Origin: Pocillopora damicornis | Lineage: Eukaryota | Direction: 5' to 3' | Assembly: GCF_003704095.1 (NCBI RefSeq) | Contig: NW_020846801.1 | Coordinates: forward strand, 434,001 to 498,000 | Length of the DNA: 64,000 bases | In this document: positions 1-64,000 of the stretch, piece by piece | Layout: each line of letters opens with the position of its first letter | Numbering within the stretch: the stretch's first letter is position 1 | Made by a program: the position numbers and the translations under genes | Notes under the pieces: model-generated | The model's database searches: none | What the model was told of the DNA's origin: nothing | What the model saw: only the letters and a program-made list of their open reading frames with translations

Positions 1-117
1 TATTGTGGAGCATACATGTGACAGAAAGAAAATTTTTGTCATGGGAACATGAAAAATTCAAAGAAAAGAAGTCATATCCTGAAAGTGTAGTTAGTTCTTA
101 TAGTGTATGCATCATAC

Positions 118-3100
118 CTTATATTCCTGTGCCTGATACAGAACCTCAGCTCTCTGAGTATAAAGAGCAGCAAGGTTGGGCTGGCCATCAGACCTACTGG
201 TGTCTTCGGTACTGTCAGATGATGTCAAGTCACATAAATCGTTATGTTGGTTAGAGAGTGCTGTTTGGTTATCAGACCTGGACAAAAGGACTTGCTGGAT
301 AGCCTACAAAGTGGAAGAAAAAGCAACTATTATTGGGAGTTTTGCAAATCAAATGTTTCTCTGGTAAGTCGAAAGTAACTCCTCAAAAAAGTGAGCACAG
401 TGCTAGAAATTATGACATACAAACAGCTGATTTAAAAGATTTGACAAATGAGAAAACTATGCACATACCAAAACATTAACTTCTATACAAAAGAAGAACA
501 ACAACAAACAAAAGCGCCATGCCATAACCCACTTAAGTTTACTGCACGACCACTTGAAAGAGAGGACCAAAATAAGCCATAATTGTTTCAGCAAAATGAT
601 TTTCATTTAACTATTACGTTATGAGTTATTACCAGTGATAAACAAATCACTGCTTTCTTGAAATCTCTTCTTCTAAGATGTTCTTCTCCCACATGCAAGT
701 ATTCCTGGCCATTCCCTGCTGACTTGGCTTTCTGTTGGCTCCTAGTACTCAGAAGCTTTTGTATTTGACTTATGATTTCTTGGGCTACTGTGTTATTCCT
801 GGAATATCAGAAGAAAGGGGAATTTTAATCTACTACACGAACATTTAATGGCTGAACATTTACAAGGATGCTGCAAAAGAATAGTTTCACTAGTGCATGA
901 GCACAAAAGCCCACATAAATAACTGACCATATATGGAACGTGGGCATAACAACAAGGGGAATGATCACATTTGTTTTTCATATACTAACTCTAATGTCGC
1001 TGCTATTTCCACCCGCAACATTAGCCCCATATCAGCACATGTCGAACCGATGCAAAAATACTATAAACAACTTTACAGACTGACTGAAATCTCTATAAAG
1101 TCCAATGACTATATCTTGGAGGTGCATGGTAAATTAGTGCAAAAACATCACAAACAACATAGCTGAACCCCATTACAAAGTGAACTCAAAGGTTGGAAAG
1201 GGAAGGTGAAGAATTAATCAAGGTAGCATGTGGCTTAAAATCACAATAATTGGTTGCTTTTTTTTAATCAAAAATGTCTTTTCACTTTTTACAATCCTTT
1301 AAATCCCAGAAGTGACCACATTTAATTGATCCTCTAAGTAATACTGCTGAATCATTCATTAAGACAGTGAGAATGAAAACTAAATGAATTCTCCCAGCCA
1401 GGACCTAAGAAAGGGTCTTGAGAAGAGTATAAAGAATGTAGATAGTGATGTTAGGGTGTAAGGGTTTAAAGTCTGTAAACTGTCCTCCTAGTTCAAATCC
1501 TCTCTTTGGACACAACATCACAAAAGAATTGACACTGTGCCATCTTCATTTACATATTTTATCTCATCCATGTTTACATGTTACCAAAACAGGCTGGTTA
1601 TACACCTGAACTAATGAAATTTGCCATCCCTAAGGGACACAAGTTGTTTTTAAAACAATCTTAGAATCATTTTGTACAGTTTAACAGTAACCACAATTTG
1701 TTTTCATCATGCACTCCAAATGCACTCCAAATTCCATAAATCTTAAAGGCATGAACATTTCAAATTCATGCTACTTAAGTTGACAAGATAACAACTATCG
1801 ATTAGCTCCAGTGAACAGGCACAAATGATTCCTGACTGCACACAGCTGCGCACGTGCAGAAGGATGAATGAAATGCAAATTAACCAGAGTTGATCCTTAC
1901 ATAACAATGAAATGATAAGCTCATGCATTTAAGGATCAAGGGAAAAGAAGTAAATTAAAATATGTTTAAAGGGCAAATAAATGACCAATAGTTTCCTGTC
2001 AATCAACATCAAGAAACAAACACAAGAGAAAAATGCAATCAAGGTGTCAATTCAGAGAAAACCTTTTGTCAATAACACAAACACTCTATAGGTAATGACC
2101 TCATCTAGATTCAAGAAAAACACACCATACAAAAAATAAAATTGATTGCTCCAAGAATGCTATGACAAGTCCACTTATACAGCAAGGTTTTGAATGACAT
2201 CACTAGAAAGTCCTTTTTTTAAGGACTTTTGACCTAAAAGCTAGGTTAGTCCATGCAGTAGCCTGCAATAACCAGATCTGACACTAAAAACACACTGAAT
2301 AGATTACCATACAGAAAATTAATTTGACACCTTGAATCTCTCAGTACAGACCATTGTTAATTCCCAGGGGAACACCACACAATTAAAAACGCGAGCGTAA
2401 ACAGGAAAACTTTCCCATCAGTTTCCACAATGCAAGGGACTTGGAAAAGTTCAGCAAGAAGTCCTTTTGAAGTAACCAGTCCAAGCAGTATGGTCTAGAA
2501 TGATGGGAAGGGCTTGAATTGAGAAATAAGTCATTGATTTAATTTGAAAACATGTTATGTTTCTGTAACATGCGGTTGCTTTTCCAAAACAAGTATTTTT
2601 ACTTTTTCTTAAGCAAGGGTCATTCTAGCAATCAAACTGAGTGGTGCATGCCCAAACTAAAGAAAACAATATCAAAAATGTAAATTTAGGTAATTGCATT
2701 TTCTCTCCAATCTTTTAAATCAGCGATTGAAAACAAATTCAAATGTTTTAGATCAATTTCCATTTTTTGCAAATAGCAAAAATTTAAATGCCACTCAAAA
2801 TTTTGTGTCATGTCGTGTCAAGCAAATTGCTACAATATTTCATAAGTCTCTCGGATAGATCTCTGCATGAGTCCATTTTCAAACCTCATTTTCGTCTCGA
2901 TCAAATCGAAGATAAGAACTTATTCAAAATTTTCGATCGTAGGTCGCTACCTGTCCTGAAATGTTTTAGGGAACATCGAAAAAAAAAAAAAAAAAAACAG
3001 ATTTGCCGAAGCGATGTCAAAGGTAATCGTGCGGACGGTGCAATACGGCACGTGCGACCCAGCAATCGATGACAGGAACTTCTAGTTTAGCCTCCTCGCG

Positions 3101-3976
3101 AAACGTGGAGTCTAAATTTAAACTGGGGATCGATGAAATGTGCTGAACCGAAATGTGAAATTCGGGCCATGGTTATTTTGTATTTTAGTAATTTGCGATC
3201 TTAGTAAAGGTGCAAACTATCACAGTTCTATGTAAACAGAAAAGTTTATGCCTCGAAAGCGGACAATGTTCATACATATTTTATTGTGCTGCAACCTTGT
3301 ACAGTAAAATTTTTTTCTGTACTTGGCTAAACAGGATCGGGACGAGAACGGACCGCAAGGAAGCAAAATAAAAAAGACAAGACAAGTTCAGAGAAAATGT
3401 CTTAAAAATACGAGTTTCAAACCGAAGAAATTGTTGAAAAAGCAAACAAGACTCAACTCAGGCTCAACCCAGATGAATAAACAGAACTTCCCTGCTAAGT
3501 TCGGTTCTTTACTGTGACGAAGAAAACCGTTCCTCGAATTAAACCGAAATAAAATATGAATGCTGCAGGCTGCTTGGAATTAAAACAAAAATATCTCAAT
3601 AAAAAACCGAAAGATCTTGATAACAGAACGAATATATTGATAAATTCCTTCCTTCATCAGAAGTTTCCATCAATACCGGCATCTTGCAATTTCCCTTGTT
3701 TGTCTAGTTCAAATCTTAGCTTTTAGGAGCTTTATCTAAGGTCTAAAAACATCGCCTTAAGACTTTGAACGAAAACCCCAGGCTTAAAACTTAAGTGCTT
3801 GCTGAATAAACATCAAATTTAAGCGAAACTAGGCACACAAAACCTTACCGTAAAATATACTTGCAAAACTTGTAGCGCTCGCCGTCCGTCTTCAGATTAC
3901 CAAACTCTTTCATGTACGGTCCTCGAAGCTGTTCCACCACAAAATTCTCCCACTCATCTTTCAAATGAAGGGCCAT
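118..3976 (-). CDS. SMYD4: SET and MYND domain protein 4-like (TPR N-terminus); first three coding exons, gene runs off the left edge
   Basis: Exons 3976-3849 (MALHLKDEWENFVVEQLRGPYMKEFGNLKTDGERYKFCKYILR), 798-633 (NNTVAQEIISQ...KSAGNGQEYLHVGEEHLRRRDFKKAVICLSL) and 303-118 (AIQQV...LAALYTQRAEVLYQAQEYK). All junctions are GT-AG and phases 2/0/0 match. The TPR helices resemble the SMYD4 N-terminus. SET/MYND domains are outside the window, so the symbol is tentative. Confidence 0.6.
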
Positions 3977-4451
3977 TGAGGCTTTAACTGGTTAGTTCTC
4001 CTTTACTGTGTTCCTAGGAATGAGAAGAAGCAATCTATTTTGTACTTTCAACTAAGTCTAGGCGAATGGTTGGGTGATGAAAGTGTTAGGAGTAATTTTA
4101 CTTGCAAAACCGCTTATCAAAGCACTTAGTAAAAAAAATATTCTGATTGGTCAGCTGACGTAGGGAGATAAAAACTGACCAATGAAAGTGCATGTTATTT
4201 TAGACCCTTTTATGGCCCAATCTCCCAAAAGACTGGGGCAGAAGCAGTAACATCACGCCACACATGATTTCCCCTTTTGACAAGTTGCTTCCTTTCAAGG
4301 AATTTAAAATAACTCCTGTTAGCATGTGTCTCTTATGGAAATTTCCATCTGTTCACATTCAAGTAAAAGATAAATAGACTTATTCAGAGGTACCAGATGT
4401 ATTTCGGAACATAAACTCGCGACTGAGAACCTCATCGATAAGGGCACGCGG

Positions 4452-4490
4452 GTGTTTATCGCGCGTGTTTATCGCGCGTGATCATCGCGC
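4452..4490 (+). repeat. 3 x 13-bp tandem repeat GTGTTTATCGCGC in a CpG-rich region
   Basis: Two exact copies plus GTGATCATCGCGC; CCAAT boxes nearby at ~4146, ~4179 and ~4535. Confidence 0.8.
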
Positions 4491-5694
4491 AAAACGCCCC
4501 CTGACACACCCCCAGTCCAGCCCACAAAACTGACCAATAACAGGCAAGAATTTTACGAGGACGAAGTAACTGCGTCAAAAACTAGCTATCTACAATAGCT
4601 ACAACGCAAGAGTTTTAAATAAACAGGCGAAAATAGCTCAACTTCAATACTTTTTAAAAGCCTTTACAGCACATAGACACTAAATCTTCAATTTTTCGGG
4701 CAAAAGTTCAAGAAACAAATACTAAATAATAAATATGTTGCTACGAACGAAGGAATACGTCTAAACATCTATCATATCTGTCGAGCGAACCGTGATAAAC
4801 AAACAAAGAACGAAGACTTCAACGCTCTCTTTTAGCTCGATTTGTTCGGCTTAAAGCCCTGTTTAAATGAAAAATGTTTTGTACACACCATGAGGGTAAT
4901 AAAAGGGGATTTTGAATGTCTACATGTTTTCTCGACATCGATCTTGTACTTGTTCGATTAAAATATTCTTCGCGCTAGAATATATTCAGTAAAGACCAAA
5001 CAAACGGGATAAAATTGAGAGAAAAATACATACAAAGAAATCTACTGACTCTAAGCTTACACTGTGAAAAAACATTCTTATCAGGAAATTCGACGAAACT
5101 TCCCGTGGGAATGTGAAAGATCTTAAAGATTTCTGTGCCGATGTGTGTTAAAACAAGCCAACTTGAAATACATTTATCTTCAAAATCGTTCGACTGCTAG
5201 GAGATCAGAAGGGAAAGCGTAGATGAAAACACCTTATCATAGATAAAATAGACTGATGGCTGGATTTTTTGAGCTAAAAAAAATTTTACAGACGCTAAAG
5301 TAGTTTTATCGCCGTCCAATAGCTCCACTCCGATGCGACCTTTTCGTCGTTCGTGTGAAACATAAACATTAAAAATTTCGACATTTTTAGGCAGTCGGTA
5401 GTTAGCACTAAAGATCTTCAATATCCTAGTTCTTAGGTACAAAATACGATGCAGAACGTTTTCGGATTCAGTGAGGAAGTCGCTCAGCTGTCGACAGATT
5501 TTCACAATTAATAGTTCAGTTCTTATGGGCAAGAGTGCTATCATGAATATTGCACTTACAAGCTTCAGTCAAATTCATAGTTTGCATTAATTAAAAGCGC
5601 ATGTGACTTACTTTTCGTGAAACTGAAAAATTCGCCCCCTAAAGAGAAGCTTTAAATCTTGTTTGCGAAGATTTTCTAGCAATACCCAGAGTTA

Positions 5695-5770
5695 CTGATG
5701 TTCATTTAATGAAAACCGTTTCCGTGCACTAATATATAAACCCTGTCACCTGATATCACGTTTCATTGGC
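5695..5770 (-). promoter_or_regulatory. Candidate core promoter (CCAAT, TATA-like, Inr) for an upstream non-coding exon of the SMYD4-like gene
   Basis: On the minus strand: CCAAT ~5769-5765, TATATATT ~5738-5731, TCAGT ~5698-5694, and a GTAAGT donor at 5611. The ATG-bearing exon has a pyrimidine-rich acceptor at 4015-4014, which implies upstream 5'UTR exon(s). Confidence 0.35.
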
Positions 5771-7049
5771 CGTCTGCTAATTCTACGTCAAAGCTACCTC
5801 ATTTGGACAAGTAGCACGAAGATTTCAAAAGTTTAATCACCGTAATTTTCACTTAGTTCAATAAGCTCTTTGTTATCAGTCGAATAATTAAGAATTTCTT
5901 TTCTTTATTTGACAAAGGTGGCTCGTTCTTATTGTGTATATATTTTTCTTTTCTCGCCGTGCTCTTTTCTGATGCAATCACCAAGGAAAAATTCCGGTTA
6001 ATCCTGATGTCAAATCAAGGTTCCCTGGATAGAAATACCAAAGATATGATACGATCACAACAGGAAATACCTTTAAGCTGGAGCTTTTCCAAAAGTATTG
6101 AATCTTTTTCTGGCTCACAGACCCGTTTTTTTACTTAAAACCCGCAGCTAAGAATAAAAAAAATGAAGCCACATGAAAGAAGCCTTGATCGGTGTTCGTT
6201 AATAAATTTAAATTGACTTTTTTTTCAGTTACCGATGAATTTTACTGATTTCCCGATCAATCCAAAAGGATGCTGACAAAACCTGTTACCTGCAAAACTG
6301 GTTAATCTTCAAAGGAAAACTCAAAAACTGATTTTGTTTTAATTCAGAAAAATTAGAGAGGCCCTGGGAACGAATTTGAATTAATAAATCCTTCTGATTT
6401 CTTTCATTTCTTTGGCTTTTCCTGTTTTAAAATCAGAACAAATATAATTTGCAATTCTTTTATACTGAATGGACGAAATTTATGTCCAATGATTTCATAG
6501 ATCAGGAAAATATCACCCAATAATCTTCAAAGTTGGCCGAAATTTGTGTAAATTCTGAAATCTTTTCGAGGTTGCTCTTCATATAACTGTTCTTGCAAGC
6601 TTAGATGATCGTAACGTCTAAAATTAAATGGAAATCAATAAAATGACATTGATATAATGGACGAGATATTCCTTGCTGTCATGAAAAAAACTTCCCGCCG
6701 AGTATTATAAAATTTAAAAAAGACCTCCGCAAAGACTCTTTAATATAAAAATAAATTCCGAACCATATGTTATTTCATTTAAATTTTCTTTCAATGATGG
6801 ATTAAAGTACAAACAGGACAAAAATAATACCAGAATCATCCATTTTCAAATTTTTCTTTTTTTATTTTAATTCTTTATATTTTGGATAAACAAATTGGCC
6901 GGTAGGTTTAGAGGCGGATCAATAAATCAATCAAAACACTTCCGCTGATCACCTCGAATTTGACAATTTGAGTGTATCCATTTCCATGACCTGGTGTGAA
7001 CATTGTACCAGGTCCACTGTCGAAATATCTACCTGTCATCATTCAATGT

Positions 7050-10000
7050 TTATCTCGCTGCCAGGGCCTCTCTTCTTTCCGCCTGCGAGCGCGAAGAGAG
7101 GAAATATTCACCGAAAAATCCTAGAAGCTTAAATATGTTTGTTGACCAGCCTGTTACATGGATAGGATGGGCTCCTGGTAAGGTGTCAAACCTCCAAACA
7201 GATTGCTGTAAAGAGCACTGGGCATAAGCGTGAGAATAGTTTCCTACAACGGTCAACTGAAAGACGATTCGTGCTCGGACTTGAAGTGTAAAGTATTTTT
7301 CTTTTTCAGTATTGCATGTCATGCAAATCTTTGGATTGATATCCCCTCCCTCCCACAAAAAAATCAAGAACTAGATTTTCCTTAGACTTGATAATAGCCA
7401 CTGATCGGGAAAAGAGCCCGCGCTGAATTATCATTTTCACGATCGGTTTTTGGTTAAATGGAGTAATCACTACCTGCCTAATCTGTTTAATATAGATGAC
7501 GTACGCTATGCTCTAATATCACTACCAAAATATTGAATCGTCATCATTACAATATATAAAGAGAGATTCAATTATGAATTTTAAAAAAAAGACGATTTCA
7601 AAAGAAAACCTCACGCACTCCATATCACTTGGTCACCTAATATTGCCCGGAAAGCTATTATGTTCACCTTCGAAAACTGTCACACCACCACCATTATCTC
7701 CAGCTTAACATCTTACCAAGAGAACATAGTTATTTGAAAGGAAGAGAAGAAACCTACAAATCTTAGACATAAGATAATTTGTTCAATGGCTTTTTGTAAT
7801 ATCATACATACAAATTAGTTACACATTCCGATAATTTTAAAACAAAACTGTAATATGCAAATTTGAGAACTAGTTGATACGAAACTTACTCGTCTGAGAA
7901 TGAGATGAATGGTAAAGCTTCTTCACAGATGAATGTTAGAATAAATGGCTTTGTCACTGTCTCTATTTGATCAAAGACGCGAAGTAAAAGACTGACACGG
8001 ATACATAATTGGTTTATATATTTCCTCCAATTGACAGTAAATCACGTCTCACAATATTAGAATTGCTATGTCACTTTAGATTTACGCGGGGTCTCCTTTA
8101 CGTCACATCTGTGCGCATTGAGGGGGCGGTATAGGAAATAGCATCTTTTATCGCAAAGAAACCGCGAAAACGCTCCTTGCAAAATTACAGTGACTTAATG
8201 GAGTTTCAAGTTGGAGAATTGAAAAATTCTCCGGGAAAGTCAAGAGTTTAGCTTGAAGTTGGACATTATACTTGCTGACTACATCCGCTGAAAAGGGACC
8301 GAGATGTACGTTGTTTATCTCAGTAATTTCCGGTGCTGGGTTTTCAAATGTCATCGCTTTCTCTTTCTCAAAATGGCCTGAACGTGAACGGATATTCACT
8401 TCGTTAGGTTTAATCAAACGTGCTACGGGAAAAGGAACAAGAGCTAAGGAACTACTTTTCTTATTTAATCAGCACATTCAGATTTCGTCTGAATTTTTTT
8501 AAAACCGTTTGAAAACTTTGGATTAGGTCATGGTTTATCCTAGCAGCGAAGACGTTTCACTCTCAGATTTTCTGAATAATAAAAGTAGCATATTCCAATC
8601 AGGGATCTGCACCTGAATTAGACTCCAAAGGGAGACACCTCCCTTGATGATAGTCATGACTCTCCTCTTTCTCATTATGGAACAACTCTGAAATTGAAGT
8701 ATTTAAAGCTTTCGTCTTCGGCTCTCCAAGCCCTTCGTAGAATACTGGTGTAAGAATCAAATCTTTGTCATACGCGTAAGTATACACCAGCTGATAAAAC
8801 CTAATCGGCATTAATTGAGAAAACACTGACACAAATACATTGGTACAACTATGAAAAAGAGCGAAAGTAAAAAATTTAAACAAAACTCACGGTAATCAAG
8901 CGAACAGAAATAAAAAAGAGCAGCTGAAAAAATAAGAAATAAAGTCGCTGTTCCGAATCGATACTGAAATCTCACAATCACTGTTAACCCTTCAACTCCC
9001 AAGATCTCTTTAGTAATTCTTCTAACTGTCCACACTCAGTTCTTGTGAGGCTAGTTTGGAGAATTTGGTATTGGATCAACTTATAATCCCTAACTGATAT
9101 TTTTCTTGATTCTCATCACTTGCCTGCTTGGTATTGTATTGATATTGTAAGGAGAAATTCTGTCTTGGTCACTCATGAGAGTTAAAGGTTAACTGAAATG
9201 TAAGGAGAGCATTGTTGAGTGACTCTTTCTAATCTCTTTCTGGTTTCTTTCCCTGACGCCTCGTGTTCACGATGTTCTAATTATACACATGCTGTACTTA
9301 TCACAACGTTTTTGAATAAGGCCAAGGGTAATCTGTAGAAATAATTGATTGCCCTAAAAGTCAGTTTCCGTCAAAACTTCCGTTAGCTGAGGAAAGCTGC
9401 GATCAGCAATCTCGTGTTTTGAGATTTTGCCAGGACCACCGTGGATATTGCTTCAAGGAGGCACCCAACTCAGAAATACTCTGGTGAAAATCTTGAGCAA
9501 ATGATATTAGTAGGCTTAAAAAATTGAAAAGAAATATTGTCACGATTTGGTTTGGTCAGTAACGAAAACCATGGTAATGTTTTGGCATAAAGCGTACGAT
9601 CAATCGAATCAGAGTTGGTAACTGGTGAACCAAACATCTTAATAAAAACATGACAGAAAAAAGTAGTGTTCATGGCGTGAGGTTTGACAAATGCAATGTA
9701 AACCAAGTCATGAATGGTGAAAGAAAGACATTTAGATATTTCATTTTGTCGACTTGATCGTGTGTTAATTCAGAAAACTCGCGGGAAAGGGAGAACGCGT
9801 GCATTTGCATTTGTGTTCGGACCGCGCTCGTGTTAGAACACGCACGTGATACGCTATGCCTTTGTTCCCCGCCTTTTTGTGTCAGGGACAGCCAGCGCTG
9901 GCTGGTTGTTATCCGTTTGTGTTATTTCAGGTACATTTCTAGTCTTGGCTATCACCCTATAAAAATTTTATGCGTTTGTTCTTTGCTTCGTTGTATTCCA

Positions 10001-10699
10001 AGAAGCATCAATCAAAAGTTACTCTGAAATAATAAAATGCAACACCTTATTAACCTTATTAACCCAGAGACCCCCTGGGGTGATCAGCATCTTATTTCTC
10101 CTTACAACATCAACGGCTGAAACGATGAAATTTACCTAATCCCCTTATAGGGTTCTATATTATTCTCACCTGTCTCCTTAATTGACGGTCAATATTCTGT
10201 AGCCTCCCCNNNNNNNNNNNNNNNNNNNNNNNNNNNNNNNNNNNNNNNNNNNNNNNNNNNNNNNNNNNNNNNNNNNNNNNNNNNNNNNNNNNNNNNNNNN
10301 NNNNNNNNNTTTCGTTAAATGTTAGTCATGGGTGCCGCAGGAGGGCGCGATGGGGAACTTTGCCATCTATCTGACATGCGATATCCTTGCGTGTTGCAAT
10401 CACTACAATTAATTCTGTCCGGGCAAGGTCTGTTTTGCCTAGAATGGATAATGTCCACGTCTCAACAAATTCTACACTGGATTGATGATAAAATTTGATA
10501 TAAAAATCGTAGTTGACAGTCGCCGACTCATCTATATTCTCAGCTACCAAACTTTAACAACCGCCCCTTTGTTATTAAAAACCATCACATTAAACACGTT
10601 CGCCTGATTAAGCGACTGGTTCCCACAAAGTGAACAGTAAAACCGGATTTCCGCTTACCTTGTTTTCTTTCACAGTAGAAGGAAGTACCCCTTACGAAC
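7050..10699 (-). CDS. Cryptic multi-exon gene or decaying pseudogene, 3' part; weak resemblance to the CatSper delta/epsilon C-terminus
   Basis: Candidate exons: 10699-10659 (FVRGTSFYCERKQ), ~10544-10360 (ENIDES...TELIVVIATRKDIACQIDGK), ~9637-9480, 8800-8613 (FYQLVYTYAYDKDLILTPVFYEG...HQGRCLPLESNS), 8377-~8190 (donor unresolved), 7962-7890 (TVTKPFILTFICEEALPFISFSD), 7753-7717 (FLLFLSNNYVLL), 7256-7050 (LTVVGNYSHAYAQCSLQ...AAR*). The last three exons have GTAAG donors and consistent phases; upstream junctions are weaker. Confidence 0.45.
8984..9192. mobile_element. piggyBac-type MITE, subfamily A
   Basis: TTAA-CCCTT...AAAGG-TTAA, ~210 bp, with the TTTGGTATTGGATCAAC...GGAGAAATTCTGTCTTGGTCACTC core. 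Confidence 0.8.
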
Positions 10700-11399
10700 C
10701 TGTATTGTCACGAATTCGGTGTTTCGCACGCAAATACAGGAAAGTAGAAGCTCTTAGATATTCAAAGGAAAAGTGTAGATAAAAATGAGTAGGAGAGACT
10801 TAAGGACATTCAAATTGATCTTTTCTGGTACAAAATTTTACTGAAACAGAAGCTACAATTGGAAAGCTTGACTGTGGTATATGCCCCATCCAAATGTACT
10901 CGAGTAAGGCCACATGTGACTCCTCAACAAATATTTTTGCTATCTTCATAGTTATAAGAACCAACAAGATATTCAAATGAAAATAAATAAATTTGAAGTG
11001 GATTTTATTCATCAGTGCGTGACATGGAAATTTTGGACTGAATTCGACCCCCTGATGTTGGCGCAACTGCGATAATGAGATAAAAAAACAGATGAAAAAA
11101 TTAAAAAACTATGAATTCGGCTACAGTTGATGCAAATAATCAGGAAGGGAGTAATTCGAGTTTTTCCAAAAAAGAGTTGTTTAGCCATTGAAAGTTAATT
11201 TATTTTAAGCTTGTCAGACTGAATCGGGAGAGAACAGTGAAATTAAGATATCATAGAATCTGTCCTGGCTGCTTCTAACCTGACCGTGATTTACGTAAAG
11301 AATCAAAATAGAAAATCATATCTTTACACGTTCTCATTCTTTCTAAAATGAGCAATTACATTTTGGGCGGACTCGAAAGTACCTGTAAGGAGGTTGGTA

Positions 11400-12640
11400 A
11401 AGAAGGTACGTTTCTAAAGAAACCGTGGTACTGCGTGGGTAGGAGAGTATAACAGGGTAATCTAGTCAGTAATCGACCGAGTTGCTAACGTAAATTGGCC
11501 ACGGTTAACAATTTAAAAGCTGACGTTTCGCGCGTTAGCCCTTCATCAGGGCGATCGGAGGAATTCAGGGTTGTGTGTGGGTTTATATACAGAAAATGGA
11601 GCTACGCCATCGGTGGAAATCTAGTGACAAGAGAACAAGAATAAATTACAAAATTTAGAATAAATTAATTGAATGTAAAGCGCTCGTTGTTACCGTTGGG
11701 ATTAAGAGTGCCGATTTGAAGTTTTGTTTTAGAGTTTTGCGGCTTTCCGTACTGCCTAGCGTAGGGAAAGGCCGCAAACTGCCATATGCTGCCTAGAATG
11801 ATTAGGGAGATTAAAGTGTCTTGCGACTAGTTCGGATATGTCCTTGTCATTTCTTTCTACGTCGCGAAGGTGTTCTCGGAATCGGTCACCAAGTCGTCTC
11901 CCTGTTTCACCAATGTATAGCTTTTTGCAATATGGACAATGAATGCAGTGAATGACATTGGCGTAGGTGCACGTGAAGTGATCAGTGATCGCAATGGATC
12001 TTTTGGGTTCCGACATTTTATCTACGTTGTAAATGAAAGGACAAGTTTTGCATTTTGAGCGAGCGCAATTGAAATTTCCAAATTGGTTATTGGTTTGAAA
12101 TGAACTCCTGACGATATTGACTAGAATCTGTCCAGCTTTTTTGGTACAATCTAATCGTGCCAAAAGTCTAAAAAAAACGCAAAGACATAGTTATTAAAGC
12201 GGCTGACAAACAACGACTGTTGTTATTCGTGCCAAAAGTCTAAAAAAACGCAAAGACACGTATTAGAGCGACCGACAAAGGCAGAGCAGTCGTCATTGGC
12301 GGGCCAACCTCTACCAAGAAGTAGCTTTGCGGCAACTTTCTGATACCTCTTTTTATGCAAAAGTTGACAAAGATCTCACTTTCATCAACCAAACATTATC
12401 AAAAACCCGATTAACGATCTTATAGCTAAACAAGAATTGCCGGCCACTGCAAAAAATTTCACCATCATCACTCCTAGAACTTCGTGTATTTACTTTTTAC
12501 CTAAAATCCACTTTAGTTGTCCCACCGAAGTTATTTCCAGCTATTTAGAAAAAATTATGACAAAACCTTACCATCATGCATTTAGGACAACAAACTCGCA
12601 AATGAAATTTTTCGCGACTTTAATTTCCTTGCCCAACACA
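11400..12640. mobile_element. Penelope-like retroelement remnant: GIY-YIG endonuclease on -, RT fragments on +
   Basis: ORF 12163-11756 contains CKTCPF...HFTCTYANVIHCIHCPYCKKLYIGETGRRLGDRFREH...VARHFNLPNHS. The plus strand has KDIVIKAADK, LRQLSDTSFYAKVDKDLT and PRTSCIYFLPKIH fragments with frameshifts. A pLTR-like segment with a hammerhead lies at 11400-11560. Confidence 0.9.
11517..11556 (-). ncRNA. Minimal type I hammerhead ribozyme-like motif in the Penelope pLTR
   Basis: Minus strand reads CTGATGA-A-GGGC-TAAC-GCGC-GAAA-C-GTC-AGC: core boxes, a short stem II and a GUC cleavage triplet. Confidence 0.7.
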
Positions 12641-13090
12641 ATGCACAGAAAGCATCTCATATCGACATTCCTATCCTGGCAGTATGCAGGAAGTTCAATG
12701 ACCTACCCTACCAGGAGTTTCCTGTAGCCCGGTGGTAGAGCTTGCAAAGTTTTTGGGAGTCTTTGGAGTTTTTTTTTCTCTTAGTAAGCTGGTGTCACTC
12801 ACTGAATAATCATCATCTTCCACCGAGGGTGGCAAAGACCATCAAAGGAGAGGGGGAAGCTCCTGATTCCGTTTCATTCTAAAACTTTAGAAAAATTCAC
12901 GCTTCACCTTTACTTTAAACAGCATTTCACACGTCACGAACTTAAAAGGGAAAACTTTAATCCTCACCTCACCCCGCATTTCTGTAAAATTCACGCGTCA
13001 CGAATTAACTTTGGGCTTCATCACGCGTCACGTAGAAACCCCCATTCAACGTCTGCACTGTGTAATATAACAGACTAAACTTTTACTTTA

Positions 13091-13138
13091 ATTTAAACTG
13101 AAGACGCCAGAGGAGCTGTCGAAACTTGTCTTTTAAAT
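13091..13138 (+). ncRNA. Hammerhead ribozyme-like motif
   Basis: ATTTAAA-CTGAAGA-C-GCCAG-aggag-CTGTC-GAAA-CTT-GTC-TTTTAAAT. Stem I flanks are complementary; stem II has one mismatch. Confidence 0.55.
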
Positions 13139-14710
13139 AAAAAGGTTGCCTCATCTCTTAAAATTTCTGTGGTTCTAATTTTTTGGTTTCATAACTGAGA
13201 AACTCCGCGATCTAACTGATACTTTACCACACCCACAGCGCCTTGTCTCGGAACTGACACGATACGATTGCGCCCGGAACCGCTACAAGCTGCCCTCATA
13301 TATCTATGATAGGATCTATGGTTACCTGAAAGCCAGACCTGACTTTGCTAACCAAAGTCAGTGAGAAATGTCTTTCATTACCTGCGGTTGAGATTTTTCA
13401 AGTCCGCCGAGTGTTTTCACCCTCTGAAACTATTATGAATGACTGTTGTCAACGCCTAGGTTATTCGTTCTGCTACCGTCTGTAATATCTGGTTAATGTG
13501 GGTAGACGATTTTAGCTTTGGTGAGAGACATCTTTGTGTATTAGATTCAACGAAAGATCTTTGTTATTTTACGATTACCGCGATGAAAAATTTTGTAATC
13601 AGTGCAGGTCTCACAAAGAAAGTCGCAAAGGCTGTGCTACTATAGAGACTGATATAGCGTCTTCCGATCCGGAGGAAGTTTTCACAAAGAAAAAACATCT
13701 TAAAGGGCCATTGAAAACTCAAACAACAAACAAGCAAATTGCTTAAACCACAGCTTAACTGCGAGTGACAAAAACGCGGTTGATTTAATTTTACATCTGA
13801 TTGGTTGAGTGGGTAAAACGCGTTTTCTGTATCAATCACAGAGCGAAGTTAACCAGAAAACCAACGCAATCCCAAATTACTCTCTACAACTAACTAAAAA
13901 TTTGTACATGAGACACTGACACAGCGCTATCTTTAAGGGTAGACACTTCAGTTACCAAAACATCAAGTAAAGAGTTAAAACAGACCCACTTAAGTCACTG
14001 TACAGACATCACCCTTCCACGCTGAGGTCATCCATGTACAACTCCTGCTTATAATTTTCATACAATTTTTATATAACAGGCTGCAAGAAAATTATTCGAC
14101 TAACAAAAATTTTAGAGAACTGCCTCAAGATCGTGGCGAGTAAAAGTACTTGAGAGAGCGGAACAAGGAGGAAAACAGGAACAGGAAGAGTAATACGTGA
14201 GGAGGTGGGGCCGAAGGAACTACATGATTAACAAGAACAAGAACGAGATAAAGGGACAATTAAAATACTCACAATAAAATTTAGAAAAAGACCATACACT
14301 GAAAACAGTAATTCGTGTTGGGCCACAAAAGGAATATTATCAATTGGCTTATAGCCAGCGAAAGTGCTCAAAGTGCAAATAAATCAACGTATCACTGAAG
14401 AAAACTGAAGGCCGGTTATTTATAAGAAGTCTGACTTAGGCCGCGGTTTTTGGCGATTGAGGAACTCAAACTTTACTTTGAAGTGGGTTATTGGAGGTTA
14501 TATAATTAACCTTCTTAAAATTGTGCACAAAAATCAATGTTTTGATAAGTATTTTGGCCATATTGAAGCTCGTGTAGAGCGCAGTTTTGTTAAACTATAG
14601 CAAGACTTTACCGGCGACACTTAAAGTTCTCGTTAAAATAAAGAGCACAGGGTTATTGCAATTGTAACATAGATAGCGGTCGAGAAATACTAAAAAATAT
14701 AATTACTAAC

Positions 14711-14906
14711 CTCGTGGTGCAATTAATCTTCCTTCCAACGTTTTCGTGCCGTGCTCCGAATTAACAACACAAGCCAGATATACTGAAGCCCCAGTTTGTA
14801 TTGTACTTGTAGACAAGCTTGACCTAGCGACAAATTGGAAGGGCTTGATCAAATCGGTGATTGACACAAATAAGATACTTTTTCCGGTTGCTGTGCATCT
14901 TCCATT
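14711..14906 (-). CDS. Isolated coding-like exon, probably an upstream part of the 7-10.7 kb gene
   Basis: ctttcAG|NGRCTATGKSILFVSITDLIKPFQFVARSSLSTSTIQTGASVYLACVVNSEHGTKTLEGRLIAPR|GTTAGT is open across the exon. Neighbouring exon candidates (13.3-16.9 kb) could not be joined without stops. Confidence 0.35.
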
Positions 14907-15679
14907 CTGAAAGAGGTCGAATATAGATAATGCAGGTCTACAAGTGGTTTTTTGATGCCTCTAAAGCCACGATTGTAGACAGATGATCGGCACATCTTAC
15001 GATGTCTGATGAAAAAAATTAAACTATGCTCAATCAGATGTCTGTAGGAATGGCGCCAGTTGGAGAGCAGAAGCCCTCAGTCTTTTAAGTAACCCTGTAG
15101 GGATTGGTGCTCTCTGAAAGCCTGTGCTAATATGGCGTGAAATAACATGGGAAATCAAATAAACAACCTGAGGCTAGAACTGCGGTTGTGGTTAAAACAA
15201 CGTCACTGATTAAAGAGAGAGCACTGTCTGACGACACAGAGGAACTGATAACTTCACATTCAATTTTATTGTTATATCTTGATACGTGAAAACTGATCAT
15301 TACATACACTAGTCACGTTTTGGGGCGTTTGTCTGTTACAATATTAAATTTTTCGGTCGAAGACACGTGAATTGGATTCAAAACACTCCAGATCCTTATC
15401 GCTTCTTTCAACAAATAATCCAAAAAGATGTTGTTCATAATATGGATACATATATTACGAGAGAGATAAAAGCTTTTAATTTAACAGCCTTTTCCCTGTC
15501 TCAATTAAGAAATGCAGTAAACACAGCTAGACATAGTTGTTGATTAGTTTCAGCTCATACTGGCTTACGAATTTACTTTTTTTTTGTAAGGAAAAACTTC
15601 CTAAACAGAAGCGTTTCGAAAACACATTGGATGGACGGGGTCTTAATCAGACTAGCTATCGATCGCAAATGCTGCGATC

Positions 15680-15960
15680 AGATTGCCTTGCGTCTGTTCA
15701 TTAATAGATCAAAGGTGACGTCAAAATGTGGTTAGGAAAAAAAAAATTACATACAAGGTGCAGCCGAGTGTATCATAAATGTTCTTACAAAATTTCGACG
15801 TTTTCTGTGACCGACTAATAAACAGACGCACGGAAACATGGAATCTATTTTTTTTATCAAGAGAAAACAATAACACCCATCCATTTCTCTTGTTTTTTAC
15901 ATAATAAAGAACCAAAACTTTGTTGATGGTCAGCGATGCATCTATCCTCCAATAAATCAT
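15680..15960. repeat. Interspersed repeat, same family as ~25880-26163
   Basis: Both share TAATAGATC...GTCAAAATGTGGT...AACAGACG...AACATGGAATCTATTT blocks. Confidence 0.65.
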
Positions 15961-17177
15961 AAACTGGAATTAATCAAAAGGCGTGTATCATTTAGCATGC
16001 TATGTAATATGTGGTCGATAGCGACTTAAGTCGGAAGGCTGAGACGTGACCCGTTTGTGTTATTATTCGCGTGATAAGGTTTGAACGACTAGAAGATTTA
16101 TCCTAAAACAATTAGATTATTCGCTCTAAATTCTGTTCTTGACGATTAAAAATTTAAGCTCATATTCTAATTATGAGCTTAAAAGTGGAATAATGAAAGA
16201 ATTAACGGAAGAGAAGATTAGAAATTCAAATTTCATCTGATATTTAGAAAGAAAAGTTAGTCTAAGACATAATGCATATCGAGAAAGTGATAGAAAAAAG
16301 TAGCTTTACCTGTACAAGAATACTTTCACTCCCGAAGTGTATGAACTATACTTGTTGCATTTTCAATTTTATAATTAACTACGAGCCAAATTTAACTTTT
16401 TTTTTTTTTAAATTAGCCTCTTACTTATCCCGAATTCTTTATAACGGTAGAGTTTTGTAACACATGTGATGGATGTGCGACATGTATTCGACCTTACTGT
16501 TCTTAAACTTTTACTACAGAAATATGGGGAGAAATGTCTGATTCAGCCTCCTCTTTCTTTGTTAGTTAAGATTTTGTTCTACTGCATAAATGTTCTTTTC
16601 ACAATTGACTCAAGCTCAGTAAAAATAGATGCCAGCTTGGTAGAGAATCCTCGCGAAGCTTACATGGTTGAACCTCAGTATAACAAATTAGAGTTTCGAA
16701 GTGTTTTTGGTGTACGTATTCGTTGGGCAATTCTTCACTTCTAAATTACAAACAATTGCATAAGCACCTTGCCACAAGAAACCTCCGAGCAGGCTTTTCT
16801 TGCCAGTTTTAAGCGAGTAGGAAGACCCCAACCCAGGGGAGAGCTTGTTTTCAGTTAGACACGTGAAGTCGAACAAACCTTTAAATTCGTGCAAAATAGG
16901 AAAACCTTTAACAATAATGCATAACCAACTTAAGGCATTTCTATCCAATCAAACGCAGGGAAAACTTCTAACGTGGAGTTTTAATCTTTAACCGAACATG
17001 TTCGTGACATATTTGGGCTAAAAAGAAAGCAGTTGAGGACAGAGATGTATCTCTCCTATGAAACAAAGTTAAGTAGCTTTTATCTAATAAATTTTATTTC
17101 TACTCAGTCCTTGTCAAGATCAGATCCTCTCGCCATAACGAAGAAACTCTTCCCGGATGAGCCCTCAGTTGGGTCCT

Positions 17178-22429
<5,252 letters not shown>

Positions 22430-23153
22430 GTTCATAAATGGCTTTAAAAATGTTAAATAACTCAAAAATTTTTATCACTGGAATCTTCTGAGAGGAAATC
22501 TGAGGTAAACAGTAGTTCTACTCTTCAAATTCCGCGGAGCCCTTTTGAGTCCACTATCTGTTTCGACTTAAAATGGAAAGGCCTGGTAACTTGTCTTCCG
22601 TGTCATGACGTATTTTTATCACGCTGTCCGAAAATTTGTTGTCACGCAATGTTGTGTCGAGTTGGTTGTCGGCTCAGTTCCCTAACAGTATGTAGACTGC
22701 TTTCACGTCATCTCACAAAGGTACGTGTTGGATCTCTTTGCCCAATTATGTTATATGACTCTTTCATCAGACTTTGATCAAAGAAATTGCGCGACAGTCG
22801 GTTCAAGATGTATGGATGGGTGATCCGCCATGTTTTTCGTGCGCGTCAAATTTTGCGCATTTCATTGACCTGACAAAAAAGGCCCAGTAACTTCTTGACA
22901 ATTTAAAAGGAGCTTAATTTTTAGACGCACCCCTAAATCCTAACCATTTATTTCCTTTTCGCTGAAGAACAATCGTGACCAGTGAGAAATCTCGTCATTC
23001 AAAGCACACCGACCGACGCATATGTAAATATGCAAGGCAGTGGCTATGAAGGTAGAAGGAGAAACGGTGTTCTGTAAGTATCTTCGTGTCCCTTCCATCA
23101 AACATTGCCACTCAGTGTTCGATATTCAGTGTCATTTGTCGTTTATTTTTCAG
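22430..23153. promoter_or_regulatory. Bidirectional promoter / 5'UTR region of the AKR7A pair
   Basis: About 720 bp between divergent ATGs, CpG-rich, with a YY1-type CCGCCATGTTTT at ~22825. Copy B has a short 5'UTR intron (GTAAGT at 23074, CAG at 23153). Confidence 0.6.
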
Positions 23154-28980
<5,827 letters not shown>

Positions 28981-30118
28981 ACCGAATTTTTAGTCACCGA
29001 AGGCTCATCTGACCTTTGTCTTCATGTCGTGATGTTTCCTTCACCGAGAAACAGATGTACGCTGTACATCGAAACCAAGAATTAAGATTTATATCAGAAA
29101 AGTGAGGAAAAAACAATAAGGTACATGCTATGGACATGAGAAAGAAGTGTGAGGACCTATAGAGACGTTTCTCGACTAAGTTTTACAACCATCTTCGGCT
29201 TGTTTGGACAGAAAACTAAGAAAATTACATCTTGGAACAGTGGTAATGAAAGGTTTTTAAACGGTCGGATGACTTGTTCTGGCTTCACTTGTCCGCTTTA
29301 GTTATAAAAAATGTTATTACGAGGGTGTTCAAGAGTTTGAAGAGATTTTTATTGCAATAGTTTCAATTTAGGTACCCATTTAACTGCAAGATGTCCCCGA
29401 TAACTTTTAAGAAATAAGTGGCCTACTTTCTAAAATGATTCGATTGATTACAGCAAAGCATCCTTTAGTACTTTAGTTTTTTGCTATTACGCTGTGATTG
29501 GCTGACATTAAGTTCGTACTATTTTCGCCAATTACATGCTTACAATACTAAAGCCGATCGGAAACTTTGTCACACACATTTCCCACGCATGCGTACTTTC
29601 TGTGATTACCTCGGTAGTTTTGATAGTTGTCATTGGTCAATGTTATATTTCTTTCACGTGGAAAGTCACTTTGTTGTTGTAATTTTCTTTCTTTTTGACA
29701 GGGGAGGGGTAGGGGATTAACTTTTGTATCAACGACAGGATGTGGGTGGGTATTTATTTTAAAAATTAATCCCCCTCTTGGAAACCAATTATTATCATAC
29801 TTTGACAGAATAAAAAATTTTCGCAACAGAGTTAGGCTACACTTGAAATTGCTAATATGTCAGAGGTGAATCGATGAAGCATTCGCGGCTAAAATATGAA
29901 ATCTTTACCCGTCTAGTCCCTTAGTGTCTCTAATAATGGTCAGGAAAGCATGATAGGCATCAAGCAGCGTTTTAAATGTCACTTCCTAAATATTCCTAAA
30001 GAGCTTAACTTAAATTTTTGCCATTTACGTATGTGAATTGTTATGGTCTTAGTTCGCCTATGTTTACTGTGATGACGCTATAGGATTTTCTAATGATACA
30101 TTGGTTCCCTGAAAATTA

Positions 30119-33100
30119 TCACTCAAGACTGGAAAAGTCAAAAGCACATTCATTAACTGGCTCGCGCTCCACAGCTTCGACTTTTTCCTCTTCAATGAAA
30201 TCCATAGGGGCACTTTCTTGTACCTTTTCTATTACTGGCACTGTTAGTAGATCCTCCACAGGGATCCCAACCTTCTCGGGTTCATCTTTGGCAATTTCCA
30301 GTCCCCTGTGGTAGCGAGGCTTTCTTCGTACTTCCAGTACAACTATCTCCTCCTCGAATTCATCATATTCCTCATCTTGTTCGTCTTCACTTTCTTCTTC
30401 CTCTTCCTCGTCTTCTGGTGTGGGAGGTGGTTGGGGTGATGGCGGTTTCTCTTCTTTTTTCTCTTTCTCTTTTTCCTTGACCACGTCTTCAAGACTAAGA
30501 ATATCGATAACAGGCTTGTCCCGTTTCGTGACTTGAGGATGGATCTTGCTCTCGTTAGCAACAGGTTCTGGTTCCTTCTTGGTTGTGAAATCTCTTGGGT
30601 AATTTAGGTGAACAGTTATGTCTGAAGTTCCATGGCTTCGGCGTGTTGTTTCAGGCGAAGACTTTTTCTCCATCCACTCTGGGACGTGAATACGGGACTC
30701 CTTCGTCACAGCTGTTATCGGGTGGTCGTTGCCATGACCGGAACTCTTCGTAGAGTGCTCGACTACTGTCGTGCCTCCTCCGCCTCCAATCGTCTTGGTG
30801 AAGACCGACCGATGGTAAGATGTGCTGTTTCCGACATTGTCTCCTCCTGTTGACTCAGTACTGATTGTCGTATGGCCTCTGGTCGTAAACTTGAGGTCGT
30901 GGTTTCCAAACGGCTGCCCTTTGATGTCGAAGTTGATCTTACTCACTTCATCCGCTGGAGGCTTGTTGCCAAACTGCAGGAGCACTTCTCCGCTGCTTAT
31001 CTCTTTAGTGGTGGGTCCGTCGTTGTTGGATGTCGTTCTCTTCGTGGTTGTTGTTGTTACAATCGTCTTCTTAATTATTCGTCGAACTCTCCGGCCATTC
31101 TCATCGACGAATTCCCTGACTTCCACATCCTCATCTTTGTCAACTCCTCCATGGTTACCTTCCATTTGTAATATATCCCTCGTAAGGTGTTTACCATCAT
31201 CACCGTTATCAGATGTTGTTTTCGTCGAAGTCGTTGTCACCGTTGTCAGCACACGTCGTACGCGCCGTCCGTTTTCGTCCGTGTACCACATAGTATCGTC
31301 GTCTTCGTTTTCAATATCTTCGTCTTTTTTATCCCCTTCGTCTTTTTTATCTCCTTCGTCTTTTTTATCTCCTTCGTCTTTTTTATCCCCTTCGTCGTCC
31401 TTAACTTCTTCGTCGCTATTAGATTTCACCACTGTGCTTCCGTTTTCTTTCACGGTGTCTTCCGGCAACTCTTCGGGTTTTAGTAAGTTAATGTTTTCGT
31501 CTGCGTTCAAGTCTTTATCAGCGCCGTACGCGACTTTAACCCGCGGTTTTTCTTCGGGTTCGCCACGTAAACAGCACGGGCAACACCACCTTAAACAAGC
31601 TGTGAGAAAAAAAAATTACAAACGTCATCACCATTATTATTACTAACATCATCATCATTTATTAGTCACTTCAGAAGTAACATTTATAAAAATTCAATAG
31701 TATGGTAGAGAGGAGGAGACCCACAAGAAATCTTCAGGCTTCTGGGGGAGGCTAGCTTGGTTATTAATATGTTTGCAATTAGGTTGTGGATGTGCAGCTT
31801 GACCAATTCAGACTCATTTCATTTGAAATTCAATCATCTGTTTTTTTTTTTTTTTTTATGTAGAAAAGCTAGTCGAACCATTGATTGATATTGGAAGAGA
31901 ATTCCAAATTTTAGGACCTCAGTGGAGTATTGTAAACTGCTTAAGATTAGAGAAAGATTTTTTTTCGTCTTGTCACGGGCGTAGGACAAAGAAAAAATTC
32001 TGAGTCCCCATGAGAAATCGAACTCAGACTTTCGGATTCCGCGCTCCAATGCTCTACCACTGAGCCACAGAGAGTTCGCGGTTGAGCATCGGAGCGCGGA
32101 ATCCGAAGGTCTGAGGTTTGATTCCTCGTAGGGACGAGACGAATGCATCTTTTTCTATTTCTTTAGCGAGCTCAAAACTTACCAACTCTCTCATTCTATT
32201 TACTCAAGATTAGTTTGATAAACGTGAGTGGATAAACAAACAAATATTTTTAGTGGGTGCCAACAATCCATATATCCGCTTCTGAAATTCTATCACGTTT
32301 ATTTCAGTAGTCGTTAATATCAATTGTGTCTTAATTTAAGGTTTTGCTGTGATGTGGTGAAGCTATGGCGAACATTACGTCAATTGATATCGCCTGCGCC
32401 AAAGGGTCAGTGCTTAACTGAGACGGCACTTCACCCATCAGATATTGGATCAGGGGAGATTAAAATAAGGCGGAATCATCTTAGATGTAAAGCTAATACA
32501 ATTTTACACTCTCCGACAAGGAAAAAAAGTTTCATTCTCCTTCAACTTTTAGGTTTACAAATTGTACTGTCTCGTATTAAGTTGGACGTTGTTTTAACTT
32601 GTAAAATGTTTGATTTTGAGCTGTCGTCAGTGAAGCATAAATCGATCTTGAAAGTTTGAAAAAACACCGCAAACAATGGAGACTAAAAATAAACGTAGTA
32701 TTCGAAATATCGCTTTCTACTCAAACGTGTGCGTCATTTATCTGTTCTCTCACTCAATTGGTTATGGAAAATTTGGGCTCTATGCAGCATTAAAACTTGT
32801 GCTTTTGCAGTAACTTTCGAAATAGCGGCATAAAAGGTGTATTTCGCTTACAGATAACTTGATTTCCGCCGGAGGCATCGTGCCATATGGCGAGCGAATA
32901 CGATCTTGTGGATTTAAATCTTCCTAAAAAGTTCCAACGTAATAAAAATGTTATCTGAAAAATTCTCCTGACTTGCTCCTACCGAGAAAGCAATGGCAAA
33001 GAACTAAAGTATATCTAGCCCTCCACAAAACCAGCGGGATAAAACGATTTCGACTCTTATAAACACAATTGTACACCAGCGTGAGAATCAAAATAACATG

Positions 33101-33241
33101 TCGAAAATTCCTTGATCCGCAAAGATCCTCACTCCAGAATCTGAAACACTTAAGATTTTAAACTTTGCAACTCTTCTGGTGGCAAAACAATCCAATGTCC
33201 AAGGTGTATAACGGATGAGGATCTTAAAACCTACCTTTCAT
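30119..33241 (-). CDS. Uncharacterised acidic/Thr-rich protein, 495 aa, N-terminal Cys cluster; paralog of the 37.3-38.3 kb gene
   Basis: Micro coding exon 33241-33235 (ATG AAA G|GTAGG) splices in phase to ttttctcacAG|31599-30119, giving MKACLRWCCPCCLRGEPEEKPRVKV... continuous with the 463-aa ORF. The exon 1 assignment is inferred. Confidence 0.8.
31319..31396 (-). repeat. Coding 18-bp tandem repeat (DEGDKK x4)
   Basis: TTCGTCTTTTTTATCYCC units on the plus strand. Confidence 0.9.
31958..32200. mobile_element. Inverted pair of tRNA-derived SINE fragments
   Basis: Minus copy: TGGCTCAGTGGTAGAGC (A box) ...GCGGAATCCGAA...GTTCGATTTC (B box). It is followed directly by a plus copy GGTTGAGCATCGGAGCGCGGAATCCGAAGGTCTGAGGTTTGATTCCTC. 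Confidence 0.75.
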
Positions 33242-35511
33242 CGTAAATCAAGAGAATATTCCTTATTTACAATCTGACGAAAAGCGTGGAAATAACCGAT
33301 GTATGGAAAGAAGTGCTCCCTATAATCCAGGGGGTTTTTGGTTAATCCCGTGATCTCGTGATCGTACCGTGATACACGCGAACTTTATATTTCGATTTTC
33401 GTCGTGCTCTGAACTGAAAAGGCGCGGTTTTGTGAAAGCACAGTGAATAATTTCGATACTTAATTGACAACAGAAGCGACCAATGAAGCGTGTGAAAATC
33501 TGCGAATGAGCTAGACGTGGTGGACCACGTGTAAATACCGATAGAATGCTGAATTTACGTGGATTTACGAGGCGTCCACGAACTACCCATATACACGCGA
33601 TCAGATGCTGTTAAAATTTCGTGGTTATGGTATTAAGAATTCCACTGCGGTGAAATTTTTAGGCACTTTCATTTTGAGTTCCCAGATCTACACGCATCAT
33701 CGTGCCTTGACGCCCATAATCTTCATGTATAGAATGCATTTTCATGCAAATTTTATTGCTTAACGGTTCTTTGATTGATTTACACGTGAAATCATCCGTG
33801 ACAGCATTGTGTTCACGAAAGCATCTGAGGAGCAACGGCTTTTAAGAAGTAATCTCATAGTTTGTTTATTTATTTATTTTTTTTGAATGAAGATTAAAAT
33901 AGTTTTTAGAAATAAATTTTGCTACGCAACTCAGGTAGAAATAGGTAAACCTCATATGCCAAATTCTAATTATATCCTAACTTCAGGTCATGTCGAGGAA
34001 TCAATTCAGGAATGTTCGCTTAAAATCATACCTTAATCGTCCTTAAATTTAGTTCAGTTGCAGAATTTAAAGTACTGTTTTAGTTAAAGTAAAACGATTC
34101 ATACGACGTTACATTCGAAATGCCTGACAAAGAGGAACAAGTCTTACAGTTTTTGCGACTGCTATAGCAGTAATTACAAACCTTGATAATGAGGTGAAAA
34201 AAAATCGTGCATAAATCTTACGCAGTAATGAACTTTACTTAAATACTTATCTAAAAAAGGTTGGATAAATGATTGAAAAGCTCACCGAAAGGAATTCCAA
34301 ACCACACCGCCGACCTCCTTGCGGCGTACCGAGGTACTCTTGCAGACATGTTGTATATACGATGAGGTCTTCTTTACAACTTTGTTATAATTATAACAAA
34401 AGTGGGTTGCTCAATTTATGAATATTTATATGTAATTTAAAAAAAATGGTACGATGTGTCCGCTGCACAATATATTTAATTTTACCAACTAAAAACATAA
34501 GATAAGTGATTATCTTTACCATTTTTGTTTTCTGTAATTCAAATCAAATTTTGAAAAACATTTTTAAGAGCTAAAAAATCAACAACTAACTTTTATTGAT
34601 TTTATGCATGTCTTTGTTTAGGAAAGGATCGTGAACTTTAGAACAAACCAGAAACAATAGGAAAGTTGAGTAACAAGAAATATAAATTTTTCTCTGGGCT
34701 GTTTCCTTGTGTTTAGCGGTTTCTAAAATTCATTAAACCATTTTTTGAAGAACTGACGATTCTGGAGATATGAAATGCATTTTTTAAATTACTTTTGTTT
34801 CGTGTATACAACTTGAAAACTATAAATTATCTCATAAAAGTCTCGAAGATTGTGCGGTCGCCAAGACCAAAAATGTTATCACGTAGGTATGTATGACATT
34901 AAATTGTTTAATGACTCTGGTAGGGAAGTGGACTGGTCTTCAAGCATTTAAATCTGCCATCGAATCTTCGTCTTTTCCATGTTTACAAAACAGAAAATAG
35001 TTGACAAAATATAAGTTCCGATGAAACAGTTCAACCTCAAATACCCTTAAGGCTTCTCATTTGTTTCAAAAGCTTTGGCCGAATTTGCTAGATAGTGGAA
35101 CTCACTGGTTTTCATCACTTACCTGTTTCCACTGGTCAGCTAAAAGTTGCTGCCTGCCCGGGTTAAGTCGTGATTATCGTGCCTCACCTTAAGTGCTTCT
35201 AAGACACGCTTTGAGCTTAATCTCGAACAGAAAGGCTTTGAGGGTGAACAATAAAATAACTCAACCTTGTCTAATCCACTATGATTTACTACTGAAATGA
35301 TTTAACTCTGGATTGTTCGATGCATGATTGGATCAACTTTTTTTATTTTCTTTTGTCAGCCTTTTGTGGTCTCTCTCCCTTGTTTGGTGTTAAGCTCCTT
35401 AAACCGAAAGCAGGTTGAACCGTTCCCGCTAAACAGTATTGAGGCCCAGGATAAATTCTGAACCTGGATCAAGGTTAATCAGCGGTTTTAGAAAAACTTC
35501 CAAGACTTGCT

Positions 35512-35722
35512 GAACTCTTTCACTCCCATGATCTCTTTAGTAATTCTCCCTACTGTTTGCCATACATTGCTTGTAATTTTGGTTGAAAGAATTTGTTATT
35601 GAATCAAATGATAACCCACTAATTGATATTTTAATATATTCTTATCACTTGTCTGCTTGATATTGTATTGATATTGTAGGGACAAATTCTGTCTTGGTTA
35701 CTACTGGGAGTGAAAGGGTTAA
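35512..35722. mobile_element. piggyBac-type MITE, subfamily A
   Basis: Same core as 8984 and 26164; ends GAAAGGGTTAA. Confidence 0.75.
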
Positions 35723-37361
35723 AAATCCTTCATTTCGTTTCAACTGACGTCTTGAATTCTCTAATTCTACCAAAAGTACCACGAAGCTTTCGATAATGGC
35801 ATGTTGAATATTCAAGGCTGGACCTCTTGAAAAAGTGGGCGGACGTCGCCTATGCTTCACGTTTGTTTCCATTCACAAGCATTCTGCTGGAACATTCCAA
35901 TCCTTATTTCTTCCTTCTTCGGTGCCGACCGAAGTCACGCAGTTTTATCAGAGGTTTCGCAAGGAACTGCGAGTCGAGGCTCGCTCCAGATCTCCACACG
36001 TTTCTCAAGTCACGGATCTATGATTCAGAGAATCCTGGGAATCGAGGGAACCCAACATATAACTTCGTCCCCAACCCTCACGCCCGGACCCCTCGCGAAT
36101 TAACACGCTTGCTCATTCTAAGTTTAAGACAAGGCGAGTATTGTACTGAGCTCAAACTTACCACTTGAAAAATTATTAATTACAACCCCTTTAACATATT
36201 CAGTCAAAGCGGAATCTTATCGTCAGCTTCTACGAGTTCCACAGCAGTCAAATTGCATAGCGAGGGAGTTTATTTGCATACAAACAACAATGCTTAATTG
36301 ATATTCAATTACTAAGTTTTCTGACTCGTAGCAGCACACAGAACAAATGTTTGCCATAAGTCATTTTCCCTTAGAGCTCGGGAGGTATCATTTCTGAGAG
36401 TAGATTGAAGTCGTGTCAAATGTTTTGAAAAGTTTATTGCAAATTCTTCACAATAATATTGATAAAAATCCGCTTAACTTCTTTTGAATCCAGCGGAAGT
36501 CACTATATTTGAACCATTTGCGAGACAAAATTTAAAACAGGAGATGAACTTTGTTCGTTTGTCTCACGACAGAGTCTATCGTGACTCTATCATGAAACAA
36601 ACGAACAAAGTTCGTCTCCTATCTTACACTACGATGAACAATAAGCACATATTTTATTACAAAATTTAAAATGTTCAAACTTTCTTAGATTCACTTTATC
36701 TTTTTTTTTTAGACCAGCGCCTTCGAAATTCTTTTTGTCCTCAAACTAATGCTGCTAGGATTAAATTTTGACTGCATTCAAATTAACATCCCTACCAATG
36801 TCAGACCAAGAATAGAACAACAATAGAAGGGGTTAACCTTCCAGACAACAATTCCCTGGTGATTTCAAAATAACATAAGGGCCTTGCTTGTTGATAAAAC
36901 ATATTCCAATCGGCCTAAAAGTATAATTCTTGAGCAGGGCTTTAACACGCAAAGACAACCGTTGCAAATTTGCAAGGCTTGGCAAACGAGGACAAAGTGA
37001 GTGCTTGCGCTGCAAACAATGTGATCAAATGTTAAATTGTTCGCTTCTAAAACGTGTAATTCCAAACTGATTTGCATGCATCATTCACAGCTCGCTGTCA
37101 TTACACATTCGTTTTTCTTTTATTAATGTCCTTTCCTTCATTACAGGGGCGTGTTTATCCATGGTCTACAAGCTAGAAGTGTACTCCGGGTATTCCGAAG
37201 AAACGCTAGGATTTTAAACAGCGGTGAAAACTCTAACAAACGTAGCAGCTTTTTCGAAATTTCATCAAGCCTGAGCAAAAAGACAGTGCAGATAAATCAA
37301 ACAAGGTTGAAATTTGCAAACTTAATCCGTGCAGAGACAACAGCGAGTGCAAATCAGAGTA

Positions 37362-38267
37362 ATGGCGCACACAGAACGGCAAGAAAGTCAATCTAGACGA
37401 GTGGTGCGAACTTCCATGGTCTCGACCACAACTAGAACAACTTCTGTACGACGTGTGAGCAGTGAACGCAGAGAGGTCAAAATGGAAATTAAAGGCTCGC
37501 CTTTTCCGGCACAAGAAGTTAATTTGTTTACTCGACATGTCTTTGACTCCAGCACGGAATCTAAGCGTTGGCAAAGTGGCAGCAACAATAGCATCGACTT
37601 CAACTCTTTTGATCGGCGATCACTCCCATTCAACACCTCTGGAGTCGGCAGAACGCAAACTGAAGCCCGAGGTGTGACTGAAAATGGTTCAAAGTCTTCC
37701 GGTAGTGACTACGAACCCCCTATGGAGGCAGTCGTCAAAGAAAAATCTGACATTCAGACACCGGAGTGGATGGCAGAGAAGCAATCACCCGAGCCAAAGC
37801 GTAAGATCTATGACACCGCACTAATCGATCTTTTGTTGAAATATCCGTTGGATAATTCTCCTAAGGCAAGCATTCTGGACCCGAAGAAGACAAAATACGA
37901 GAGTCGAATCCGCCCTGAAGTCGCCAAACGAGAGAAAGCAGGTATTCCTATTCTAAGCCTTGATGATTTTGACAAAAAAGATGACAATAATGACGATGAT
38001 GATTACGACGAATTCGAGGAGGTGATTGTGGTTATGGATGTGCAAAGAAAACCGATATGGCGAAAGGGATTGGAAAAACCGAAACCACAGCCTTTTAAAG
38101 TCGGGACTCGCGTCGAGGATCTTCTTCAGCTCCCCGCTGCCAAGCCAAAAGTGAAGTCATACAACGACACTGACAAGTCGTCTGTTGATGAGAAAATTGA
38201 GAGTGTGGAACGCCCGCCAGTGGTTCATGAGGGACTGGACCTGGAAGGTATCCTCGAGAACCTGTGA
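37362..38267 (+). CDS. Uncharacterised protein (~301 aa from the first ATG); paralog of the 30.1-33.2 kb gene
   Basis: Long ORF whose C-terminal ~180 aa align collinearly with the minus-strand gene (PEWM, L.YP.D, ES.I.P.V.KR.K..I.ILSL.D, YDEFEE.IVV..V.RKP...GLE, KVG..VEDLL..P, EK.E.VER.PV). The start could instead be spliced in at the CAG at 37334. Confidence 0.8.
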   Translation: MAHTERQESQSRRVVRTSMVSTTTRTTSVRRVSSERREVKMEIKGSPFPAQEVNLFTRHVFDSSTESKRWQSGSNNSIDFNSFDRRSLPFNTSGVGRTQTEARGVTENGSKSSGSDYEPPMEAVVKEKSDIQTPEWMAEKQSPEPKRKIYDTALIDLLLKYPLDNSPKASILDPKKTKYESRIRPEVAKREKAGIPILSLDDFDKKDDNNDDDDYDEFEEVIVVMDVQRKPIWRKGLEKPKPQPFKVGTRVEDLLQLPAAKPKVKSYNDTDKSSVDEKIESVERPPVVHEGLDLEGILENL

Positions 38268-38942
38268 CCTGTGCAAAGTGTGCTACAGTACAGTTCACGA
38301 GAGAAGAGGCATATTTTCAGATTTGAATGATTTACACTTAATTCGATTTGATGAATTAAGCAGCGGCTTTTTTCTAAAAAAAATTTCAATAAGTCCACAT
38401 GAAACAGTTTTTCGAGACTGCCATTGATTTTACTTTTTGAAGTTTCAGTGCGTCGCCTTTTTAAGTTGTCGAACCCTTAACAGAAACATTGTGTCACCTC
38501 AAAAAGAAACAGCAACAAAACATAATAATCATAGGTGAAAAATACTGAAACAGGAACCACAAACTGAAACTGAAACTAAGCTCTTTTATTTTGGTCTTTT
38601 TTCTATGTTTTTACCATTTGTTAACTGTCATTTTTCATGTTTTCATCTTTATCTTTCCTGTTACATTTTTCATTACAAATCAATATGACACAAGTAACGT
38701 TTAGTAACAGTACAGTTTCGTTATGTTATTTATTATTCAGGCAGTGCTAACTTGTCACCATACTGATGAAGTGATAAAAGTGTGAGACAAACATTCGTGC
38801 ACATCTTCCATAACTTTGAAACCATTATTTTACATTTATTTTGCGTCTAGAATTTCTTTGGGGGAATTTCTTTGTGGTGATCAGAGGTAAAATACCCAAA
38901 CCGAAAGTTAAACGAATTTCTCTCTTTAGATGACCGTTTCAT

Positions 38943-39178
38943 CAGGGAGGGCAGAGCCTATTTTCAACTGGGGGAAGCTTGAAAACGAGCGCTGGAGGCG
39001 CGAGTTTGTAGAGAGAGCTGAGGCCATCCTCCCCCAGAAAAATTTGAAATATACTCTACATAAGTACCAAGAGATTGTAGTCTCTTTTTCACTCCTTATA
39101 CAAGACAAAATAAGACGTCGTCCTCGCAAAAAGTGTCCACACCCCCCCTCCCCCATCCCCCCAGCTCCGCCGTCCCTG
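38943..39178. mobile_element. MITE with CAGGG-type terminal inverted repeats
   Basis: CAGGGAGGGCAGAGC ... GCTCCGCCGTCCCTG, 13/15 complementary; no clear TSD. Confidence 0.55.
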
Positions 39179-39594
39179 TTCGGTTCATAGAAACATCATC
39201 TAGAACCGTCCATCTTAGCAACTTTCCACCCTGATTTGGCTATTCTAGCTTCAGCACCCTGCTAATAATTGTGTAAGAAAATTAGATAAAATTCTTTTTC
39301 AAGAGTGAATGATAGTTGTGAGGTGTGGAAGGAGTTTAGGCAACCCACTGAGCGGGAGAGTGTGAAGGAGTATTTTAAAACCTTCTCATTAAAAAGAGCA
39401 GACCACAAGAACTTTCTGGAGGGTTGCAGTAATAGAAGGAACGGAAAGCAAACATAGCAGTTGGCTTGTGATGAGCTTGTATTTCTTGAAAAGTAGATCT
39501 CCTTCCGACTCGGCCCATTCTCTCTCCTCTGTTTCTCCTCTGTTTCTCACCACCATAATAACAGAGTACGACTTAGAGCATTAGCTAACCACTA

Positions 39595-39835
39595 ATCTGT
39601 TTTATGAACGAGTTAAAAATGTAAAATGGTAACCGAAGAGAATTTCTAAAGCTGTTTTTTAGCGCGTTAGCCTTTGTCAGAGCGAATGACAAAGTTAAGA
39701 CGGTGACATAACGCTCGCTTAGTCAGCTTTAGAAACTCTTTACGGTGGCCAATTTACATTATCGACTCAGGCGATAAAACTAATTACCCCCAACCGATGC
39801 AGCACCACACTTTCTTTAAAACTTACCCCTTTATT
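39595..39835. mobile_element. Inverted pair of Penelope pLTR-derived hammerhead repeats (decayed)
   Basis: Minus arm ...GCGTTAGCCTTTGTCAGAGCGA, then plus arm TAACGCTC..GTCAGCTTTAGAAACTCTTTACGGTGGCCAATTTAC...GCAGCACCAC; homologous to 11400-11555. Confidence 0.7.
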
Positions 39836-40016
39836 TATTATGACTATTGGACGGTTTGAGCTCCCACGCTTTCGTTCTCGAGTGTACGAATCAGGCTAGA
39901 GTTAAAGCACGCATATTCATTAATTTTTGTTTGTTATGACTAATTTATTGTCAAAGTTAATTCAGTAACAGCTTAAACGATTCTTACACCGCACAACCTT
40001 TAAAATATATACAAAA

Positions 40017-40664
40017 CTACAATGATTGTGTCCATGGTTTGTCATCACGCCGCTGTTTCTCGAAGGCTGCCAAAGCTCGCTTCGGTGGAACAAGTGAGTC
40101 GGTTACTCCTGATTTTCGTTTCTTCTTCGAAGGTTCCCATCTTTCTTCTCCTTCGTCTGGTTCGTATCTTGTCCCTGCAGTTGAAATAGTTCCAGCTAAA
40201 CTAGGCTCTCTGGGTTTTTCAGTTCCAGGATTAACAGATCCTGAATCGATGCCATGCAAAAACTTACAGCGGTCTCCCATTCTGCATCGTCCTTTCTGAA
40301 ACTTGAAACAAATCTTATTCGATTTTTGTTCGTCTTTTTCAGATTTTCCTTCCGAAAGTTGTACATGTTTCTCCAAAACTGATAGTTTCTTTTTCTCTTC
40401 AGCAAGAAATGGGTTAAAGAATACGGAAGAAGTCTTGTAAGCTCGCTGGTTGAGTTCCTTAGAGGCAGATCGAGATGAACAACTATCTGTACTTACATCC
40501 AACGATGGTAATGGAAGTGGTATTTGAGCTTCTCCTCCCTTATTGCCGGAATTGTTGTCATTGATACTTGTACTAGATTCGCAATCTTTACTCTCTTCCT
40601 CATCAGATCCAGAGGAACTGCTAGAATCGCTGCCATAATCCGGAACAAGTCCAAGAAGTGACAT
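40017..40664 (-). CDS. Intronless CCCH zinc-finger protein, 215 aa
   Basis: ATG start; C-x7-C-x5-C-x3-H (CFKFQKGRCRMGDRCKFLH); N-terminal LVPDYGSDS, SVFFNPF...LEKHV and a basic KKKRK. Confidence 0.85.
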   Translation of the reverse strand: MSLLGLVPDYGSDSSSSSGSDEEESKDCESSTSINDNNSGNKGGEAQIPLPLPSLDVSTDSCSSRSASKELNQRAYKTSSVFFNPFLAEEKKKLSVLEKHVQLSEGKSEKDEQKSNKICFKFQKGRCRMGDRCKFLHGIDSGSVNPGTEKPREPSLAGTISTAGTRYEPDEGEERWEPSKKKRKSGVTDSLVPPKRALAAFEKQRRDDKPWTQSL

Positions 40665-40965
40665 ACTATTAGTAGACTAATTCGTCCGCCATGTTGGATT
40701 GTGCCTTGACGAATGAGTACTGTCTGGGGTGGGCTTAAGAAAAATATGAATTGAAAGAGTTGGCTCCGATTCAAGGGATGTTTTCACACTTGGATATTTG
40801 AATTTAAAAAAAAGTACCTCATTGTATTCTATCTTTTGAGGAAAAAGAGAAATTTGATTTGTTTTGCGCCGTGATAAAAACAACTTTGAAATTATTTCAC
40901 CCTGGTCAGGCTTTGCTTAGCTCAGACCCAGTCTTCTCAGTCTGCACGTGGTGCATGTTATCAAA
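40665..40965. promoter_or_regulatory. Bidirectional promoter between the CCCH gene and SETD6
   Basis: 301 bp between divergent ATGs; CAACATGGCGG (YY1-like) at ~40696-40686; E-box CACGTG at 40945. Confidence 0.65.
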
Positions 40966-43900
40966 ATGGCAAGTGAGAACACAGAAGAAACGGACCAAAT
41001 ATTGGCTGAATTTTTGTCCTGGTGTGGGCGAAACGACCTTAAATTAAGTGAAAAGGTTGGTTAAAAAATTAAAACTGGCATTTATTGTACTAAAGTGTCC
41101 CTCCTTTGTCTAAAAAAGAGTTGGTAGATATTAACATGTTGGCCAAAATCAGCTGCTTACTCTACTGATAAAACATAAATTTTCACCAACGCATCCACGA
41201 AAAATGTTTCTTCTCATCGCATCCAAAATTGTATTGGATGAAAGGAAACAGTGCAGGGAATTAGGGCTGTTATGTCTTAATTTTTTTTGCCTCTAGGTGA
41301 AGGTTGGACTAAAGGGATCTTGTCATCGTTATGGCATGACAGCTGTGGAGAACATTGAGGAAGGGGAATCCTTGTTTCAAATTCCACGGTCACTTGTTTT
41401 GCAACCGAAGACTTCATCCATCTCCAAACTTTTTGAAGATTTATCTGATGAGGATGAGTTTGAATCAGAAAGAGGGTAAAGATAATTACATCTGATGTTA
41501 GTGGAAATCGCGTGTGTTGTTAGTGTTATTTTTTGGGGGAAGTTGGATCATTCTGTGTCTTTAGAGTCAATAGGATCTTGCTGTGCTGAAAGGAGGGAGA
41601 GAGAGAATACCAGTTAGAATAAAAATTTAAATCAGATTGTTGGTGTGACTTAGGGGTATTTTAATCGCTATGTGATAATCATTTGATGTGCAACCCCATT
41701 CTAGTAACTTCATTGAAAATGAAACTCCATTATATTCAATTCAGTTATGAAAATGCAACCCATCCAGTGGCACATACCCATTAGCCTTTAACAAGGAAGT
41801 ATCCCAAGTATCCCCTCCCCTATCTCTAAAACCTTATCTGGCAGGGGGCAAATTAGTTGTCTGTTTTAAAAATGTGGTGAAGGAGATGAATTTGGGATTA
41901 CTCAGGAAGAAATTCAAGCTATGGTCAGAGTGGGTATTGAACCCACCATATGCAGATTTCAAGGTTTACACTCTCACCACTCAGCCAGGCTGCTTCTACT
42001 GTATAATTTAGTTTTAGCACTGAGTTGATAACGCAAATTGACCAGAGTCTCAAAACTGAAGTTTTGATCATTAGCCTCTCATTAGAGTGTTTGCCCTCAT
42101 CTTTCATTCTGACAAAGGGCTAACACTCAAAACATCAGCTTTTAAACTCTTTACAGTGGCCAATTTCCTCTATCAACTCAGTTGATAATACTGAATTGCC
42201 CTGTTATACTCTCCCACTGACACAGCACCACAGTTTCTTCAGAAACTTACCCCCTTTATGCTTTTACCGTAATCACCTATTACTTGAGTTTTGGTAATAA
42301 CCCAGTAATGTTCTTTAGGTCTGGCTGGGCTCCTCTTCTCCTGACATTGATGTACGAGTACACTAATCCAACATCTCACTGGAAGCCGTATTTAAACCTG
42401 GTGCCTGAAGTAACAGTCTTAGACCAACCCATGTTTTGGAACGTAGAGGAGAGACAAAGAGAACTGAAAGGGACTGGGATTGAGGAAGATGTTGAAAATG
42501 ATGTACAGGGCATCAAGGAGGAATATATTACTACAGCTTTGCCTTTTATTAAGAAGTATCCACAGTATTTCAGGTATAGATCCTANNNNNNNNNNNNNNN
42601 NNNNNNNNNNNNNNNNNNNNNNNNNNNNNNNNNNNNNNNNNNNNNNNNNNNNNNNNNNNNNNNNNNNNNNNNNNNNNNNNNNNNNNNNNNNNNNNNNNNN
42701 NNNNNNNNNNNNNNNNNNNNNNNNNNNNNNNNNNNNNNNNNNNNNNNNNNNNNNNNNCTCTCTTTTCTTGGGCTTCATCCCACTCTCTCTCCACCAGAGA
42801 CCCTATTTGTTATTGGTCTTATGTTCAGCTCATTAGCAAAAGGGAACTTGAGGCCTTTAGACACAATAGAGGTTTTTTTTTTAAGGCAAGCATCAAGAAG
42901 ATCAAAAGATTGCTGACTATGTTGTAAAGGAGAGGGAAAGATGGTGAATTTGAGACCCTGGTACTAAATTAACCCTTTAACTCCCAGAATTGATTAACAT
43001 GTAACTTCTCCCTATTATGTCTATACATTATCCAGCAAACAGATGATGAGAATACTCAAACTGATCAGGTGGAAGTTGTTTTCTTGATCTAAGAGGGAAA
43101 TGAAATGTTTAGCAGCTACAGGGGAGTTAAGGGGTTAAAGAAAATTGTTGCAATTTAAAGTGGGCATCACTAAAGAATTAATCAATGTAAATTATTTTCT
43201 TTTTGGTTGAAGTGAGTCCTGTCACAGTCTTTCTCTGTACAAACACATGGCAGCATTTGTCATGGCCTACAGTTTCACTGAACATAAGTCAAGTCCTGAT
43301 GATGATGATGACGATGATAGTGAAGATGATGATGATGATGAAGATGAGAATAATGATGCAGCTCCTGCCATGGTGCCAATGGCAGACATACTTAATCATA
43401 TCAGTAACAATAATGCTCACTTGGAGTTTGGTACTCAAACTCTGACAATGGTGGCAACGCAAGATATTCCAAAGGTGAAATCAGTGTTGGTGAATTTAAA
43501 CTGGATTTGTCGTATACGTATGATTGAGGATAATTCATGTAATTAGGCTTAAACCCTTAAACCTTAGCATCAGTATGCATATTCTCCCTACTGTTCTCTA
43601 CACATTTCTTAAGGTGCTGACAAGGAGAATTTGTTTGATGATCACAAGTTTCTTTAGTTGGTGATCATTTCCTTTATTCTTGTGACATAGATGTTTGATT
43701 CAGGGGTGATATTGTGAGGAGAAATTAGATACTTGTCACTCTTAGGGATCAAAGGGTCAAGGTGCTGAACATTTTTATAGATCCATTTCATAAGGAAGTA
43801 CTGGTATTTCCACAGACCTGGAGTCAACCTCCCAGTCACAACCATGTCACAATTACCTTACGTTTCCTTCTGTGTTTTATTTCAGGGACAGGAAATTTTC

Positions 43901-46900
43901 AATACTTATGGTAACCTTGCCAACTGTCACCTTCTGCAGTCATATGGATTTGTGGAGGAAGAATTACCAAATCCATATGACATGGTGAGACATTCATTTA
44001 ATATCTACTATACATTGTAAGAGGAATTATTTTGTGACAAATCTGTTTTATTTACAGGTAGAGTTACCCATCAGTGCATTTATTGAGGTAATGAAGGACA
44101 ATCAGTCACAACAGGAGAAAGGAATATTTCACTCTAAGCTTGAGTTCCTAGAAGAAGCAGTAAGTAACTTAATTAGGACCTGTTTCTCATGGCAACAATA
44201 CCTTAACAATGTACACCCTAATATCAGTATGCATATTCTCCAGACTGCTCTCTATACTTTAGCTGAGGTGTTGACAAGGAGAATTTGTTTTACAATCAAG
44301 AGCTCTTTTAGTTGGTGATTATTTCGTTTATTCTTGTGAGGTAAATGTGTGATTCAGGGCTGATATTATGAGGGGAAATTAGATGCTAGTCACTCTTGGG
44401 GTTCCAATATATGGATTACCCCCCTCTGCAGAAAATACTTTCATCATCATCAGGACTTTCTGGAAAGTATTTTGTCATTTATAACTTAGCCTGCAGAACA
44501 TGTGTACTGGTAATTTTTTTGGAAATAAAACCTTAGCCACTCCTCCCCTCTTGTGTGACCAAGCATCTCATGCTTACCCTCAATTTCCCAAAAGCACAAA
44601 AAAGTTGCACCTGTTCAGCAGGTTATTACAGCTTGGTAGTGTTAGTTAATTCTATTGGTATGATATCCAGCTTGCTGTTTTGGTAGGGTGTGGCTTCCAA
44701 GGATGACTTGTTTCTTTTTGAACGTGAGGGATGTTCACACTTTGGTCCAGATTTGTATGCTACTCTGAGAGTAAGTAATGCAAATACTTAATGTGATCAG
44801 TTATCAGGACAACAGATGATTGTTCTGTATATCAGATGCTGTGACTTATCATGACTGACTTGTGCTACTTGAGTCTTGTAGCCAACAACAACACAGCTAT
44901 ACTGACCAAACAGTTTACATGAACCAGATTTATATGCTGGACTGACAACAACTCTTCACTTGACTCTGATGATGACTTCTGCTTAGGTTGTTGAAATGTC
45001 AGTCACTACTACCAACAACAGTCCTTCTCAAGACTACCCACAATAGACAATAGACTAGACAATCACACCACATGATCAGATACTCTTTTCTTGTTATGTA
45101 CAGGGCATTATTGTGACTGAATTATCTGCTATAATTTTTGTCAAATTTTGTAACATGTTTGTTTTAAGATCCTTCATCTGTCTGGAGAGAAGTTCAAACA
45201 ATTATTGGAAGAGCAAGTAAAGAAACAGAGAAGTGAAGAATTTGATGACATTGGACATGTGCTGGATCAAATTGATGATGAAACTAAAAAGGATACATGT
45301 TGGAGATTCTTGGAGCTTGTTTATAAGGCTGAATGTGACAAAGGGAAGAAGAAAAGGAAAATCAAGGAAAAGGACTTGCAACTGAAACAGAAGAAAATTA
45401 AAACTACTGGCTATGGAAATTCAGACTCCATGGAGAGTCTACTGATCAGCACTAAAGATTGTGGTAACAGACACATACAAACTAACAATGGCAGTTTGGA
45501 AAAAAACAAAATTGAAAGTGAAAATGAATTAAATCCCTGGTCCAAAGATGACGCTTGTGCTTGTGTGAAGAGAACTTCAGACCCAGGAAAATGTGATGCT
45601 GAGAGAGATGAAGCTTCAGATGTAGAAAGCACAGGGAAAAAGAAGCTATGCTGTGATGAGGATGGCAAAGCTGGTGGCAGCAGTGATATCAGTGGGGATC
45701 ACATAAGTAATGAAAATGAAACCAACAGCAGAAATGACAATTATGATGATGATGATAATGACAATGATGACAATGTCGATGACAACAGTGAGGATGATGA
45801 GGATGATGATAGTGGGGATGATAGCCAAGAAGAATCTAAACTATCTCTAAGTTATGGTAAACAACACAAGCTTTGTTAGGGCAAGTTACTTTTAGTAGGG
45901 TGTGAATCTTGAAGCCTGTGACTGACATAACAGCTAGTTAGTTCTGTATAACTTGATCCTTTAACTCCTAAGAGTGACCAGCATATAAATTCTCCCTTAA
46001 ATAAAACCCCATATTTGAACATTAAGATCACAAGAATTGAGGAAATGATCACCAACTGAAGATGCTCTTGATTGCTATACAAATTCTCCTTGTTAGCAAC
46101 TTAGGTAATGTATAGAGAACAGTAAGGAGAATGTGCATACTGATGTTAGGGTGTAAGTATTAAGCTAAGGGTGTGTGTACTCTTCCTGGATAGGATTTTA
46201 GTCCATCACAAACAACTTCTAGCATCCTGTTAACTCTTTACACCCTAACATCAGAATCTTTATTCTCCATACTGTTCTTTATCCCTTTCCTTGGGAGCTG
46301 ATAAGGAGAATTTGTTTAACAATCAAGAGCCTCATTAGGTGTTGATCATTTCTTTTATTCTCATGACATTAATGTGTGATTCAGCAGTCATACTGTAAGG
46401 AGAAATTAGATGCTAGTCACTCTCAGAGGTTAAAGGATGTAAGTTTCCTTGACACTATGCAGCACCAATTTATACTCCTGGATGGAGAGAGGCATTGAAG
46501 CTTTAAGGCATTAACCTGCCTTTTCATGCATGATATTTCTTTGTCATCAGCTCACATATGAAATATTTCTTTTTCATGGTCATGACAGAGATGATATCTC
46601 AGTGGCCATTGGAATGGAGGAGAACCCTTAAAAGGTACAGGATTTGTTTGTTATGATGAAGGGGGAATGGGGAGGATAGAGAGTGTGGCGTCGCTTTCTT
46701 TGCCAATTGACTAGTTAACCCTTTCACTTTCAAGATTTCTGCAGTAATTCTCCATGCTGCTTGCCATACATTGCTCATCATATTAGTTCTGAGAATTCAT
46801 TATTGGATCAAATGATAATTGATATTTTTATTCTCGTCACTTGCCTTCTTGATATTGTATTGATATTGTAGGGAGAAATTCTGTCTTGGTCACTCACAGG

Positions 46901-47268
46901 AGTTAAAAGTCTAACTGAGCTCACAAACCAACTTTATTTCCTGTGAGTTGTGCTTCGTCTTTGTCTAATTGTTAGACGACTGATACGTAATTTAATGTTT
47001 TTACAGGTCTTATCACTTACACCCTTTCCGTTTTCTTCTCACGCCTATAAATGTACTTTCAAAGATTTAATCTCTCTAATCATTACCGTTTGCCTATACT
47101 AGTGTTGCGGAGTTTTGTGTAAAACAAAGATACGGAGACAGCATTATGAATGAAGAAAATACAGTCGAGAACTGCAGCAGAAGACATCTGTCTGTACTCA
47201 GAATCAAGCAAGGACAGAAATCTATTTTCGGGCGCATTTGTGAACTAGCCACTGACGTTAATGCATAG
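40966..47268 (+). CDS. SETD6: N-lysine methyltransferase SETD6-like, ~656 aa
   Basis: 10 exons: 40966-41055, 41297-41475, 42319-42573, 43213-43474, 43886-43984, 44058-44159, 44687-44770, 45169-45856, 46589-46634, 47103-47268. Phases are consistent across the N-gap in intron 3. Motifs SGWAPLLL.LMYEY, S.WKPY, PMFW, AFVMAYSF, MVPMADILNH, EIFNTYG.LAN..LL..YGF, GQK.I. Confidence 0.92.
41880..41997 (-). mobile_element. tRNA-derived SINE head (decayed)
   Basis: Minus strand GGCAGCCTGGCTGAGTGGTGAGAG-like A box ... GGGTTCAATACC B box. Confidence 0.55.
42000..42260. mobile_element. Inverted pair of Penelope pLTR-derived hammerhead repeats in SETD6 intron 2 (CpG-decayed)
   Basis: Plus arm CTGACAAAGGGCTAACACTCAAAACATCAGC...CAGCACCACAGTTTCTTCAGAAACTTACCCCCTTTAT, preceded by a minus arm. 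Confidence 0.75.
42969..43138. mobile_element. piggyBac-type MITE, subfamily C (another copy at 21956-22147)
   Basis: TTAACCCTTTAACTCCC...AACATGTAACT...ATCCAGCAAAC..ATGAGAATA..CAAACT.ATCA...GGGGTTAA. Confidence 0.75.
44961..45005 (+). ncRNA. Hammerhead ribozyme-like motif on the sense strand of SETD6 intron 7
   Basis: TGACT-CTGATGA-TGAC..GTT-GAAA-T-GTC-AGTCA; perfect 5-bp stem I (TGACT/AGTCA); part of a ~44890-45070 repeat. Confidence 0.65.
46715..46914. mobile_element. piggyBac-type MITE, subfamily A
   Basis: Starts TTAACCCTTT; same core. Confidence 0.75.
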
Positions 47269-47941
47269 GAATGGTGGAGGAATATTTTGAAGATATCAAG
47301 GTATTTATCATTTGATGTGGCGATTGTTTCAAACTCGCACCTTCAAGTTCTGGTGTCGTTCACTGAAAAATGTATGAGAAGCAAGGTACACACATTTCAC
47401 AAATGGTATAAAATGAGTTTTTATTACAATCGTTTTAGCTGGTGTTTAAAAATACTTATTCTGTAGACAAACATCAATGCATGCATTGGTGTTCAAAAAT
47501 AACAAATTAATACATGCTTTATCTTGTCTCTGGAATCAGCTACTAAAGGTTTTCTGGGTTAGTTTCTACAAATCCATCCAAAGTTAATGTGATGAAAGTT
47601 GTCTGTCTTTTTCTACATCTTCATCGGACATCCTTTAGTAACTGAAAAGAAAAGAAATTTCTGTATTTAGTTTGTGTTACGAGGACCATAAAATACACCA
47701 AAGCTGAACAGGAATTTGCGTCTAGAAAGGCCACTCATCAAAATTTTTACTTAATGAGCGCTGTGTCTTTTTTTACTCGAGCATTAATGGAAATATTGTA
47801 TTCAAAACATGTTTTTTTATTCACTTCCTTTTCACGTTGCGTGACAGTCATGTGCAGTTTGTTGTCGCGTGATCTTTCGTTGGTACTTCTCACATTATTG
47901 ACACAGAACGGATTCGTGACAAAATTGTTGCTTACCGGAAA

Positions 47942-49466
47942 CTATTCGATCGGTGGGCATTTTGTTTCACGACAAGTTTTCTGACATTCTTCAAGGGTTT
48001 TAAAGTTGTTTCCATTGTTCATGCATCCACCGAAGGTAAACATCTTGCACTTTTTAGTGACTTTGTCGTAGTAGTAACGTATAAACGCAGCCCTGCAAGG
48101 TCCTGTGAACTTCGGGAGACAACAGAAAATTCTTGGCGTCGAGTCTAAAGAGAATGCATCCAAAAAGATTGATATTCAAAGTTAGCTTTATTGTGATGAT
48201 CGTCAGAGATACTGAACCACTACAGCCCTGAATACTAGCATTCTATTTGACACAGCCCATCGCGTTCACAATTTTATTCTCAATAAGGATGACTACACAA
48301 CTATAATCGGCTTACAAATTATACTGTTCATGTTCATAGACAAACACTAAAACAGGAAAACTACTATCAAGAAGTTTTTTTTTGCTTTCAGTCAAAGAAC
48401 TATTCATCGCTTTCGCTTATCATGTCAAAGTGACTGGATTTCAGGCTTTTTGTGGAGAATATTTTAATTTTTTTCTTATCATGCTCCGAGACGAATATCT
48501 AGCCGTTTTGACCTCGTGCAAGTCAAGAGCGCAAATGTACGAGTCCAGTTATTTGTTATCTCCCTTTAAGTTACTTAAAATAACAATAATAATAATGAGT
48601 TGATTAAGACTTTTCGCAGTATTTCGCAGAGTAGAGTTTGCGAGAGAAACTAATGTTACCATCTGTTTAATGTATTTTATTGTTTGAGTATTAACCCTTT
48701 ACGTCTAGCATTAGTTATCATATTCTCCACAGTGTTCTCTTTACATTTCCTATGGTACCGACAAGGAGAATTTGTTTGACAATCAAGAGCTTATCAAATT
48801 GATGATCATTTCCTTTGTTTTATAACCTTTGCTTTTGATTCAAGGATGATCTATTAGGAGAAATTTGAAGCCAGGCCAGTTTCTCGTAAGGGTTAAAGGG
48901 CTTAGACACTGGGACGACGTTTTGTTTATGGCGCCATTCATAACTACTTCCCTTCCCGCTGAAGCCATAACTAGAGTTGATCCTACACAGACGAAAAATA
49001 TTATTTGTCTACATTAGTGGTTTAAATACCCTTCTTTTGAAAATATCCTAGCCCTTGAACGTAGTTTCTCTAGTAGATGAGGAAAAAATTTACCGAATAA
49101 TGAATCTTCACTATTAGCGACGTCAATAATGAAGGAGTTTAAGGAAATTTCCTTAAGCAATGGCGTTTAGCTGCTTTGGGTTAAAAAGCTGGTTAACAAA
49201 TGAAAGTAAGTGATTGAAATGGTTTTCTTAAAAAAAAATTCACATACCTGGCGAATTGTCTTTCTTAGGTCCTGGTTCAGTTGATGTAAGTGGTGAACTA
49301 TCTGTATAATGGACAAGAAATGATATGTTGAGCTTATAAAACAGATGACGTGTTGATTTCCTCGTCAATGGCAACAACGGAAAAAGAGATATTAAGCAAC
49401 TTGCTTACCTTCCGTGGTTGCAGTAACAATTAGAAAAAAACAGATAAAGAGAAGATGTACCAGCAT
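47942..49466 (-). CDS. Secreted single-domain Kunitz/BPTI protease inhibitor, ~104 aa, P1 Arg, 8 Cys
   Basis: Exons 49466-49409 (signal peptide MLVHLLFICFFLIVTATTE), 49301-49248 (DSSPLTSTEPGPKKDNSP) and 48144-47942 (FCCLPKFTGPCRAAFIRYYYD...FGGCMNNGNNFKTLEECQKTCRETKC); all junctions phase 1. Confidence 0.9.
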
Positions 49467-50646
49467 GGTGCAAGAAGATAGAGGTGTATTAACTCAACTC
49501 CGAAGCGCGTGCAATCACTATAGTGAAATCACTACACTCTTTGATACGTTATTTCCTCTTTTCAACTTTTAAAGCCGCAGGATATACTTCCGGCGCAATG
49601 GCTTCTGGAACGGGTTACGTGATGGCCCGCGTGGGCTGTGATTGGCGCATATTTTCAAAATGAAGTCCAGAACACGGACGTTTACTTCCGTGTGGAGTTG
49701 TTCAAGATGACGAAACATTTTATTTTTGAAAGTAAAAATGTTAAAAACCGTCGAATCTGTGTACTTTGAAGAAGCATAATTTATCGTATGTAATTAACAA
49801 TTATTCAACGAAGAGGAGATGAACAGTACTTGCTACTCATTTCCGAATTTGGCAAATAGTGCGCGTGAAAAGGACTATTCACTTGTGTGGTGCATACTGA
49901 TGAAGAATATTGCTAGTTCGGCAAAATGAGAAATTTCAAGTATAGCGTTGCAAATTAATGTGGAAATTGCGAACTCTTTTCACTTAACTAAACAGCAAAA
50001 GCACAATATTTTATTTACTATTTAAAGCAATAGTCTCACAGCTAGAACAATTAGTTAATACAAAGCAATCATCATAAGCTGTAGACATCTTTATTTCAGG
50101 AAACTTTAGGTAAATAATTAAAAGCACTCAGAATGCACTACGGTCATTAGAATTCTTCTCCAGCCCTGAAATAAAGAGGAAAACAGTTAGTAAAAACATG
50201 GCAGACCCACGGCATCGTGGAGTTTATTTGTTTTATATAGTAACGAGGCAAAATGTTGTTAACAGTGACGTCACTTATGTTTCTATTCGATAATAGATCA
50301 TAAGTAATAGCCAATCAAAATGCTCGTATAATTCAACCTAGCAATATTAAATCCACCATTTCCATCATTCCTTCTACACTTCTGAAACGCCCTTATGAAC
50401 CCAATGGATGACAAAGCGTTTTTTAGAGAACAGCACCATACCTAAAAACAAACAAACCAACCAAACAAAACGAAAATTGACGCTTAAGAGTCAATAGCGA
50501 CTGATCTATGTGATAATATGTGGAACAATGTTATGCTTTGTTGTAAACGTGTTACGTTTACAACAACGTTTATTGTGTTCAGAAGGACAGCAGTTCTTAA
50601 AACATGGCTTACCAAGGTAAACTATATTTGCTCAGCAATTCCATCT

Positions 50647-51539
50647 CTAGCACAGTACATCCCGGCAAGTTTTCTTACACTTCTTCTTAGAGGTGAAGTT
50701 GTTTCCGTTTCCAGCGCATCCACCGTAGATAAACTTTTTGCATCTCTTGGTGACTTTGTCGTAGTAGAAGCGATTAAATAAAGCAAAACATGGTCCTGTA
50801 TCTGACGGGAGACAGCAATCTGAAAAAAATCCAACACATGTCCAATACACCCAATGTGACTCGATTTGGCTACGGTAGTTGACGAATCGACTCACCGGAA
50901 GTCGAATCGTGGGTTAACGTACCGGAAGTGAAGGGGCATAAGCACGGGAAAATGACAAAATGAACCTTCCTCGTTCTCAAAGCCTCAGACAAATACACTC
51001 AATTTGTGTGTATTGGACAACCCTCAAAAATCCAGATGTAGATTACAGCAGGGTTTAAAGCAACAACCACCAAACCGTACTGAAAAAACAGTACTGCACT
51101 GGCTTTGATTTTCTTCGCACTGGAAAACTGTGGCTACCCCATCAACCAATCCGATGCAAAACTGGAAATCAATCGCGCGCGTGATTTGGTTACTCACATT
51201 TTTCCGAGTTTCAGGCAGTTTTGCTTGTTTTCACTTTGAATTCTCATTGGCTTATAGCCATACTTTCCTTTGCACGGATTTGCCATTGTAATTACTTTGG
51301 TTTGGGCCTCACTATACCAGCAGAAAAGCTCACTATTCTAAGAGAATCAGTCAAAAATTATCACCTGCGGGGAGGGGAGTGAAACTTATAGGGGGAACGG
51401 AGGGGGTCACTCGTCGCCAACACAGTATAACGAGGGACTGTAAAAAATTGACTGCCAATCAAGGGGGAATCATGTCACAGAACCTTATGTAGAGATCAGA
51501 TAAATTTAATCGTGACACAACTTAAATCCTCCTAACCCC

Positions 51540-51594
<55 letters not shown>

Positions 51595-54500
51595 GACGAT
51601 AAATAACGACTGATCCCTTAAACCACGTAATCTTAATCGAGTTCAGCACCAACCAAGTGAGTCAAAAAAAAGGAACTAGAAAGTCTCAATTAAAGCTCAG
51701 AGTAATTTTCAATTGAGCTTTGTAAAGTAATCCGGGGTTACCTTGGTTTCACCTCACCACGCTCCGTGATTGGTCCAGAAAAAAACTTGAGCCATCTTCT
51801 CAAGCAATCAGATGTAAAACTAAAATCTACTGCAAATTATTCATCGGCGTTTTCCTTGCCCTTTTATCAATTTGTTTGTTTTCACTTTAAGATCTAATTG
51901 GCTAATGATGATGTAAACCTTTCTACTGATTGGTTGATGTGATTAGCAAGGATTTGGTCTTTCGACACTCAATTAAAAACGCTATAAAGCTACAAGGGAT
52001 TTATAATAAACACGTAAAAGCTAACAAAAGGGGAACGGACATACATATGTCGACACGATCAAGAGAAGAGTTGCGTAGATTTGGTTAATTACTTCCCTAA
52101 GAAACAAGTAGAAAATTTGAATCTCTTGTCCTGACGTCATCACTATTGTGGTCATCTTTTGCTCTGGAGAGATCAGCCAGAGGAAAAAAAAAATTTCTGA
52201 CCAACTTGCTTCCAAAGGGGACATATCGCTTACCATTAACTTCTTCCTTTTTACATTCTTTCAAACACGATTCCTTCGTTAGAAAATTGTTTTTGTTTCC
52301 TCCACAACCTCCATAAGTAAACTTCTCACACTCTCCAGTCAGGCTGTTGTAGTAGAAACGGGGCATCGCTGCTTTGCATAACCCTATTTCCATCGGAAGA
52401 CTGCAATGGTTTCCCGAGCCTAAAAGGTTGACAGAAAGGTAAAATTGATCCTGATTTCTCAATATACGAACCTAACGAAATTAATTACGAACGAAATTAC
52501 ATCTTATCACTCTTTAAGAGGGTTAAATTATCTAAAATCAGTATTATAACAAAAACATTTCCATTAAACAATCGTGGTAATTTTTTAAACGAACATGCCA
52601 ACTTTAGCAATGTATTGCGAAATTTTACGCGCTGTCGCATCAACTGTCTGAGTAATAATAACCCTAAAAGAACGTCTGGATGTTCGTCAAAGTTGAGACC
52701 GACCTCGACTTCTTCAGAGTTGTTATGTTGTTATATACAAGTGTGTGTTACTCGGACGAAGCTATTCGAGGTAACTTAAGTATACAAGATACTTTCCGAG
52801 ACGAGGTATCTCCAAATGATGATTTGTTTGCATAATCTTAAGTATTTGCATAATCTTAAGTATTTAAGTGAAATCTAGCGAAATTCACCACTTTAGTAGA
52901 TAAATACATTATTTCTGGCGAGAATTTAAGAAAAATCAGTCTCGGATCAAAGTAAACAAATCGTTTTTCTATCCCTGGTAGATAATTTGAACACGGAAAT
53001 CAAATCAAAACAAAAAAGAAAAGACTAACGGCTAAAAAAGGGAAAATCTAATTTGACTTGAACTTGACGCAGGCTCGAATTGACTAGTGATACGATATAA
53101 ATCTTGACTTTTTAATCATTTAAAATTAGTACACGGGTACTCAAATCGGCAGGAAAAGGAATCGATTGGGAGGGATCTTTACATTTTATTCATGATCTAT
53201 CTTTGAATCACATCTGTGATATGAATAATTGAAATGTGTTTCAAAATCAATCAATACGACAGAAATTTATCTAATTCGTATAATAATAATCGTCTTTTGC
53301 ATTATCATACCACTCGAAATACACTGTTACATCACCGAAACCCAAAGTCTTACGGAAAAAATCATACATACCTTTGCCTATCATTTACTGAATGCTATAA
53401 CTGGAATAATTAAGAAAAATCCGACGAGAAAATTATAGCAAAATACACCGCACTTATTGCTAATATCTCGTTATCCCTCGTTTTACCGTTTCCTCTCAAC
53501 AACCTATATTCTTATCGATATCGTCATATCTATCGCAGGGGTTTCAATTAAGGCTGGTTTCGGTCTAACGCTGCCATTAAGACCTCCTAACGCCATCTGT
53601 TCAGCTTACGTGTAAGATCGCTTGTTTGGGTTTCGCCTAACGACACAGCTGCCTATTTCAGCCGCTTGGGAAAAAAAAAAATTAATGAAACCCCTGCTGT
53701 TGTATTTTTTTCCTTTTCATCTCAGAACAAATATCACCCGACAAAAGGGCATATAATTATTCTCCAATATTCTCTGTCCTTTCCATCTCTTAATTGTTGG
53801 TACTTATCCTTTTCTTGTTTAAATTTATCTTTTATGATAATTTATTATCATCACGTTGGAAAATATAATGAAATTAAGGATAGTATAGACAAAAGCACGG
53901 AGGCAAGGAAATTGAATTAATGAACGTGTTTGTTCTAGTTAGGATCAAAATACAATTGTTATAATTTTTAAACAAATAGATTTATTGTGACGGAAATAAT
54001 TCTTTCCACCGTGGCTAAGGCAAAAGTCGGCGCGGAGGAAACCAAGTGGGCAAAGGGTGAGCGGAGGAGAAGTCGCGAAAGACAGACTCAAGAGAACATA
54101 GCATCACCATGTGCCTCAATTAACGCGATCTCTCGCTGAGCTAACAATTCTCCTGATCAGAGAAATGGGAATGGAAAGGACTGATGGGCAAGATAAACGA
54201 AAACTTAGTGTCTGTCCCCATATGGAGAAAAATTCATCGTGTTCTAGTTGCTAGGCTACATAACGGCGATCATTAGAACGCGAAATTTCCATGACGAACT
54301 TAACTAGTTTCATGTGATGAAATACGAATAAAGGCGATCCATTTCGGCAAAAAAAACTGGTAGATAACAATTTTCTTGCATATGGTGTCATTTAGTTCGG
54401 AATTTCTTCTTCTGTAATTTAGAATCTTTCCGCATTAGCGACAAAATTGTTTATTTAGACAAATTTTCTGTCATCACCAGCACTTTACAAGTGCGGATGA

Positions 54501-55953
54501 TTCGTCGCGACGTAACAAATTTTGGCCGCAGCAAACAAACCTTTAGACGCACCGCCGACAAAAATTTGTCGCGGGTAAAAATTTGGCTAACCTTAAACAA
54601 AACCGTGATAAACTTGTCAATCATTTGTCGTATAAGCTACGACAAACGTGTAATTGAACTGAAATCAGTTTACGAGAAAGACAAAAATTGCCTTTGCTGC
54701 AAAACTCGGGGATTCCAAAAATGTTCAAACAACTTAGAATAAATCCTGGAAATAGGAGGTGGAATTCTTTAGCAACTATGCCGGCCGGTCCTATGAACTG
54801 CTCAGGCGCTGATGGAATTTGACGGCTTTGAAATTTTTAATGCGGACGCAACAGACAAAACAAAAATTTGTCATGATAAAGTTTGACCTATGATTTTGTC
54901 GGCACAATTCTAGTTTAGTCCGCTAATGCGGAAAGGCCCTTACTCAAATTGCGATAACTGTACTCCTTGTAGGTTTTATGAAAAAATTCACTGAAAGATC
55001 TCAAACTGTTGGAAATTTTTGTGTGAATCATTAGTTTTTTTTCCTTTTGTATTTTAAATTAAAAACTTTTAGACAAGATATTTCGTGAGCGCTTAATTTG
55101 GCTAACCTTAACAATGTACCCCTTAACCGCGTCTGAAAATGAAAATCAGTACACTAATACTCATTTCTACCTGTAGCTAAACAAGTATCTTATCTGGAAA
55201 ATCCTTCAAACTTACCACTAGCGAAGTGATGTTACGGCCGAGAAAATTAAATTATTAAGATGAAACGATGAAAAAAGCCTCAGGGATTTACTTTGCTGGG
55301 GATATGTTTACACTCGATGTCGTTCAAATTTCAGAAAGTAAGAGCAATTTCAAATAATTTTTTCTCGGAGAAAATGAATTACTTGACTTGCAATTCTAGG
55401 TATCTTCTTCCTGAAGTGCGCGTTTTCTTCTTGAGGATTTATAATTTCCCTGCTGCGTGTTCCCACAATTTGACCGTAACTTTTACGAAGACAGTATACT
55501 TGTACCATTTATTGCCATTATAAAACAGGAAATGCATTCTTCGTTGACCGTATTACAAGATATTACAGTCAAACCGGTATTAAGCAGCACGGTATTAGGC
55601 AGTCACTCTGTATTTAACAATCGGTTGTCGTTTGCTAGTTATGACATAGTGGTCCAACCGTTAGATGATGATATGTAGTAATTTTACGTTTTTATTCTTT
55701 TTTTCACGCCATTCCACCATTTTGTTGATGTAGTTTATCAACGAAGAGTACAAAAATTTCAGATAGCTACGTGGCATAAAGTGGCGTTTTTTTTCGCATT
55801 TGACCCCTATTCTGTGGAACCTGTCTTCAGCAGTCAGCCCGCCATATATCCATTCCCGTGGGTGACCTGAATGATTAATTAAAAGCGGTTTAACAACTTA
55901 CCAGATACAGCGGTGGTGGCGACCAAGGAACAGAAAAGTACATAAACCAACAT
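50647..55953 (-). CDS. Secreted two-domain Kunitz/BPTI protein (>=136 aa), P1 Lys and Phe
   Basis: Exons 55953-55902 (signal MLVYVLFCSLVATTAVS), 52419-52234 (HCSLPMEIGLCKAAMPRFYYN...YGGCGGNKNNF) and 50819-50647 (DCCLPSDTGPCFALFNRFYYD...CKKTCRDVLC*); phase-1 junctions. Small linker exons in 52.4-55.9 kb are unresolved. Confidence 0.85.
51543..51591 (+). repeat. (CT)n microsatellite
   Basis: About 24 uninterrupted CT units. Confidence 0.95.
54426..54938. mobile_element. Non-autonomous DNA transposon with 15-bp TIRs (possibly PIF/Harbinger-type)
   Basis: CTTTCCGCATTAGCG (54426) and CGCTAATGCGGAAAG (54921-54935) are exact inverted repeats; internal GACAAA/TTTGTC subterminal repeats. Superfamily is a guess. 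Confidence 0.7.
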
Positions 55954-57948
55954 GTCTCCAGACAACACAAACTCAAACTAATACAGTCTTTCCTCCTCGG
56001 TGTCTTCAGTGATTGTGCTTCGACCTACTTGAACGCGAATCTTTATCTACTCTTAACGCAGGAGACTGAGTACCAACTCTAGCGTACGTGAGCTACTATG
56101 ATTGGTTGATGATTTCAAAAGGAAGTCAACGACACGGAAGTGATGTTACAACGTGCTTGTGATTCCGCTGGATGATTGACCTTCTAAGAGCAGGACGGGA
56201 AGTCACGTAACGCGGCGACTTAACAAACGCGGATAGGAGAGAAAAGCACTTTGCCACGGAAAAAAAATGACGAGAATAATCTTTAAGAATTTTGAAATCA
56301 AGTTAACCTAGATGAAAATACAACAGGAACTTTTGTTTTAAATCTCTGTTAAAAATTCACAGCGCAAACAGTCTTTGTGGAGCAGGCCCTAAGCTTTCGG
56401 CTCAATGAAAGGAATCGCCATTCAAATGTTTCAAAAGTCTTTGATACCACTAGATCGACGCCCTGATGGGTAATTCGTTCCCTAAATTATTTTCTAGTGG
56501 TCAGATGATTCTCGGAGTTCATTGACAATTCAGGGCTAAAACAATGAAATTTCAGGTTAAGAAAATGATCGCGGTCAAAATTTTCAGACAACAGTTATGT
56601 TTGAGCTCTACAGGAATAATTGAGAGATTGAACTCGTATGAGGAGGACAGGACGCTGTCGTGATCAAGAGATAATTACAAAAGACGGGAAACTCTAACCA
56701 TGCAGCTCTGTTTCCTTAAAAAATAATCAAGAGCCACTGACATCAAATGCAAAATGTTCCTCACGGCTCGGGTGACATTTACCTCATTAGTAACTGTCTT
56801 TGCTCTTATCTTACACAGAGAGGCTCGAGCAAAGTTGTGGCCTGATGCCAAATTTCGTAATTGACCAAAATTTGGAAAGAAGAACACCTAAAATATAGAT
56901 ATCCCATCGAAAAAAAAAGACAAATTAGAACCAAAATATGTCGAAAGACTAATCTACGTTCTACAATATCTTGTTTCACCGAGCGTGATCTGGGTGGAAA
57001 GCTTTGAAGAAAAATCTCGAGGTGCGTATCTTACAAAACCAAGTTCATATGTTTCACCGAACATTCATTTTATTATAATTAATTAACAACTTTAACGCGC
57101 ACGCTGGTTATGTTTACTGTTACGCGCGTGCTCCGTTTGAATTTATATATCGCAATAATTATCGCAATGTTTGTCGCCTTAAACGTTTAATTTAAGACGC
57201 GTAATCTAGTTGTTCAGTACAGTTTCAACCAAGGTAACCAGTTATTGTAATAACGGAGGCAGTCTAGAAGTAAGTTTTCGGTTGATTTCCAGGTTAAAGC
57301 TTGCGTTTGGGAAATCTCTAAACACCGTTGAGAAGGAAGCTATCATCAAAGACAACAATTGGCAAGAAGTATTTTAACATGTAGCTGGTCTAATTGAGGA
57401 TGACGATAAACCTTTGTTAAAAATGCTTACCTGAAGCTGACGGTATTGGGAGGGGGGAGGGGGGAGAGGAGGGGGTGCGGTTAAGTGCGGACAACGTGTT
57501 TGAACAGCAGAGGCCAGGCAGCCAAATTCATAAGTGGTCACGATATGTTCAGGTCATGCAGGACTGGAGCAGATAACTTCAAAAAGAGCCATAACGGACA
57601 CGCAACGGGCCTCAAAGTGCATGCATCACTGCGCATGCCCGAATCAAAAGACAGAATACTAGCTTACTTAATTTACTTTCTGACCAAGAAGTAACACATT
57701 TGTAACAATACTGTAACACTCACGTTATTTACAACAATAATAAATACCACTAAGCGATTTAGACCGTAGTCTCATGCGGAGTCTCATTTGGGTCGTCACG
57801 CAGTGTTCGGATATGAATCCAAAATGTTGCGAGTTGCGTGACAGATCTCTTAAGGATCTCTAGACGTCATGGATTTCTACAAGTCACGGAACGGATCTGA
57901 GAATAATAAATAACTCATGAGTTGAATAAAGTGACGTCGTGCAAACTC

Positions 57949-60855
57949 CTAATTAAAGGAATATGAAGGGTTTTGAGGCGCTCCACACCAGTTTCCCAGA
58001 AAACGCAGCACATCTTGACATTCAGGGCTATGAGAAACCTAAAGAAGAGAGAAAAGAAAAACAGAGCAATTCATTACAGATATCTCAAAGATTACTTTTC
58101 TCAAGTAATGTAGCATTAAACCAATGTTTGACCATTTAACCCTAATATCAGTATGTATACTCTCCATACTGCTCTTTATACATTTCCTTGGGTGCTGACA
58201 AGGAGACTTTGTTTAGCAGTTGAGAGCTTTTTAGTTGGTGATCATTTCCTTTATTTTTAGTGGCCTTAATGTGTGATTCAGGGCTGATTTTGTAAGGAGA
58301 AATTAGATTCTAGTCACTCTCAGGCGTCAAAGGGTTAAAGAGCGCTGTACCGAATCTTAGAAGGTAAAAGATATGAAACATGAAGAATAAAGTTGTCCAA
58401 AGAGAAAGAGTGGATTGGCGGTGAACTAATAGGACAGAAGCGTCTTGTAATGTAAAATATTGTTGTAAGTAAGTGAACCTTACCACTGTAAGTATTGTTT
58501 TGAGCGTAGTGTTGGTATTGTAATTTTATATTGTCAGTGTTGTGATTGAAATATATATCAACAACTAAATAAATCAATAAAAAATAAAAAACCAAGCGAG
58601 TTGTGTCCCATTTTCGCCGTGTAAGATGCTGTGGCAAACGTGAGAAATACAACTCCTGCATCTCATCTCCACTTTCAGTTATTAAAACCGCAACCTCCAT
58701 TTTCAAGAAGGATAGGCACCTTGCCTTCATCTATGAAATATTGTCTGTACCGCTAATAATGTTTCTTGATAACTTCTAAAGAGAAGTTTGTGCTCTCTGG
58801 TGAGACAATTTCAGTCCAAAATTGCAATAAGCTCACCTTGGTAGCCATGATAAACTTATTCCAGTCTTCTTTGTTCGCAGCCTTGCCCGGTCGTTTAAAT
58901 TCAATCTTGTTTCGCAGAACGGGATATCCTGAGAATAAAGGAACGCTTCGTAGTTTAGTGTTCTATTACACATTCCCACGATGAGTTCACGGTCATCTTT
59001 TGTTTTCATTGCATCATACATACAAAAACTACCTTCACCTCAAAGGAGACTACAAAATATAAGTTCAGTGAGATAGAAAATAGCGAAAGGAGGAAAAATA
59101 AAGCTACAGGAAAAGAAGATGGGTAATGATGGATAAGATTAATACGGATCACAGATACCCTAAAAAAAAACCCCTCGCCGTTTAGTGTCCTTTGATGAGG
59201 TGGCGGTTGTTTTTTTTGTATCACACAAACTTGCCTTTATCTCAATGGAAAATACAAAATAGAACTTCAGTAAAATAGAAAATGACAAAAGAGGCCATAA
59301 TAAACCAGGAAGGAACAAGAATGGTTCAGGATTAGGACAATTAACCCTTTACACCCTCACATCAATATGCATATTCTCCATACTCTTCTCCATACATTTC
59401 CTAAGGTACCAACAGGGAGAATTTATTAAACAATCAGGAGCTTCTTTTGTTGGTGATCGTTTTCTTTATTCTTGTTACCATAATGTGTGATTCAGGACTG
59501 ATATCGTATGGAGAATTTGGACTCTAGTCACTCTTAGGGGTTAAAGGGTTAAAACGGATTGTTAGACAATCGACTGGAAAGCCTTACCTGTGATGACACA
59601 CGGCGGAGACGTTATACCAGTGTTCACTGCCACAAGGCAAGCTTCATAAGTATCACGCTCATCTGTTGGCAAAACTTGCTCCACCTGGCAAAAAATCACG
59701 TCTTATGAAGAGTTATCTTTAAACGTAACGCTGCGACTTTGCTAGTAGAAAACGATTCTCTTTTTTTGCGCTAGTAATGCCAAACTAATCATAGCGATTA
59801 ATCCTCGCTTGCTAACAAAGAGGAATTGATGACAAAGAGAAGGGGCTTCCTTAAGTAAACGGTAGGCTGTTTGATTTTGTTCTTCTATTCAGCAGGAAAA
59901 GAATTTCAAAACAAACCTTTTGATCCATTGAGACAGCTAGTACCCATTCCTTCACTTCCTCGCGTTTCTCTTCCTGAAAAGTTCACATCATGAAAAGAAA
60001 ACATTGTTGGAAAATGAAAACTTTTAATAAAACCGCGTTTAAAACAACAAACGCTTCATTCCTTCGTTTGACTCTCTTCTGACTCACCGGTAAGTGTTGT
60101 TTTTCTGGAACCGGTACCTCGAATGGAATATCTGTGTCTGCAAAATCGCTGTTGTCCAACATATCAAGACTACCTTCTTCAATACCCTGCCAAGAGGCAA
60201 TTAATTACATTAGGCATCGTTAGAGACGAAAATTCCGGCTTTATAGAAAAGTGAGAAAAACAGGTTTTCTACCTCGCTGAGATCCAAGTAGCGGTTTAAG
60301 AAAACAAAAGCCATATTGTCCCAGCCAACGCCCTGTTGGAGAAGAAGGTATTTTGTTAAATATCAATGATCCAACAATGACATCGCAAAGTAATTTAGTA
60401 TCATTAACTGAGTTGATATCGTAAATTGGCCACGTAAAGAGTTTCAGAGCTGGCGTTTCGAGCGTTCGCCCTTCGTCATTCGCTTTGACGCCCTTTATTC
60501 GATGACATCGCAAAAACGACTTAAATGGTATTTATCAAATGGCACGAAAGGTACAAAAAAATGGATTCATATCTTCGAAATTTAGACAATGATTTCTATG
60601 ATAGACAGTTGTAATTTTGTTATGGCAGGCGCTAAATATTCAGGCTTTATAAAAGTCTTGCTTTGCGACAAATATCAGCCGAGAACTGTTTTTTAAATCA
60701 GTAATATTACGCAGGCAATACATTAAAGATTACAAAACGTGGGAAATTGCATGTCTTACCTTAGCTGCAACTCCAGCTTCATAAAAAGCTTTATCACAGG
60801 GAATAATATCGGAATGTCGTAGAAGGGAGGTCGACAATTTGGCGGCTAAGGTATC
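57949..60855 (-). CDS. IFT172: Intraflagellar transport protein 172, last seven exons (C-terminal 196 aa)
   Basis: Exons 60855-60760 ([32 protein letters not shown]), 60332-60273 ([20 protein letters not shown]), 60186-60088 ([33 protein letters not shown]), 59973-59917 ([19 protein letters not shown]), 59684-59588, 58928-58837 ([25 protein letters not shown]), 58038-57949 ([29 protein letters not shown]). Confidence 0.95.
59341..59552. mobile_element. piggyBac-type MITE, subfamily B; other copies ~1293-1469, 19984-20194, 43549-43760, 44204-44403, 45953-46158, 46230-46437, 48691-48905, 58127-58338
   Basis: TTAACCCTTTACACCCT..CATCA.TATGCATATTCTCC...GGAGAATTTG...GTCACTCTTAGGGGTTAAAGGGTTAA. Confidence 0.85.
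60390..60490 (-). mobile_element. Penelope pLTR-derived hammerhead repeat fragment in an IFT172 intron
   Basis: Minus strand TGACGAAGGGCGAACGCTCGAAACGCCAGC...TGGCCAATTTACG..ATCAACTCAGTT. Confidence 0.7.
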
Positions 60856-61106
60856 CTGNNNNNNNNNNNNNNNNNNNNNNNNNNNNNNNNNNNNNNNNNN
60901 NNNNNNNNNNNNNNNNNNNNNNNNNNNNNNNNNNNNNNNNNNNNNNNNNNNNNNNNNNATTCTCCACTTTCAATCATCAGCCCACACAGCGCATCACGGT
61001 TACTCTTGTTTTGTTGAATCGCGTAGTCCCACCCAAGGCATAACGGTCCTTTTCTTTAAAGCGCGTGAGCCCATATAGCGTGCAGGAGTATCGCGATCGA
61101 ACTTAC

Positions 61107-61609
61107 CTTTAGTTTATTGCAAGCAACTTAAATACTCCCCAAACGGTCACTTGCTTCCTGAAGAGAAAATTTACATCATAGGGGAACTTGCAAAACAGAG
61201 TTCAAATGTATTCTTGCAAACAAAAGAAATACATCTGAGCTTAAATCTCCCGGGAAAAGCATTTCCAACAAATCTGCATAATTAAAGTCTCGTGGTCTAG
61301 AAGCGTAACCGTTAAACAACCCAATTAAACAACTAGTTTCCCCGAAAAAAAAACCTAATGCCTAGGCAAGATTCCGAAACACCTCCCTGACAGGACGGAT
61401 GTTGTGGCAGTCGATGTTAAAGCAGTCGATGCAATTGTTATTGTTGAAGCAATTGAAGCTGTCGAAACGGCTTGAATCGCCGATGTTGTGGATGTTTAAC
61501 TGGAAGAAACAGAAGTAGGACCCTGATCCAAAATAACAGTGGCTTGTCGAACATCGGAGACTGCTTGCGGGGTTAACTGTCGAGGACGCGATGGACCCGG
61601 TTCATCCAT
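61107..61609 (-). pseudogene. Small two-exon ORF remnant with an in-frame stop, between two assembly gaps
   Basis: MDEPGPSRPRQLTPQAVSDVRQATVILDQGPTSVSSS*TSTTSAIQ...SGR, then a candidate exon 61157-61107 (cttcAG...|GTAAGT) with stops in all frames; not IFT172-like. Confidence 0.3.
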
Positions 61610-62893
61610 AGCGACTTTTTTATTAGCGTCCCGTTGCGAACTGACACCCTTGCATAATTAGTTTGGTCTTAAAAAATGCCAATGACATCATCCCGAGGGA
61701 TCATGAATATTCAATGAGGTTTGGAAAGGTGAAGTGAGTTCTCACGTGTACATCTCATTAGCTAAACGCGACACATAAATCATCAGCGTATGTATTTGAG
61801 CCTGTTTGAATAGAATGCAAATGGAGATTTTCTGTTGAAAAAGCAAGCGGTATTTTGATAATTGAAACTTTTCGTTTGAGTGCTCTTGTTACGCCTTCGG
61901 GCACCAAAACGAAATTGTTTACAAGCTCAATCAATCGCACAGCTCAAGCTGTGTTTCTTTGGTTTCCTCTCCATTTGCCTTTCCACTGTCCCACCCTCAT
62001 CATGTCACGTGAGTCCTGCCGATACACTCAACCTTCCTCAGGCCAAGCCGGATCAGCTTGGCTTATTTGTTCCCAAACTTAACTCACCCTGGGGACCAGT
62101 CAATGTTCATCCCCATGGGGGTTGTAGAGTGAAGGATTTTGGGGATCGCATGGTTTTCAAGGTAAAAAGAAAATTGGCAATTGGGAGGAGGGGATAATAA
62201 GAATATTATAGAACCTTAGGAAGATCATCTAAGATCCTCCAACCACCCCCTTCCCCCTCACCTCCCTCCCCCTCAAACCCCTCCCCCTNNNNNNNNNNNN
62301 NNNNNNNNNNNNNNNNNNNNNNNNNNNNNNNNNNNNNNNNNNNNNNNNNNNNNNNNNNNNNNNNNNNNNNNNNNNNNNNNNNNNNNNNCACTTTCCACAA
62401 AAATCGGTGCTCCTTTTAAGCCTAATTTTGGTATCAAACCGACAGATTACGATCCTTTAATAATCTGAAACCTGTAAAAGGTCCTTCTAATGGGGGGAGC
62501 CTCCCCATCTGAGTCATTTAAGGAAATTCCTCACTCCCCCTTCAAGATAAAAGTGAATCGTTTGGCTGCTTCAATAAGTGTTAACGATTACCTTTTACTT
62601 TTGGCCTGAGATGTGAAGGAATACTTTCCTTTGTCTCTCAGGTGGTTGATATTTAGGTGCATCTCCTAATTAACTTATAATATTTAAGCTGAATACGCCG
62701 CATGGCGAGCGAGGGAAAATAGTCGGTTTATCAATTTACTGTTCTGATTGGGCAAGTAAGCTGAGTGGAACCAACATGTTACTTCTATGACGCAGCGCCG
62801 GGTGCGCGATATTTTGCCCCGGGTGCATCCGTTGAAAAGTTTTGTTTTCAGGAAAGTAGGATTGAATTTTCATCACTTTTATCGAGTTAAGTA

Positions 62894-64000
62894 CTGCTCA
62901 CATTGGGAAGAGTTAAGAGTGTGAAAATTTCTTCCTAAGACGCTTCCATCTTGCAAACAGGAACATTAAACATATTAAATTCCACGGCGGGTTCAATAGA
63001 ACGTTTTAATATCTTTACAAGATTTTGCTATGGCGGAATCTCTGAAACAGTACTTAGTATAGCAGGAAATATAAATCAAACTTCAACGAGGATGGGAATC
63101 ATAACAGTGGATATTACCCCAGCTGCATGAGATTTAGAAATATGACTAATGAACAGAAAAAGAGAGATTAACTGTGTGAGATGTGGGTAACCAACGATGT
63201 TCGTTGTGAAATGCTTTTGATCACTATTGAGCTCGCTCTAGATCTGTCAAAATATTTCCTTTCTGCGGCTCATAATTTGGTTAGTGTACAAGTACCATAA
63301 ACTTTAAAGAGCATTTACACTTCTCTGACCAAGAGGAGTCAGTCCAGGCTGACGAAAGCAGCAGCTTTTAGTTACATTTGTCGCTCTACTTATCCAGAAC
63401 AGGCTTTGACAAACAAAGTGAAACATATTTACTTACATTCACATCTTAAACAGTCTTAAAGTCTTTGGAAATCCGAATTTCTGTTCGATCAGAACGAGTG
63501 AACTGCATAAATCTGCTAAGAGCCGTCGTAGGTGTGACAAAAGAACAACTCCACCAATTTGTTTGTCTTTTATCAAAGACATTAACAGATCTCATTACAA
63601 ACGCAGAAAACATTGGAAACTATTGCAATCAACTTATTTCCCTCCTGACTGAACATTTTGTCTTCTTCATAAATGACTCATCAAGGCATATCAGGATTGG
63701 TTTTAAATTTTGAATAACGCATTGCTGGATATTTTCGATTTGGAGTCATGTCATGATTAAATGAACAAGCTGAATAGGTGTTGTGCGTATCAGCCGCAAT
63801 TTACCAAGACATGGCTGTCCCTGAGTTTTCGCTTGAAGGCGGACATTAAGTCTAAAAGCTCCTTAAAAAAACGCGCGGAAGCTTATCGTCAAAGCATGAA
63901 GTAGCCACTTTTACGGAATTAGATAATGCTCAGATTGAGACGAGTTAAGAGTGTGAAAAATTCGTTATAAGACGCTTCCATTTCGCAAACAGGAACACAA
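62894..64000 (+). repeat. ~70-bp direct repeat spaced ~1.03 kb (62894-62966 and 63926-63997)
   Basis: GAGTTAAGAGTGTGAAAA...TAAGACGCTTCCAT..GCAAACAGGAACA in both copies. Confidence 0.75.

What the first reader, a model, noticed from the sequence alone, without database searches (positions are those of the whole stretch)
30119..38267. Head-to-head paralog pair defines an unrecognised ~180-aa C-terminal module
Seen: two divergent genes ~4 kb apart have unrelated low-complexity N-termini but collinear C-terminal blocks: (1) ES.I..PEWM.[KE]K.SPE..R; (2) I...L.YP.D; (3) ES.I.P.V.KR.K..I.ILSL[ED]D; an acidic linker; (4) YDEFEE.IVV[LM][ED]V.RKP...[RK]GLE....P.KVG..VEDLL.[VL]P; (5) EK[VI]E.VER.PV......[FL]D...[LI]E at the end. 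Blocks 1-3 and 4-5 look faintly like an internal repeat (ES.I.P twice; ILSL.D vs VEDLL). DNA identity is low, so the blocks are probably under purifying selection. I do not recognise the family. Inference: an extended multi-motif ligand that binds a scaffold, delivered in a membrane-tethered version (minus gene) and a soluble version (plus gene).
Basis: partly seen in the sequence, partly recalled or inferred. Interest (0 to 1): 0.75.

Follow-up and report, generated by a model that had tools for sequence, protein, structure and literature searches.

The report
Coral disordered paralog pair, spectraplakin-exon kin
Two neighbouring, oppositely oriented coral genes encode related acidic, unstructured proteins whose conserved short motifs recur in a giant repeat exon of a cytoskeletal linker gene; one copy carries a probable lipid-anchor motif, and the family has no described function.

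Summary
The minus ORF (30119-31510) and the plus ORF (37329-38267) share 36% identity over 283 aa (E 2e-32).

Both genes appear spliced in polyA-RNA contigs. Neither matches Pfam or any PDB sequence.

The shared part is about 270 aa, not 180. AlphaFold2 gives no fold (mean pLDDT 50.6 and 45.9). I read it as an ordered series of short motifs in a disordered acidic chain.

The same motif types build the super-repeats of a giant exon, found in this genome and in Nematostella A7SF37. That exon lies among spectrin-repeat exons, upstream of a GAR domain, as in a spectraplakin.

The minus gene has no transmembrane segment. Its main isoform starts with a conserved CCPCC cysteine cluster, a known palmitoylation motif. 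The plus gene lacks it.

Binding partners are unknown. The faint internal repeat is not supported.

An earlier scan note (s1-777660) described the giant exon on another piece of this genome, not this pair.

The parts
30119..31599 (-). Main (last) coding exon of the minus gene, stop codon included. The splice acceptor is at 31599.
   Evidence: The frame is open from 31597 down to the stop at 30119-30121. Contigs of 4 of 4 RNA runs end or jump exactly at 31599, and the skipped stretch ends CT..AC, which is GT..AG on the minus strand. A polypyrimidine tract and AG precede it.
33235..33700 (-). First exon 1a of the minus gene: 5'UTR plus the first 7 coding bases (ATG at 33241-33239, donor after 33235).
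   Evidence: The joint 31599->33235 is seen in 2 of 4 runs (X5, X12). X12 contig 9 covers 33235-33700. The sequence reads ...ATGAAAG|GT. The resulting N-terminus equals that of Stylophora isoform X3, P0299.
35123..35200 (-). Alternative first exon 1b of the minus gene. The upper limit is uncertain, and the exon is non-coding in the gene's frame.
   Evidence: The joint 31599->35123 is seen in 2 of 4 runs (X1, X9), with only 22-30 letters on the short side. An in-frame TGA lies four codons before the donor (my reading).
31571..31597 (-). Codons for the N-terminal cysteine cluster (C..CCPCC), the candidate S-palmitoylation site.
   Evidence: Translation. CCPCC is the palmitoylated motif of PI4KII-alpha (abstract of PMC3974213).
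31214..31285 (-). First DENG unit (acidic, then DENGRRVRR, then a threonine run).
   Evidence: Alignment A1. BLASTP against the giant P0062 gives E 3e-12. AF2 models a hairpin at E103-106/E112-115.
31037..31114 (-). Second DENG unit.
   Evidence: AF2 models a hairpin at E158-164/E170-176, with block pLDDT about 59.
30122..30937 (-). Part of the minus protein shared with the plus protein (residues 192-463 of the listed ORF).
   Evidence: BLASTP, E 2e-32.
30485..30700 (-). Blocks 1-3: the PEWM motif at 30638-30700, the ..YP.D motif at 30590-30619, and the ES.I.P.V.KR.K..I.ILSL motif at 30485-30553. Together they form one unit of the giant exon's super-repeat.
   Evidence: Conservation. hhalign against 42 giant units gives E 1.2e-5 over 76 collinear columns. 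The unit occurs in two or three tandem copies in plus-type orthologs P0008 and P0030.
30236..30367 (-). Block 4: YDEFEEEIVV.EV.RKP...GLE...G.P.EDLL..P, preceded by an acidic linker of variable length.
   Evidence: It holds 10 of the 14 invariant columns of A1. hhalign against the DEF units of eight giants and the small P0083 gives Prob 97.9, E 4.6e-13 over 45 columns.
30122..30220 (-). Block 5, the C-terminal tail (QESAP...EK[VI]E.VER.PV...).
   Evidence: It was not detected in the giants (the alignment stops after 45 columns).
36883..36996 (+). 5'UTR exon of the plus gene.
   Evidence: The joint 36996->37147, GT..AG, is seen in 2 of 4 runs (X5, X9). X9 contig 30 covers 36883-36996.
37147..38267 (+). 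Main exon of the plus gene. The CDS is 37362-38267 (301 aa plus stop). The part shared with the minus protein is 37476-38264.
   Evidence: The exon start at 37147 is shown by contigs of X1, X5 and X9. A stop codon lies 13 codons upstream of the ATG at 37362, in frame. BLASTP.

Best explanation
SHOWN:
- These are two divergently transcribed, expressed paralogs. Each has its whole reading frame, or all but seven bases of it, in one exon.
- They belong to a protein family whose three named members are all hexacorals (Stylophora, Montipora, Nematostella).
- The proteins are acidic and predicted to have no globular fold.
- What is conserved is an ordered series of short motifs: one or two DENG/threonine hairpin units; G.PF; TKTIGGG..VEHSTK; I..PEWM; LKYP.DY; NES.I.PEVAKRDK; an acidic run followed by YDEFEEEIVV.EV.RKP; G.P.EDLL..P; and EKIE.VER.PV.
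- The DENG unit, the PEWM-to-NES unit and the acidic-EEIVV unit are the building blocks of a giant repeat exon. That exon lies inside a spectraplakin-like gene (spectrin-repeat exons on both sides, a GAR domain downstream) on another contig of this genome. It also occurs in Nematostella protein A7SF37.
- The pair are therefore small stand-alone relatives of that exon.

INFERRED:
- The motifs are docking sites for one or more partners that the giant linker also binds.
- The minus protein's main isoform begins with a conserved CCPCC cysteine cluster. It is probably S-palmitoylated, which would hold the motif array at a membrane.
- The plus protein lacks the cluster and would offer a shorter array in the cytosol. 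A possible second minus isoform starting at a downstream Met would also lack it.
- Together they would act as an adaptor, or as a competitor for the same partner.
For: Paralogy: E 2e-32.

Expression and splicing: 13 RNA runs (22 runs from 7 studies listed in all) hold 0.30-0.38 of the locus words. Spliced contigs were seen in 4 of 4 laid runs.

Family size and conservation:
- 49 hits.
- 58 hits with E<=1e-3 among 1.84 billion representatives.
- Conservation is block-wise.
- pS is saturated while pN is 0.26-0.33 in the blocks.
- The plus type forms a clade of 18 of 42 rows (support 98/97). Both types have many diverged members.

No fold: mean pLDDT 50.6 with pTM 0.15, and 45.9 with pTM 0.17. 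Disorder-promoting residues make up 65-68%.

Link to the giant exon:
- BLASTP against the giant P0062: E 3e-12 for the DENG units and 4e-4 for the EEIVV unit.
- hhalign: E 1.2e-5 for blocks 1-3 and 4.6e-13 for block 4.
- Own-genome locus C2697.
- Spectrin repeats in the flanking exons, Pfam E 6.4e-77.
- The best GAS2/GAR hit of the genome lies on the same strand about 61 kb downstream.

Cysteine cluster:
- for the window gene.
- The same N-terminus in Stylophora RefSeq isoform X3.
- Conservation in orthologs down to 52% identity.
- CCPCC is a known palmitoylation motif (abstract of PMC3974213).
Against: - No partner, localisation or acylation was tested.
- Low AF2 confidence with alignments of only 37-42 sequences does not prove disorder. 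A fold that forms on binding or oligomerisation would look the same.
- The units taken from the giants for hhalign were picked by a motif pattern, so part of those scores is by construction.
- The PEWM unit alone is not significant in pairwise BLASTP (E 0.36).
- Block 5 and the EDLL..P motif were not found in the giants.
- In this genome the giant exon lacks the EEIVV unit.
- That the giant exon is spliced into the spectraplakin transcript rests on same-strand position only.
- The joint to exon 1b has a short side of only 22-30 letters.
Confidence: 0.5

Rival explanations
1. The shared C-terminal part is a real folded domain of a new kind that AlphaFold2 fails to model because the alignment is shallow. 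It might fold only as an oligomer or with a cofactor.
For: Invariant hydrophobic and aromatic positions (Y304, F385, V390, L404, L421, L422, P425). Local pLDDT reaches 64-73 at the PEWM and IVV..EDLL stretches.
Against: pTM is 0.15-0.17 in both runs, and apart from the DENG hairpins there is no secondary structure longer than one helix. Conserved blocks are separated by linkers of variable length. The blocks 1-3 unit varies from 1 to 3 copies between orthologs. Disorder-promoting residues make up 65-68%.
Confidence: 0.15
2. The proteins are secreted acidic skeletal-matrix proteins of the coral, of the acid-rich-protein type, that bind calcium carbonate.
For: The organism is a coral. The protein is acidic (pI 4.7) and has a long Glu/Asp run.
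Against: There is no hydrophobic N-terminal signal: the highest KD19 values, 0.48-0.90, lie near the C-terminus or mid-chain. The N-terminus is a cytosolic-type cysteine cluster. The motifs are shared with an intracellular cytoskeletal linker, and with the non-calcifying Nematostella.
Confidence: 0.05
3. The proteins are Myb-like nuclear DNA-binding proteins, as the RefSeq name of the Stylophora ortholog ('myb-like protein V') suggests.
For: Only the automatic name.
Against: No Myb/SANT or other DNA-binding domain matches either protein at E<=1. The name most likely reflects low-complexity similarity (my inference).
Confidence: 0.02
4. The genes are non-functional leftovers: partial duplicates of the giant exon that drift and are transcribed only incidentally.
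For: The coding sequence sits in a single exon, as expected for a piece copied from a giant exon. Most of the sequence is low-complexity.
Against: The frames are intact in dozens of diverged relatives, and invariant columns persist at 35-57% overall identity. pN is well below a saturated pS. Two orthogroups are kept apart. Both genes are spliced with dedicated 5' exons and seen in polyA RNA of four studies.
Confidence: 0.03

Closest known systems
Giant 'DENG/PEWM' repeat exon of anthozoan spectraplakin-like genes (Nematostella vectensis A7SF37 / XP_001629770.1; Montipora foliosa XP_068678676.1; own genome C2697:68.3-71.6 kb). All are annotated only as uncharacterized.
   Same: The DENG-hairpin unit, the PEWM..YP..I.PE unit and the acidic-EEIVV.E.KR unit are shared and partly collinear.
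   Different: The window genes are 301 aa (plus) and about 495 aa (minus: 3 codons from exon 1a plus 492 in the main exon). They are stand-alone and have no spectrin repeats, CH or GAR domains. They carry one unit of each kind instead of up to 17. They add a tail (EDLL..P, EKIE.VER.PV) and, in the minus type, a CCPCC N-terminus not seen in the giants.
N-terminally or internally S-palmitoylated cysteine-cluster proteins: PI4KII-alpha with its CCPCC motif (abstract of PMC3974213), and, from recall only, the GAP-43/BASP1/MARCKS class of lipid-anchored acidic disordered proteins.
   Same: The same CCPCC string, an acidic disordered chain behind a lipid-anchor-type motif, and no transmembrane segment.
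   Different: There is no sequence homology beyond the cluster. Acylation was not shown. There is no kinase domain, IQ motif or effector domain.
Plakin (plectin) repeat module of bilaterian spectraplakins.
   Same: It is an optional repeat module carried by a large exon of a spectraplakin. According to passages of PMC9145010, plectin repeats arose in Bilateria, so cnidarian spectraplakins lack them.
   Different: No similarity was found: Pfam PF00681 is not among the hits for five giants. Plakin repeats fold into globular domains, whereas here only hairpins in a disordered chain are predicted. A like function is speculation.
'myb-like protein V' (RefSeq name of the Stylophora pistillata ortholog, XP_022790614-6).
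   Same: These are the orthologs: 84-85% identity to the minus protein.
   Different: The name is not backed by any Myb domain.

Membership tests
Myb/SANT DNA-binding proteins (name given to the Stylophora ortholog) | A Myb/SANT helix-turn-helix domain | tested here: not met
   hmmscan against Pfam-A at E<=1 returned only DUF3439 (17.3 bits, cut-off 27.1) and LTXXQ (11.7 bits, cut-off 24.3).
Spectraplakins (dystonin/MACF1/Shot) | Calponin-homology domains, a plakin domain and a spectrin-repeat rod | tested here: not met
   Neither window protein has any of these. They occur only around the giant relative on contig C2697.
Spectraplakins (dystonin/MACF1/Shot) | A C-terminal EF-hand and GAR (GAS2) domain | tested here: not met
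   Absent from the window genes. The GAR hit lies at C2697:7508-7627, 67.6 bits.
Anthozoan DENG/PEWM repeat family (undescribed; defined here) | At least one acidic-DENG..V.R-threonine-run unit | tested here: met
   The minus gene has two canonical units. The plus gene has one degenerate unit aligned in A1.
Anthozoan DENG/PEWM repeat family (undescribed; defined here) | A PEWM..YP..I.PE unit and an acidic-EEIVV.E.[KR]R unit | tested here: met
   hhalign gives E 1.2e-5 and 4.6e-13 against the giant units. The units were picked by motif, so this is partly by construction.
S-palmitoylated cysteine-cluster proteins | A cluster of cysteines next to basic or hydrophobic residues, without a transmembrane segment | tested here: met
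   C..CCPCC at residues 4-12 of the spliced protein. The same is seen in P0299. KD19 maximum 0.69-0.90.
S-palmitoylated cysteine-cluster proteins | Thioester-linked fatty acid on those cysteines and membrane association | not testable with these tools
   Needs acyl-biotin exchange or metabolic labelling.
Secreted coral acid-rich or skeletal matrix proteins | An N-terminal signal peptide | tested here: not met
   There is no hydrophobic N-terminal stretch. The KD19 maxima lie at residues 450, 154 and 434. This is a hydropathy scan only; no signal-peptide predictor was run.

The most novel reading that the evidence does not exclude
The DENG/PEWM/EEIVV motif array is a cnidarian invention that stands in for the missing plakin-repeat module of spectraplakins as a docking surface for a filament or junction system. 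On this reading the window pair would be its membrane receptor and buffer. The palmitoylated protein would present the same docking motifs at a membrane, and the soluble paralog would titrate the partner. That would amount to a lineage-specific cytoskeleton-to-membrane linker system built from short motifs.
Probability: 0.12. Interest if true: 0.7.

Novelty: new variant of a known kind. Interest (0 to 1): 0.42.

Why it matters
Reef-building corals have many conserved genes with no assigned function. This pair gives a concrete handle on one such family. The family has a fixed set of short motifs, a probable lipid anchor in one member, and a traceable relationship to a large, undescribed repeat exon of the cytoskeletal linker spectraplakin.

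If the motifs are docking sites, small peptides from blocks 1-4 could be used to find the partner of the giant exon, which is hard to study directly. The work also corrects a misleading database name ('myb-like protein V').

The result is not a new principle. Lipid-anchored disordered adaptors and lineage-restricted motif arrays are known kinds.

Tried and rejected
- Pfam on both proteins gave nothing above cut-off.
- A PDB sequence search with the family profile, and with Nematostella P0056, gave nothing meaningful: only ribosomal eL6 at E 0.3.
- The ESM Atlas search with the minus protein gave no usable hit.
- I did not run a fold search, because both models are of low confidence (pTM 0.15 and 0.17) and matches would be meaningless.
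- The internal repeat was tested and rejected.
- ARAGORN found no tRNA in the intergenic stretch, despite a tRNA-like string at about 32030-32100. Rfam at E<=0.01 gave only sub-threshold miRNA-family matches.
- A numeric dN/dS was not obtained. The paralog comparison is saturated, and I had no DNA of close orthologs. I did not use the metagenome scan, because the JGI relatives are only 54-57% identical.
- Nesprin versus spectraplakin for the giant gene: the protein search could not discriminate, because its length window excludes nesprin-1 and nesprin-2. The GAR hit on the same strand favours spectraplakin. The KASH search was blank, but its control was silent, so it says nothing.
- A paper search for the Stylophora accessions and the name found no coral paper: 1 hit, on mosquitoes. 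Supplementary files, where coral single-cell or proteome gene lists would sit, were closed, so cell type and proteome presence remain unchecked.
- Three cluster look-ups gave names for only three species.
- My early hunches from memory (band 4.1 CTD, ankyrin motifs, paralemmin, FFAT, LIR, SxIP, clathrin box) were checked by eye against the motifs. None fits its consensus, and none was tested by a tool. The acidic-run-plus-IVV.EV string resembles the recalled consensus of SUMO-interaction motifs; this is untested.
- Conserved linkage of the pair in other corals is suggested only indirectly. In one search, three minus-type/plus-type couples (P0014/P0037, P0013/P0038, P0031/P0030) list the same longest-contig length.


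Full report
**What is there**

The window is AT-rich eukaryotic DNA (GC 0.35-0.43). Only ten ORFs of 120 aa or more occur in 64 kb.

BLASTP aligns them over 283 residues with 36% identity, E 2e-32.

**Gene structure and expression**

The minus frame stays open above the listed start, up to a polypyrimidine tract and an AG at 31599.

Thirteen runs on record as RNA (22 runs from seven studies listed in all) hold 0.30-0.38 of the sampled words of 30000-38400. I laid contigs of four RNA runs from four studies on 31401-37400.

- All four have a contig that stops or jumps exactly at 31599.
- In two runs (X5, X12) the contig continues at 33235. The skipped ends are CT..AC, which is GT..AG on the minus strand.
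- That exon ends ...ATGAAAG. It therefore supplies the start codon (33241-33239) and a phase-1 junction into the main exon.
- In the other two runs (X1, X9) the contig continues at 35123, with only 22-30 letters on that side.
- That alternative exon has an in-frame TGA four codons before its donor. It cannot supply a start codon in frame. The next in-frame ATG is inside the main exon, where the 390-aa database model P0001 begins. I treat this second isoform as tentative.
- For the plus gene, two runs (X5, X9) join 36996 to 37147 (GT..AG).
- The frame has a stop 13 codons before the ATG at 37362. The coding sequence therefore lies in one exon (37362-38267, 301 aa) behind a 5'UTR exon.

The two genes are thus head-to-head. 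Their outermost first exons lie about 1.7 kb apart.

The very high depth at 35.6-35.8 kb is not locus expression. That stretch is a roughly 165-bp interspersed repeat with 2543 first-look candidates in the genome.

**The family**

A word-indexed search with residues 190-463 of the minus protein found 49 proteins at E<=1e-3 among 3995 candidates. None was named in the listing.

A profile of 19 members, read against 1.84 billion representative proteins, found 58 at E<=1e-3. Of these, 46 were at <=1e-10 and 28 at <=1e-30.

Cluster look-ups gave names for three members. A third look-up gave no further names.

| Protein | Named record | Relation |
|---|---|---|
| P0002 cluster | Stylophora pistillata 'myb-like protein V' isoforms X1-X3 (XP_022790614-6) | 84-85% identical to the minus protein |
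| P0070 | Montipora foliosa uncharacterized protein (XP_068678676.1) | giant relative |
| P0056 | Nematostella vectensis predicted protein A7SF37 | giant relative |

All named members are hexacorals. No bilaterian, hydrozoan or other hit appeared in the exhaustive search.

A tree of the shared part (42 rows) puts the plus gene in a clade of 18 rows (support 98/97). Seventeen of these lack a canonical DENG unit. The minus gene falls with Stylophora among the long two-DENG proteins. Both types have many diverged members, so the duplication is old.

In this genome the profile finds only three loci: the two window genes and one exon on contig C2697.

**What the shared part is**

Pfam finds nothing above cut-off. 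A profile search of PDB sequences finds nothing. The ESM Atlas gives no usable hit.

AlphaFold2 was run twice.

| Protein | Alignment | Mean pLDDT | pTM | Residues at pLDDT 70 or more |
|---|---|---|---|---|
| Plus protein | 42 sequences | 50.6 | 0.15 | 22 of 301 |
| Minus main-exon protein | 37 sequences | 45.9 | 0.17 | 11 of 492 |

The only regular elements are hairpins at the DENG units and three-residue turns at PEWM and EDLL. Disorder-promoting residues make up 65-68%, and the pI is 4.7 (minus) and 5.9 (plus).

Conservation is sharply block-wise. Fourteen columns are invariant in 19 sequences: Y304, D383, E384, F385, E386, E387, V390, R396, L404, G415, D420, L421, L422 and P425. The acidic and KEKE linker varies in length.

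The unit made of blocks 1-3 is present in two or three tandem copies in plus-type orthologs P0008 and P0030. It gives two or three matched stretches in several others. This is how a repeat unit behaves, not part of a fixed fold.

Between the two paralogs synonymous differences are saturated (pS 0.79-0.90). Non-synonymous differences are 0.33 in blocks 1-3, 0.26 in block 4 and 0.50 in the tail. This fits long-standing constraint but yields no numeric dN/dS.

Blocks 1-3 against blocks 4-5 score 16.9, against a shuffle maximum of 15.3. Block 1 against block 3 gives E 0.62.

**The giant relatives**

Eighteen of the 58 hits are proteins of 356-3258 aa that match the DENG region of the profile (positions about 4-144) in 2 to 17 separate stretches. 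I read 17 of them (the 18 less P0075, P0082, P0085, P0091 and P0093, plus P0098 and the cluster members P0250 and P0083). Most show a super-repeat with these parts:

- an acidic-DENG..V.R-threonine unit;
- an FESA.P unit;
- a unit running I/V.LPEWM ... I.W.ILPS.P ...

Near the N-terminus there is one acidic-DEF.EEIVV.E.KRRP..PKWF unit, the counterpart of block 4.

The tests gave:

- BLASTP of the minus protein against P0062: E 3e-12 for the DENG units, 4e-4 for the EEIVV unit, and only 0.36 for PEWM.
- Profile-profile comparison of blocks 1-3 against 42 giant units: E 1.2e-5 over 76 collinear columns.
  - Reversed control: score 8.0.
  - 58 of 60 column shuffles scored 17.4 or less.
  - The other 2 were an 11-column end artefact.
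- Block 4 against nine DEF units (eight from giants, one from the small P0083): Prob 97.9, E 4.6e-13 over 45 columns. Reversed control: 13.2.

The units were picked by motif, so part of these scores is by construction. Block 5 and the EDLL..P motif were not found in the giants.

**What the giant is**

The giants end in a spectrin-like repeat. In Nematostella P0056 Pfam Spectrin scores 27.9 bits, just under the cut-off. Its best named relatives within the length window are dystonin, MACF1 and Shot (E down to 7e-15). That window excludes nesprin-1 and nesprin-2.

In this genome the giant exon is an 813-aa listed ORF at C2697:68.3-71.6 kb on the minus strand. It holds a masked run, which I left alone, and it lacks the EEIVV unit. 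Its surroundings on the same strand are:

- open frames with spectrin-repeat similarity upstream (76.8-87.4 kb) and downstream (67.8 to 29 kb);
- one 1216-aa frame among them scoring Pfam Spectrin E 6.4e-77 in seven stretches;
- the best GAS2/GAR match of the whole genome about 61 kb downstream (7508-7627, 67.6 bits).

That is the order of a spectraplakin. Splicing of the exon into that transcript was not shown.

Passages of PMC9145010 say that Stylophora has a true spectraplakin and that plectin repeats arose only in Bilateria.

My searches agree with it.

**The anchor**

The highest 19-residue hydropathy mean is 0.69 for the window exon and 0.90 for the complete Stylophora isoform P0299. Both are far below what a membrane helix gives, a threshold I recall as about 1.6.

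Instead, the main exon opens with C..CCPCC followed by LRGEPEEK. Together with exon 1a this gives the same N-terminus as Stylophora isoform X3, whose first 20 residues in the stored record are MKACLRWCCPCCLRGEPEEK.

The other two Stylophora isoforms use other first exons but keep the cluster. Many of these are near-identical cluster members. Ten are distinct representatives, down to 52% identity. Most of the remaining proteins are plus-type, or are models that begin inside the main exon.

CCPCC is the palmitoylated motif on which PI4KII-alpha activity depends (abstract of PMC3974213). Acylation here is an inference. The plus-type proteins have no such cluster.

**How it most likely works**

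Shown: two conserved, expressed, disordered acidic proteins that carry single copies of the motif units which a giant cytolinker exon carries in long arrays.

Inferred: the units are docking sites for a partner common to all three genes. The minus protein holds them at a membrane through palmitate. The plus protein offers them in solution, as an adaptor or competitor, and so may a shorter minus isoform.

I put about 0.5 on this overall reading. The descriptive part is far more secure than the binding part.

Rivals:

- a fold that AF2 cannot see (0.15);
- secreted skeletal matrix proteins (0.05; no signal sequence, and shared with an anemone);
- drifting duplicates (0.03);
- Myb-like DNA binders, as the RefSeq name says (0.02; no Myb domain).

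**Novelty**

The sequences are in public databases, but only as uncharacterized or misnamed entries. A full-text search for the Stylophora accessions and name found no coral paper (supplements could not be read).

The family, its motif grammar, its kinship with the spectraplakin exon and the cysteine-cluster N-terminus appear undescribed. In kind, however, it is a lineage-restricted, lipid-anchored disordered motif protein, which is a known sort of thing.

I rate it a new variant of a known kind, with interest about 0.4.

Noticed in passing
window 35560-35760: A roughly 165-bp interspersed repeat (SINE/MITE-like). It has 2543 first-look candidates in the genome, 40 of which were scored at 83-89% identity. 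It explains the very high summed contig depth there in all four RNA runs.
   Followed up: partly
window 32010-32130: A tRNA-like string lies inside an inverted or hairpin-prone element between the two genes. ARAGORN calls no tRNA, and Rfam gives only sub-threshold miRNA-family matches (30-33 bits against cut-offs of 65-88). Contig depth is high, with many loose ends, so it is probably a tRNA-derived SINE.
   Followed up: partly
window 36542-36618 (-): A sub-threshold Rfam hairpin match (MIR950, 38 bits against a cut-off of 95) in a stretch with RNA contig depth of 40-180. It is most likely another repeat and not a curated miRNA.
   Followed up: no
window 52100-52462 (-): An open frame with a clear Kunitz/BPTI protease-inhibitor domain (Pfam PF00014, E 1.7e-20).
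   Followed up: no
window 40020-40664 (-): A 215-aa ORF with a CCCH zinc finger / Torus domain (PF16131, E 1.4e-7), just downstream of the plus gene.
   Followed up: no
G000:C2697:68335-71619 (L003) and flanks L006-L011: The giant DENG/PEWM repeat exon of this genome sits among spectrin-repeat exons, with a GAR domain about 61 kb downstream on the same strand. It contains a masked run. Unlike the orthologs P0050, P0062 and P0071, it lacks the acidic-EEIVV unit.
   Followed up: partly
proteins P0008, P0030, P0038, P0043 (plus-type orthologs): The blocks 1-3 unit, or a shortened form of it in P0043, is tandemly duplicated two or three times in some species. Copy number of the unit therefore varies between corals.
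   Followed up: partly
protein P0073 (1390 aa, unnamed source): A divergent relative made of about 11 near-identical ~95-aa repeats, each holding an EEFTDDQGRVVRV-type unit followed by beta-rich VIDGKPVEP motifs. Its organism and its relation to spectraplakin are unknown.
   Followed up: no
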